DNA from: an uncultured Clostridia bacterium
GTDB lineage: Bacteria; Bacillota; Clostridia; Oscillospirales; CAG-272
Assembly (NCBI GenBank): GCA_937893945.1
Contig: CALCTA010000107.1
Span: 1-44,940, forward strand
DNA length: 44,940 nucleotides
Direction: 5' to 3'
Part shown: piece after piece, positions 1-44,940 of the stretch
Layout: every line of letters starts with the position of its first letter
How positions within the stretch are numbered: the stretch's first letter is position 1
Program-made: the position numbers and the translations under genes
The notes under the pieces: model-generated
Told to the model about the DNA's origin: nothing
Seen by the model: the letters and a program-made list of their open reading frames with translations, nothing else
Database searches by the model: none

Positions 1-1
1 A

Positions 2-868
2 AGAAGAACGCTCAAGAGCAATACCGAATACTATTCGCCAAACATAGTTTGCTCAGACAGATACGTATTGGTCTATGACAGTGCTTCGTCGGCGTTCTCG
101 GTATATAATTCATTCTCAAAGGTATATAACGAGCGTCTTTCGAGTCCGATAACCGATGCTTGCTTTGGCTCTGACGGCTCGTTTGCGGTAGCAACAAAGA
201 ACGAGGACAGCCAATCGGTAATATATCTCTACGGCAAGGATATAAAGCTTCGCGGAGATATAAGCGAGAGTAAGTATATCTTTGATATGGCGATAGGAGA
301 GGGCGGTGAACGCTTCTGCACGCTTACCTATCAAGCAGGAAGCGGAAAGGGAATGACAACGCTCAATCTTTACAATATCAAGAGCTCGGAGAACTCCGGA
401 AAGCTTGAGAGCATTGATATAGACGGCGAATTTCCTATAGGCTGCGCTTATCTCGACAACGGCAGAATAGCAGTCCTTACCAATCTGGCTATAAGAATAT
501 ATGATAAGGATCTTGACGAAAAAGAGAAGCATACCTTCTACGATGCCAATATCAGAGCCTTCAGGACAGGTGTTGAAGGAATATCGGTGGTTGTAAGCTC
601 GGATGCCGAGAAGAAGGTCATTGCCTATAACGAAAAGGGCGAATTCGCTTATGAGGATGACCTTGGCGAAAACGTCTCTGCAATAGAGCAGTGCGACGGT
701 TACCTCTTTTTGCGTACAGCCTCGGGTGTCATAAGGATAGATATGGACAATAACGAAAGAGAATTTCTCCCCTCGGAAAGCGGAAAAATGCTTATATACG
801 GCAGCGATACCGCGATGGTCTGCGGAGAAGCAAAGGCGGAATATCTCGTGTTTGGAAAAGACCGCTGA
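2..868 (+). CDS. Hypothetical beta-strand-rich repeat protein, 5'-truncated by the window edge
   Basis: The reading frame is open from position 2 with no stop upstream of the TTG at 68, and the stop is at 866-868. The repetitive G/D-rich beta-like segments carry no catalytic motif I recognise. Confidence 0.55.
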   Translation, partial: RRTLKSNTEYYSPNIVCSDRYVLVYDSASSAFSVYNSFSKVYNERLSSPITDACFGSDGSFAVATKNEDSQSVIYLYGKDIKLRGDISESKYIFDMAIGEGGERFCTLTYQAGSGKGMTTLNLYNIKSSENSGKLESIDIDGEFPIGCAYLDNGRIAVLTNLAIRIYDKDLDEKEKHTFYDANIRAFRTGVEGISVVVSSDAEKKVIAYNEKGEFAYEDDLGENVSAIEQCDGYLFLRTASGVIRIDMDNNEREFLPSESGKMLIYGSDTAMVCGEAKAEYLVFGKDR

Positions 869-913
869 GCCGCGATTGCGGTACAATAAAAGTTTAAGGA
901 CGGATTCTTTGAA

Positions 914-1489
914 ATGAAGCTGAAAAATATCCCTAATATTTTATCAATAATACGAATTTTCCTTGTGTTTGTTTTCGTATTCGTATTTTTTGTGTTGGAC
1001 TCTCCAATAGGTGCGTTGATTGTTTTCTTGGTGGCAGGCGCTACAGACATAGTTGACGGATACCTCGCGAGAAGATTTAATTGGATAACGAATCTCGGAA
1101 AGATACTCGATCCGTTTGCGGATAAGCTTATGCAGTGTACGGCACTAATCTGTCTTTGCATAAAGAGATACGTTCCGCTCTGGTTCATGCTGATCTTTCT
1201 TGCTAAGGAGATAGGAACTTTACTTATAGGTCTTATAGTTATCAGACGCCGTAGCGTAGTCGTGGTCAGCAAATGGTACGGTAAGGCGGCTGTATGCCTC
1301 TTCTATCTGACTATATTCTTCTCCATAGTTTTCAGCGACTTCCTCGTAGAAAATCCCATTATCAGTGTACTTATGTTTGGCTTTGCGGCACTTTTTGCGC
1401 TTTGCTCATTCGCCGCATATATCAAGCATTATTCCAAGTTGAAGAAAGAAGAGATAGACAAGGGAACTATCCGAAAGGTAATAAAATAA
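914..1489 (+). CDS. pgsA: CDP-diacylglycerol--glycerol-3-phosphate 3-phosphatidyltransferase (CDP-alcohol phosphatidyltransferase family)
   Basis: Carries the CDP-alcohol transferase signature DGYLARRFNWITNLGKILDPFADKL (D-G-x2-A-R-x8-G-x3-D-x3-D). The 191-aa protein is multi-TM. AAGGA lies upstream of the ATG. Confidence 0.88.
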   Translation: MKLKNIPNILSIIRIFLVFVFVFVFFVLDSPIGALIVFLVAGATDIVDGYLARRFNWITNLGKILDPFADKLMQCTALICLCIKRYVPLWFMLIFLAKEIGTLLIGLIVIRRRSVVVVSKWYGKAAVCLFYLTIFFSIVFSDFLVENPIISVLMFGFAALFALCSFAAYIKHYSKLKKEEIDKGTIRKVIK

Positions 1490-1516
1490 ATCCGAAAGGG
1501 ATCGGTCGATATATTT

Positions 1517-3826
1517 ATGGTAATGTGTTCAAGATGCCACAAGCGTGTGGCGGTGGTTTTCGTAACCAAATTAGAGAATGGAAATAAGGTCAACGAGGGG
1601 CTTTGCATCAAATGCGCAAAGGATCTCGGTGTTCCGATAGATAATATGCTTGGCGACGTTATGAGCCAGTTTGGACTTTCTCCCGAGCAGGTAGAGGCTA
1701 TGGAGAATGAGTTTGGCGCGATGGTAGAAAAGGGAGAGATCCCCTCTGACAACGACGACCTTGAGGAAGGCGGTGCGCCTGCTATCGATATGCCTCAGCT
1801 CTTTAATAATTCAGGGCTTCCCACAGAGCAGCCAAGCGGCGCTAAAAATAAGAAAAAAGCAAAGGACTCGGGCGAGGAAAAGCCTAAGAAATATAAATTC
1901 CTTGACACCTATTGCCGCAATCTTACAAGAAGAGCGGCTGACGGAAAGCTTGACAGGATAATCGGCAGAGACCGAGAGCTTGAGCGAGTTATACAGATAC
2001 TCTGTCGCCGTCAGAAGAACAACCCCTGCCTTATCGGTGAGCCTGGTGTAGGTAAGACCGCTATAGCAGAGGCTCTCGCGCAGAGAATAGCAGACGGAAG
2101 CGTTCCGTTCAAGCTTCGCGGAAAGCAGATATATCTTGTGGATATGACCGCGCTCGTTGCGGGAACTCAGTTCCGCGGACAGTTTGAGTCAAGAATGATA
2201 GGACTTCTTAACGAGGTCAAGGAAGCGGGAAACGTTATCCTCGTTATCGACGAGGTGCATAATATCGTAGGTATCGGTGATTCCGAGGGAAGTGTTAACG
2301 CTGCAAATATCCTAAAACCCGCTCTCTCTCGCGGAGAGGTAAGGATAATCGGTGCTACCACTCTTAACGAGTACCGTAAGTATATTGAAAAGGATACCGC
2401 GCTTGAGCGCCGCTTTCAGCCTATTACTGTGGCTGAACCCTCTATCGAAGAAAGCGTAAAGATGCTCGAGGGCATCAAGCACTACTACGAGGAGTTCCAC
2501 TCTATCAGAATACCCGACGAGGTAGTAGCAAGAGCGGTTACTCTTTCTGAGAGATATATAACCGACAGATATTTGCCCGATAAAGCCATAGACCTGCTTG
2601 ACGAGGCGGCGTCTCACTTGTCTCTTACAAGCTCTGTGCTTAATGAAACTCAAGAAATACGCGAGCAGCTTATGGAGCTTAAGGATAAAAGGGAAGCACT
2701 TGAGGCAAATACCCCTGCTGATGAAAAGGAGACTCATAAGCGATATGAGGAGATAGCGGGAATAAAATCTCAGGAGATAAAGCTCTCAGAGAAGCTTCGC
2801 GCTCTTGAACCGTCCTGCGACAGCGTTGTGCTTACAGAGGCGGACATCGCAGAGGTCATTGAGGTCTGGACGGGAATTCCCGCGACTGACATAAGCGAGA
2901 ATGAATATGAGCAGATAGATAAGCTCGCGGACCGAATCAAGAAAAAGATAGTCGGTCAGGACGAGGCAGTTATGGCTGTGGCAAGAGCTATAAAGCGCAA
3001 CCGCGCGGGCATCTCCTATAAGCGTAAGCCTGTTTCATTTATCTTTGCGGGACCTACGGGTGTCGGAAAGACCGAGCTTGTCAAAACTCTGGCGGCAGAC
3101 CTTTTTCATTCTCCCGAGACACTTATCAGGCTTGATATGTCCGAGTTTATGGAGAAGCATTCTGTTTCAAGAATAATCGGAGCGCCTCCCGGATACGTCG
3201 GATATGACGAGGCAGGACAGCTTACCGAAAAGATACGCCGCAGACCCTATTCTGTAGTGCTCTTTGACGAGATAGAAAAGGCTCACCCCGACGTTCTCAA
3301 TATCCTTCTTCAGATACTTGACGACGGAAGAATAACCGACGCAAGAGGAAAGACAGTCAATTTTGAGAATACCGTTATAGTTATGACCACCAACGCAGGC
3401 TCTGACAATTCGGGCGCTACCGTAGGCTTCTTCTCTGAGGAAGCGTCTCTCTCCGAGAGTAAGACTATGAAGGCGCTCTCAGGCTTCCTGCGCCCCGAGT
3501 TTATTAACCGAGTAGATGAGATAATAACCTTCCGCTCGCTTGATGAGGCAGACTTTGAAAAAATCGCGCGTATTATGCTTGACGAGCTCAAGAGCGCCCT
3601 CGCGGAGAAGAATATAACCTTTAAGTATTCTCCTGCGGCGGCAGAGTATATCGCGAAGAATTCCTTCTCGCGTAAGTTTGGAGCGAGAAATATGCGCCGC
3701 TTTATCAGAGTGAACGTTGAGGACAGACTTGCTGAAAAGATAATCGCAGACTACTCTCGCCGCATAAGCGGAGTAGCACTTGGATATTCCAAGAAAGAAA
3801 ATAAATTAACTGTTGAGTGTATTTGA
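1517..3826 (+). CDS. clpE: ClpE-type class I Clp/Hsp100 AAA+ ATPase with an N-terminal zinc ribbon
   Basis: Two Walker A boxes (GEPGVGKT and GPTGVGKT), a short coiled-coil middle region, and a VGF tripeptide (GATVGFF) matching the ClpP-docking loop. The N-terminus has CSRC-x21-CIKC in place of Clp_N repeats. Confidence 0.85.
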   Translation: MVMCSRCHKRVAVVFVTKLENGNKVNEGLCIKCAKDLGVPIDNMLGDVMSQFGLSPEQVEAMENEFGAMVEKGEIPSDNDDLEEGGAPAIDMPQLFNNSGLPTEQPSGAKNKKKAKDSGEEKPKKYKFLDTYCRNLTRRAADGKLDRIIGRDRELERVIQILCRRQKNNPCLIGEPGVGKTAIAEALAQRIADGSVPFKLRGKQIYLVDMTALVAGTQFRGQFESRMIGLLNEVKEAGNVILVIDEVHNIVGIGDSEGSVNAANILKPALSRGEVRIIGATTLNEYRKYIEKDTALERRFQPITVAEPSIEESVKMLEGIKHYYEEFHSIRIPDEVVARAVTLSERYITDRYLPDKAIDLLDEAASHLSLTSSVLNETQEIREQLMELKDKREALEANTPADEKETHKRYEEIAGIKSQEIKLSEKLRALEPSCDSVVLTEADIAEVIEVWTGIPATDISENEYEQIDKLADRIKKKIVGQDEAVMAVARAIKRNRAGISYKRKPVSFIFAGPTGVGKTELVKTLAADLFHSPETLIRLDMSEFMEKHSVSRIIGAPPGYVGYDEAGQLTEKIRRRPYSVVLFDEIEKAHPDVLNILLQILDDGRITDARGKTVNFENTVIVMTTNAGSDNSGATVGFFSEEASLSESKTMKALSGFLRPEFINRVDEIITFRSLDEADFEKIARIMLDELKSALAEKNITFKYSPAAAEYIAKNSFSRKFGARNMRRFIRVNVEDRLAEKIIADYSRRISGVALGYSKKENKLTVECI

Positions 3827-3828
3827 TA

Positions 3829-6585
3829 ATGAACGAAAAGTGGTTTGATCTATCGGTCGAGGAGATCGAGAAAAAGCTTAAGACCAACGCCGCCTCGGGA
3901 CTTTCTCCCAAGGCGGCTCGTTCCCGCGCGAGTATGCATAAAAAGGACGAGCCCTTCTTTACGGTAAAGAAAAGAAGGATAGATAAGCTCATTTTAGAGC
4001 TGTTTTCAGACATTTTTCTCGTCCTGCTTACGCTTCTCGCGATTTTTTCGCTCTTTTTTGAGGGAGATGCTTTTATTGGAAGCGCGATCCTCATAGTAAT
4101 TGTTATCAATTTGCTCTGGTCGCTGTTTTTGTATTACCGAGACAGACGCGGACTTGAGTCAATGTCGGATTTCTTTGCTCCCACAGCACGCGTAATACGC
4201 GGCGGAAAGCTTTATATAGCCGATTACAGAGACGTAGTCGAGGGCGACGTGATACTTATAGAAAAGGGCGATATCCTCGGTTGCGACGCGCGCCTCGTTC
4301 ATTCGGATAAGCTTACCGTCAGAATGAAGGTCGATAAAAAGACCGAGAAGCTTCTTGAAAAATATGCGAGTGGTGCTCTAAGACCCGACGAGATATATGC
4401 GGAAAATATGGTAAATATGGTTCACGCAGGCTCGGTAGTCGCAAGCGGAAGCGGAAGAGCGATCGTTACCTCGATAGGCAAATATACCTACCTTGGCGCT
4501 ATGACGGGCGGAATTGCGGAGATACCCTCAAAGGAGCTGCCGCGAGGACTTTCGCATCTGAAAAAGGAATGCTCAAAAATAGGAATGATCTTGCTTCTTT
4601 TGACGCTTCCTTTCTGTATATCAAGCTTTCTTTTCGGAAGCTTCCCCGGAGGGAACGTTTCTCTTTCCGAGGCGGTGCTCGTTGCGCTTTCTATAGGCGC
4701 TACGGCGATGCTTTCAAGAGCCTCAAACCTTTTCTGCGGATTTTTCGTGCGACATGTCCGCAGATCTGCTATATCCGAGAACCCCTGCATCATTCGTTCA
4801 CTTGCGGCGTTTGACGCTCTTGCGGATATGGATTACCTATTCTTGCTTGACGGAAGCATCGCCACAGATGGAATACTTCACTTTGATACACTTGCTACCG
4901 CCGACGGTGAGACAAGAAGCTTTGAGCGCGTAGGACAGAGCGCAAATCTGTTGTGCGAGCTGATAGCAATGTACGATAGCGCTCGCTCGTCTTCACTTGC
5001 CATGGGTGTAAGACCAAGTGCGGAGATTGACACGGGTATTGCTGAGTTTATGAGAAAAAGCGCCATTGATACTCATGCGCTTAAGATAAAATACTCCATA
5101 CAGTCCTATCTGCCGGGTATCGACAAGACGGCGAGAGATTCGGTGATATACTTAGATAAGGGAGTAAAAAAGGAGCTTAGCGTCTCCTTGTCAATAAAGC
5201 TTCTTGAAGAATGCCGCTTTGTTACCGTGGCAGGAGCGCCAAAGCCCCTGAGTGCAGAGGGCAGGGAAAATATTTCAAGAAGTATTTCTCAGTACACCTC
5301 TATGGGTAGGCGTGTAGTACTTTTTGCGCTTGGAACGGAGCAGGATAGATGCTTCGTGGGTATGCTTGTTCTTCGCGAAGGAGCAGACACCGAGCTTTCA
5401 AGCGCTATATCGGCAGTCCGAAAGAGCGGTGTCAGCATCATATCCTTTTCAAATTGTAAAGGAAGAAGCAATGCACCCGAGATACCCGATATGCTTAGGC
5501 AAGGAAATCGCGCTTATGCGGCAGACTTTGCGAGAAAAGGACTTCCCGCTGACCATTCATTTGGTAGCTACGACGAATATTGCGGCTTTTCTGCCGAGGA
5601 CATAGCACTTCTCGCAAGGCATGTAAAGTCCAAGGGAAAAGGCTTGATGATTTGCGGATTTACAGACTTTGCCGCTGAGGCTATAGGTGTGGCGGACGTG
5701 TTCGTTTCCTGCGCACCCGTAAGGACGGGAGTTTTCGGACACTTTGACGAGGAGATACGCTCGCTTGAGGTTCCGGGAGAGCAGAGCAGTGCTTCATGCG
5801 ATCAGACCGTCAAGGCTGAGGCAGATATCCTGCTTATGCGCCCGAAGAATAAGAAGGGCGGACTTGCGCCTTTGGCGGTGGCAGTCAGCTCCTGTAGGAT
5901 CGCTTACAGGAATCTCTTTGGATATATCAGATACTTTATATTTGCTTCGCTTATGCGGATAGTGGCTATAGGATTTCCAATGCTTTTTGGACAGATGTCA
6001 GGAGCGGCTATACATCTGCTTCTGCTCGGATTCCTTGCCGATATGGCGGCACTGCTGATCTTTATGAGAGACAACCGACGTGTAGGCGCGGAGAAAAAGA
6101 ATATCAAGAAGGAGCTTCTTGATACGAGCATCACCTCACTTCCCAAAAAGTATCTTCCGCTTACCGCGGCATCCTTGCTTGGCGCTGTGCTTACCTTGCT
6201 CATTCCTAATCTTATTGGACTTCTCGATATCTTTGGAAACTACATCTATAAAGCAGAATATACCTTTACAGCTCTTTTACTGCTTCAGCTCTCGCTGTTT
6301 ATATGCGTTTACGTAAAGGATATTCTCAGCAAGGCGCAGATGAGAAAGCTGTTTACCAATAAGGTGTTTATAATTGAGCTTGCCGTGGCATTCGTGCTTG
6401 TGCTTATATGCTTCCTTACTCCGCTGGGTAATCTGTTCGGACTTGTGAACAATCCTATCGTTTATCTTATTGCTTCATTCTTGCCTTCAATAGCGTTTTT
6501 GATATGCTTCTACGCTATGTCTTTCCCAAAGAAAAAGAAAACCGGAGAAGAGAAGAGCAAAAAGATGAGAAAAAAGCAAAAATAA
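3829..6585 (+). CDS. P-type (P2-like) cation ATPase homologue with degenerate catalytic motifs, probably a pseudo-ATPase
   Basis: Has a Cation_ATPase_N-like start (LSVEEIEKKL..GLSPKAA), an actuator-like GDVILIEKGDILGCDARL, and about 10 TM segments. TGES is absent, DKTGT reads DGSIA (4849-4863), and GDGVND reads GFTDFA (5656-5673). The ATG at 3829 follows the clpE TGA (3824-3826). The GTG at 3817 in the ORF track is less likely. Confidence 0.8.
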   Translation: MNEKWFDLSVEEIEKKLKTNAASGLSPKAARSRASMHKKDEPFFTVKKRRIDKLILELFSDIFLVLLTLLAIFSLFFEGDAFIGSAILIVIVINLLWSLFLYYRDRRGLESMSDFFAPTARVIRGGKLYIADYRDVVEGDVILIEKGDILGCDARLVHSDKLTVRMKVDKKTEKLLEKYASGALRPDEIYAENMVNMVHAGSVVASGSGRAIVTSIGKYTYLGAMTGGIAEIPSKELPRGLSHLKKECSKIGMILLLLTLPFCISSFLFGSFPGGNVSLSEAVLVALSIGATAMLSRASNLFCGFFVRHVRRSAISENPCIIRSLAAFDALADMDYLFLLDGSIATDGILHFDTLATADGETRSFERVGQSANLLCELIAMYDSARSSSLAMGVRPSAEIDTGIAEFMRKSAIDTHALKIKYSIQSYLPGIDKTARDSVIYLDKGVKKELSVSLSIKLLEECRFVTVAGAPKPLSAEGRENISRSISQYTSMGRRVVLFALGTEQDRCFVGMLVLREGADTELSSAISAVRKSGVSIISFSNCKGRSNAPEIPDMLRQGNRAYAADFARKGLPADHSFGSYDEYCGFSAEDIALLARHVKSKGKGLMICGFTDFAAEAIGVADVFVSCAPVRTGVFGHFDEEIRSLEVPGEQSSASCDQTVKAEADILLMRPKNKKGGLAPLAVAVSSCRIAYRNLFGYIRYFIFASLMRIVAIGFPMLFGQMSGAAIHLLLLGFLADMAALLIFMRDNRRVGAEKKNIKKELLDTSITSLPKKYLPLTAASLLGAVLTLLIPNLIGLLDIFGNYIYKAEYTFTALLLLQLSLFICVYVKDILSKAQMRKLFTNKVFIIELAVAFVLVLICFLTPLGNLFGLVNNPIVYLIASFLPSIAFLICFYAMSFPKKKKTGEEKSKKMRKKQK

Positions 6586-6618
6586 TTGTAAACAATTTGT
6601 TAATTTATAATATCGCAC

Positions 6619-6647
6619 TTGAAAAATATTTACAAGTATGATATAAT
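6619..6647 (+). promoter_or_regulatory. Sigma-A type promoter of rpsB-tsf
   Basis: TTGAAA (6619-6624), an exact 17-nt spacer, then TATAAT (6642-6647). Confidence 0.6.
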
Positions 6648-6798
6648 CAACTGTAATTTGCGTGTCGGCAAAGACTGACCGTGAAAATAATAATACACAC
6701 ACGTTCCATAGTGAGCGATCCGGTGTCGGCGGCAAGCGCGTGCGGTCGATTGGTCGTTGATGGTAACGTGGTGGAAAAAACCGAAGGAGGACATAAAA
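6648..6798 (+). promoter_or_regulatory. Long GC-enriched 5' leader of rpsB, a candidate ribosomal-protein autoregulatory leader
   Basis: About 150 nt separate the -10 box from the rpsB ATG. GTGTCGGC occurs twice (6662-6669 and 6723-6730), and complementary GACCG/CGGTC segments lie at 6677-6681 and 6743-6747. The SD AAGGAGGA is at 6784-6791. Confidence 0.35.
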
Positions 6799-7536
6799 AT
6801 GTCTGTTATTTCTATTAAGCAGTTGCTTGAAGCAGGTGTTCATTTCGGACACCACACAAGAAGATGGAACCCCAAAATGCAGGAGTACATCTTCACCGAG
6901 AGAAACGGTATCTACATCATTGACTTGCAGAAGACCGTTAAGAAGTTTGATGAAGCTTATGCTTTCATCCGTGATATCGCAGCAGAGGGCGGCAATGTTC
7001 TTTTCGTAGGAACAAAGAAGCAGGCAGCTGACGCTATCAAGGAAGAGGCTCTCCGTTGCGGAATGTACTACGTAAACGTACGTTGGCCCGGCGGTATGAT
7101 GACAAACTTCAAGACCATCAAGAAGTCCATCGGCAGACTCAACGCGCTCACGAAGATGCAGGAGGATGGCACATTCGATCTTCTTCCCAAGAAGGAAGTT
7201 GCTGCAAAGCAGAAGGAGATCTTTGACCTCGAGAAGAACTACGGCGGTATCAAGAACATGGATCAGCTTCCCGCTGCTATCTTCATCGTAGATCCCAAGA
7301 AGGAAAGAAACGCAGTTCTTGAGGCTAAGAAGCTTGGTATTCCGGTAGTTGCTATCGTTGACACCAACTGCGATCCTGACGATGCTGATTACGTAATTCC
7401 CGGTAACGATGACGCTATCCGCGCTATCAAGCTTATCTCTTCCGTACTTGCTGATGCAGTTATCGAAGGTAAGCAGGGCGAGCAGCTCACCGAGGCTCCC
7501 GCAGAGAACGCAGAGGCAGAGGCTGACGCTGAGTAA
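6799..7536 (+). CDS. rpsB: 30S ribosomal protein S2
   Basis: [27 protein letters not shown] is the canonical S2 N-terminus. The ATG at 6799 is preceded by AAGGAGGA, so the ORF-track start at 6757 is an upstream extension. Confidence 0.97.
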
Positions 7537-7580
7537 TTTCAACTCGATTTAGTTAATAATACGAAAGGAATTATAAAGAT

Positions 7581-8513
7581 ATGGCAAACATTACAGCAAA
7601 AGACGTTGCCGAGCTCCGCGCTAAGACCGGTATCGGTATGATGGAGTGCAAGAAGGCTCTCGTAGAGGCTAACGGCGACGCAGAGGAAGCAATAAAGATC
7701 CTCCGTAAGAGAGGCGAGCTTAAGGCAGAGGCAAAGGCAGCTACAAGAATCGCTGCTGACGGTATCGTTGACGTTATGACCGCTGATGGCGTTACTGCTA
7801 TCGTTGAGGTCAACTCCGAGACTGACTTCGTTGCTAAGAACGCATCTTTCCAGGAGTTCGTAAAGAATATCCTTAAGACCATTATCGCAAACAAGCCCGC
7901 TGATGTTGATGCGCTTCTCGCGTCTACCTACGTTGATTCCGACGTAACCGTTGACGCTAAGCTCAAGGAAATGATCTTCGTTATCGGTGAGAAGCTCAGC
8001 ATCCGCCGCTTTGCTCTCGCAGAGGGTATCACCAGCACTTACATCCACGGTGCAGGCAGCATCGGTGTTGTTGTAAGCTTTGATGCTGATGAGGCTGTTG
8101 TGGCTAAGGAAGAGTTCGCAGCATTCATGAAGAACATCGCTCTTCAGATCGGCGCGTTCACCACTCCTTACCTTGACAGAGAGTCTGTTCCCGCATCCGT
8201 TATTGAGGATGAAAAGCAGATCATTCTTGCTCAGATGGCTAACGATCCCAAGAACGCTGGCAAGCCTGCTAACATTCTTGAGAAGATGGTTGTCGGTAAG
8301 CTCGGCAAGTTCTACGAGAACAACTGCCTGCTCGATATGGAGTACTTCAAGGACGACGATATCAAGGTTGGCAAGTACGTAGAGAACACCGCTAAAGAGC
8401 TTGGCGGTAACATCAAGATCACAGGTTTCTACCGTTTTGAGAAGGGCGAAGGCATTCAGAAGAGAGAAGAGAACTTTGCTGAAGAGATCGCAAAGCTCAC
8501 CAACAATCAGTAA
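7581..8513 (+). CDS. tsf: Translation elongation factor Ts
   Basis: The UBA-like N-terminus ITAKDVAELRAKTGIGMMECKKALVEANGD and the position directly after rpsB. Confidence 0.97.
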   Translation: MANITAKDVAELRAKTGIGMMECKKALVEANGDAEEAIKILRKRGELKAEAKAATRIAADGIVDVMTADGVTAIVEVNSETDFVAKNASFQEFVKNILKTIIANKPADVDALLASTYVDSDVTVDAKLKEMIFVIGEKLSIRRFALAEGITSTYIHGAGSIGVVVSFDADEAVVAKEEFAAFMKNIALQIGAFTTPYLDRESVPASVIEDEKQIILAQMANDPKNAGKPANILEKMVVGKLGKFYENNCLLDMEYFKDDDIKVGKYVENTAKELGGNIKITGFYRFEKGEGIQKREENFAEEIAKLTNNQ

Positions 8514-8535
8514 TTGATCTTGAATATATAAAAAT

Positions 8536-8566
8536 AAGGGAGATCAATTCTCCCTTGTTTTTTATT
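8536..8566 (+). terminator. Intrinsic terminator after tsf
   Basis: Stem AAGGGAGA (8536-8543) pairs with TCTCCCTT (8549-8556), followed by GTTTTTTATT. Confidence 0.7.
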
Positions 8567-8581
8567 GCAAAGGAGTCGTAT

Positions 8582-9622
8582 ATGGCAATAGTAACTATAA
8601 TCGGCGCGGGAATGATGGGCTCTGCTCTTGCTTTTCCCGCAAGAGAAAACGGCCACGAGGTAAGGCTCGTCGGAACACACCTTGACAGAGAGATCATTGA
8701 CGTCTCTGCCGCTACTAACAGACACCCCAAATTCAATAAGGATTTTCCCGAAGGTCTTAAATTTTATCAGATAGAGGACGTAGAGAAGGCTATAGACGGC
8801 GCTGATATGATAATCGGCGGTGTCAGTAGCTTTGGCGTTGATTGGTTTGCCGATAGTATCCTTCCTCTTATCCCTGAAAGTACTCCGATACTTACCGTAA
8901 CAAAGGGTCTTATGGATACACCTGAGGGCAAGCTTCTTACCTATCCCGATCTTTGGCGCGCAAAGGCGGATAGTCTTGGTAAAAAGCTCTCTCTGAACGC
9001 TGTAGGCGGTCCTTGCACGAGCTACGAGCTTGTAGCGCACGATCAGACAGAGGTCGCATTCTGCGGAGATGACCTTGATACACTCGCAAAGCTCAAGGCT
9101 ATCATGCAGACCGATTACTACCATATCAGCATCACTACTGACGTCAGGGGTATTGAAAGCGCAGTTGCTCTCAAGAACGGCTACGCTCTTGGTATCGCGC
9201 TTACTATAGGTCTCAATCAAAAGGCGTTCGGACTTGACAGCGAGCTTCATTTCAACTCTCAGGCGGCAGTTTTCGGTCAGGCAGTTGAGGAAATGTATAA
9301 GCTTCTCGCTTTTCAAGACTCGCTTACTCTTGAAAATCTCAAGGTCGGCATAGGAGATCTTTACGTTACAGTCTATGGCGGCAGAACCAGACTTGTGGGA
9401 ATTCTGCTTGGCAGAGGACTTAACATAGACGAGGCAAAGGCAGAGCTTAACGGCGTTACGCTTGAGTCTTTGGTCGTAGCTGAGCGTGTTGCAAGAGCTA
9501 TAATCAAGAGCGCTGAGCTTGGCAGAGCAGACCTTGCGGATTTCCCGCTTCTACTTCATATAAACGACGTGCTCACTAAAAAAGCTCCCGTTGACATCCC
9601 GTGGGAGAAATTTACGTTTTAA
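8582..9622 (+). CDS. NAD(P)H-dependent glycerol-3-phosphate dehydrogenase family protein (divergent GpsA-like)
   Basis: Rossmann N-terminus MAIVTIIGAGMMGSALA..NGHEV, plus family-like GGPCTSYELV, ALKNGYALGIAL and GIGDLYVT..GGRTR segments. The ATG at 8582 has AAGGAG 7 nt upstream. The ORF-track start at 8555 lies inside the tsf terminator. Confidence 0.72.
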   Translation: MAIVTIIGAGMMGSALAFPARENGHEVRLVGTHLDREIIDVSAATNRHPKFNKDFPEGLKFYQIEDVEKAIDGADMIIGGVSSFGVDWFADSILPLIPESTPILTVTKGLMDTPEGKLLTYPDLWRAKADSLGKKLSLNAVGGPCTSYELVAHDQTEVAFCGDDLDTLAKLKAIMQTDYYHISITTDVRGIESAVALKNGYALGIALTIGLNQKAFGLDSELHFNSQAAVFGQAVEEMYKLLAFQDSLTLENLKVGIGDLYVTVYGGRTRLVGILLGRGLNIDEAKAELNGVTLESLVVAERVARAIIKSAELGRADLADFPLLLHINDVLTKKAPVDIPWEKFTF

Positions 9623-9626
9623 ACAT

Positions 9627-9660
9627 AAAAAGCTGCAGTTTTTTCAAACTGCAGCTTTTT
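9627..9660. terminator. Bidirectional intrinsic terminator between convergent genes
   Basis: AAAAAGCTGCAGTT (9627-9640) and AACTGCAGCTTTTT (9647-9660) form a perfect GC-cored hairpin. It is flanked by an A-run on one side and a T-run on the other. Confidence 0.78.
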
Positions 9661-9672
9661 ATGTTTGATCGT

Positions 9673-11262
9673 TTATTTTGGATAATTTTGCGGAGTTGAG
9701 GTGGGGCCGTATATCTCGATCCTGTCAATACCGTACTTGCTTGGTGAAAACCTGACTCGGTCTATGCAGATTATTCTGTCTGTGTATTCGGGCGTGGGAC
9801 GGTGGCAATGATAGACTATGAAAAGCTCTCCCGTATTTTCAAGGCGTACGAAGGAGTGGTGTCCTGTGCCGTTAACAGTAGTGCTTCGTGAAAGAATGGG
9901 ACTTCCTTTGTATTTTTCAAATTCTCCGAGCGGAGAGTCGCAGGTAGCGTATCCAACGGCGTAATCCTTAGAGGAATAATGGCTTCCTGAATAAGTGAGA
10001 TAATAGGTGCCGTTGTGCTTGAGGATAGCTGGGCCCTCGGCTATTCTTTCACCTTGCTCCTCCCATGTAAGCGAGGCTGTCAGCAAAAGCTTTTCAGAGC
10101 CTTCTATGACTGACGAGAGCGTAGGATCAAGCTCACAGCCGTAAATTCCGTAGGTAGATCGCCATGAGACGTAGTAGAGATAAACTCTGCCGTCGTCATC
10201 AAAGAACAAGTGACCGTCTATCGTGGACTCAAGTAGAGGTGTCTCGGGAGCGATAAACGGGCCTAAGGGAGAGTCGGAGACCGCTATTCCAAGATCGTTT
10301 GAGTTTGAGAATACCATATAGAACTTTCCGTCCTTGACAGATACCTCGGGAGCCCAGAACTTTCCGCCGGGATTATCCCATGCACCGTCAAGGCAAACAC
10401 CCATATCAGTCCAATTAACGAGGTCTTCAGACTCATAAACTTTGAATCCACGCCAATATGAAGTTGAATACAGATAGTATTTTCCTTCCCAATATATTAC
10501 CTGAGGGTCGGCAAGGCTCTTGTCTGATACGGGGTTCGTGAATTGCGGCCCGTCTCCCGAAAGTCCCGTATCGTAAAGCGAATCAGCACCGTATACTGCT
10601 ATCTCGCCGAAGGAAGCGGCTCTGCCGTCGTCGATATATCCAAGTAAAGTGCCGCCGTTATCCTCAGCGTCACTTATTTCTATCTCAGGCCAGGGAATGA
10701 TATCAGATGAAAGATCATCAAGGAAATACAAGCGCAGTGTTTGTCCCGCGCGCTCGATTCTCAGCTTGATCTGCTGCTTCATATCAAGATGCTCGATAGC
10801 GTGAGATATTATTTCATTTACTGAAACTACGTCATCGGAGGATACCGTTACTGTATTCAAGGATACCTTGCGTTGCGTTATAATAAAGGCGTATCCGCTG
10901 TATTTAGCGTCCTCCGCTTCTTTTGCAGAAAAAACGATGCCCGCCTTTGCTGACATGATTTTGAGCGATATATCAACTTCCGCAGCAAAATCTCCTTTTA
11001 TCTTGTCTTCGCTGTAGAGTGCGACAGAGTATTTGGGGTTACTGATGTTGGCGTCCTTATCCTCGGGCGCGACTATATTCTCACCCGAGAGATAATACGG
11101 CTTGCTCGTATAGTCAAAAGAGTCCGCAACGACAGGGAGCTGCTCTGTGGCGAGCGCCTCTGTTTCCGTGGGCGCATCGGTCTGCTCGCCGTCAGAAGAA
11201 TTGCAGGCGGCTGTCACAGCTAAGAGCGCGAGGATCAGTAGCATCAAAATAATTTTTTTCAT
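9673..11262 (-). CDS. Lipoprotein: glycoside hydrolase family 43 (five-bladed propeller) with an N-terminal jelly-roll-like domain
   Basis: Signal peptide plus lipobox LLAVTAAC. GH43-like blocks are ADPQVIYWEGKYYLYSTS, FWAPEVSVKDGKFYMVFS, IDGHLFFDDDGRVYLYY and AEGPAILKHNGTYYLTYSG. GGGAGG SD lies upstream of the ATG. Confidence 0.85.
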   Translation of the reverse strand: MKKIILMLLILALLAVTAACNSSDGEQTDAPTETEALATEQLPVVADSFDYTSKPYYLSGENIVAPEDKDANISNPKYSVALYSEDKIKGDFAAEVDISLKIMSAKAGIVFSAKEAEDAKYSGYAFIITQRKVSLNTVTVSSDDVVSVNEIISHAIEHLDMKQQIKLRIERAGQTLRLYFLDDLSSDIIPWPEIEISDAEDNGGTLLGYIDDGRAASFGEIAVYGADSLYDTGLSGDGPQFTNPVSDKSLADPQVIYWEGKYYLYSTSYWRGFKVYESEDLVNWTDMGVCLDGAWDNPGGKFWAPEVSVKDGKFYMVFSNSNDLGIAVSDSPLGPFIAPETPLLESTIDGHLFFDDDGRVYLYYVSWRSTYGIYGCELDPTLSSVIEGSEKLLLTASLTWEEQGERIAEGPAILKHNGTYYLTYSGSHYSSKDYAVGYATCDSPLGEFEKYKGSPILSRSTTVNGTGHHSFVRLENTGELFIVYHCHRPTPEYTDRIICIDRVRFSPSKYGIDRIEIYGPTSTPQNYPK

Positions 11263-11291
11263 AAGGTGCCTCCCGAAATTTGTCTGTAATA

Positions 11292-11320
11292 ATTATACAC
11301 TCTGCTGGCTTACTTGTCAA
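11292..11320 (-). promoter_or_regulatory. Sigma-A promoter of the GH43 gene
   Basis: On the minus strand: TTGACA (11315-11320), a 17-nt spacer, then TATAAT (11292-11297). Confidence 0.6.
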
Positions 11321-11377
11321 GCACTGTCTGAAAATGAAAAAAAGAATGAATAATTATGAAAAATATTCATTCTGATA

Positions 11378-11406
11378 TTGACTTTTTGCAAAATAAGATT
11401 TATAAT
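11378..11406 (+). promoter_or_regulatory. Sigma-A promoter of the nusB..recN operon
   Basis: TTGACT (11378-11383), a 17-nt spacer, then TATAAT (11401-11406). Confidence 0.6.
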
Positions 11407-11475
11407 ATATTAGTATGGATTTTTATGCCCACAGGCATTTTTAATACCTCTGCTGAAAAGAAAGGAAAACTGATA

Positions 11476-11907
11476 ATGAGCGGAATTAAAAGAAAAGAGG
11501 CACGAGAATTAGTAGTTGGCCTGCTTTTTGAAACCGAGTTTAAAACTGAAGAAAATTCCAAAGAGATATTTGCGATCTCCTCTGAAAACAGAGATATACC
11601 CGAGGACGAATACGTAAGAGAAGCTTATTTTGGTGTCTGTGATAATAAAGAGCAGATAGATGCTCTTATTGGCGCTCACTCTAACGGTTGGAAGACTTAC
11701 CGCCTTACAAGACTTTCCCGTTCTATAATGCGCCTTGCTACTTACGAAATGCTTTTCTGCGAGGATATACCCTACAGCGTTTCTATCAACGAGGCAATAG
11801 AGCTTACCAAGAAGTTTGACGACCCTAAGGCAAGAGCCTTTGTCAACGGCGTTCTCAACTCCGTAAAGGACGAGCTTGAAGCACTTGCAAGCGCTAAAAA
11901 TGGCTGA
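11476..11907 (+). CDS. nusB: Transcription antitermination factor NusB
   Basis: MSGIKRKEARELVVGLLFE.. and ..YRLTRLSRSIMRLATYEMLF..INEAIELTKKF.....FVNGVLN are typical NusB blocks. The product is 143 aa. The ORF-track start at 11356 would lie upstream of the promoter -10 box. Confidence 0.9.
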   Translation: MSGIKRKEARELVVGLLFETEFKTEENSKEIFAISSENRDIPEDEYVREAYFGVCDNKEQIDALIGAHSNGWKTYRLTRLSRSIMRLATYEMLFCEDIPYSVSINEAIELTKKFDDPKARAFVNGVLNSVKDELEALASAKNG

Positions 11908-12865
11908 AAAGAAAAAATGCTTCGTCGGATTTGACACGAGCAATTACACGACTTCTATAGCGGTAGCCGACGAGGACGGAAGAATAATCGCCAATCTCAA
12001 AGCTCCTCTGCCCGTCAAGAGCGGCGAGAGAGGCTTGCGTCAGTCAGATGCGGTATTTGCGCATATAAAAAATCTTCCGCACCTTACAGATGAGCTGTCA
12101 TTGGCTATAGAGGATCACATCCCCGTCGCAGTAGGCGTTTCTGTAACTCCGAGAAGAACAGAGGGCTCTTATATGCCTTGCTTTCTCTGCGGCATTTCTG
12201 CGGCACATAGCTTTGCGGCAGGTCGCTCTGTTCCGATAATAGAGACCTCTCATCAGCACGGACATATAATGGCTGCTGTCTATTCGTCGGGATGCACCGA
12301 GAGACTTATGAAGCAGAGATTTCTCGCTTTTCACGTCTCGGGCGGAACTACCGAGGCTTTGCTTGTAACGCCAAATGAGAAGGGCACAGACTTTGACATA
12401 GAGCTTGTCGGAGAGACGATGGATATAAACGCAGGACAGGCTATAGACAGAGTTGGGGTCATGATGGGACTTGCTTTCCCTTGCGGAAAAGAGCTTGAAG
12501 CTCTTGCGAGTGAATACACAGGAAAGCCGTATAGACCTAAAATAACCGTCCGTCAGGGCAGATGCAGTCTTTCGGGGGTCGAGAATATAGCAGCTAAGCT
12601 TTACGCCGAGAAAGGCGATAAAAGCGAGGTAGCGGCATTCGTGTTTGACTTTATTTGCAGAAATCTTTGCGAGATGACCTCGCAGATACTTGATAAATAC
12701 GGCAAGCTTCCCGTTCTTTTTGCGGGAGGAGTTATGTCGAATAAGCTTATGAGAAGCGAGATATCCTCACGATTTGAGGCGTATTTCGCAGAGCCCGAAT
12801 TCTCGGCTGACAACGCCGCAGGCGTTGCGCTTCTGACAAGGCTCAAGGCTTTAGAGGAGGAATAA
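11900..12865 (+). CDS. Divergent TsaD/Kae1 (ASKHA, peptidase M22) family paralogue
   Basis: Blocks parallel to TsaD: GFDTSNYTT, HQHGH (H-x2-G-H metal site), VSGGTTE, GQAIDRVG, SLSGVE, AGGVMSN and ADNAAGVA. The ATG at 11900 overlaps the nusB stop at 11905-11907. Confidence 0.7.
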   Translation: MAEKKKCFVGFDTSNYTTSIAVADEDGRIIANLKAPLPVKSGERGLRQSDAVFAHIKNLPHLTDELSLAIEDHIPVAVGVSVTPRRTEGSYMPCFLCGISAAHSFAAGRSVPIIETSHQHGHIMAAVYSSGCTERLMKQRFLAFHVSGGTTEALLVTPNEKGTDFDIELVGETMDINAGQAIDRVGVMMGLAFPCGKELEALASEYTGKPYRPKITVRQGRCSLSGVENIAAKLYAEKGDKSEVAAFVFDFICRNLCEMTSQILDKYGKLPVLFAGGVMSNKLMRSEISSRFEAYFAEPEFSADNAAGVALLTRLKALEEE

Positions 12866-12867
12866 AT

Positions 12868-14109
12868 TTGAACTCAGCATATAATGCGTCCGCGCGCGAC
12901 GGAGCTTTGTCTGTAGGCGAGGTAAACAGATACCTCAAGCTCCTTATGGATAACGACGCGCTTCTTTCAAGCGTGTGCGTGCGCGGAGAGATATCAAATC
13001 TTAAATACCACTCAAGCGGCCACCTTTACTTCACGCTCAAGGATGAGGAAGCAGAGATATCAGCCGTAATGTTTCGTGCATCAGCCGCTTCTATGCGATT
13101 TACCGCAAGAAACGGAATGAAGGTGCGCGCTTACGGACGGGTGTCTATGTACGAGAAGAGCGGCAAATGCCAGATATACGTGTCGGCAATGACCGACGAC
13201 GGCGTGGGCGCTCTTTGGGCAGAATACGAAAGGCTTCAGAGAAAGCTTTCTGCCGAAGGACTTTTTGACGAGGCAAGAAAGAAAAAGCTTCCGAAGCTCC
13301 CTCGCACCATAGGAATAATCACCTCTCCCACGGGAGCGGCGATAAGAGATATGATAAACGTAACCGGCAGAAGATGGCCGTCAGCGAAGATATTGCTCTA
13401 TCCCTCGCTCGTTCAAGGCGCGGATGCACCTGCATCTCTTTGCAGAGGACTTGAGCTTCTCAACGCTTATAATGCCTGCGACGTGATCATAATCGGCAGA
13501 GGCGGCGGCTCTATAGAGGACCTTTGGGCTTTTAACGACGAAAACGTGGTCAGAGCAGTCGCGGCATCCACGATCCCCGTTATCTCTGCGGTAGGACACG
13601 AAAGCGACTTCACGCTTTGCGACTTCGCCGCAGATTGCAGAGCGCCTACGCCCTCGGCGGCGGCAGAGCTCGCGGTACCTGACAGAAACGAATACAGGCA
13701 GAGAGTTGACGATGCTTTCTTTAGAGTTGAGAATGCCTTAAAGAGAGTTAAGAACGATAAAAAGACAGCACTTTTCTCGCTTGGAAAACGTCTTGAGCTT
13801 TGCTCTCCCGTAGCGAGACTTGCAAATGAAAAAAGACTGCTCTCCTTAAAAAGCGCGGCGCTTGATAGGGCGATAAGCGAGAGATACAGACAGAGCACGG
13901 ACGGGCTCAAAACTCTTTCTGGAAAGCTTGCGGCTATGAATCCTTTAGCAGTCCTGAGCCGTGGATATAGCGTTGCTATGGACGAGAACGGTAGAGTGCT
14001 TACCACATCGGCAGGACTTAAGGCAGGCGATAGAATTGCGATAAGCTTCGCAGAGGGAAGCGCAATTACCGAGGTAGTTGAGACAGAAACTGCAACAAAG
14101 GAGAATTGA
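12868..14109 (+). CDS. xseA: Exodeoxyribonuclease VII large subunit
   Basis: OB-fold N-terminus (VRGEISNLKYHSSGHLYFTLKD), the catalytic block GIITSPTGAAIRD..RGGGSIEDLWAFN..VISAVGHESD, and a coiled-coil tail. The start is a TTG with GAGGAGGA upstream. Confidence 0.93.
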   Translation: MNSAYNASARDGALSVGEVNRYLKLLMDNDALLSSVCVRGEISNLKYHSSGHLYFTLKDEEAEISAVMFRASAASMRFTARNGMKVRAYGRVSMYEKSGKCQIYVSAMTDDGVGALWAEYERLQRKLSAEGLFDEARKKKLPKLPRTIGIITSPTGAAIRDMINVTGRRWPSAKILLYPSLVQGADAPASLCRGLELLNAYNACDVIIIGRGGGSIEDLWAFNDENVVRAVAASTIPVISAVGHESDFTLCDFAADCRAPTPSAAAELAVPDRNEYRQRVDDAFFRVENALKRVKNDKKTALFSLGKRLELCSPVARLANEKRLLSLKSAALDRAISERYRQSTDGLKTLSGKLAAMNPLAVLSRGYSVAMDENGRVLTTSAGLKAGDRIAISFAEGSAITEVVETETATKEN

Positions 14110-14110
14110 A

Positions 14111-14356
14111 ATGAGTGTTAATATAGAAAATTTGAGCTTTGAAGAGGCGATGAAGCGCCTTGATGAGATAACAGAGGAGCTTTCACGCGAGGGCGTGAGT
14201 CTTGATAAAGCGCTTTCTCTTTACGAGGAGGGAGTGAAGCTTGCGCGCGTATGCAACGCTAAGCTTGAAGACACCGAAAGAAAGATAAAGATGCTTCAGC
14301 TCTCAAGCGACGGAGAGATATCCGAAAAGGATTTTCTCCCCAATGAAAACGATTGA
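14111..14356 (+). CDS. xseB: Exodeoxyribonuclease VII small subunit
   Basis: LSFEEAMKRLDEITEELSREGVSLDKALSLYEEGVKLARVC is the typical XseB helix-hairpin. The ATG lies 1 nt after the xseA stop. Confidence 0.9.
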   Translation: MSVNIENLSFEEAMKRLDEITEELSREGVSLDKALSLYEEGVKLARVCNAKLEDTERKIKMLQLSSDGEISEKDFLPNEND

Positions 14357-14379
14357 GTGCTTGATGCTCGGAGAAATAT

Positions 14380-15279
14380 ATGAGCTTTGAAAAAATAAAA
14401 GCGGCTCTCGCTGAGAACTCACTTGCCACAGAAGCGGCGCTTGAGAACTTTTTTGGAGATAAAGACAATAGCGGAAGCCTTGAAATAATCATATCGGCAG
14501 AGAAGTATTCATTGCTCGGTGGGGGAAAGCGCATAAGACCGTTCCTTGTCAACGAGGTAGCGCGAATGCTTGGCGCTTCTTGTGAGCTGTCAATGCCGTT
14601 TGCTATAGCGGTTGAAATGGTGCATACCTATTCGCTCATACATGACGATCTGCCTTGTATGGATGATGACGATTTCAGACGCGGCAAGCCATCTAATCAT
14701 AAGGTGTTTGGAGAGGCGTACGCTATGCTCGCAGGAGATGCGCTTCTGACCAACGCCTTTCTTGCGGCGGCATCCAATTCAAGCGTAGAACCTTCCTCTC
14801 TCCGAGAGGCGATATCGGCTATTGCCGATGCGGCAGGCGACGAGGGAATGATAGGCGGACAGGTAACAGACCTTGAGGGTGAAGAAAAGGAGCTTACCTT
14901 TGATGAGCTTCTGAGATTACACTCACTCAAAACGGGAAAAATGATAGAGCTGTCGGCTCTGCTTGGCTGTATAGCCGCAGGATATTCAAGAGATAGTAAG
15001 GAAGCACGCGCGGTCTGTGCATATGCGAGAAATATCGGACTTGCTTTTCAGGCTATAGATGATCTGCTTGACAGAGTCGGAGACGAGGCGGTAGTTGGAA
15101 AAACTCTTTCCTCGGATGCGGATAATCAAAAAACCACTTTCTTGAGCTTCTATGATATTGAAGGCGTAAGAAACTACGCAAGGAGGCTTACAGAAGATGC
15201 TATAAGCGAGATATCGGTAATAGAAGGCTCTGAGCTTCTTTGCGAGCTTGCCTTGTACCTATTAGAACGCGATAACTAA
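14380..15279 (+). CDS. ispA: Polyprenyl (farnesyl/geranylgeranyl) diphosphate synthase
   Basis: First aspartate-rich motif LIHDDLPCMDDDDFRRG and second aspartate-rich motif FQAIDDLLD. Confidence 0.9.
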   Translation: MSFEKIKAALAENSLATEAALENFFGDKDNSGSLEIIISAEKYSLLGGGKRIRPFLVNEVARMLGASCELSMPFAIAVEMVHTYSLIHDDLPCMDDDDFRRGKPSNHKVFGEAYAMLAGDALLTNAFLAAASNSSVEPSSLREAISAIADAAGDEGMIGGQVTDLEGEEKELTFDELLRLHSLKTGKMIELSALLGCIAAGYSRDSKEARAVCAYARNIGLAFQAIDDLLDRVGDEAVVGKTLSSDADNQKTTFLSFYDIEGVRNYARRLTEDAISEISVIEGSELLCELALYLLERDN

Positions 15280-15293
15280 CCACGGAGGAAAAA

Positions 15294-15764
15294 ATGGATA
15301 TAGTATTGGATTCCATAAAGGATTTTTTCGGCAATTATATGCTGATGAGTGCGGTAGTCGCTTGGCTTAGCGCACAGATAATCAAGATATTTACGGGAGC
15401 TTTTCAAAACAGAAAAATGTCGCTCAAGACCTTGCTTTTTTCAAGCGGTGGAATGCCCAGCTCTCACGCGGCGGCAGTAGTTTCGCTCGCAATATCAGCA
15501 GGGCTCAGTCAAGGCTTTGGCTCTCCCGTGTTCGCGGTTTGTGGAATTTTTTCGATCATAGTTATGATAGATGCTTCGGGCGTAAGATACGAGACGGGTA
15601 AGCAATCTCAGGTCATCAATAAGATGATAGATGAGCTTTTCTCGGGAGATATGGATATGCTTAACATGGGACTTAAGGAGCTTGTAGGACATACTCCATT
15701 CCAGGTCTTTATGGGATTTTTGCTCGGTATTGCCGTTGCTATCATAATGTACTTCGTAATGTAA
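15294..15764 (+). CDS. Divergent PAP2 / DUF212 family membrane protein
   Basis: GGMPSSHAAAVVSLA and IDASGVRYETGKQ motifs in a 156-aa multi-TM protein. Confidence 0.78.
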   Translation: MDIVLDSIKDFFGNYMLMSAVVAWLSAQIIKIFTGAFQNRKMSLKTLLFSSGGMPSSHAAAVVSLAISAGLSQGFGSPVFAVCGIFSIIVMIDASGVRYETGKQSQVINKMIDELFSGDMDMLNMGLKELVGHTPFQVFMGFLLGIAVAIIMYFVM

Positions 15765-15765
15765 T

Positions 15766-16548
15766 ATGCGAGCAGACGTTTATTTGCATGCGGCAGGATA
15801 TACCCAAAGCCGCAAAAAAGCACAGGACCTTATAGATGCGGGCGCGGTCATAATTGACGGTGAGGTCATCAAAAAGTCCTCTGCTTCCATAAATGAAACA
15901 GTTGAGCACCAAGTGAAGATAGAGCAGGTCTTTCCGTACGTCAGCCGTGGCGGAGTAAAGCTTGAGGCGGCACTTGATGCCTTTGGGGTCAACGTAAACC
16001 GCAAAAAAGCAGTTGACGTGGGCGCATCAACGGGAGGATTTACCGACTGCCTGCTTAAGCGCGGAGCGCGCTTGGTAGTGGCGGTGGATTCCGGTGTCGG
16101 TCAGCTTCACGAGAGCTTGAGAGAGGATGCGAGAGTAAAATGCGTAGAGCGCTTCAACGCTCGCGAGATGGATCTCTCAACTACCGACGGATATTGCGAT
16201 ATTGCGGTCGCAGATGTTTCGTTTATATCGCAGACCTATATAATCCCCGCGGTAAGTATATGCTTGCAGGACGGCGGAGAGTTTATAAGCCTTGTAAAAC
16301 CGCAGTTTGAGGCAGGGCGGCAGGCGCTCGGAAAGAACGGAATAGTAACTAATTCCGCCTATCGCTTCCTTGCAGCCAAAAGAGTTATCAGCTGTGCGCA
16401 CGAAAACGGATTTGATTGTGTCGGTTTTATCCGTTCTCCAATCGAGGGGGGCGACGGCAACAAGGAATATTTAGCGCATTTCGTAAAAAAAGCGTGCGTA
16501 GAGCCAAAGATAGACGATAAATACATAAAGAGAATCACCTCTCTTTGA
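15766..16548 (+). CDS. tlyA: TlyA family 16S/23S rRNA (cytidine-2'-O)-methyltransferase
   Basis: S4-like N-terminus (RADVYL...SRKKAQDLIDAGAV), the SAM motif DVGASTGGFTDCLLKRGA, and FISLVKPQFE. Confidence 0.9.
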   Translation: MRADVYLHAAGYTQSRKKAQDLIDAGAVIIDGEVIKKSSASINETVEHQVKIEQVFPYVSRGGVKLEAALDAFGVNVNRKKAVDVGASTGGFTDCLLKRGARLVVAVDSGVGQLHESLREDARVKCVERFNAREMDLSTTDGYCDIAVADVSFISQTYIIPAVSICLQDGGEFISLVKPQFEAGRQALGKNGIVTNSAYRFLAAKRVISCAHENGFDCVGFIRSPIEGGDGNKEYLAHFVKKACVEPKIDDKYIKRITSL

Positions 16549-16560
16549 TAAGGAAACGGT

Positions 16561-17439
16561 ATGAGTGATATTAAAAAAATTGCGATAATAACCAATTACA
16601 ATATTCAGGAAAAGCTTGGTGCGGCTGTACAGGTGGCGGATAAGCTATGCGAATTTGTCAATGAAATATACATACCCGAGTCATACCGCGATAGAATAAT
16701 GCGCGCAAGACAGCACCGAGCGGAGTTCTCATATAAGCCGCTTGACGAGATATATCAGAATTCCGACCTCGTGGTCGGAATCGGCGGTGATGGCGTTATG
16801 CTTGAGGCAGCCCGCCGTGCTACCCCTGCGGGAATTCCGATTCTCGGTATCAATATGGGCAGAATAGGTTATATGACAGAGCTTGAAATGACTGAACTTG
16901 ATCTCCTTGATAACATATTTAAAGGAGACTATTACCTTGATGAAAGAGCGATGCTCAGGGTAGAGATAAGATCCTCAAAGGGTAATAATAAGTTCTCGGC
17001 ATACGCACTTAACGAAGCGGTCGTGGCAAACGGAACAACAGCGAGAATAATAGACCTTGAGCTTCTCGACAACGGCAGGCTTGTCAGCGAATACAGAGCA
17101 GACGGTCTTGTAGTGTCAACCCCCACGGGCTCAACAGCCTATTCGCTTTCCGCGGGCGGTCCTATAATAGATCCTAAGCTCTCCTGCTTTTGCGTAACTC
17201 CTATATGTCCGCACTCGCTTATAGCAAGACCGCTTATTTTTCCCGACAGCGCTACGCTTGAGGTAAAGAACACCTGTGTTCGAGAAAAGGTGCTTCACCT
17301 GACGATAGACGGAAGAGCGACATTTGATCTTTACCTTGGTGATACCGTAGTAATTACGAAATCGGCGCTCAAAGCAAAGCTTCTTCGTATAAAGAACGAC
17401 GATTTCTACTTTAAGATCCGTATGAAAAAATTCTTTTAA
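16561..17439 (+). CDS. nadK: NAD(+) kinase
   Basis: GGDGVML, NEAVV and DGLVVSTPTGSTAYSLSAGGPI motifs. Confidence 0.93.
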   Translation: MSDIKKIAIITNYNIQEKLGAAVQVADKLCEFVNEIYIPESYRDRIMRARQHRAEFSYKPLDEIYQNSDLVVGIGGDGVMLEAARRATPAGIPILGINMGRIGYMTELEMTELDLLDNIFKGDYYLDERAMLRVEIRSSKGNNKFSAYALNEAVVANGTTARIIDLELLDNGRLVSEYRADGLVVSTPTGSTAYSLSAGGPIIDPKLSCFCVTPICPHSLIARPLIFPDSATLEVKNTCVREKVLHLTIDGRATFDLYLGDTVVITKSALKAKLLRIKNDDFYFKIRMKKFF

Positions 17440-17452
17440 GAGGTTATCATAG

Positions 17453-17908
17453 ATGAAATCACAGAGACAGGAAAGAATACTTGAGCTTGTGTCCAAGTAT
17501 GAGATAGAGACACAAGAGGATATGATGAGCCGCCTACAGAGTGAAGGCTTCAAGGTAACTCAGGCAACAGTCTCAAGAGACCTTAAGGAGCTTAAGCTCA
17601 CTAAGACGCTCACCGCAAGAGGCACTTACAGATATGCGGTAAATACCGCGAGACATCGTACGGGAAGCGTGAAATTCAACAATGCAATGGTGGATTCGAT
17701 AGTCCACGTTGATTACTCGCTCAATAACGTCGTTATTAAGACCTATCCCGGACTTGCGCAAGCGGTCGCATCGGGCGTTGACGCTCTTAATATGCATAAC
17801 ATTCTCGGCTGTGTTGCAGGCGACGATACTATCATAATCGTTACTCGCGACGTTGAGAGCTCCGCAGAGATAAGCGAGAGCCTCACCGAGCTTATGAAGA
17901 CGTTCTAA
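17453..17908 (+). CDS. argR: Arginine repressor
   Basis: Winged-helix N-terminus (RQERILELVSKYEIETQEDM..GFKVTQATVSRDLKEL) and C-terminal oligomerisation block GCVAGDDTIIIV. Confidence 0.9.
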   Translation: MKSQRQERILELVSKYEIETQEDMMSRLQSEGFKVTQATVSRDLKELKLTKTLTARGTYRYAVNTARHRTGSVKFNNAMVDSIVHVDYSLNNVVIKTYPGLAQAVASGVDALNMHNILGCVAGDDTIIIVTRDVESSAEISESLTELMKTF

Positions 17909-17936
17909 AAGTACTGATTTATTAAGGAGAAGGACT

Positions 17937-19607
17937 ATGCTTCAGTCGCTTCATATTGAAAACGTAGCGGTAGTAAAGCGTCTTGATATTGAATTCTCAG
18001 AAGGGATGACTGCGCTTACCGGCGAGACGGGCGCGGGAAAATCAATAATAATAGATAGCCTTAATCTCCTTTCGGGCAACAGAGCTGATAAGGAGCTTAT
18101 ACGAAACGGCTCGGAAAGAGCAGAGGTAAGCGCGGTGTTTTCCTCTCTTTCTCCCAAGGTCGTCTCGGCGCTATCTGAGCTTGGCTTTGAGGCTGAGGAC
18201 GGAAGCATAATGCTTTCAAGAGTGCTGACTCAATCCTCATCTTCCGCAAGAATAAACGGTCGCCCCGTAACTCTTTCGTTGCTAAAAGACGCTTCATCAC
18301 TGCTTTTCGGCATTCACGGGCAGAATGATAATCTGCGATTGCTCGATCCCAAAAATCATATTGATATACTTGATGCTTACGCGGACAATAGCGAGAAGCG
18401 CGAGGAGTATTACGGACTATACCGCAAGATGCTTCATATTCGTGCCGAGATAGATGCTATCTCAAAGGATGCGCGTGAGCGCATCAGGATAAGAGAGATG
18501 CTGAAGTTCCAGATAGACGATATTGATTCCGCAAAGCTTCGCGAGGGTGAAGAAGAAGCACTCGAAACTCTTGTTTCAAAGCTTCGCCACCTTGAGCGTA
18601 TCAACAAATGCTGCGCGCTTGTTGAAAAAGCGCTTCAGGGCTCAAAGGGAATGGGCGCGATATATCTTACCGACAGAGCGTCAAGCGCACTTGAATCTAT
18701 ATCGGACGCCGTGCCTGAGGCAGAAGCACTCTCTTCAAGACTTGCAGAGGTAAAATACGAGCTTGAGGATATCGCCGCAAGCGTATCTGAGCTCTCTGAC
18801 CTCGGAGACGGAGACCCTACCGCAAGGCTTGATAAGGCAGAGGGCAGGCTTGATACTATCTCAAGACTTAAGCGTAAATACGGCAGTACGGTGGAGGAAA
18901 TACTTGAGTTCAGACGCGAGGCGGCAGAAAAGCTTGAGTATATAGATAATGCCGACGACCGCAAGGCAGATCTTGAGGACGAGCTTGAGAAGATAAGCAA
19001 GGCGGCAAAAGAGATAGCAAAGCAGCTTCACGAGTCGCGTAAGAGAGCCGCGCTCGGACTTACCAAGAGCGTCAAGGAAACGCTTGCGTTCCTTGATATG
19101 CCTAAGGTGGCATTTGAGGCAAGTATTGATGCCGCGGCAGAATTCAACCCCTACGGACTTGACGAGGTCGAGTTTCTTATATCGGCAAACCCCGGAGAGC
19201 CGCTTATGCCTATGGCAAGGATAGCCTCGGGCGGTGAGCTTGCGAGAATTATGCTCTCGCTTAAAAACGTTCTCAATCTCTCTGACGGAATAGACACCGT
19301 TATATTTGACGAGATAGATACGGGAATTTCGGGTAAGACCTCAAGAAAGGTTGGAATAAAGCTCAAGGAGATAGGCAGAGAAGCGCAGGTCATCTGCGTT
19401 ACCCACTCCGCACAGATAGCGTCCCTCGCGCACACACATCTTTTCGTATCCAAAAAAGAGGTTGACGGAAGAACAGAGAGTGCTGTCTCGCGTCTTGACG
19501 ATGAGGCGAGAGTTTCGGAGATAGCGAGAATACTTGGCGGAATCGAGATAACCTCAGCGCAGAGAGTAGCCGCGCTTGAAATGATATCAGAGGGAAAAAG
19601 CTACTGA
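17937..19607 (+). CDS. recN: DNA repair protein RecN
   Basis: SMC-like Walker A LTGETGAGKSIIIDSL, a long coiled coil, the signature SGGELARIMLSLK, and Walker B VIFDEIDTGISG. Confidence 0.95.
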   Translation: MLQSLHIENVAVVKRLDIEFSEGMTALTGETGAGKSIIIDSLNLLSGNRADKELIRNGSERAEVSAVFSSLSPKVVSALSELGFEAEDGSIMLSRVLTQSSSSARINGRPVTLSLLKDASSLLFGIHGQNDNLRLLDPKNHIDILDAYADNSEKREEYYGLYRKMLHIRAEIDAISKDARERIRIREMLKFQIDDIDSAKLREGEEEALETLVSKLRHLERINKCCALVEKALQGSKGMGAIYLTDRASSALESISDAVPEAEALSSRLAEVKYELEDIAASVSELSDLGDGDPTARLDKAEGRLDTISRLKRKYGSTVEEILEFRREAAEKLEYIDNADDRKADLEDELEKISKAAKEIAKQLHESRKRAALGLTKSVKETLAFLDMPKVAFEASIDAAAEFNPYGLDEVEFLISANPGEPLMPMARIASGGELARIMLSLKNVLNLSDGIDTVIFDEIDTGISGKTSRKVGIKLKEIGREAQVICVTHSAQIASLAHTHLFVSKKEVDGRTESAVSRLDDEARVSEIARILGGIEITSAQRVAALEMISEGKSY

Positions 19608-19634
19608 TATTTTTGAAATATTTTCGGTAAAGAC

Positions 19635-19663
19635 TTGAAAAAAATCACTTTGTGTAGTATAAT
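19635..19663 (+). promoter_or_regulatory. Sigma-A promoter of argS
   Basis: TTGAAA (19635-19640), a 17-nt spacer, then TATAAT (19658-19663). Confidence 0.55.
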
Positions 19664-19700
19664 TAAAAAGTTGTAAAGTTTTGTTATTTGGAGATTATAA

Positions 19701-21416
19701 ATGTTAACGATCAAAAAAATGATCTCAGAGGAGATCGAGAGAATACTTAAAGGAATAAACGCTGACGCAGGACTTGACTCGGGTACAGTATGCTCTATGC
19801 TCGAATATCCCCCCGACGAGAAGATGGGAGATCTGGCACTTCCTTGCTTCAAGCTCAGCAAGGTGCTCCGCATGGCGCCCGTTAAGATAGCCGCTTCTAT
19901 CGCGGAAAGCTTTTCCTGCGAGGCAGTAGATAAGGCAGAGGCTCTTAACGGATATTTCAACATCTACCTTTCTGGCGAATATCTCGCTAAGAAGATAGCC
20001 GCTGAGGTAGCAGAGAAGGGCGATAAATACGGCGCTCCCACAGAGCTTGGTGAGGGTAAGACAGTAGTTCTTGATTACTCATCTCCCAATGTTGCAAAGC
20101 CTTTCCACATCGGACATCTCGGCACTACCGTTATCGGTCATTCCCTCAAGAAGCTCCATGAGTTTGCGGGATACAAGTGCGTTGGTATCAACTATCTTGG
20201 CGACTGGGGAACACAGTTCGGTAAGCTTATAGTTGCTTATCATAAGTGGGGTAACGCCGAGGCTATAGAGCAAGGCGGAGTTGACGCTCTCGTTGAGCTT
20301 TACGTAAGAATAAACAACGCTATCGCAGAGGATGCTACACTTGCTGACGAGGCAAGAGCTGAGTTCCGCAAGCTTGAGGATGGCGACGAGGAGAATATAA
20401 GACTCTGGAAATGGTTTGTTGATATAAGCCTTGCGGAGTATCAGAAGACCTACAAGCAGCTCGGTATAGAGTTTGACAGCTATAAGGGCGAGAGCTTCTA
20501 TACAGATAAGATGCCCGCGCAGGTGCAGAAGCTTCGCGATATGGGACTTCTCAAGATAGACGACGGCGCATCTATCGTTGATCTTGAGGAATACGGAATG
20601 ACCCCTTGCCTTATCCTCAAGAGAGACGGTTCAACGCTTTATCCCACAAGAGATATCGCGGCGGCTGTTTACCGTAAAGAGACCTACGATTTTGACAAGA
20701 TGATCTACGTTACGAGCGCAGGTCAGAGCCTGCACTTCGCTCAGTGGTTCAAGGTCGTTGAGCTTATGGGATATGAGTGGTACGATAAGCTCGTTCACGT
20801 TCCTTACGGCACTGTAAGCATCAACGGCGCCAAGCTTGCTACGAGAACGGGTAACGTAATTCTTCTGCGCGACCTCTTTGCGGAATCTATCGCAAAGGTT
20901 GCCGCAATTATGGATGAAAAGAACCCCAACCTCGAGAACAAGGAGAAGATATCCGAGGAGGTTGGCGTTGGCGCGATAGTATTCTACTATCTCTCCAATA
21001 ACCGTATCAGAGACATAAACTTCATGATGGAGGATGCTCTAAGCTTTGAGGGTAACACAGGTCCCTACGTTCAGTACACCTACGCGCGTACCTGCTCGGT
21101 GCTCTCTAAGTCTCCCGATTACGATAAGAACGCCGCACTAACGATAACCTCGACCGACGAGACCTCGCTCCTTAAAACGCTCTCGCGCTTTGAAGAAGTG
21201 GTAAGAGAGGCGATAGCCGCGTACGAGCCGTCGGTCGTAACGAGATATATCCTTGACGTTGCGGGCGCATATAACCGCTTCTATCACAACTGCTCTATAC
21301 TTGGCGCGGAGAGTGAAGAAATAAAGAATACCCGTCTTGTGCTGACAGATGCCGCAAGAACGGTGCTTGGTAATGCATTCGGGCTTATCTGCCTTGCAAA
21401 GACCGAGAAGATATAA
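19701..21416 (+). CDS. argS: Arginine--tRNA ligase
   Basis: Class I HIGH motif (PNVAKPFHIGHL) and overall ArgRS architecture, including the DALR anticodon-binding tail. Confidence 0.95.
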   Translation: MLTIKKMISEEIERILKGINADAGLDSGTVCSMLEYPPDEKMGDLALPCFKLSKVLRMAPVKIAASIAESFSCEAVDKAEALNGYFNIYLSGEYLAKKIAAEVAEKGDKYGAPTELGEGKTVVLDYSSPNVAKPFHIGHLGTTVIGHSLKKLHEFAGYKCVGINYLGDWGTQFGKLIVAYHKWGNAEAIEQGGVDALVELYVRINNAIAEDATLADEARAEFRKLEDGDEENIRLWKWFVDISLAEYQKTYKQLGIEFDSYKGESFYTDKMPAQVQKLRDMGLLKIDDGASIVDLEEYGMTPCLILKRDGSTLYPTRDIAAAVYRKETYDFDKMIYVTSAGQSLHFAQWFKVVELMGYEWYDKLVHVPYGTVSINGAKLATRTGNVILLRDLFAESIAKVAAIMDEKNPNLENKEKISEEVGVGAIVFYYLSNNRIRDINFMMEDALSFEGNTGPYVQYTYARTCSVLSKSPDYDKNAALTITSTDETSLLKTLSRFEEVVREAIAAYEPSVVTRYILDVAGAYNRFYHNCSILGAESEEIKNTRLVLTDAARTVLGNAFGLICLAKTEKI

Positions 21417-21454
21417 GCTGATAAAAATTGATTTAAAATAGAGAGGTAAAAATT

Positions 21455-22186
21455 ATGTCCGGACATAGCAAATGGGCGAATATCAAGCACAAGAAGGAAA
21501 AGACCGACGCGCAGAGAGCCAAGGTCTTTACAAAGATAGGTAAGGAGATAACCATTGCGGTTAAAGAGGGCGGCGGAGATCCCGCTTCTAACTCCAAGCT
21601 TCGCGACCTTATCCTTAAGGCAAAATCCAATAACGTTCCTAACGATAATATCGAGAGAACCATTAAGAAGGCTCTCGGCTCTACGGGCGAGAACTACGAG
21701 GAGGTAGTTTACGAGGGATACGGACCTGCGGGAATTGCAGTTATCGTTGAGGCTACTACCGACAACCGTAACCGTACAGCAGGTAATGTAAGAGCATATT
21801 TCTCCAAGTACCACGGCAATATGGGACAGACAGGCTGCGTTTCCTACCTCTTCACAGAGAAGGGCGTTATAATCATCTCTAACGAGGATGAGGATATCGA
21901 CGAGGATAAGCTTATGGAGACTGCTCTTGAGGCAGGTGCGGAGGATTTCGCATCCGAGGGAGAGGTATTTGAGATATACACCGAGCCCGACGATCTCTAC
22001 GCTGTCAAGGAAGCACTCGAGGCGGCAGGCTACACTGTTGCATCTGCCGAGAAGGATAAGATACCTTCCAACTACGTAACTCTTGAGACTGAAGACGATA
22101 TCAAGTTCATGGGCTTGCTTATCGAGAAGCTCGAGGATGACGACGACGTTATGAACGTATATCATAACTGGGAGAATTGCGATTGA
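21455..22186 (+). CDS. yebC: YebC/PmpR family DNA-binding transcriptional regulator
   Basis: MSGHSKWANIKHKKEKTDAQRAKVFTKIGKEI is the diagnostic N-terminus. Confidence 0.93.
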   Translation: MSGHSKWANIKHKKEKTDAQRAKVFTKIGKEITIAVKEGGGDPASNSKLRDLILKAKSNNVPNDNIERTIKKALGSTGENYEEVVYEGYGPAGIAVIVEATTDNRNRTAGNVRAYFSKYHGNMGQTGCVSYLFTEKGVIIISNEDEDIDEDKLMETALEAGAEDFASEGEVFEIYTEPDDLYAVKEALEAAGYTVASAEKDKIPSNYVTLETEDDIKFMGLLIEKLEDDDDVMNVYHNWENCD

Positions 22187-22189
22187 TCT

Positions 22190-23608
22190 ATGGGCAAGTA
22201 TAAGCGATTATTATCGAATACTGCCATTCTGGGAGCAGGTACCTTTATTTCAAAGGTACTTGTTTTCCTGCTTATGCCGCTTTATACAGCTCTGCTTTCG
22301 ACCGAGGAATTCGGAACGGCAGATATTCTTACACAGACGGCAAATCTACTCATACCGCTTGCGGCATTGGGAATCGGAGACGCGCTTTTTAGATTTGCGC
22401 TTGATGCCGATGCCGATAACCGTAAGAAGATATTCGGAAGCGCTATAGGCGTGCTGCTTGCGGCAATGCCTTGCCTTGCTATCCTTATACAGCTTTTGCG
22501 CTTCTTTGATATATACGACGGATATATCTGGCTTGTGTTCTTTTATATCTGCGCGGCAAACCTTCATCTCGTATGCGCTAACTACCTCAGAGCATGCGAT
22601 AGGACTAAAGCGTTCGCAATACAGGGAATAGCCAATACGGCGCTTACTATATTGCTCAATATTCTGTTCCTCGTTGTCTTTGATATGGGGGTTCTCGGAT
22701 ACGTTTTGTCGGTAGCGGTCTCGGATATTCTTATAACTCTCGCAATATTCTTCATTTGTAAGCTATATCGAGAGATAAGATTTGATTTCAAGAACACTTC
22801 GCTCGTGCGCTCAATGCTGAAATTCGGCATACCCTATATCCCCACTACGATGATGTGGATGATAACCTCAGCAAGCGATAGATTTATCGTTACCGCATTC
22901 TCGGGAGCTGCAGAGAACGGACTTTATGCGGCTGCATATAAGCTTCCTACGCTCATATCCTTGGCGGGAGGAGTCTTTATAGAGGCTTGGCAATTCTCGT
23001 CCGTCAATGATGCTAAAAAGGAAGAAAGAGCAAAATTTTTCTCAGAGGTTTACAGAAATTACGTCGGAATAATGTTTATGGGCGCATCCTTGATAGTTGT
23101 ATTTGCAAAGCTTCTGACCGTGATGCTGCTTGACGAGTCCTATTATTCCTCGTGGCAATACGTTCCCGTCTTAAGCATTGCGATGATCTTTTCGGCGTTT
23201 TCCGCCTTTGTTGGAAGCGTTTATTTCCTTGAAAAGAGAAGTGTACGCTCGTTTATTACGGCGGCTGTCGGAGCGCTTACGAATGTAGTGCTGAACTTCT
23301 TGCTTATCCCACACTTTGGTGCGATGGGCGCGGCGATAGCTACGGCAATAAGCTATCTCGTTGCCTTTATCATACGTGCTTGCGATACGACGAAATATCT
23401 GCGATTTGATCTTTGTCCGTTTAAGGTTACGTTAAACACTCTGGCAATAGTGGCACAGACAGTAATAATGCTGCTTGAGCCTCCAATGTGGATACTTTGG
23501 CAGACGCTCTTTGTGGCGTTTATGCTGATCTTCAACGGCAGAGATATATTTAAAGCAATAATGCAGATTGCAAAGAAAATTTTAGGCAAAAAAAGAAAAA
23601 ATATTTAA
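22190..23608 (+). CDS. MOP-superfamily oligosaccharide/polysaccharide flippase (Wzx/RfbX-like)
   Basis: The 472-aa protein has about 12-14 TM segments and an N-terminus (LLSNTAILGAGTFISKVLVFLLMPLYTALLSTEEFG) typical of Polysacc_synt family exporters. Confidence 0.78.
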   Translation: MGKYKRLLSNTAILGAGTFISKVLVFLLMPLYTALLSTEEFGTADILTQTANLLIPLAALGIGDALFRFALDADADNRKKIFGSAIGVLLAAMPCLAILIQLLRFFDIYDGYIWLVFFYICAANLHLVCANYLRACDRTKAFAIQGIANTALTILLNILFLVVFDMGVLGYVLSVAVSDILITLAIFFICKLYREIRFDFKNTSLVRSMLKFGIPYIPTTMMWMITSASDRFIVTAFSGAAENGLYAAAYKLPTLISLAGGVFIEAWQFSSVNDAKKEERAKFFSEVYRNYVGIMFMGASLIVVFAKLLTVMLLDESYYSSWQYVPVLSIAMIFSAFSAFVGSVYFLEKRSVRSFITAAVGALTNVVLNFLLIPHFGAMGAAIATAISYLVAFIIRACDTTKYLRFDLCPFKVTLNTLAIVAQTVIMLLEPPMWILWQTLFVAFMLIFNGRDIFKAIMQIAKKILGKKRKNI

Positions 23609-23616
23609 AAAAGCTA

Positions 23617-23645
23617 TTGCAATTCGAATTGATTTGTGGTATAAT
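23617..23645 (+). promoter_or_regulatory. Sigma-A promoter of rplS (extended -10)
   Basis: TTGCAA (23617-23622), a 17-nt spacer ending in TGG, then TATAAT (23640-23645). The 12-nt perfect palindrome CAATTCGAATTG (23620-23631) overlaps the -35 box and spacer. Confidence 0.6.
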
Positions 23646-23734
23646 ATGATGTAATGTGCGTAAAACGCAAGATAAAAGGGTAGTCCGCTGCGAAGCTCTG
23701 CATGAATACCCGGATTTTTAAGGAGGACTGAAAG
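23646..23734 (+). promoter_or_regulatory. Candidate ribosomal protein L19 leader
   Basis: The 5' UTR of about 85 nt has hairpin GCGTAAAACGC (23658-23668), and GGGTA (23678-23682) pairs with TACCC (23707-23711) just upstream of the SD AAGGAGG. An L19 leader is known in Firmicutes, but I cannot confirm a consensus match by eye. Confidence 0.35.
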
Positions 23735-24079
23735 ATGAACAACTTACTTCAGGCTTTTACAAACGAGCAGCTTAAGACCGAACTTCCGGTCGTAAACGTT
23801 GGTGATACCATTCGTATCCACAACAGAATCAAGGAAGGCGCACGCGAGAGAATTCAGATGTTCGAGGGTACCGTTATCGCTAAGCACGGCGGCGGAATCT
23901 CCGAGACATTTACCGTAAGACGCGTATCTTACGGCTGTGGCGTAGAGAAGACCTTCCCGATCCACTCTCCCAACGTTGTTAAGGTAGATATTGTTCGTTC
24001 CGGTAAGGTTAGAAGAGCAAAACTCTACTACTTGAGAGACAGAGTTGGTAAAGCTTCCAAGGTTAAGGAAAAGATCTAA
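23735..24079 (+). CDS. rplS: 50S ribosomal protein L19
   Basis: 114 aa with [37 protein letters not shown] and [12 protein letters not shown]. Confidence 0.97.
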
Positions 24080-24099
24080 GTATCTACTTATCCTTATGC

Positions 24100-24134
24100 A
24101 AAAAAGACACCCATCGGGTGTCTTTTTTGTTTTC
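24100..24134. terminator. Bidirectional intrinsic terminator (rplS and the convergent lipoprotein gene)
   Basis: AGACACCC (24105-24112) pairs with GGGTGTCT (24116-24123). An A-run lies upstream and a T-run downstream. Confidence 0.8.
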
Positions 24135-24616
24135 TATTTTAATATTTCTTCTGCTTTGTTAAATACTGCCTGATTATCCGCGGAAGAAAGAGCGGTAAAA
24201 ATAATATAGTCTCCAAATCGCCGCACCTCAGCGCGATCAAGCTTTGATAGCTCTCCCGGGGCATAATTTTTGAAAAAAGCTGCCTTTTCGTTCTTTTGCG
24301 TCTTAAGATAGTTCTCAACTGCCGACTGCATTTCCTTTGCTTTTTCCTTTGAAATGCGTATTACTCCGATCTCACCCACATCCTCTGCGGCGCGTGAGTA
24401 AAGCACAGTTATATCGGCATCAGCATTCTTTGCAAAGTCAAAATACGAAAGCTCCTCGTCGGTGTATTCAATATAATCCTCAGAGCCCGAAATTTGCCCC
24501 ATAAGCGCATCCGACAGCTCCTTGCTTGTAAGTGAACTGCTATATTCGGCTTGCTTGCAGGAGGGAAAAATAAGCATAGAAATGGCGAGCGCGATAAATA
24601 ATAATATTTTCTTCAT
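24134..24616 (-). CDS. Small lipoprotein (DUF4358-like, assigned from memory)
   Basis: Signal peptide with lipobox LIFPSC, 160 aa. The start is translationally coupled to the upstream SGNH gene: GGAGGATGAAATG. Confidence 0.65.
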   Translation of the reverse strand: MKKILLFIALAISMLIFPSCKQAEYSSSLTSKELSDALMGQISGSEDYIEYTDEELSYFDFAKNADADITVLYSRAAEDVGEIGVIRISKEKAKEMQSAVENYLKTQKNEKAAFFKNYAPGELSKLDRAEVRRFGDYIIFTALSSADNQAVFNKAEEILK

Positions 24617-24617
24617 T

Positions 24618-25415
24618 TCATCCTCCGTAGGCGTGTGTTCTTATATATCTTAACACCTCGCGGTATGCCTCGGCATTAAGATGAAATCCGTCTCCGCTAT
24701 CGTAACAGCTCTTAAGAAATCCGTTCTCATCTTTCAGAGAATCAGCCGTGTTGAGATAAGGTAAGCCACACTCCTTTGCGAGAGAAGATGTCCATTCGTT
24801 AGTTCTGTCAATATAAGAGTTTAATACGTCTGCGCTCACGCTGTAGTTTGAGGTGTCCATATCCTTTGAAACGGGGAAGCAGGATTGAAGCATTATCACC
24901 GTGTCCGGCGAAGCCTCCTCTAACCTTGATATAAGCTTTTTGTAGCAGCCCTTGAAGTATTCCGAGCCCTTTGACATATTTCCCACAGCACCGTTAAGAC
25001 CAAAGGTCAAAAGAAGATATTTAGGCTTCTTTTTTGCCATGGCATCCGATATATCAAGCTCCTCGTTTGTGTCGGGGTAAAGTATCCTGCAGCTTGCTGT
25101 GGATGGATCGAGCATAAGCGTTCCGCTCTTTGGCGCCCAGACCTGTTTTGTGTCTTTACCGCCTGAGAGCACTCCTCGGCTCTTTAGATGATAGGTGGTG
25201 GACTCCCCGAGGAAAATGAAGGAATCTATATAGCTCTGACCTGCGTCCTCTGTCTTTTGAAGAGACGTGTCGCTGCCTTGAAGAGAGACCTCCACGTCCG
25301 GAAGAATAACCCCCGTCCCGTCTTCCTCGGTCTCCGGCTCCCTTGCGGAGCAGGATGAAGTCCACATATATATGATTACTATAAATAAAGAGAAAAAAAG
25401 CAACTTTTTTAGCAT
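24618..25415 (-). CDS. Secreted or anchored SGNH/GDSL-family hydrolase or acyltransferase
   Basis: N-terminal hydrophobic signal. Block I is FIFLGESTT (GES in place of GDS), block III is FGLNG, and block V is GDGFHLN (D-x-x-H). Confidence 0.78.
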   Translation of the reverse strand: MLKKLLFFSLFIVIIYMWTSSCSAREPETEEDGTGVILPDVEVSLQGSDTSLQKTEDAGQSYIDSFIFLGESTTYHLKSRGVLSGGKDTKQVWAPKSGTLMLDPSTASCRILYPDTNEELDISDAMAKKKPKYLLLTFGLNGAVGNMSKGSEYFKGCYKKLISRLEEASPDTVIMLQSCFPVSKDMDTSNYSVSADVLNSYIDRTNEWTSSLAKECGLPYLNTADSLKDENGFLKSCYDSGDGFHLNAEAYREVLRYIRTHAYGG

Positions 25416-25461
25416 AAAAAACCTCCGTGCTTCAAGTATTGTTCAACCTGAAGCACGGAGG
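25416..25461 (-). terminator. Intrinsic terminator that overlaps the SD and start of the SGNH gene
   Basis: On the minus strand: CCTCCGTGCTTCA (25449-25461), a 14-nt loop, TGAAGCACGGAGG (25422-25434), then TTTTTT and the ATG at 25413-25415. Confidence 0.75.
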
Positions 25462-25472
25462 GAATAGCGCTT

Positions 25473-25910
25473 TTATTTTTTCTTTTTGAACTGATCGTTG
25501 TATTTTGCCGACGCCTCTCGGTTAACACGCAGACGCGCCTTGAAAAAGAGCTTTGCCACGTAGTATATCCAATAAACTATCGAGAATATTATCAAGCCCG
25601 TCAGCACGTTTGAGGGGCGCATAGAAACGGGAAGCATAAAGCAGGCGTAGAATCCGAAGAGGTATATCCCATAGTGAATAACCTCGCCAAGCACCGATGG
25701 GATCGCCTTAATTGCGCGAATAGCATCTGCAAGAGCGCAGAGAGCAGAGAATACGAAGAAGAGCAATACGCGGTTTGCCTCTATCGCGGGAGCGTCCTCA
25801 CCCGTGGTTATGAAAACCATACAAAGCATATAGCCCGCACATATCAGCGTAAAATATATGCACGCCGAGCATAAAGCTTTTTTGATCAGTCCTTTTATAT
25901 CCATGTTCAA
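25473..25910 (-). CDS. Small integral membrane protein (about 4 TM) of unknown function
   Basis: 145 aa with four hydrophobic segments and a basic C-terminal tail. I recognise no motif. Confidence 0.6.
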   Translation of the reverse strand: MNMDIKGLIKKALCSACIYFTLICAGYMLCMVFITTGEDAPAIEANRVLLFFVFSALCALADAIRAIKAIPSVLGEVIHYGIYLFGFYACFMLPVSMRPSNVLTGLIIFSIVYWIYYVAKLFFKARLRVNREASAKYNDQFKKKK

Positions 25911-25995
25911 GTTAAATCCTTTCGTAGTTTACCCATTCAATATAACATAAATACGAGATGAATTCAAGTACATTATGTAAATTTTTCAACTAAAT

Positions 25996-26036
25996 AAAAT
26001 AAAAACAGAAAGAGGCGCTTGAAGAGCGCCTCTTTT
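25996..26036 (-). terminator. Intrinsic terminator after the AI-2E transporter gene
   Basis: AGAGGCGCT (26011-26019) pairs with AGCGCCTCT (26025-26033). On the minus strand a T-rich tract (TTCTGTTTTTATTTT) follows. Confidence 0.7.
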
Positions 26037-26038
26037 TA

Positions 26039-27436
26039 TCAGTTGTTTTCTTCTTCCTTAGGTTGTTCATCAGATGCGGGCACATCATTTTCACTCTGAG
26101 GCTCGCTTGTCTTATCATTTGTGCTTGAGGGGCTCTTGTAAGCCTTTTGAAGATCACCGTCGTCAGTATAAACGTCGTCCTCAAAATCGTCCTCATATCC
26201 ATCATCAAACTCATATTGAGACATTTCTTCAATGAGTGATTTGGGCTCGCTTGAGTCATGAGACATTGTTTTGTGGCAGATATTTCTTTCTTCAAGACGC
26301 TTTTTTATCCACTTGTTAAACAGTGTGTAAATAACGCTGCAGACGGGAACGCTGACGATAATTCCAACAACTCCGAAAAGTCCGCCACCGATAGTAACCG
26401 CGGCAAGCACCCATATACCCGGAAGTCCTACGTGTTTACCCATGATCCTCGGATAGATCACGTTCGACTCGATCTGCTGGAGAATGATTATAAATACAAC
26501 GAACCAAAGCGCCTTAATAGGACTTTCGATAAATATAAAGAAAGCGCCGATGGCTGTTCCGATAAACGGACCGAAAACCGGGACAAATGCGGTAAAAGCA
26601 ATAATACAGGAAACCATAACCGCGTAGGGCATTCTGAAAATAAGCATTCCGATAAAGCAGAGAGTTCCTATCAGAAGCGCCTCGGTGCACTGTCCGGCTA
26701 TAAAACCCGAAAATGCCTTGTTTGAAAGAACTACTACCGAAATAAGCTTTCTGGCTCTTTCGCGTCTCATAATAGAGTAAATAATGCTCTTGGCAAGCTT
26801 GCCGAGCGACTCTTTAGAGGCAAGAACGTAAATTGAGAATACGAAGCCGAGAATAAGGTTAAGTACGGTGTTAAAAAGCGTGGTAACAATACCGAGCGCA
26901 CCCTGCGCTATAGAGTTTGAGTGGCTATCCAAAAGACTTAACGCCCAAGAGCTTATTGAATTCCAGTCTATCGTCAGGTCGGGGAAGATTGATTTAAGAT
27001 GGAGCTTTTCAAGCACCGAGTCGATCGTCGCGCTGACGTTCTCCATTGCAGAGGGAAGCGCGGTAAAGAACTTCTCACCTGTTCTTACAAGCTCAGGAAT
27101 AACGAATGAGAGTAAAACGGTAATTATGGAAAGCAGAAAGAGAACGCTGAGGGTAAGACAAAGCGGTCTTTTCAGCTTCGACCACACCTTTCCGTTTCGG
27201 CGTGTAAGCTTTCCAAAGATCTTTTCCTCGAGATAGCGCAACGGCAGGTTTACGACGAAAGCTATGCAAAGACCGAGGATAAGAGGTGAAAATACACTCA
27301 GGATCTTGGATGCTGCATTGCTGACCGAGTTGATATTAGAAATAATAACGAAAAACAGAATTGAAGCAAGAATTACAGCGAGGGATTTAAAATATTTCTG
27401 ATTTTCAGCTGTAAAAAATTTTTTGTTGTTTTTCAT
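26039..27436 (-). CDS. AI-2E family transporter (UPF0118/PerM-like) with a long acidic C-terminal tail
   Basis: About 8 TM segments plus characteristic family blocks (AFTAFVPVFGPFIGTAIGA, LQQIESNVIYPRIMG). The final 80 aa or so are D/E-rich. Confidence 0.85.
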   Translation of the reverse strand: MKNNKKFFTAENQKYFKSLAVILASILFFVIISNINSVSNAASKILSVFSPLILGLCIAFVVNLPLRYLEEKIFGKLTRRNGKVWSKLKRPLCLTLSVLFLLSIITVLLSFVIPELVRTGEKFFTALPSAMENVSATIDSVLEKLHLKSIFPDLTIDWNSISSWALSLLDSHSNSIAQGALGIVTTLFNTVLNLILGFVFSIYVLASKESLGKLAKSIIYSIMRRERARKLISVVVLSNKAFSGFIAGQCTEALLIGTLCFIGMLIFRMPYAVMVSCIIAFTAFVPVFGPFIGTAIGAFFIFIESPIKALWFVVFIIILQQIESNVIYPRIMGKHVGLPGIWVLAAVTIGGGLFGVVGIIVSVPVCSVIYTLFNKWIKKRLEERNICHKTMSHDSSEPKSLIEEMSQYEFDDGYEDDFEDDVYTDDGDLQKAYKSPSSTNDKTSEPQSENDVPASDEQPKEEENN

Positions 27437-27470
27437 AAATAACCTCTTCGGTTTTAGATTTTAATAAAGA

Positions 27471-28790
27471 TCATTCCTCGTCCGTATCTTTATCTTTTTC
27501 CTTCTTATCGCTCTCATCTTCTTCATGACGGAGAGTAATAACAGCACGGTCAACCTTGTGATCCTTGATGTCCTCGATATGTATATCGAGAGTATCGGTA
27601 GAAAGCTCAAAGCTTGCGCCATCCTCGGGAACTGAACCGTAAAGACCGAGAAGGAAGCCGCTTAAGGTGTCGGAATCACTGTTCTCAAATTTTATACCGA
27701 TAGCTTCCTCAACCTCGGAGATAGACGCACTTCCCGCGATTCTCCAGGATTCCTCGGAAAGAATTTCTACACTCTCTATAGGCTCCTCGTCATCATCGGG
27801 CTGAGTGAATTCTCCGACGAGACATTCAACAAGGTCGGTAGTGGTAACTATACCGTAAAGTCCACCGTATTCATCAAGAACTATTGCGAGAGATTCCTTG
27901 TGCTCGCGCATATTCTTAAAGAGAACGTCAGCCTTAACTGCTTCGGGAACGAAGTAAGCGGGGGATACAACGGTTGCCATAACGTTTTCGCGGCTCTTAT
28001 CCTCAAGTCTTAAGTATCCGCGAGCGTCGAGTATGCCGATGATGTCGTCCACACTTTCACCGTAGATGGGGTAGCGTGAATATCTGCTGTTTACTATAGC
28101 CTTGTCCCATTCCTCCATATCGTCGGATATATCAAGAAGGGTAAGCTCAGTGCGGTGGGTAGCGATCTCGCCTGCGGAAAGGTCGTCAAAGTCGAAGATG
28201 TTTTCTATAAGCTCTTTGTTGTATTCGTCAATGCTTCCGTCCTCGTGAGCCTCGTCAACGAGCGTGAGCACCTCGCCCTCGGTAACCGTGTCGTATTCCT
28301 TTGCCTTGAATATCTTAGAGAGGAGCTTCTTCCAGAGCATAAAGATAACATTGATAGGCATAAGAACTATCACGAGACAGCGAAGAATACCCGCAATCGC
28401 CATTGCAAATCCCTCAGCATGCTCCTTTGCAACGCTCTTGGGGGAAATTTCTCCGAAGATAAGGACTACTACCGTTATTACAGCGGTAGAAATACCCGCA
28501 GCGGCAGAAGCAAGAGAGGTCGTAGCAAGACACTCTACGAAGAAAATGGTAGCAAGCGAGGAAAGAGAAATATTTACTATATTGTTTCCTACAAGGATGG
28601 TGGAAAGAAGCTTATCGTAGTTATCCGAAAGCTTCATGGCAGAAGCGGCACGCTTGTTGCCCTCGGCAGCAAGATTTTTCATCTTGGTGCGATTAAATGA
28701 GGTGTAAGCGGTCTCACTTGCGGAAAAGAAGGCAGAAAGAGCCACAAGAACGATCATTACAATGATGTAGTAGGTACTCCCGTCAGGCAT
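27471..28790 (-). CDS. CNNM/CorC-type hemolysin-family protein (DUF21 + CBS pair + CorC_HlyC)
   Basis: DUF21 N-terminus (LSAFFSASETAYTSF), a CBS pair region, and a CorC_HlyC-like C-terminus. The ATG at 28788-28790 has AAGGAG 7 nt upstream. The TTG at 28859 in the ORF track has no SD. Confidence 0.88.
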   Translation of the reverse strand: MPDGSTYYIIVMIVLVALSAFFSASETAYTSFNRTKMKNLAAEGNKRAASAMKLSDNYDKLLSTILVGNNIVNISLSSLATIFFVECLATTSLASAAAGISTAVITVVVLIFGEISPKSVAKEHAEGFAMAIAGILRCLVIVLMPINVIFMLWKKLLSKIFKAKEYDTVTEGEVLTLVDEAHEDGSIDEYNKELIENIFDFDDLSAGEIATHRTELTLLDISDDMEEWDKAIVNSRYSRYPIYGESVDDIIGILDARGYLRLEDKSRENVMATVVSPAYFVPEAVKADVLFKNMREHKESLAIVLDEYGGLYGIVTTTDLVECLVGEFTQPDDDEEPIESVEILSEESWRIAGSASISEVEEAIGIKFENSDSDTLSGFLLGLYGSVPEDGASFELSTDTLDIHIEDIKDHKVDRAVITLRHEEDESDKKEKDKDTDEE

Positions 28791-29022
28791 AATTAACTCC
28801 TTAATAAAAAATTGGTGAAACAGCAGGGAAGCAAAGCACAGGAAAAGCCAAAATCTCAAAAACGCAAAAAAGCATAGCCTGAGCTCTTTTTTTAGTAAAA
28901 AGCGCAGGTTATGCGTTAAAACAAGCTATTAAATAAGTACTTCGACAGTTACCGTCACTATCGCAGTTATCCACGGCTGTTTTCTCCCTAAATAAATTTC
29001 AGTATAAATATATACTGATAAC
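28791..29022 (-). promoter_or_regulatory. Unassigned leader of about 230 nt upstream of the CNNM/CorC-type gene
   Basis: This is the distance from the predicted -10 box (29030-29035) to the ATG. It contains hairpins CAGTATA/TATACTG and ACAGCCGT..ACGG-TAA-CTGT, plus T-runs. I see no match to any riboswitch consensus I can recall. Confidence 0.3.
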
Positions 29023-29029
29023 GATAATA

Positions 29030-29057
29030 ATTATATCATAAAATAAGTATTTGTCAA
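29030..29057 (-). promoter_or_regulatory. Sigma-A promoter of the CNNM/AI-2E operon
   Basis: On the minus strand: TTGACA (29052-29057), a 16-nt spacer ending in TGA, then TATAAT (29030-29035). Confidence 0.55.
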
Positions 29058-29140
29058 GGGTTAAAGGCAAAAATAATAAAAAAATATTAAAAAATCAATC
29101 TATTTTATGGTAAAAATGCTCTTTTCTCAAAAAAAGACTA

Positions 29141-29173
29141 ATAAAAAGAGCGTTCGGTATATGCCGAACGCCC
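29141..29173 (-). terminator. Intrinsic terminator ending the htpG operon
   Basis: On the minus strand: GGGCGTTCGG, loop CATATA, CCGAACGCTC (10 bp including one G-U), then TTTTTATTAGTCTTTTTTT. Confidence 0.7.
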
Positions 29174-29193
29174 ATTTATCAGCTTAATTCTTA

Positions 29194-29490
29194 TCAAAGC
29201 TTGGCGGTGCTTACAGTCTCAAAGACCTCGCCGTTGTTTTTCTTGTTTTTGTAAAGCTCAAGCGCCTTTGCTACCTGATCGGGACAGGAGGTGTTCTTAA
29301 ACCCGCATTTGATACCGTCAAGACGTGAGATAGCCTCGTCAACCGTCATATCGCGAAGCAAGGAAGCAACGCCTTGAGTGTTTCCCGAGCAACCGCCTGT
29401 GAATTTAACGAGGGCTATTCTGTCGCCGTCGAGGATAAGCTCGATCTTTCTTGAGCAAACGCCTGAGGGTGTGTAAACGAATTTTTCCAT
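29194..29490 (-). CDS. TSCPD domain protein (TIGR03905-like small Cys-rich protein)
   Basis: 98 aa with GVCSRKI, FTGGCSGNTQG and KCGFKNTSCPDQ (conserved cysteines). Confidence 0.78.
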   Translation of the reverse strand: MEKFVYTPSGVCSRKIELILDGDRIALVKFTGGCSGNTQGVASLLRDMTVDEAISRLDGIKCGFKNTSCPDQVAKALELYKNKKNNGEVFETVSTAKL

Positions 29491-29512
29491 AACTGATATA
29501 TCTCCTCTGATT

Positions 29513-30391
29513 TCAATTTTGAATGTAGGGGTAAAGCCCTATGGGTGAATAGCTGTCATAGTAGAGCGTAAGGAAGGTGCGCAGAAGTAGGCTGTCGCTA
29601 CCGCTTACACGAAAGCTGAGAATGAATTTTTGGGATTGTGTATCGTAGGGTACGGGGCGTGCGTCTATCGAGAGAAGCTGAGCCTTGCACGCCCTTGCCG
29701 CAGAGAGCAGACCGTCAAGAAAGTCGCCGTTCGAGTCAAGCACAAAAAACTCAAGAACGAAGGGGGTGCTTTTAGCAACACGCTCTATAGGCTCGCGACA
29801 GCTTCTGCCGATTAGCGCATATCTGATATGAGAATCACCGTCTCCTTCAATATCGCAAACTGCGCATATCTTAAGCTCAAATCTGTCAAGAAGCGAGTAA
29901 AATCCAAAGAGCTTGCCGTCAAGCGAATTTTCTATAGGTAAGATACAAAACTCGCACGAGCCCTCGGCGACCGCCTCGCAAGCGCCGTTTATAGATGACG
30001 TATATACCGCTCGCGGCGTGCTTACTGCCAAGGAAAGATGCTCAAAGGCGGCATCGTTAAATTTGTTCTTTGGATAGGCTATTTTACCGTGAGTACCTGC
30101 TGATGCATCTTCGCCATCACCTATTGCCGTTATTCTCTTAAGCTCATCCGCGCTTCTTTTTCGCAGCAGGAGCTCGCGGCAGAGAATTATACTGTCGGCA
30201 GGAGAGCATTCTTCAGTAAACTCGGCGTATTTTCTGAGTATTTCCGAGAGTGTTTCGCCCTCATTATCCTCACATAGAGTTCTTGCTATCTCGGATAAGG
30301 TCAGAGCGCGTTGCTCGTTTGCAATATTGCTTCGCGCCCGGAACTCTTTTAGATTGCTTGTTAATATATCAAGCTTTTCGTTTTTTGTCAT
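29513..30391 (-). CDS. Truncated prephenate-dehydratase-like + ACT domain protein, probably non-catalytic
   Basis: PDT-like IAYPKN...ACEAVAEGSCEFCILPIENSLDG. The position of the TRF motif reads IRY (29819-29827), followed by an ACT-like LEFFVLDSNGDFLDGLLSA...LLSIDARP. The second PDT lobe appears to be missing. Confidence 0.6.
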   Translation of the reverse strand: MTKNEKLDILTSNLKEFRARSNIANEQRALTLSEIARTLCEDNEGETLSEILRKYAEFTEECSPADSIILCRELLLRKRSADELKRITAIGDGEDASAGTHGKIAYPKNKFNDAAFEHLSLAVSTPRAVYTSSINGACEAVAEGSCEFCILPIENSLDGKLFGFYSLLDRFELKICAVCDIEGDGDSHIRYALIGRSCREPIERVAKSTPFVLEFFVLDSNGDFLDGLLSAARACKAQLLSIDARPVPYDTQSQKFILSFRVSGSDSLLLRTFLTLYYDSYSPIGLYPYIQN

Positions 30392-30398
30392 ACCAAAT

Positions 30399-32234
30399 TT
30401 AAAGCTTCATCATAAGGTCAAAGCCCTCGCGCATAAACTCCTGCATTTCCTCAGCAGAGAACTTCTTCTGAGAGAGCATAGAGAGCTTATAGACGTAGGA
30501 GGCAATCTGCTTTGCCTTTTCGGGATCGGATGAGGATAATTCTTCAAGCCTTGCGGTCAGGGGCGAAGCTGTATTTACAGTAAATGTCGCATCCTTGAGG
30601 CCCGAGTCTATTGTCATTCCGTAAAGTCTCATCATATCCTCGCGGCGTCTTGCTTCCTCGCTGACTGTAAGGATCGCGGGTACCTGTTCGTCCTTGAGAG
30701 AAGAAAATTCTATCCTGACTCCCTCGCCGAGAACGTCGGTAAATATGCTCTTGAGAGCCTCACTTTCAGTAACCTCAGCGTCTGATACGAGCGAGTCTGC
30801 AATGTTGGCATCAACTCTTGTAAAGGATACGCCATCCATGTATTGCTCGAGCATAGACGCGAACTGAGTTTCGATAGAACGTTCAAACAGAGCGACCTTT
30901 ACGCTCTGATTATTAAGCATTGCGATATACTGAGCTTGAAGATCCTTGTCGGTGGCGTAGTATATCTTGTTTTCGTGTGTCTCTTTAGCATCGGCAAGAT
31001 ATTCCTCATAAGTCATAAAGCTGCCGTCTGTGAGCTTTAAGAGGAGCGCGCCCTTGACTCTGTCATAGAACTTTCTGTCCCTCATACAAGCGTATTCAAT
31101 AAAGGGAGCGATGTCATTCCAAATGGTTTCGTAATTTTCACGCTCGTTGTTGCAGAGAGCGCAGAGCTTGTCCGCAAGCTTCTTTACGATATGGGCGGAA
31201 AGCTTTGAAACGTAGGTGTTGGTCTGAAGATAGCTTCTTGAGACGTTAAGCGGAAGCTCAGGGCAGTCGAGAACGCCTTTGAGCATAAGAAGATACTCGG
31301 GAATTACTTCCTTGATATTATCGGCAACGAACACTTGATTGTAGTAAAGCTTTACCTGTCCTTCTACAGTCTCATATTCGTTTGAGAGCTTGGGGAAGTA
31401 GAGGATACCCTTGAAGTTCAGGGGATAATCGGCGTTGATGTGAATATGAAACAGAGGACTTCTGTAATCCATAAATACTTTACTGTAGAAGTCATTATAG
31501 TCATCGTCTGTGCATTCGGAGGCATTCTTCTGCCAGAGTGGGAATGTTTCGTTGATAGGCTTGCTGTCTGCGTCGGACTCATCGCCCGCATCCTCAAAGT
31601 ATATTTCAACAGGCATAAAGGAGCAGTATTTTTCAAGTATAGCGCGTATCTTGGATTTGGAGAGATACTCGCTCTCGCTTTCAGAAATGTGCATTATAAC
31701 GCTCGTGCCGCGCTCGGTGCGTTCACCCGAGGAAAGCTCGTACTCACCGCTCTCTGAGCATACCCAATGAACAGCGGGGGCATCGGTGTATGACTTAGTC
31801 TCTATCTCAACGCTGTCGCTGACCATAAACGACGAGTAAAATCCAAGACCGAAATGTCCGATAATTCCGTTTTTAGCACTCTCAGAGCCCTCGTTTTCAT
31901 ATTTCTGTATAAAATCAACAGCACCCGAGAGAGCGATGCTGCATATATACTTGTCAAGCTCCTCCTCAGTCATACCGATACCGTTGTCGCTGACAGTAAG
32001 TGTGCCTGCATCGGCATCAAGTGATACGGTAATGCGATAGCTCTCGTCAGTAGCCTCACGTATTCCGAGCGACTCAAGTCTCTTGAGCTTGGTTACAGCA
32101 TCCGACGCGTTTGAAACTATCTCGCGAAGAAAAATGTCCTTTTCGGAGTAGAGCCACTTTTTTATGATAGGGAAGATATGCTCTGTATCAACAGAGATCC
32201 CGCCTTTTCTTACGTTTTTGTTTTCTTCAGTCAT
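30399..32234 (-). CDS. htpG: Molecular chaperone HtpG (Hsp90)
   Basis: GHKL ATPase N-terminus (IFLREIVSNASDA, DNGIGMT, GHFGLGFYSSFMV), 611 aa. Confidence 0.96.
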   Translation of the reverse strand: MTEENKNVRKGGISVDTEHIFPIIKKWLYSEKDIFLREIVSNASDAVTKLKRLESLGIREATDESYRITVSLDADAGTLTVSDNGIGMTEEELDKYICSIALSGAVDFIQKYENEGSESAKNGIIGHFGLGFYSSFMVSDSVEIETKSYTDAPAVHWVCSESGEYELSSGERTERGTSVIMHISESESEYLSKSKIRAILEKYCSFMPVEIYFEDAGDESDADSKPINETFPLWQKNASECTDDDYNDFYSKVFMDYRSPLFHIHINADYPLNFKGILYFPKLSNEYETVEGQVKLYYNQVFVADNIKEVIPEYLLMLKGVLDCPELPLNVSRSYLQTNTYVSKLSAHIVKKLADKLCALCNNERENYETIWNDIAPFIEYACMRDRKFYDRVKGALLLKLTDGSFMTYEEYLADAKETHENKIYYATDKDLQAQYIAMLNNQSVKVALFERSIETQFASMLEQYMDGVSFTRVDANIADSLVSDAEVTESEALKSIFTDVLGEGVRIEFSSLKDEQVPAILTVSEEARRREDMMRLYGMTIDSGLKDATFTVNTASPLTARLEELSSSDPEKAKQIASYVYKLSMLSQKKFSAEEMQEFMREGFDLMMKL

Positions 32235-32290
32235 CTTATATCCTTTCCGAGACGACAGTCTCTTTTCATATATTAAAATCTATCTCCTAT

Positions 32291-32319
32291 ATTTTATCTG
32301 CAAATTGCTTGGAAGTCAA
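32291..32319 (-). promoter_or_regulatory. Putative sigma-A promoter of htpG
   Basis: On the minus strand: TTGACT (32314-32319), a 17-nt spacer, then TAAAAT (32291-32296). Confidence 0.45.
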
Positions 32320-32378
32320 GACAAATACGAGAAAAAGAGAAAAGTTTACATTCGCACAATAAATATCACGCGTATCTA

Positions 32379-32407
32379 TTGAAAAAAGTTCATTTTTTTG
32401 TTATAAT
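32379..32407 (+). promoter_or_regulatory. Sigma-A promoter of ispE
   Basis: TTGAAA (32379-32384), a 17-nt spacer, then TATAAT (32402-32407). Confidence 0.55.
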
Positions 32408-32468
32408 TTCAAGGTAGGATAATAAGGCGGAACTCTTCCGCCATATGATAGAGAGGACAGAGCCGACT

Positions 32469-33350
32469 ATGGAGAAAACAGTAAAAGCATACGCGAAAAT
32501 AAATCTTCATCTGGACGTTACGGGAATAAGAGAGGACGGATATCACTCTGTAGAGACGGTAATGCAATCACTCTCTCTTTGCGATGACGTTAGAGTTTGT
32601 CTTACCAATGACGGTTCAGTCTTTGCAAGCTGTAACATAGACGGACTGCCTACAGACGAGAGAAATATAGCAGTCAGAGCCGCACGACTTTATCTTGATA
32701 CGATCAAAAGTGATAAGGGCGCGTTTATCCGAATTGAAAAGCGGATACCTATGGCGGCAGGACTTGCGGGCGGCAGCGCAGATGCCGCGGCAACTCTCGT
32801 TGCGCTGAACAGTCTTTTTGAAAATGCGCTTACTGAGGGTGAGCTTCTCTCTCTTGGATCGTCTCTTGGCGCTGACGTGCCTTTCTGTATAGCTTGCGGA
32901 ACGCACTATTCCGACGGCAGAGGCGACCTGCTTCACGATTTTCCGAGCCTTAACGAAAGTACGGTCTTTGTAGTGGCATATGGCGGCGAAGGAGTTTCTA
33001 CTCCTTGGGGATATCAACTGCTTGATAAGACCTTTGATAACTTCAACGGATACTCTCCCGTAGGCTGTGAAGCCTTGAGAGAAGCTATTGCGAACGGAAC
33101 GGCTTTTGATTTTTCAGCACATCTTTTTAACATTTTTGAAGCTCCCGTCATAGCCGAGAGACCTGTCGCAAGGAGGCTCCTGGAGGCTCTAAAAGCGAGT
33201 GGCGCGCTTGCCGCAAGAATGAGCGGAAGCGGTCCTTCGGTTTTTGGAGTGTTTGATAGCATTGACTCTGCCCAGAGGGCTCTTGCGGCTATCTCACCCT
33301 TAGAATGCTTTGCGTGTATCTGCTATCCCGTGGGGAAAAGAAATAGTTAA
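32469..33350 (+). CDS. ispE: 4-(cytidine 5'-diphospho)-2-C-methyl-D-erythritol kinase
   Basis: KAYAKINLHLDVTGIREDGYH and the GHMP motif IPMAAGLAGGSADAAATL. I prefer the ATG at 32469 (GAGAGGA upstream) over 32445, which has no SD. Confidence 0.9.
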   Translation: MEKTVKAYAKINLHLDVTGIREDGYHSVETVMQSLSLCDDVRVCLTNDGSVFASCNIDGLPTDERNIAVRAARLYLDTIKSDKGAFIRIEKRIPMAAGLAGGSADAAATLVALNSLFENALTEGELLSLGSSLGADVPFCIACGTHYSDGRGDLLHDFPSLNESTVFVVAYGGEGVSTPWGYQLLDKTFDNFNGYSPVGCEALREAIANGTAFDFSAHLFNIFEAPVIAERPVARRLLEALKASGALAARMSGSGPSVFGVFDSIDSAQRALAAISPLECFACICYPVGKRNS

Positions 33351-33360
33351 AAAACTGCGT

Positions 33361-33397
33361 TATACAGCACATTTTCGGTTGACAAATGTGCTGTATA
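33361..33397 (+). other. 14-bp perfect inverted repeat overlapping the -35 box of the next operon
   Basis: TATACAGCACATTT (33361-33374), 9 nt, then AAATGTGCTGTATA (33384-33397). No U-tract follows. Confidence 0.6.
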
Positions 33398-33407
33398 GTT
33401 GTATAAT
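33379..33407 (+). promoter_or_regulatory. Sigma-A promoter of the six-gene acylation operon
   Basis: TTGACA (33379-33384), a 17-nt spacer, then TATAAT (33402-33407). Confidence 0.6.
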
Positions 33408-33445
33408 ATATTATATATAACCTTTATATAGTACGGAGGATTCCG

Positions 33446-34438
33446 ATGTCATATAGATCAGATAAAGAAAAAATGCAAAAGGAAGCGCAGGCGCACAGAA
33501 GATCGGTTCTTTTTATAATAAAAGTAACCTTTGTAGCATTCGCTGCCTTTCTTCTTATTTTTTGCGTTACGCTCGTTCTCTCAAGCGTTTTTGAGTGGGA
33601 CAGCAATTCAAATGGAGACGAAATAGCTCCGAGCATAACCCAGAATATGAACGTAGAGGGCTTTGAAGCCTACAACGGCGGCGTAGTAGGATACGTAGGC
33701 GTAACCCCAACCTTTAAGAAGTTTATATCTGTCAGCGATGATACCGACGAGACTCCTATAGTTTCTGTAGATCACAACGTTGATATAAATACCGTAGGAA
33801 CTTATACCGTAAGATATACCGTTGAGGATGCCTCGGGCAACGTTGCGCATAAAACGCTGATCTACGAGGTAAAGAAGGACGAGTACTCGCTCTCGAAGCT
33901 TATGTCTCTTATCGGAGAGAAAGCTGCCGAGCTTAAGATAACAAAGGAAATGTCAAAGGTACAGCAGGTTCGCGCTATTTACGATTACGTTCATACGAAC
34001 GTTAAGTTTACAGACGAGTCGAATATCCCGAATATCGATCGCAGTAAGTGGCAGAGCGATTGGCTCGAGGAGGCTGTACGCGGACTTGAGACGATGGAGG
34101 GCGACTGTTACACCTATTATTCGCTTTCTAAGGCCTTCTTTGAGTATTTCGGTATTGAAAGCTACGGAATCAAGCGCGCTGAGAACTACGAGGGCGCGGA
34201 GGATGACGGAACTCACTTCTGGAGTGCTGTAAACGTAGGAGCCGGAAGCGACAGATGGTATTATTACGACGCTACAAGACTTAACGGATATTTTAACGGA
34301 GATAGATCCGATAAGAACGCCTGCCTTATCACCGAGGCAAAGCTGAAGAGCCATAAGACCTCAAGCGGAGAGACTTATTTCTACAAGATGACTAAATCCT
34401 ACGATTTCCCGACTATTTCCACCGAGGAGCTTGACTGA
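33446..34438 (+). CDS. Membrane-anchored protein with an Ig-like (DUF5011-type) domain and a transglutaminase-like Cys-His-Asp core
   Basis: N-terminal TM segment (VLFIIKVTFVAFAAFLLIFCVTLVL). Ig-like block VDHNVDINTVGTYTVRYTVEDASGNVAHKTLIYEV. TGase core GDCYTY ... GTHFWSAV ... WYYYDAT. Confidence 0.78.
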   Translation: MSYRSDKEKMQKEAQAHRRSVLFIIKVTFVAFAAFLLIFCVTLVLSSVFEWDSNSNGDEIAPSITQNMNVEGFEAYNGGVVGYVGVTPTFKKFISVSDDTDETPIVSVDHNVDINTVGTYTVRYTVEDASGNVAHKTLIYEVKKDEYSLSKLMSLIGEKAAELKITKEMSKVQQVRAIYDYVHTNVKFTDESNIPNIDRSKWQSDWLEEAVRGLETMEGDCYTYYSLSKAFFEYFGIESYGIKRAENYEGAEDDGTHFWSAVNVGAGSDRWYYYDATRLNGYFNGDRSDKNACLITEAKLKSHKTSSGETYFYKMTKSYDFPTISTEELD

Positions 34439-34440
34439 TA

Positions 34441-35943
34441 ATGCAAAAAAATATTCTTGAATATCTTGAAAGCACCGTAAAGGTCTGCCCCGACAAATTA
34501 GCTTTTTCCACGGGCAAGGAGGGAATGACCTTCTCGGAGATATACACGCGCTCGCGTGCCGTTGGAAGCTTTCTCGCTGATAACGGATTTTACGGTGAGC
34601 CGATAGCTATAATAATGGACAAGCACCCCCGCACGCTCACGGCGTTCTGGGGAGTAAATTACGCCGGCTGTTTTTACGCTTGCATAGATGAAAAGATGCC
34701 CGAGGCGAGAATGAGCGCTATTATCGAAAAGCTCTCGCCAAGAGCTATTATCTGCGACACTAAAAACAGAAAGACCGCAGAAGCGCTCAACGTTGATACG
34801 GTGTATCTCTACGACGATATATGCAACTACCCAGTAAACGAGAGCGTACTTGCCGATATACGAGCAAAGCAGAGCAGTACCGACGCTATCTACGTTGCCT
34901 TCACATCAGGCTCTACGGGTACGCCCAAAGGAGTTGTAGCCGCGCACCGCTCGGTAATAGACTATACCGAAACACTTTGCGAAGCACTTGAGTTTGACAG
35001 CAATACTGTTTTCGGAAATCAGACACCGCTCTATTTTGATGCGCCCTTAAAAGAGATAATGCCTACCCTCAAGCTCGGCGCAACGACTTATTTTATCCCC
35101 AAGATGCTTTTCTCGTTTCCGGTCAAGCTTGTCGAATATCTTGACGAGCATAAAATTAACACTATCTGCTGGGTAGTGTCGGCACTCGTTCAGATATCCT
35201 CGCTCGGCGCACTTGAAAATCACACGCCTAAATATCTTACAAAGGTAGCGTTTGGAAGCGAGCTGTTCCCGAGAAAGCAGTACGATCTCTGGCGCGCAGC
35301 ACTTCCCGAAGCGGACTTTTATAATCTCTACGGTCCGACTGAGGCTACGGGAATGTCTTGCTATTGGAAGGCAGACAGAGAGCTGAATCCGGACGAGCCT
35401 ATCCCGATAGGTAGGCCGTTTGACAACACGGACATTATCCTTATAGACGAGGGCGTACGCTCAGAGCAGGGAGAGATATGCATACGCGGAACGTGTCTTA
35501 CTATGGGATACTATAACGATAAGGACAAGACAGACGCGGCATTCGTGCAGAATCCGCTTAATACGGCATACCCTGAGCTGATATATAAAACAGGGGATAT
35601 AGGCAGGATAAACGAGCGCGGAGAGCTTGTTTTCCTCTGCCGCAAGGACTCGCAGATAAAGCATATGGGACACCGCATCGAGCTTGGCGAGATCGAGAGC
35701 GCGGCACTCAAATGCGACGGCGTGCGAAGCGCTTGCTGTGTTTATGACAACGAGGGCAAGCGTATAGTTCTGTACGCGGTAGGAGATACCTCGCCAGAGG
35801 AAATAGCCTCTATATTACGCGGATATCTGCCGAGATATATGCTTCCCGCGCATATTGAAAAATTAGACGTGCTTCCGTTTACAACAAACGGAAAGATAGA
35901 CAGAAAAGGACTTAAGGAAAGAGCCGAGAAGGCGCTTTCTTAA
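34441..35943 (+). CDS. DltA-like stand-alone adenylation enzyme (carrier-protein ligase); substrate not assignable
   Basis: ANL/NRPS A-domain cores: A3 YVAFTSGSTGTPKGV, A4 FDAPLKE, A5 NLYGPTEAT, A7 YKTGD, A8 GHRIELGEIE and A10 NGKIDRK. The ATG lies 2 nt after the upstream stop. Confidence 0.85.
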   Translation: MQKNILEYLESTVKVCPDKLAFSTGKEGMTFSEIYTRSRAVGSFLADNGFYGEPIAIIMDKHPRTLTAFWGVNYAGCFYACIDEKMPEARMSAIIEKLSPRAIICDTKNRKTAEALNVDTVYLYDDICNYPVNESVLADIRAKQSSTDAIYVAFTSGSTGTPKGVVAAHRSVIDYTETLCEALEFDSNTVFGNQTPLYFDAPLKEIMPTLKLGATTYFIPKMLFSFPVKLVEYLDEHKINTICWVVSALVQISSLGALENHTPKYLTKVAFGSELFPRKQYDLWRAALPEADFYNLYGPTEATGMSCYWKADRELNPDEPIPIGRPFDNTDIILIDEGVRSEQGEICIRGTCLTMGYYNDKDKTDAAFVQNPLNTAYPELIYKTGDIGRINERGELVFLCRKDSQIKHMGHRIELGEIESAALKCDGVRSACCVYDNEGKRIVLYAVGDTSPEEIASILRGYLPRYMLPAHIEKLDVLPFTTNGKIDRKGLKERAEKALS

Positions 35944-35960
35944 CTAAGGAGAACATTGGT

Positions 35961-36188
35961 ATGGAAAAACTTATCGCAATTCTTTCCTCGCTTCATCCCG
36001 ACGTGGATTTTGAGAATAACGATTCGCTTATCGACGACGGTATTCTTGACTCCCTCGATATAGTAACTCTCGTTACCGAGATAAATGCTACCTTCGACGT
36101 TATCATTCCCGCCGAAGAGGTAGTTCCCGAGAATTTCAACTCAGCAGAGGCTCTTATGGAGCTTATCACAAGGCTTGACGAGGAATAA
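35961..36188 (+). CDS. DltC-like acyl/peptidyl carrier protein
   Basis: 75 aa with the phosphopantetheine attachment motif GILDSLDIVTLV. Confidence 0.85.
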   Translation: MEKLIAILSSLHPDVDFENNDSLIDDGILDSLDIVTLVTEINATFDVIIPAEEVVPENFNSAEALMELITRLDEE

Positions 36189-36197
36189 TAATACAAA

Positions 36198-37787
36198 ATG
36201 CTTTTTACGTCATACGGATTTATTCTCTTTATGGCTCTGCTGCTCTGCGTCTATTATATCTTCCCCAAGAAATATCAATGGACGCTTCTGCTTGTAGGCA
36301 GCTACTTTTTCTACGCCTTTTCGGGCATAGAGAACTTCGCGTTTATAATTTTTACGACTCTCTCGTGCTTCTTTATTGCGAGAGTGATAGAGAAGAGAAA
36401 GACACGCGAGGACGAATACGTAGCGCTCAACAAGGAAAGCTTGAGCAAGGAAGAGAGAAAGGCATACAGAGCAAAAGAGAAGAAAAAGAGATTTTATATT
36501 CTTGTTCTTGGATTGCTGCTTAATTTCGGAATTCTTGCAATTCTTAAATACACAGCCTTTGCAGTAAAGAATCTCAATAGCGCTCTTGTTATCTTCGGAG
36601 CTGATAAGCTTACCGTTCCCGATCTGATAATACCCTTAGGACTTTCCTTCTTTGTATTTCAAAGCACGGGATATCTTATCGACGTTTACAGAGGCAAGAC
36701 CTTTGCCGAGAAGAATATCGCAAGACTTGCGCTCTTCGTATCTTTCTTTCCGCAGCTTGCCCAAGGCCCTATCTCAAGACATTCTGACCTTGCCGCAGAG
36801 CTTTATACTCCGCACCCCTTTTGCGCCAAAGCGCTGAAGTTCGGCTTGCAGAGAATACTCTGGGGATACTTCAAGAAGCTTGTCATTGCAGACAGAGTGC
36901 TTGTAGCTATCAAGTCTCTCCTTGGAGATACCTCGTCCTATACGGGCGCTTACGTAGCTCTGCTTATCATTCTTTATTCAATAGAGATATACGCCGATTT
37001 CACTGGCGGAATAGATATAACTATCGGTATTGCCGAGGCAATGGGAATTCGCCTCAAGGAGAACTTCAATCATCCGTTCTCCTCGCGCTCGACCAAGGAG
37101 TATTGGAACAGATGGCATATCACGATGGGAAGCTGGTTTACAGATTACGTCTTTTATCCGCTCTCATTCTCAAGACCGATGATGAAGCTCTCGACCTGGA
37201 GCAGAGCTAAGCTCGGCAACGCGGTAGGAAAGAGATTGCCCGTATATATAGCGACCTCTGTAACTTGGTTCTTAACGGGACTATGGCACGGAGCGGCGTG
37301 GAACTTTATCGTCTGGGGAATGCTCAACTGCCTCGTTATTCTCGTCTCTCAGGAGCTTGAACCGCTTTACAGACGCTTCCGCGAGAAATTTCCTCGCCTT
37401 ACCGCATCCTACGGTTATCATTGCTTTGAGGCTTCGCGCACCTTCTTACTCATGGGACTTATCCGCTCGCTCGATTGCTACGCAAACGTGCCTCTCTCTT
37501 TTCGCATGTGGGGTAGTATGCTCACAACCTTCAATTACGGAAGCTGCTTTGGCGGAGGCATACTCGACCTCGGACTTGAGATAAAGGATTACGTTATTAT
37601 TGCAGTAGCCGTGGCAGTCGTGGCAGTAGTAGCAAAGATTTCCGAAAAACGAGATCTGCGCGAGTGGTTGCTTGGTAAGACTGTGCTTTCCTGGACACTA
37701 AGTGCGGCGATATTGATAGCAATAATCCTGTTTGGCGCTTACAGCATCGGATATGACGCATCACAGTTTATTTATACACAATTCTGA
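36198..37787 (+). CDS. MBOAT family O-acyltransferase (AlgI/DltB-like)
   Basis: 529 aa, multi-TM, with the conserved His block YWNRWHITMGSWFTDYVFYPL. Confidence 0.88.
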   Translation: MLFTSYGFILFMALLLCVYYIFPKKYQWTLLLVGSYFFYAFSGIENFAFIIFTTLSCFFIARVIEKRKTREDEYVALNKESLSKEERKAYRAKEKKKRFYILVLGLLLNFGILAILKYTAFAVKNLNSALVIFGADKLTVPDLIIPLGLSFFVFQSTGYLIDVYRGKTFAEKNIARLALFVSFFPQLAQGPISRHSDLAAELYTPHPFCAKALKFGLQRILWGYFKKLVIADRVLVAIKSLLGDTSSYTGAYVALLIILYSIEIYADFTGGIDITIGIAEAMGIRLKENFNHPFSSRSTKEYWNRWHITMGSWFTDYVFYPLSFSRPMMKLSTWSRAKLGNAVGKRLPVYIATSVTWFLTGLWHGAAWNFIVWGMLNCLVILVSQELEPLYRRFREKFPRLTASYGYHCFEASRTFLLMGLIRSLDCYANVPLSFRMWGSMLTTFNYGSCFGGGILDLGLEIKDYVIIAVAVAVVAVVAKISEKRDLREWLLGKTVLSWTLSAAILIAIILFGAYSIGYDASQFIYTQF

Positions 37788-37802
37788 TATATAGGAATAT
37801 AA

Positions 37803-38837
37803 ATGAAGAAAAAGATTTTAGTAAGCATAGCGGCGCTCCTGATAATAGTTCTGATACTCGGACTGCTTCAGGCGCTTGTCGTTCCAAAGTATATAACTAA
37901 TCCCGAAGGACTTCTTACGGGAGAATATTACGCCGACGCCGGCGGACACGACGTTATATTCGTGGGCGACTGTGAGGCTTATGAGAGCGTAGTGCCTTCG
38001 ATTTTATGGAAGGAATACGGTATCACCTCTTACGTGCGCGGCGGTGCTCAACAGCTTGTCTGGCATTCATATTATCTTCTTGAGGAGACCTTCAAATATG
38101 AGTCTCCAAAGGCGGTAGTGTTTAACGTTTACGCACTCAAATACGGCGAGCCGCAGAGCGAGGCGTATAACAGAATGACCTTTGACAATATGAAATGGTC
38201 AACTGCAAAGGTAAATGGAATATTCGCGTCTATGACCGAGGATGAGAGCTTTGTTGAATATCTCTTTCCCTTGCTCCGCTACCATTCCAGAATAACCGAG
38301 CTTGAAAAGACTGATTTCGAGTATTGGCTCAAAAGTCCTGAGGACGTATCGGACAACGGTTATCTTATGAAGACGGGCGTCAGACCTATGCCTGAGAGCG
38401 AGCCTATAACAGATGCTCCCGAGGAGCTTATACCCGATAGCTCTATAGAATATCTGGATAAGATGCGAGAGCTTTGCGCGGAGAATGACTGTGAGCTGAT
38501 ACTTATGAAAGCACCCACTAATCCGAGAGGATATTGGTGGTATGACGAGTGGGATGCGCAGATAACCGAATATGCAGAGCAGCATAGCCTGTCTTACTAT
38601 AATTTTATCCCTCACGCAGAGGAGATGGGCATAGACTGGCAGACAGATACCTACGACGAGGGACTTCACCTCAACGTTTACGGAGCAGAGAAGTTTACAA
38701 AGCATCTCGGTGCACTGCTTTCCGCAAAACACGGTATTGCCTCTCATAAGGATGAAGCCGACACACTCTCTCGTTGGAATGAATATCTCGACGAATATGA
38801 AAACAAGAAGAAGCAAATGGAGGACACCGATAAATGA
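37803..38837 (+). CDS. Membrane-anchored SGNH/DltD-like protein with Cys at the block-I nucleophile position
   Basis: N-terminal TM segment. Block I is VIFVGDCEAY (GDC at 37965-37973) and block V is DEGLHLN. Its position directly after the MBOAT matches that of DltD/AlgJ-type partners. Confidence 0.68.
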   Translation: MKKKILVSIAALLIIVLILGLLQALVVPKYITNPEGLLTGEYYADAGGHDVIFVGDCEAYESVVPSILWKEYGITSYVRGGAQQLVWHSYYLLEETFKYESPKAVVFNVYALKYGEPQSEAYNRMTFDNMKWSTAKVNGIFASMTEDESFVEYLFPLLRYHSRITELEKTDFEYWLKSPEDVSDNGYLMKTGVRPMPESEPITDAPEELIPDSSIEYLDKMRELCAENDCELILMKAPTNPRGYWWYDEWDAQITEYAEQHSLSYYNFIPHAEEMGIDWQTDTYDEGLHLNVYGAEKFTKHLGALLSAKHGIASHKDEADTLSRWNEYLDEYENKKKQMEDTDK

Positions 38838-39337
38838 AAGCTATTATGAAAATTTTGTGCGCGGTATTAGCGCTTATTTGCATTGGCACTATGACGCTAG
38901 CCTGCGATAGCTCAAACGACGATAACGGCGGAGCTTCGGGCGGCACGTTCGGTATTGTCTATAAGGACACTACCATCAAGCTCGACGAGAAGGCTGACGG
39001 AGTTCTCTCTAAGCTCGGCGAGCCTAAACACACCGATAATCTCGGAGATTGCGGCGGCATTGGCGTGCAGACCAAATACACCTTTGACGATATAGCAATC
39101 AACACCCTTAAGGAAAAGGACGGAGAGAAGATACACAAGATAGCCTTGCTCAACGACCTCGTTTCTACCTCTAAGGGTATTTCCATCGGATCAGACGAGG
39201 CGAGCGTCAAGGAAGCCTACGGTACACCCTCTGCTGAGGAGAACGGCAAGCTGATCTACAAGAGCGGAAATCTTGAGCTTGAGTTTACCGTTAAGGGCGG
39301 AAGTGTTACCGCTATAAATTATAGAAGAATAGTCTGA
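38834..39337 (+). CDS. Small lipoprotein of unknown function
   Basis: Lipobox TLAC. ATGA overlap with the upstream stop. The C-terminal GISIGSDEASVKEAYGTPS-type repeat is common in small secreted beta-proteins. Confidence 0.62.
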   Translation: MKAIMKILCAVLALICIGTMTLACDSSNDDNGGASGGTFGIVYKDTTIKLDEKADGVLSKLGEPKHTDNLGDCGGIGVQTKYTFDDIAINTLKEKDGEKIHKIALLNDLVSTSKGISIGSDEASVKEAYGTPSAEENGKLIYKSGNLELEFTVKGGSVTAINYRRIV

Positions 39338-39354
39338 ACAATATAGCAAAAAAG

Positions 39355-39406
39355 AAAAGAGAGTGCTGAAAAAACGATTTTTGTCGGAATTCGGCACTCT
39401 CTTTTT
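39355..39406 (+). terminator. Intrinsic terminator of the six-gene operon
   Basis: AAAAGAGAGTGC (39355-39366) pairs with GCACTCTCTTTT (39394-39405), with a 27-nt loop and a T-run. Confidence 0.6.
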
Positions 39407-39488
39407 GTGCTTTTATGAAAAAATAGAAAAAACTGCAATATTTTTAGCACTGTTCACAAATAATTAACAAAAAACTTTTAAAAAACCC

Positions 39489-39517
39489 TTGACAAACAGA
39501 GCAAAAAATGATAAATT
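39489..39517 (+). promoter_or_regulatory. Sigma-A promoter of the hrcA operon
   Basis: TTGACA (39489-39494), a 17-nt spacer ending in TGA, then TAAATT (39512-39517). Confidence 0.55.
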
Positions 39518-39529
39518 TTATACAGTGAT

Positions 39530-39556
39530 TTAGCACTTGAGGCAAAAGAGTGCTAA
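39530..39556 (+). promoter_or_regulatory. CIRCE operator (HrcA binding site)
   Basis: TTAGCACTT-N9-GAGTGCTAA against the consensus TTAGCACTC-N9-GAGTGCTAA. It lies between the -10 box and the hrcA SD. Confidence 0.92.
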
Positions 39557-39587
39557 ACCAAGTTAAAAAACGAGAGGAGAAAGGTTA

Positions 39588-40661
39588 ATGGGACACGAAA
39601 ATCTCAGCGAAAGAAAAAAGCTTATACTTAAGGCTATCGTTGAAGCTCATATTGACGGTGGCGAGCCTGTCGGTTCAAAGTATATAATGCAGAATAATCT
39701 TCTCTCATGCTCATCTGCAACGATAAGAAACGAAATGGCAGAGCTTGAGCAAATGGGCTACCTCGTACAGCCTCATACTTCAGCCGGCAGAGTGCCAAGC
39801 GAGGCAGGCTACAGATTTTACGTTGACGCTCTCGTGGAGCAGTACGCGAGAACCACTCACGAGGTGGTGCAGATAAATCAGCTTCTTAGAACAAAGATGA
39901 ACGAGCTTGATCAGCTTCTTGATACGGCGTCTCGTCTCGCTTCTACAATGACTAATTACACAGGCATTGCGATAAAGCCTAAGTCCAATTCGGTAACGAT
40001 GTCGAAATTTGAGATAATACCGATGGACCAGAACAATTTCGCGATGGTAATGATAAGCTCGGGCGGCGTTGTAAAGACTAAAAAGGTAAAGACTGCCGAG
40101 ATTATCCCCGAGGGAGCGCTTGCGAGACTTTCCGAACTTTTCAATTCGTCTCTGTGCGGAATTGGCGCGGATATGATAACTCTCCCGATAATTATGCGAC
40201 TTGAGGTCGAGATGGGAGATGCGGCATTCCTTGTAAACCCCACGGTCAAGTGTGTTTATGAGGTAATGAATGAAATTGACGGCGGAGAGATGAAGCTCTC
40301 GGGTCTTAATCATCTTCTTAAGTATCCCGAATACGCAGATACAGCGGAATTTGGTGAGCTGCTCGGAACACTTGAAAGTCAGGAGGAGATACTTGAGCTG
40401 GTATCTACCGCCGAGAGCGATGATATAAACGTCCTCATCGGTTCTGAAAGCTCTGTAAAGGTAATGAACAATTCCTCGCTCGTCTTTACACCGATAAAGA
40501 AGAACGGTCATACGATCGGCGTTATCGGCGTATTAGGACCGAGACGAATGAATTATAAACAGGTTTTAAAGGCCCTCGGAGACATAGGCGGAAGCATAGC
40601 GCAGATGATGGAAGAGGACAGACAGTTAAAGGAAGCAAATACAAAGGAAGGAGATAATTGA
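39588..40661 (+). CDS. hrcA: Heat-inducible transcription repressor HrcA
   Basis: LSERKKLILKAIVEAHIDGGEPVGSK...ATIRNEMAELEQMGYLVQPHTSAGRVPS, plus operon context. Confidence 0.95.
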   Translation: MGHENLSERKKLILKAIVEAHIDGGEPVGSKYIMQNNLLSCSSATIRNEMAELEQMGYLVQPHTSAGRVPSEAGYRFYVDALVEQYARTTHEVVQINQLLRTKMNELDQLLDTASRLASTMTNYTGIAIKPKSNSVTMSKFEIIPMDQNNFAMVMISSGGVVKTKKVKTAEIIPEGALARLSELFNSSLCGIGADMITLPIIMRLEVEMGDAAFLVNPTVKCVYEVMNEIDGGEMKLSGLNHLLKYPEYADTAEFGELLGTLESQEEILELVSTAESDDINVLIGSESSVKVMNNSSLVFTPIKKNGHTIGVIGVLGPRRMNYKQVLKALGDIGGSIAQMMEEDRQLKEANTKEGDN

Positions 40662-41263
40662 TGGAAGAGAACAAGAACACCTGCCCTGAGGACATCAAGG
40701 AGCAGGAGGCGGCAGAGGCACAGGCTGAAAACACCGAGCCGATGCAGGATGCAACTTCCGAGGCAGAGGCTGAGGAAAAGCTCTCGGGCAAGGAAAAACG
40801 AAAGATGAAGAAAGCTGAGGCGGAGATAGAAAAGCTTAACGCGACTATCGCCGAGGAGCAGGATAAGTATTTAAGACTTTACGCGGAATACGATAATTTC
40901 CGTAAGAGAAGCGCAAGAGAGCGCGAGGGCATTTATACAGACGCATACTGTGATGCGCTTTCACAGATACTGCCGGTTCTCGATAATCTCGAGAGAGCGG
41001 CACAGTTCAACGCCGAGGAAGCAGACTCACCCATGGCAAAGGGACTTGAGCTTACACTCAAGAGCTTTGTAGAAACGCTGAACAAAATGGGAGTTTACGA
41101 GATAGAGGCGCTTGATAAGGAATTCGATCCCAACCTTCACAATGCTGTAATGCACGTTGACGATGAGGGCGTGGGCGAAAATATAGTAGTTGAGGTCTTT
41201 ATGAAGGGATATAAAAAAGGAGACAAGGTGCTCCGTCATTCCATGGTAAAGGTCGCAAACTAA
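40661..41263 (+). CDS. grpE: Nucleotide exchange factor GrpE
   Basis: LRLYAEYDNFRKRSARE, GVYEIEALDKEFDPNLHNAVMHV and GYKKGDKVLRHSMVKV. The ATG overlaps the hrcA TGA (TGATG). Confidence 0.95.
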   Translation: MEENKNTCPEDIKEQEAAEAQAENTEPMQDATSEAEAEEKLSGKEKRKMKKAEAEIEKLNATIAEEQDKYLRLYAEYDNFRKRSAREREGIYTDAYCDALSQILPVLDNLERAAQFNAEEADSPMAKGLELTLKSFVETLNKMGVYEIEALDKEFDPNLHNAVMHVDDEGVGENIVVEVFMKGYKKGDKVLRHSMVKVAN

Positions 41264-41291
41264 AATAATAACTTATATTTGAAAAATTTAG

Positions 41292-43145
<1,854 letters not shown>

Positions 43146-43158
43146 TTATTATAGCACA

Positions 43159-43187
43159 GCGCTAAACGGCATTTTGCCGTTTAGCGC
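43159..43187 (+). other. 13-bp perfect hairpin between dnaK and dnaJ with no U-tract
   Basis: GCGCTAAACGGCA (43159-43171), loop TTT, then TGCCGTTTAGCGC (43175-43187), followed by GAAAGTGC. Confidence 0.6.
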
Positions 43188-43237
43188 GAAAGTGCTTTTA
43201 TAAAGGAATTTTATTTTAGGGTTAACGAGGCAATTTT

Positions 43238-44380
43238 ATGGCAGATAAACGAGATTATTACGAGGTGTTAGGACTTTCCAAGGGTGCTGACGAGACCGAA
43301 ATCAAAAAGGCGTATCGCACTATGGCAAAGAAATACCACCCCGATATGAACCCCGGAAATGCCGAGGCAGAGGCTAAATTCAAGGAAGTAAACGAAGCGT
43401 ATGCGGTTCTTTCTGACGCTGATAAAAAGGCGCAGTATGATCAGTACGGACATGCGGCATTTGACCAGACAGCAGGCGGCGGTGGCTACGGCGGATTTGG
43501 CGGATTTAGCGACTTTGGCGATATCGGGGATATATTCGGTAGCATATTTGGCGGCGGATTCGGCGGAGCATCGAGACAGAACAGAAATGCTCCTATGCGT
43601 GGCGAAGACGTTATGGCAAAGGTAACCATAAGCTTTGAAGAAGCAGTCTTTGGCGTTAAGCAGGACGTTTCCTACAGCCGCATACAAAAATGCTCAGACT
43701 GTGGTGGCTCGGGCGCGGCAAAGGGAACGAGTGCTGAGACCTGTAGCGCTTGTCGCGGAAGCGGACAGAGAGTTATTGCTCAGCGTATAGGCGGCATGGC
43801 GTTCCAGTCCACGACCACCTGCGACGCTTGTAAGGGAAAGGGCAAGATAATCAAGGAGCCCTGCTCGAACTGTCGCGGAAAGGGCTTCGTAAAGGTCAAT
43901 AAGAAATATGCGGTTTCTATCCCTGCGGGAATTAACGACGGACAGCGCCTTACTATAAGAGGACAGGGCTGCGACGGACGAAACGGCGGTCCTGCAGGCG
44001 ATCTTATCATTACCGTCAACGTCAAACCTCACGCTTTCTTTGAACGCGATGGCTTCAACATCTACTGCGACGTTCCGCTTACCGTAGCGGAGGCTACACT
44101 TGGTGCGGAGATCGAAGTGCCTACACTTGAGGGTAACCAGAAGTTTACTATCCCCGAGGGTACTCAGGGCGGAACTGAATTCACGCTTAAACAGAAGGGC
44201 GTACCCTTTATAAATAATCCCAACCGCCGAGGAGACCTTATATTTACTACTGTTATTGAGATTCCCAGAGGCCTTAACGAAAAGCAGAAGGAGCATATGA
44301 GAGCCTTTGCGGACTCCTGCAAGGAGAGCAATTACTCAAAGAAAAACGGATTTTTCAAGAGAATATTTGATAAAAAATAA
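43238..44380 (+). CDS. dnaJ: Co-chaperone DnaJ
   Basis: J domain with HPD (KYHPDMNPG), a G/F-rich region, and four CxxCxGxG zinc repeats. Confidence 0.97.
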
Positions 44381-44391
44381 AGGACTTAAAA

Positions 44392-44940
44392 ATGACGGAT
44401 AAAGATTATACCTGTGAGGATTGGGGCAGTGAGACCGAGTGGACTCAGATAAAGGTCAAGGTAAGTCTTGATGCCCTTGACGATACTATTGCCGTTATGA
44501 ATATGGTATCAAATTATCTTCAGATAGAGGATTACAGCGACATAGACCTCAAGACCTGCTATGGCGATCTTATTGACGAGGCAATACTTAATGCCGATAA
44601 AACAGTTGCGTACGTTTCGGTATATCAGTCGGCAGACGGCGGAGTGGCAGACACTCTCGTTTTTCTGCGCGAGCGATTTGCCACGCTTGGTATCAAAGCT
44701 GAGATAAGTGTAAGCGGTGTAAACGAAGAGGACTGGGCTAACTCATGGAAGGCGTACTATAAGCCGATAAAGATAGGAGAAAGAATAGTCATCGTGCCCG
44801 CTTGGGAGAAGTATAACGCTTCGCCCGACGAGATAGTCGTAAGAATGGATCCCGGAATGGCGTTCGGCACGGGAACTCACGAGACCACAAGACTTGTCAT
44901 AAAGCTTCTTGAAAAATACGTAAAGGACGGAGCTCGAGTT
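44392..44940 (+). CDS. prmA: Ribosomal protein L11 methyltransferase, 3'-truncated by the window edge
   Basis: Translated by hand from the ATG at 44392: ...EEDWANSWKAYYKPIKIGERIVIVPAWE...DPGMAFGTGTHETTRL. The frame is open to the end of the window. It is absent from the ORF track because there is no stop codon. Confidence 0.88.
   Translation, partial: MTDKDYTCEDWGSETEWTQIKVKVSLDALDDTIAVMNMVSNYLQIEDYSDIDLKTCYGDLIDEAILNADKTVAYVSVYQSADGGVADTLVFLRERFATLGIKAEISVSGVNEEDWANSWKAYYKPIKIGERIVIVPAWEKYNASPDEIVVRMDPGMAFGTGTHETTRLVIKLLEKYVKDGARV

Follow-up and report, generated by a model that had tools for sequence, protein, structure and literature searches.

What becomes of a P-type ATPase that has lost its chemistry is the question raised by a gene in the window analysed here, a 44,940-nucleotide contig from an uncultured Clostridia bacterium. 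All features discussed below lie on its forward strand. Phosphoenzyme chemistry defines P-type ATPases, and the gene at 3829..6585 encodes a P2-type ATPase homologue of 918 residues in which the motifs for that chemistry appear degenerate. An earlier sequence-only reading had proposed that every catalytic motif is lost while the P2-type layout is kept, with a Cation_ATPase_N-like start and about ten transmembrane (TM) helices, and that the product is a pseudo-enzyme with a transport-independent role, such as a channel, sensor or scaffold, made together with the ClpE-type unfoldase encoded just upstream. It had also allowed that the motifs might have been mis-registered, or that close relatives might show frameshifts and rapid decay, and had called for a profile alignment, a survey of homologues, a dN/dS estimate and a structure prediction, all of which were carried out here. 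The results show that the protein, hereafter the pseudo-pump, descends from a P2A-type (Ca2+-pump-like) ATPase and is catalytically dead.

The frame is open over all 918 codons, from the ATG at 3829 to the TAA at 6583-6585, as the reading of an intact 2.7-kb frame had held. On re-reading of the sequence, the peptides quoted earlier are exact in letters and position (GDVILIEKGDILGCDARL at 4243-4296, LTVRMKVDKKTEKL at 4312-4353 and SGSGRAIVTSIG at 4444-4479), as is the DGSIA at 4849-4863, which includes Asp341. The registers of the motifs were checked in three ways: by HMMER alignment to Listeria LMCA1, by MAFFT alignment to the canonical paralogue of the same genome, and by a regular-expression scan of the whole protein. 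The alignment to LMCA1 (E = 3.8e-26) confirms the motif columns, placing KKTE under TGES and D.GSIA under DKTGT. The paralogue (G000, contig C159, positions 6884-9550) carries TGES, PEGL, DKTGT, KGAP, DPVR, MITGD and GDGVND, and the pseudo-pump is devoid of TGES, PEGL, DKTGT, KGAPE, DPxR, TGD and GDGVND. In the alignments, the former TGES dephosphorylation loop (4336..4347) now reads KKTE within the segment DKKTEK, and the former phosphorylation site (4846..4872) reads LDGSIATDG instead of (S)DKTGTLTxN. Within the nucleotide-binding and P domains, SLSIK stands for KGAPE, EGAD for DPxR, FSNC for TGD (ISFSNC, 5440..5457) and GFTDFA for the hinge GDGxND (GDGVND in canonical form; 5656..5673), and the adenine and phosphate contacts of the N domain (KGAPE, the FDSGRK region, DPxR and TGD) are gone. 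Nor have the motifs moved elsewhere, as GDG, TGD, KGA, PE.L and DP.R were not found anywhere in the protein, and its sole DKT (residue 432) lies in the N-like domain and its sole TGE (residue 905) in the C-terminal tail, both out of place. The alignments and the scan thus show that the residues for ATP binding, aspartyl-phosphate formation and dephosphorylation have all been lost, and the protein is predicted neither to hydrolyse ATP nor to form an acyl-phosphate intermediate.

The degenerate motifs are common to every relative examined. The family was represented by the best-scoring 148 cluster representatives at 50% identity from a library of 1.84 billion proteins, of which 145 were aligned. 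None of the 148 contains DKTGT, GDGxND or the hinge TGD; the TGES position is variable, and a TGE[SNT] string occurs anywhere in the sequence in only 10 of them. Around the phosphorylation site the family-wide part is confined to [ST]DG, and the old phosphorylation Asp is Gly in many members (LLG[RH]xxx[ST]DG). The aspartate that the earlier reading saw as kept is therefore a feature of the window's clade and not of the family, and, not being conserved family-wide, it gives no hint of residual phosphorylation.

The fold is predicted with confidence to be that of a complete P2-type ATPase. The AlphaFold2 model (pLDDT 84.2, pTM 0.82) has about ten TM helices and the full catalytic P-type architecture of A, P and N domains on a ten-helix M domain, and Foldseek matched it to full-length P2 pumps with E-values down to 2.6e-36 and TM-scores of 0.69-0.73 to E1 states (8jfz, 4h1w and 9evc). 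Of the Pfam models, E1-E2_ATPase matches residues 117-289 with 56.9 bits (cut-off 28.1) and Cation_ATPase_N is reached with 21.6 bits (cut-off 20.4), Cation_ATPase_C stays under its 27.3 cut-off with 19.8 bits, and the HAD/Hydrolase and Cation_ATPase (N-domain) models were not detected in the protein. The best NCBIfam matches are the PMR1-type and SERCA-type models, with scores about 10-fold under the equivalog cut-offs (TIGR01522, 82.7 versus 798.3 bits; TIGR01116, 78.4 versus 703.4), and P3A models match more weakly than P2A models. The P2-type layout proposed from the letters is hence borne out by Pfam, AlphaFold2 and Foldseek alike. Among the closest known systems are the bacterial P2A-type Ca2+-ATPases, such as Listeria LMCA1 (PDB 9euq, 6zhf and 9evc), with PMR1/SPCA and SERCA as the paradigms. 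With these pumps, of which LMCA1 is its best PDB sequence match, the pseudo-pump shares the domain order, the 10-TM topology and the fold (TM-score about 0.7), as well as a conserved A-domain core and Cation_ATPase_N helix. The A-domain core (4177..4533, about residues 117-235, within the Pfam E1-E2_ATPase match) is also the most conserved part of the family, with Arg124, Gly126, Gly139, Asp140, Gly147, Asp153 and Gly207 invariant among 25 diverse members; no conserved stretch of 7-10 columns was found in the alignment of these 25.

The ion site has been remodelled as well. Of the P2A set, comprising the Glu of PEGL in M4, Asn/Glu in M5, Asn/Thr/Asp in M6 and Glu in M8, the pseudo-pump retains only the M6 Asp; its M4 reads LSR and its M5 S..R. 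Arg710 in M5 (5956..5958) takes the place of the Ca-binding Glu (SNMSEV to xQxxR), and this column is nearly invariant among the 25 diverse members, being Arg in 121 and Lys in 8 of the 145 representatives. Asp738 in M6 (6040..6042), in the NLVTD column, is Asp in 112 and Glu in 20, and Gln820 in M8 (6286..6288), in place of the canonical Glu, is Gln in 83 and His in 21. The M4 Glu, absent from the window's clade, is retained in about half of the family. The M5 signature Q..R, where pumps have Asn..Glu, the M6 Asp, the Gln or His in M8 and a lengthened P-domain segment together mark the family, and all are recognizable in the window's protein, with Ser for the consensus Gln in M5. The family-specific P-domain insertion (5713..5796, about residues 629-656) replaces the GxAMG-xGTD segment, which thereby spans about 29 residues in most of the 145 representatives versus 4 in the canonical paralogue; it has pLDDT below 50 at residues 633-653 and is predicted to be disordered, and in the window's clade it is acidic. 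The missing catalytic motifs, the M5 Glu to Arg and M8 Glu to Gln replacements and this insertion all set the pseudo-pump apart from P2A pumps.

In P3A H+-ATPases (AHA2 Arg655/Asp684, Pma1) an M5 Arg faces a conserved M6 Asp in the membrane core, a pair regarded as a built-in counter-ion. Judged by its alignment columns, the pseudo-pump appears to have the same combination where Ca2+ pumps have Glu and Asp, although the P3A enzymes retain every catalytic motif and are working pumps. An intramembrane pair of Arg (M5) and Asp (M6) probably fills the former ion site of the pseudo-pump, and the TM bundle would therefore be stable without a cation. The channel, one of the roles suggested earlier, is disfavoured by the presence of Gln, Arg and Gln or His at the ion-site positions.

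The family is widespread and selectively maintained. Of the 24 genomes sampled in the genus, 23 carry an intact orthologue, and intact frames extend from 86% down to about 20% identity. Hundreds of intact homologues occur in independent metagenomes, mostly at lengths of about 900-930 residues, and in longer members (1043-1286 residues) the additional length consists of disordered acidic C-terminal tails only; a scan of eight of these for Rosetta-stone fusions found no extra Pfam domain. Relative to the closest orthologue, dN/dS is 0.079 (dS 0.99) and falls between 0.04 and 0.10 in each of seven segments, with the clpE control at 0.022, so that the pseudo-pump evolves about 4 times faster than ClpE and is under purifying selection in every domain. 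The earlier statement that this is not a decaying pseudogene thus holds. A single-protein scan for related loci gave five true relatives, all of them metagenome-assembled genomes and including ones from sheep and goat colon. A profile of the P and N domains alone was tried as a separator of pseudo-pumps from real pumps across the order and was given up as not clean, with canonical pumps at about 110-125 bits and the genome's own paralogue at 114; only matches above about 135 bits are callable, and these were found in families f1, f8 and f17, the match in f19 being a canonical pump.

The second distinctive feature of the pseudo-pump is its genetic linkage. The gene directly upstream (1517..3826) encodes a 769-residue Hsp100 unfoldase (Pfam AAA, AAA_lid_9, AAA_2 and ClpB_D2-small) with an N-terminal zinc ribbon (CSRC-x21-CIKC), two AAA+ modules, a short M-domain and a predicted ClpP-binding VGF loop (TVGFF). 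No NCBIfam equivalog is reached by this protein, and its features place it putatively in the ClpE subfamily. The four-Cys zinc ribbon, the AAA+ modules, the M-domain and the loop are shared with the E. faecalis ClpE (PMC13125188), and ClpP is present in the genome, as are ClpX and a second ClpC-type protein. The unfoldase gene stops at 3824-3826, leaving a 2-nt gap before the pseudo-pump ATG (TGA-TA-ATG, 3824..3831), as had been noted. A strong Shine-Dalgarno sequence was not found at this junction, and translational coupling of the pseudo-pump to clpE is probable from its layout. The suggested co-expression gains support from gene order, since in 49 of the 50 loci examined, which come from three GTDB families within a single Clostridia order, the pseudo-pump lies directly downstream of a ClpE-type gene (22/22 in the genus, 17/18 from other genera of the family and 10/10 further degenerate homologues in f1, f8 and f17). 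Among the 37 loci where the gap could be measured, it is -4 to +6 nt in 28 and 9-52 nt in the other nine. The canonical pump of the same genome (contig C159) differs in this respect, as it is not coupled to clpE, and a canonical ATPase recovered by the same search (G392) is likewise not adjacent to clpE. The arrangement has exceptions: in G041 a family member comes after a PstS-like gene instead, and ClpE orthologues stand without a pseudo-pump in G033 and G038.

The linkage has to be read against a highly ordered neighbourhood. The block begins with a DUF5711 protein (2..868, Pfam E = 1.3e-19, its 5' end cut by the window), followed by a PgsA-like CDP-alcohol phosphatidyltransferase (914..1489, CDP-OH_P_transf, E = 5.1e-36) 27 nt upstream of clpE, and continues beyond the pseudo-pump with the ribosomal protein S2 gene rpsB (6799..7536, Ribosomal_S2, E = 4.5e-101). 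Of 12 further genomes checked, 11 have DUF5711 upstream of clpE, one of these lacking a pseudo-pump. The pgsA gene precedes clpE in the genus (L045-L048), in another f1 genus (L063) and in families f8, f17 and f10, and rpsB follows the pseudo-pump in every one of the other 21 loci of the genus and in 10 of the 18 that come from other genera. Because the whole DUF5711-pgsA-clpE-...-rpsB-tsf neighbourhood is syntenic across the order, and DUF5711-pgsA-clpE is present also in G033, which has no pseudo-pump, the conserved adjacency may partly reflect a rigid region and not a functional pairing.

The absence of the motifs in relatives, the low dN/dS, the full fold and the clpE linkage together support the earlier proposal of a pseudo-enzyme with a transport-independent role. 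As to what that role is, we tentatively favour, at not quite an even chance, a non-pumping membrane partner of ClpE(-ClpP) that acts as an anchor, regulator or sensor. In such a model the pseudo-pump would not pump, ClpE and the pseudo-pump would be made together by translational coupling, and the cytoplasmic headpiece with its disordered P-domain loop would likely serve a new purpose as a platform for protein interactions. Most likely the protein would place or tune the unfoldase at the membrane, and the pump-like conformational scaffold might let it respond to the state of the membrane or to protons or cations. To our knowledge, no membrane partner of ClpE has been described; if the link is functional, this would be the first, for a protein whose biology is poorly understood, and it would indicate that a transporter scaffold can find a second use as a regulator. 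In E. faecalis, ClpE-ClpP acts autonomously, relies on its N-domain to select substrates and assembles into clusters that have been proposed to restrict proteolysis spatially (PMC13125188); a dedicated membrane tether would be compatible with this. The same work counts against a partner, as the characterised ClpE needs no adaptor (PMC13125188). The ClpE orthologues that stand without a pseudo-pump, the family member behind a PstS-like gene and the faster evolution of the pseudo-pump relative to ClpE also count against it, and pairing with a dead pump is confined to some Clostridia lineages. A more specific version, in which the pseudo-pump is a membrane receptor that senses a membrane, proton or cation signal through its pump-like scaffold, docks the ClpE hexamer with its cytoplasmic headpiece and recruits or switches ClpE-ClpP at the membrane, is unlikely; if true, it would mean FtsH-like, signal-gated membrane proteolysis built from a fossil ion pump in these Clostridia.

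Somewhat unlikely, too, is a membrane role that does not involve ClpE at all, with the pseudo-pump serving as a structural protein, as a proton, cation or lipid sensor or as a passive conductance through the remodelled TM core, and having been inserted beside clpE in a very stable and highly expressed block. The conservation of DUF5711-pgsA-clpE even where the pseudo-pump is missing would fit such an insertion, as would the ClpE genes standing alone in other families and the family member outside the clpE context; the M6 Asp, with the M4 Glu in those members that keep it, could still bind a proton or cation, and a lipid-synthesis gene, pgsA, belongs to the same cluster. The tight junctions nevertheless point to coupled synthesis and not just to closeness, and they persist where the protein is down to about 20% identity, and the Arg in M5 and Gln or His in M8 argue against a cation path.

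Disordered segments are typical engagement sites for AAA+ unfoldases, and the family-wide P-domain insertion, together with the long acidic tails of some members and the probable coupled synthesis, could also suit a dedicated substrate or decoy that is made in step with ClpE-ClpP and degraded by it, for example via the loop or tail, its level reporting or buffering ClpE activity. This is improbable, as a 900-residue protein with ten TM helices would be an expensive decoy and purifying selection in every domain better suits a working scaffold than a carrier of a degradation tag; we also know of no precedent for a ClpE substrate or decoy of this kind.

An energy-driven transporter with non-canonical chemistry, using for example another nucleophile or nucleotide pocket, would account for the complete fold and for the Asp that the window's clade keeps at or beside the old phosphorylation position, yet it is highly improbable given that all four HAD-type catalytic motifs, the N-domain contacts and TGES are gone, that this Asp is so often replaced and that neither a HAD nor an N-domain profile matches. 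That the gene was inactivated recently, or is an artefact of assembly or annotation, could be argued from the single in-frame stops in a few relatives (TAG in G003, TAA in G219 and TGA in G073), but this is refuted by the intact frame and homologues, the dN/dS and the conservation of family-specific residues.

A precedent for a degenerate P-type ATPase body comes from eukaryotes. The P4GC guanylate cyclases of alveolates (Cryptosporidium, haemosporidian P4GC-beta) contain a P4-ATPase module whose DKTGT Asp and A-domain Glu have been changed or lost, and which is retained as an essential part of another enzyme, in a non-pumping or regulatory role (PMC13466520). Those modules belong to the P4 (flippase) type, form one covalent chain with their partner and lack only some motifs, whereas the pseudo-pump is bacterial, of P2 type, a separate polypeptide and devoid of all motifs. 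Literature searches on dead P-type ATPases, FUPA families, ClpE partners and DUF5711 returned no description of the pseudo-pump family, nor any paper on a large, selectively maintained bacterial branch keeping the P-type machine without its chemistry, the P4GC flippase module being the nearest precedent found. Hundreds of family homologues are annotated in metagenomes as cation-transporting or magnesium-transporting P-type ATPases; these are almost certainly not pumps, and their mislabelling as active transporters distorts transporter inventories of gut Clostridia.

Some minor observations concern the flanks of the gene pair. A CtsR operator was not found upstream of clpE, the four weak matches elsewhere in the window comparing with 3.7 expected by chance. 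A penultimate Cys at the ClpE C-terminus, considered as a marker of paired ClpE proteins, is common but not strict and was dropped. Finally, a TG-extended promoter-like site (TTGAAA-17-TATAAT, 6619..6647) follows the pseudo-pump stop codon and, as a consensus match only, is the top one within positions 800-7000 (11 of 12 positions), which suggests that rpsB may have its own promoter.

The gene at 3829-6585 (+) encodes a catalytically dead P2-type ATPase homologue, here termed the pseudo-pump, which retains the full fold, is under selection and forms a conserved tight pair with clpE. Its frame runs through 918 codons without interruption and opens 2 nt after the TGA of clpE, whose product is 769 aa long; the peptides and coordinates quoted in the sequence-only reading were all exact on re-check against the window. 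In Pfam, the actuator domain model E1-E2_ATPase scores 56.9 bits against a cut-off of 28.1 and Cation_ATPase_N matches the N-terminal helix, the C-terminal membrane model scores under its cut-off, and the HAD/Hydrolase P-domain and nucleotide-binding domain models were not detected. The nearest NCBIfam models are those of PMR1- and SERCA-type Ca2+ pumps, at about one-tenth of their equivalog cut-offs; among solved structures the best match is Listeria LMCA1 (E 3.8e-26). An AlphaFold2 model built with an alignment of 25 diverse family members (pLDDT 84.2, pTM 0.82) holds all three cytoplasmic domains and ten membrane helices, bearing out the P2-type layout and the helix count of about ten claimed earlier, and its sole long low-confidence stretch is residues 633-653. 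Foldseek matched it to full-length P2-type pumps only, with Na,K-ATPase, SERCA and LMCA1 in their E1 states giving the top TM-scores (0.69-0.73).

The upstream gene encodes a ClpE-type Hsp100 with a four-Cys zinc ribbon, two AAA+ modules and a VGF loop, and the source genome also encodes ClpP, ClpX and a second ClpC-type protein. A pseudo-pump lies directly 3′ of a clpE orthologue in 49 of 50 loci in total: 22/22 in the genus, 17/18 in other genera of the same family, one locus of a second family met by chance, and 9/9 further degenerate homologues in families f1, f8 and f17. The sole exception (locus L034, G041:C103, pseudo-pump at 2001-4781) has a PstS-like periplasmic binding protein gene upstream, possibly through rearrangement or misassembly in a genome that is 72% complete; a canonical pump caught by the same search, in genome G392, is not near clpE. 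From clpE stop to pseudo-pump start, 28 of the 37 measurable loci have a distance of -4 to +6 nt and the other nine one of 9-52 nt, which supports the co-expression suggested earlier. Our tentatively preferred reading is that the protein would act as a non-pumping membrane partner of ClpE-ClpP, as an anchor, regulator or sensor.

The adjacency count has, however, to be viewed against the wider neighbourhood. A block of DUF5711, usually a PgsA-like CDP-alcohol phosphatidyltransferase gene, and clpE (2-3826 in the window) is kept across several GTDB families of the order (L045-L048, L061-L071 and L073), and of 12 further genomes 11 have DUF5711 and five have pgsA upstream of clpE, making the DUF5711 protein and the lipid-synthesis gene persistent ClpE neighbours. 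Genome G033 has the DUF5711 and PgsA-like genes and a ClpE without a pseudo-pump, ClpE also stands without one in at least two other families, and characterised ClpE-ClpP works autonomously (PMC13125188). The region is thus generally rigid, and adjacency alone is weaker evidence than 49/50 implies; a better argument for coupled synthesis is that almost no sequence separates the two genes. A membrane role independent of ClpE, which the occurrence of the block and ClpE without the pseudo-pump would fit, is on balance rather unlikely. Downstream, rpsB-tsf follows a strong promoter-like site at 6619-6647, a near-consensus extended -10 (TTGAAA-17-TATAAT with TG) between the pseudo-pump stop and rpsB, and no terminator-like hairpin was detected from 6585 to 6619. 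The ClpE of the window ends in LTVECI (3805-3823), and comparison of clpE 3′ ends in L002-L061 places a penultimate Cys (ECI, DCM, VCK and similar) in most paired ClpE proteins; it is absent from the three unpaired ones seen and from several paired ones, so that the correlation with pairing is loose and may be phylogenetic.

Several family members (P0161, P0162, P0166, P0171, P0174, P0177, P0179, P0186 and P0196) have C-terminal extensions, some 120-370 residues long, that are acidic, rich in Pro and Ser and apparently disordered, and the eight of these members that were scanned show no Pfam domain there; the tail of the window's protein is short and Lys-rich. Such tails, together with disordered loops, would suit a dedicated ClpE substrate or decoy, an explanation to which we give a low probability.

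The source genome also encodes an intact pump (G000, contig C159:6884-9550) of P2A type, in which every catalytic and ion-site motif is kept, including TGES, PEGL, DKTGT, KGAP, DPVR, MITGD and GDGVND; the pseudo-pump is thus an extra paralogue and not the sole Ca2+-pump homologue. In an alignment of this paralogue, 21 orthologues from the genus and 9 homologues from databases, the window's clade proved variable at the TGES site (KKTE in the pseudo-pump), with LSR or SQL at PEGL, LDG[SCAG]xxTDG at DKTGT, an FSNC-like segment at TGD and GF[ST][DE][FY]A at GDGVND, the KGAPE and DPxR sites being unrecognisable. The LMCA1 alignment likewise sets TGES over KKTE and DKTGT over D.GSIA, and a regex search of the full-length protein found no displaced copy of any catalytic motif; the motif registers of the sequence-only reading hold in all three comparisons, and the loss is real. 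The Asp of the old phosphorylation site, which that reading described as kept, is present in the window protein but is not family-wide: many members have Gly in its place (LLG[RH]xxx[ST]DG), and only the trailing [ST]DG is common to all. The Asp therefore gives no hint of residual phosphorylation, and catalysis of a non-canonical kind is highly improbable.

The invariant columns among diverse members lie mainly in the A-domain core (R124, G126, G139, D140, G147, D153 and G207), and G677/G678 and R710 are nearly invariant. In most representatives a P-domain segment of about 29 residues, against 4 in the canonical paralogue, replaces the GxAMG-xGTD stretch. At the ion site, the canonical SNMSEV of M5 becomes xQxxR (Arg in 121/145 cluster representatives, Lys in 8/145), the M8 Glu becomes Gln (83/145) or His (21/145), the M6 Asp is retained (Asp 112/145, Glu 20/145), and the M4 Glu is kept in about half of the family and lost in the window's clade. 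P3A proton pumps have a built-in counter-ion pair, which the Arg, predicted to lie opposite the M6 Asp, would resemble; judged from these residues, the ion site would be self-neutralised without need of a cation. A cation channel is disfavoured because of the Arg, Gln and His replacements. Literature searches turned up neither an account of this family nor a membrane partner of ClpE; the nearest precedent is that of the alveolate guanylate cyclases, in which a degenerate flippase P-type module is kept for another purpose (PMC13466520).

Of 24 genomes sampled from the same GTDB genus, 23 carry an intact full-length orthologue, with identities from 86% down to 34%, and many other genera have remoter relatives (20-30%). 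A profile of the 25 diverse members was searched against 1.84 billion cluster representatives, and among the best 150 matches, all of at least 553 bits, DKTGT, GDGxND and the hinge TGD were found in none of the 148 representatives inspected, which indicates a large and uniformly dead family. The public names 'magnesium-transporting ATPase (P-type)' and 'cation-transporting P-type ATPase' (P0011, P0015, P0047 and P0060) are a systematic mis-annotation. Comparison with the closest orthologue gives a dN/dS of 0.079 (dS 0.99, dS being close to saturation for every other pair); seven segments taken singly, among them the degenerate P and N-like domains, all lie at 0.04-0.10, and the ClpE control gives 0.022. 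Motif loss across the family, an intact fold and selection together favour the pseudo-enzyme proposed earlier, and the intact orthologues and low dN/dS make a pseudogene, already doubted in the sequence-only reading, extremely improbable. A single in-frame stop lies inside the match in three relatives (G003:C46, TAG; G219:C19, TAA; G073:C68, TGA). Sporadic loss, a sequencing error or a shift of the start could explain these stops, and G003 still has a main ORF of 905 aa.

Follow-up and report, generated by a model that had tools for sequence, protein, structure and literature searches.

A conserved six-gene operon of uncultured gut Clostridia, most likely a hybrid of two bacterial surface-acylation systems with cysteine in place of their serine

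The operon and its genomic setting

The window considered here, that is, the whole stretch of 44,940 nucleotides that was analysed, carries on its forward strand six open reading frames spanning positions 33446-39337, which we name TG, A, C, B, S and L (Table 1). They follow one another with gaps of 2, 17, 9 and 15 nt, and the last pair, S and L, shares the 4 nt of an ATGA overlap. The predicted promoter is the best, and the only perfect, site in the 8 kb between positions 32500 and 40500, while the hairpin at the other end (z = -6.8) is equalled in folding by none of 200 shuffled sequences. The original observation of six genes behind a single promoter and before a single terminator was confirmed, and the spacings between the genes agree exactly. 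Profile searches against Pfam and NCBIfam, together with the predicted fold of S (AlphaFold2, Foldseek), agree with the six product types proposed at the same time, and each of the motifs singled out then (GDC, FDAPLKE and a C/H/D triad) was recovered here and is kept by homologous proteins.

Table 1. Genes, motifs and predicted signals of the operon
Feature	Position	Strand	Remarks
Promoter, sigma-70-type, TTGACA-17 nt-TATAAT	33379..33407	+	12/12 consensus match; predicted function
RBS, GGAGG	33435..33439	+	6 nt before the first ATG (TG); read from sequence
TG	33446..34438	+	330 aa; Ig-like + transglutaminase-like
A	34441..35943	+	500 aa; stand-alone NRPS-type adenylating ligase
C	35961..36188	+	75 aa; phosphopantetheine carrier protein
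B	36198..37787	+	529 aa; AlgI-type MBOAT (by sequence)
FIYTQF codons, C-terminus of B (F524-I-Y526-T-Q-F529)	37767..37784	+	FxYxxF motif
S	37803..38837	+	344 aa; TM-anchored SGNH-fold protein (predicted)
Cys57 codon of S, predicted nucleophile	37971..37973	+	position counted from ORF start
L	38834..39337	+	167 aa; predicted lipoprotein; start overlaps S stop by 4 nt
Intrinsic terminator, hairpin then U-run	39354..39406	+	MFE -30.5 kcal/mol

The operon had also been pictured as an inserted accessory module, a view that finds no support: the arrangement ispE-operon-hrcA is kept in many genomes, hrcA-grpE still lies downstream of the operon in distant relatives, and the operon (46.6%) does not differ in G+C content from the window (46.5%). 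As its position beside hrcA is conserved, we are not dealing with a recent insertion.

A survey of 160 related loci separates them into two types, according to whether the nucleophile column of S holds cysteine (134 loci) or serine (26). Full flanks were available for 72 Cys-type loci and for only five of the Ser-type. The gene order recurs in most of these 72, down to 44% identity in S, which is far beyond chance, and the six genes are a real operon, conserved across uncultured gut Clostridia. The order A-C-B-S is kept in Cys-type and Ser-type relatives alike: directly upstream of B we find A in 62 and C in 71 of the 72 Cys-type loci, and both in four of the five Ser-type ones. About ten Cys-type loci read C-B-S-L with neither A nor TG adjacent, so that A may there be encoded elsewhere or shared. 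The outer genes behave otherwise. TG accompanies 63/72 Cys-type loci and L 66/72, as against none of the five Ser-type loci; extending the search for L by tblastn, which may miss very distant versions, to 13 Ser-type loci with at least 1.5 kb of downstream sequence returned none. The Ser-type relatives have instead a glutamate-2,3-aminomutase-like gene in place of TG and L.

Ligase, carrier and membrane acyltransferase

A combines the Pfam families AMP-binding and AMP-binding_C and scores 309 bits against TIGR01733. It falls far short of the DltA equivalog TIGR01734 (247.4 bits for a cut-off of 559.85) and of NF003417 (253.5 bits for 476). Compared with structures in the PDB, it matches GrsA at 182 bits and DltA at 157 and 149 bits, with a core identity of 31% to the former and 27% to the latter. 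Its pocket code, read from an alignment to fragments of GrsA and DltA that were verified against the PDB, is D-A-K-C-V-F-L-G-M-K, whereas that of Bacillus subtilis DltA is DLMTMCTVA; the two pockets share only Asp235 and Lys517, and a Phe stands in A at the equivalent of Cys269 of DltA. The code is identical in 45 of 45 orthologues. The early warning that D-alanine should not be assumed was well founded: A most likely activates another amino acid, which it loads on carrier C. The nearest relative of A in a cultured organism, at 40% identity, belongs to Paenibacillus cellulosilyticus, where it is part of a small ligase-GNAT-ACP-KSIII cluster of metabolic rather than envelope-related appearance. 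C itself matches PF00550 (26 bits) and has its attachment Ser in GILDSLD, a (D/N)SLD motif kept across orthologues. It also remains well under the DltC models (32.9 bits for a cut-off of 68 with NF003464, 23.1 for 52.35 with TIGR01688), and the best carrier model is that of an unrelated ACP, AmcB (37.7 bits).

B belongs to PF03062 (54 bits) and reaches only 139.7 of the 375 bits set as cut-off for LTA_dltB (TIGR04091). Its sole PDB match by sequence is DltB (85 bits, residues 143-384), with WNRWH307 and GLWH364G aligned to the two conserved His of that protein and GxWHG present in 76/76 orthologues. AlgI-type MBOATs encoded on plasmids score 158-201 bits, and the best annotated relatives are named 'MBOAT family O-acyltransferase/AlgI' (30-34% identity). 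Judged by its sequence, B stands closer to the AlgI type of MBOAT than it does to DltB.

While DltB has about 400 residues and no C-terminal shuttle motif, B has 529, with two extra C-terminal hydrophobic segments (464-482 and 496-514, predicted from hydropathy to be TM helices at about 464-486 and 496-516), and its extreme C-terminus is FIYTQF. About 75 of 78 orthologues end in FIYxxF/Y, as do metagenome relatives of both the Cys-type and the Ser-type. A C-terminal FxYxxF shuttle borne on two additional TM helices has been defined in the recent literature, where the Tyr is the acyl-shuttle residue of DltX as well as of PatA, from which the acyl group goes on to the SGNH partner (PMC12148441). 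That B exceeds DltB by roughly 100 aa or more had been recognized at the outset, and we can understand some 100 aa of this excess as a DltX-type tail fused at the C-terminus. The companion claim, that there is no DltX-like mini-ORF, stands in part: apart from B, no meaningful ORF ending in FxYxxF occurs in the 45-kb window, but the function of DltX would be present, fused to B. Compared alone with Pfam DltX, the tail gives a weak match that is not significant (E = 0.2).

The SGNH-fold protein and its thiol-bearing neighbours

S has a weak Pfam match to Lipase_GDSL_2 and none to DltD at E <= 0.01, and its homologues carry PF27429. Its SGNH fold is confirmed at the level of the AlphaFold2 model (pLDDT 84, pTM 0.84), for which Foldseek retrieves TesA, GDSL esterases and DltD (6pfx, 3bma), the DltD structures ranking only 26th and lower; the agreement with SGNH structures is moderate (TM-score 0.35-0.41 on the query). 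Hydropathy places a TM anchor at about residues 9-27. The catalytic blocks can be read as Cys57 (GDCE, block I), Gly80, Asn108 and Asp285/His289, all invariant in 43 sequences, block V having the form D-x-x-x-H and not D-x-x-H. GDCE is kept in 74/80 genome loci and His289 in 160/160, and Cys57 aligns with the nucleophilic block-I Ser of more distant relatives, its column, among 150 family representatives, being occupied by Cys in 52 and by Ser in 92. The observation that a GDC protein, and not one with a Ser motif, occupies the place of DltD was accurate, and the column and the fold now add to it.

A cysteine in this position has a precedent. TviD, the O-acetyltransferase of the Vi antigen, is SGNH-like and requires its block-I Cys and its block-V His for activity (PMC8760489). 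It differs in being cytoplasmic and membrane-associated, with a TPR domain, in reading G-S-C instead of G-D-C and in having neither block II nor block III; nor is it the partner of an MBOAT, and it has no detectable sequence relationship to S.

TG is a putative transglutaminase-like Cys-His-Asp enzyme, predicted to be membrane-anchored and extracytoplasmic (TM anchor at about residues 27-45 by hydropathy). Both of its Pfam matches lie above the cut-off, PF16403 (Bact_surface_Ig-like) at 36.3 bits and PF01841 (Transglut_core) at 28.3 against 23. The triad Cys221 (GDC), His257 (TH) and Asp275 (YYD) is invariant in 32 homologues of 45-82% identity, and strict regular expressions recover all three motifs in 37 of 44 orthologues taken from the loci. 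L is predicted to be a lipoprotein, its hydrophobic N-terminus ending in MTLAC24 with the lipobox Cys. Despite an overall identity of about 25-60%, Cys24, Cys73 (GDCGG), Asp108 and Gly119 persist in 77/77 orthologues. AlphaFold2 renders its domain (pLDDT >95) as a tandem alpha+4-beta repeat, Cys73 being its invariant free Cys, and Foldseek gives weak matches to YfeY (2qzb), YjgB/DUF4309 (4ygt) and a BLIP-like protein (3d4e).

That TG and L would prove to be conserved neighbours is borne out both by the counts given above and by the fusion of each to an SGNH domain in some proteins. S-TG fusions are exemplified by P0302 and P0331; S-L fusions also exist, although one of them, P0296, still has a lipobox in its interior and could be an artefact of read-through in gene calling. 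P0331 joins TG to an S of the Ser-type, so a Cys-type S is not a strict requirement for TG.

A proposed route to the cell surface and its alternatives

Taking together what is established here on the genes present, on their motifs and folds, and on their conservation and co-occurrence, we consider that the operon probably encodes a machine that acylates the cell envelope through an MBOAT-SGNH pair and depends on a carrier protein. In the DltXABCD system, by which Bacillota D-alanylate teichoic acids, the MBOAT passes an aminoacyl group to the Tyr of an outer-face FxYxxF, and then to an SGNH-fold protein (PMC12148441). The present operon would resemble it in its ligase loading a small carrier, in the relay by the MBOAT to such a Tyr and in the TM-anchored SGNH protein that takes the group. 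It is unlike it in carrying the shuttle on B and not on a DltX microprotein, in the family of its SGNH partner and the Cys of the latter, in its gene order A-C-B-S, and in its two further conserved extracytoplasmic genes. With PatA and AlgI it shares an MBOAT of about 470-530 aa with FxYxxF fused after two extra TM helices, and with the sets PatA/PatB(/Ape1) and AlgI/AlgJ/AlgX a separate extracytoplasmic SGNH partner. Those acyl-CoA-dependent pairs, however, 'lack a similar carrier protein' (PMC12148441), whereas here the genes of a ligase and a carrier stand immediately upstream of B; their partner also uses Ser-His-Asp where S has Cys57. Carrier-less pairs of the B and S families are present in cultured Oscillospiraceae, for example Subdoligranulum variabile L162. 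By analogy, the operon would couple a cytoplasmic half of the Dlt kind to a membrane half of the PatA/AlgI kind; B, as far as its sequence tells, is an AlgI-type MBOAT, which a ligase and a carrier would supply.

The chemical steps, the topology and the nature of the amino acid and of its acceptor are all inferred from these analogies. A would adenylate an alpha-amino acid other than D-alanine and attach it through a thioester to the phosphopantetheine arm of C. B would dock loaded C at the cytoplasmic face and, by means of its conserved His364, transfer the aminoacyl group to its own Tyr526 at the outer face. From this Tyr ester S would take the group as a thioester on Cys57, in contrast to the oxyester made on Ser by DltD and PatB, and hand it to an envelope acceptor. 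TG and L, the latter with its single free Cys, would act in the same extracytoplasmic complex and may take the group off, move it elsewhere or couple it further. The pat operon has a dedicated esterase, Ape1, as a possible analogue of TG, but its likeliest functional analogue is an accessory enzyme of the DltE/FmtA type. DltE and FmtA are serine enzymes of the penicillin-binding-protein fold, and TG, a predicted papain/transglutaminase-fold Cys-His-Asp enzyme with an Ig-like domain, is not homologous to them. DltE of Lactiplantibacillus and FmtA of Staphylococcus are reported to be extracytoplasmic esterases or transferases that remove or relocate the group installed by D-alanylation (PMC10241514, PMC13653941, PMC12505958).

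Could this be, after all, an ordinary if diverged dlt operon for teichoic acids, with TG and L as unrelated neighbours? Some names point that way: after the generic adenylation domain, the best NCBIfam names are DltA for A and DltB for B, the only solved structure that B matches by sequence is DltB, and DltD structures figure among the fold matches of S. We nevertheless hold this reading to be scarcely tenable. As A, C and B score far below the cut-offs for DltA, DltC and DltB, and as the pocket of A differs, the locus is not a dlt operon, and the expectation that A, C and B are not dlt orthologues has been upheld. A is at least as close to GrsA as to DltA, and a dlt identity is further contradicted by the motif fused to B, by the family and the Cys of S and by the conservation of TG and L as neighbours and fusion partners.

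Two other readings keep the machine and change its acceptor. One would make the operon an NRPS-like tailoring system acting on a membrane lipid or on a small secreted molecule. It finds some comfort in the metabolic-looking cluster of P. cellulosilyticus and in an operon devoid of any glycosyltransferase or polymer-synthesis gene, and in Vibrio AlmEFG, where a DltA/DltC-like pair puts glycine on lipid A. It is unlikely all the same: S, TG and L are all predicted from hydropathy to be membrane-tethered and extracytoplasmic, one Ser-type relative adjoins GT2/GT11-like glycosyltransferase genes, and the characterized bacterial MBOAT-SGNH pairs all act on envelope polymers (PMC12148441). The other reading, which we regard as very unlikely, has a surface protein (possibly L through Cys73, or wall-anchored proteins) aminoacylated or cross-linked, with TG as a true transglutaminase or transpeptidase. 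The intact Cys-His-Asp core of TG, the one invariant free Cys that L retains while diverging fast, and the coincidence of the Ser-to-Cys switch in S with TG and L would all suit it, and eukaryotic MBOATs do acylate secreted proteins. Yet we know of no bacterial MBOAT system with a protein acceptor, the Transglut_core family consists mostly of hydrolases, and the Ser-type fusion P0331 fits poorly with a strict pairing of TG to a Cys-type S.

A bolder reading, rather unlikely, also deserves to be spelled out. The Cys-type operon may be an ATP-driven extracellular thiol relay running from the thioester on C to Tyr526, then to Cys57, and on to Cys73 of L and/or Cys221 of TG. As amines readily attack thioesters, its end product could be an amide, in which case the amino acid could be joined to an amine of peptidoglycan, of another wall polymer or of a surface protein. 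Lys239 in the pocket of A hints that this amino acid might be acidic. If true, this reading would amount to ribosome-independent formation of peptide bonds on the outer side of the membrane in strict anaerobes, and the Ser-type sisters, with their aminomutase-like gene, would install a beta-amino acid ester, a second novel envelope modification.

MBOAT-SGNH pairs decorate exported envelope polymers, in the D-alanylation of teichoic acids and in the O-acetylation of peptidoglycan, alginate and cellulose, and such decorations govern how well a cell resists cationic peptides and lysozyme and influence how the host recognizes it. These pairs, in the literature searched, form two classes, Dlt (fed by a carrier, with a separate DltX) and all others (fed by acyl-CoA, with a fused motif). 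The present locus and its relatives blur this division, as here the fused motif occurs together with feeding by a carrier. The locus is most likely a hybrid of the two, with Cys where they use Ser, that brings an amino acid to the cell surface, and this clade-wide change of nucleophile goes together with the gain of two further proteins bearing thiols, TG and L. The system is widespread: thousands of protein clusters contain relatives of S, and at least 583 species-representative genomes of uncultured Clostridia from gut and rumen encode them. We are therefore probably in the presence of an unrecognized and abundant surface modification of gut anaerobes.

Layout and surroundings of the operon

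Six open reading frames, for a transglutaminase-like protein (TG), a ligase (A), a carrier (C), an MBOAT protein (B), an SGNH-fold protein (S) and a lipoprotein (L), follow one another on one strand, spaced by 2, 17, 9 and 15 nt, with the last pair overlapping by 4 nt. The original prediction had described this operon with its spacings, promoter and terminator, and coordinates, consensus scan and hairpin folding match it in every detail. The operon is flanked upstream by ispE and htpG and downstream by hrcA-grpE-dnaK-dnaJ, and housekeeping genes make up the remainder of the window. The accompanying proposal of an inserted accessory module has to be abandoned: many genomes have the ispE-operon-hrcA arrangement, even where identity in S has fallen to about 50%, with hrcA-grpE still downstream of the operon in more distant ones, and the G+C content of the operon is 46.6%, as compared with 46.5% for the whole window. 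Conserved synteny and equal G+C thus rule out a recent horizontal insertion.

Coordinates of the operon and of neighbouring features in the window
Feature	Position	Description
Polysacc_synt gene	22190-23608 (+)	Wzx/MurJ-like flippase
GDSL-like gene	24618-25415 (-)	separate lipase/acylhydrolase
Promoter	33379-33407	TTGACA-17-TATAAT; sole perfect sigma-70 consensus within 8 kb scanned
GGAGG		6 nt 5' of first ATG
Six ORFs	33446-39337	TG to L
TG		330 aa
TG N-terminal tail	33446-33508	residues 1-21, cytoplasmic
A		500 aa
C		75 aa
B		529 aa
S		344 aa
L		167 aa
Terminator	39354-39406	3' of L; 17-bp-stem hairpin and U-run; -30.5 kcal/mol, z = -6.8
Half-site-like sequence	~39446-39454	TTAGCACTG
Second promoter-like site	39489-39517	
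CIRCE-type inverted repeat	39530-39556	TTAGCACTT-N9-GAGTGCTAA

The CIRCE-type repeat sits between the second promoter-like site and hrcA, as expected for an HrcA-controlled heat-shock operon. The GDSL-like and flippase genes are further upstream, 8-11 kb from the operon.

A Dlt-like ligase and carrier with an AlgI-type MBOAT

The ligase matches AMP-binding and AMP-binding_C in Pfam; its top NCBIfam model is a generic amino-acid adenylation domain (309 bits), and it reaches 247 bits against the DltA equivalog, for which the cut-off is 560. The carrier matches PP-binding and scores under the DltC cut-offs. Compared with solved structures, A gives 182 bits with GrsA-PheA, 166 with a gramicidin module and 157/149 with DltA, core identity being 31% to GrsA and 27% to DltA. 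The core sequences of GrsA and Bacillus subtilis DltA, checked against PDB 1AMU and 3E7W, were aligned with A and 45 orthologues and read at the Stachelhaus positions. These are D-A-K-C-V-F-L-G-M(-K) in the window, D-A-W-T-I-A-A-I-C in GrsA and D-L-M-T-M-C-T-V-A in DltA, where positions 299/301 were set by hand on the conserved Gly, the MAFFT alignment being one column off there. All residues lining the pocket are unlike those of DltA, with Phe at the position of DltA Cys-269. As the code is the same in 45/45 orthologues, save for V/I at one site, selection would be maintaining the pocket for some substrate that is not D-Ala, and retention of Asp235 and Lys517 points to a compound with both an amino group and a carboxylate. 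Judged by score and pocket, A is not a DltA, and the earlier caution that D-Ala should not be assumed was well founded. The Stachelhaus code for glutamate is DAKDLGVVDK, and the Lys at position 239 recalls Glu-activating domains, so that glutamate may be put forward as a weak guess.

The nearest relative of A in a cultured organism (40% identity) is found in Paenibacillus cellulosilyticus (L081, NZ_CP054613.1, 6310-12316), in a stretch without annotation in the record, among SDR, aminoglycoside-N-acetyltransferase-like, ligase, GNAT, carrier, KSIII-like and metallo-beta-lactamase-fold genes. We set it aside as a guide to the operon, since this ligase-GNAT-ACP-KSIII cluster is unrelated.

B matches MBOAT in Pfam and scores 140 bits against the DltB equivalog (cut-off 375). 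Its histidines WNRWH307 and GLWH364G line up with those of DltB, and GxWHG is present in 76/76 orthologues. In tblastn, genes annotated as MBOAT family O-acyltransferase/AlgI match residues 1-400 with 30-34% identity (158-201 bits), whereas DltB, at 85 bits over 143-384, is further away. The protein ends in ...SIGYDASQFIYTQF; two hydrophobic stretches, near residues 464-486 and 496-516, precede the motif FIYTQF, with Tyr526. In MBOATs of the PatA/AlgI type an FxYxxF motif is likewise fused to the C-terminus, behind two additional TM helices (PMC12148441), and B matches this layout exactly. In DltX, an invariant Tyr within a C-terminal FxYxxF 'acyl shuttle' motif is loaded by DltB from DltC and unloaded by DltD (PMC12148441). 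The motif is retained in about 75 of 78 B orthologues and in all complete metagenome relatives. Aligned end to end with the 46-residue tail of B, Pfam DltX yields E = 0.2 (11.7 bits), which is too weak alone; the case for the missing DltX being fused to the C-terminus of B is therefore made by the FIYTQF motif, by how widely it is conserved and by published work. The original prediction had seen no DltX-like mini-ORF; this stands for a separate gene, as no meaningful other ORF of the window ends in the motif, but the shuttle motif itself is present, within B. From the architecture of B and the Dlt-like A and C we may thus understand the locus as a hybrid, in which a Dlt-like ligase and carrier would supply an AlgI/PatA-type MBOAT.

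One locus with Cys at the nucleophile position of S (L045:3414-6931) has an additional MBOAT gene immediately upstream, for a shorter protein (469 aa, 28% identity to B), and then ORFs of 414 and 304 aa; this may be an acylation system in its own right, lacking a carrier, beside the carrier-fed one.

Three extracytoplasmic proteins with an invariant cysteine

S has a GDSL match only, sub-threshold, in Pfam and NCBIfam, and a PDB sequence search with it gave nothing meaningful. Its relatives are numerous (5768 clusters at 90% identity, 6441 representatives at 50%), many of them with PF27429. The AlphaFold2 model (pLDDT 84, pTM 0.84) matches TesA, GDSL esterases and, lower in the ranking, DltD. 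The residues of blocks I, III and V, namely Cys57 (in G-D-C-E), Gly80, Asn108 and Asp285/His289, are invariant across 43 sequences. Of the best 150 family representatives, when aligned, 52 have Cys in the Cys57 column and 92 have Ser; the latter (G-S/N/D/A-S) are more remote, with identities of about 42% or less. His289 is conserved throughout. It follows that Cys57 would occupy the nucleophile position, one subclade having switched from Ser to Cys; the GDC noticed earlier in place of the Ser motif of DltD thus falls in the nucleophile column of a modelled SGNH fold. TviD (PMC8760489) sets a precedent for an SGNH-like acetyltransferase with a Cys/His active site; in the literature searched, we found none for a Cys-type SGNH protein as the partner of an MBOAT.

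TG combines Bact_surface_Ig-like and Transglut_core domains, each above the Pfam cut-off, and its GDC221, TH257 and YYD275 are kept in 32/32 aligned homologues. L has no significant match in Pfam or NCBIfam and diverges fast (25-60% identity), yet its lipobox Cys24 and its Cys73 are present in 77/77 orthologues; the confident model of its domain (pLDDT above 95) shows a tandem alpha+4-beta repeat, only weakly similar to YfeY, YjgB/DUF4309 and BLIP-like proteins. An invariant Cys is thus shared by all three extracytoplasmic proteins, each time in a G-D-C context in the window. The short cytoplasmic tail at the N-terminus of TG is conserved: Met1 and Ser2 never vary, Tyr3 hardly ever does, and MSYxxDKExMxxE recurs as a pattern across 32 homologues. 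This is unusual for a mere membrane anchor, and the tail could be where TG touches the ligase, the carrier or the MBOAT face on the cytoplasmic side.

The genome scan with S gave matches in at least 583 species-representative genomes, all of them of uncultured members of the Clostridia, Eubacteriales or Oscillospiraceae that live in ruminant and human guts, the closest being a sheep-colon MAG, Clostridia bacterium RGIG5316 (91% for S, 98% for HrcA). A metagenome scan seeded with a 5-sequence alignment of Ser-type relatives added 80 loci, and over 160 loci the nucleophile column reads Cys in 134 and Ser in 26. Gene content was tabulated for 77 loci, those whose flanks extend at least 6.5 kb upstream and 1.5 kb downstream: the 72 Cys-type loci have TG in 63, A in 62, C in 71, B in 72 and L in 66, and the five Ser-type loci have A in four, C in four, B in five, and neither TG nor L. 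In Ser-type loci with enough downstream sequence L was found in 0/13, the next gene beginning within about 100 nt of S. Fusion proteins occur among the representatives: P0302 and P0331 are S-Ig-Transglut_core proteins (confirmed by Pfam), and P0295, P0299, P0303 and P0305 join S to L; P0296 retains an internal lipobox, so that read-through from S to L is possible rather than fusion. Conservation as neighbours, which the original prediction had named as a check, and fusion to S indicate that TG and L are parts of the system. Since about ten loci keep C-B-S-L without adjacent TG-A, these four genes form the tightest core. Other orders occur in L129:2786-5111, L155:7286-9605 and L140, with TG-S-L lacking A-C-B in between, or C-B-S apart from TG-A-L, the accessory genes remaining near S.

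Proposed mechanism and the Ser-type sister system

By analogy with Dlt and PatAB, A would place an amino acid on C, B would shift it to Tyr526, and S would receive it on Cys57 before handing it to an envelope acceptor, with TG and L perhaps working alongside in one complex. In function, TG would come closest to the accessory esterases/transferases Ape1, DltE and FmtA. According to the most recent mechanistic paper, the non-Dlt MBOAT-SGNH pathways function without a carrier (PMC12148441). The literature searched held nothing on MBOAT with an aminomutase, on a dlt-like MBOAT, or on adenylation, carrier protein and polysaccharide together; there, three features appear unreported, namely the feeding of an MBOAT with fused motif from a carrier, a predicted Cys nucleophile in its SGNH partner, and two conserved thiol-bearing accessory proteins.

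The Ser-type operons (among L083-L111, for example L100:4572-10238 and L090:4435-10297), of which we found no description in the literature searched, have the gene order A-C-B-S and an MBOAT with FIYxxF. The same MBOAT and S families also form pairs without a carrier, as in Subdoligranulum variabile, where the MBOAT ends in FIYFQF and the S-like protein has GSS. Directly 3' of S, 15 of 26 Ser-type loci (nearly all of those with downstream sequence) carry a KamA-family radical-SAM gene, best matched by glutamate 2,3-aminomutase at about 597 bits for an equivalog cut-off of 650; the Cys-type operons have none, a single distant KamA homologue lying upstream in L109. The Ser-type ligase pocket, D-A-I-x-I/V-F-I-G-V as read without position 278, is related to that of the window, with Ile instead of Lys at 239, and the aminomutase association is therefore no support for reading Lys239 as a sign of glutamate. 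Carrier-fed MBOAT systems with a fused motif would thus make up a broader family in which two or more chemistries are represented, and the aminomutase link suggests that in the Ser type a beta-amino acid is used, for the beta-aminoacylation of an envelope component.
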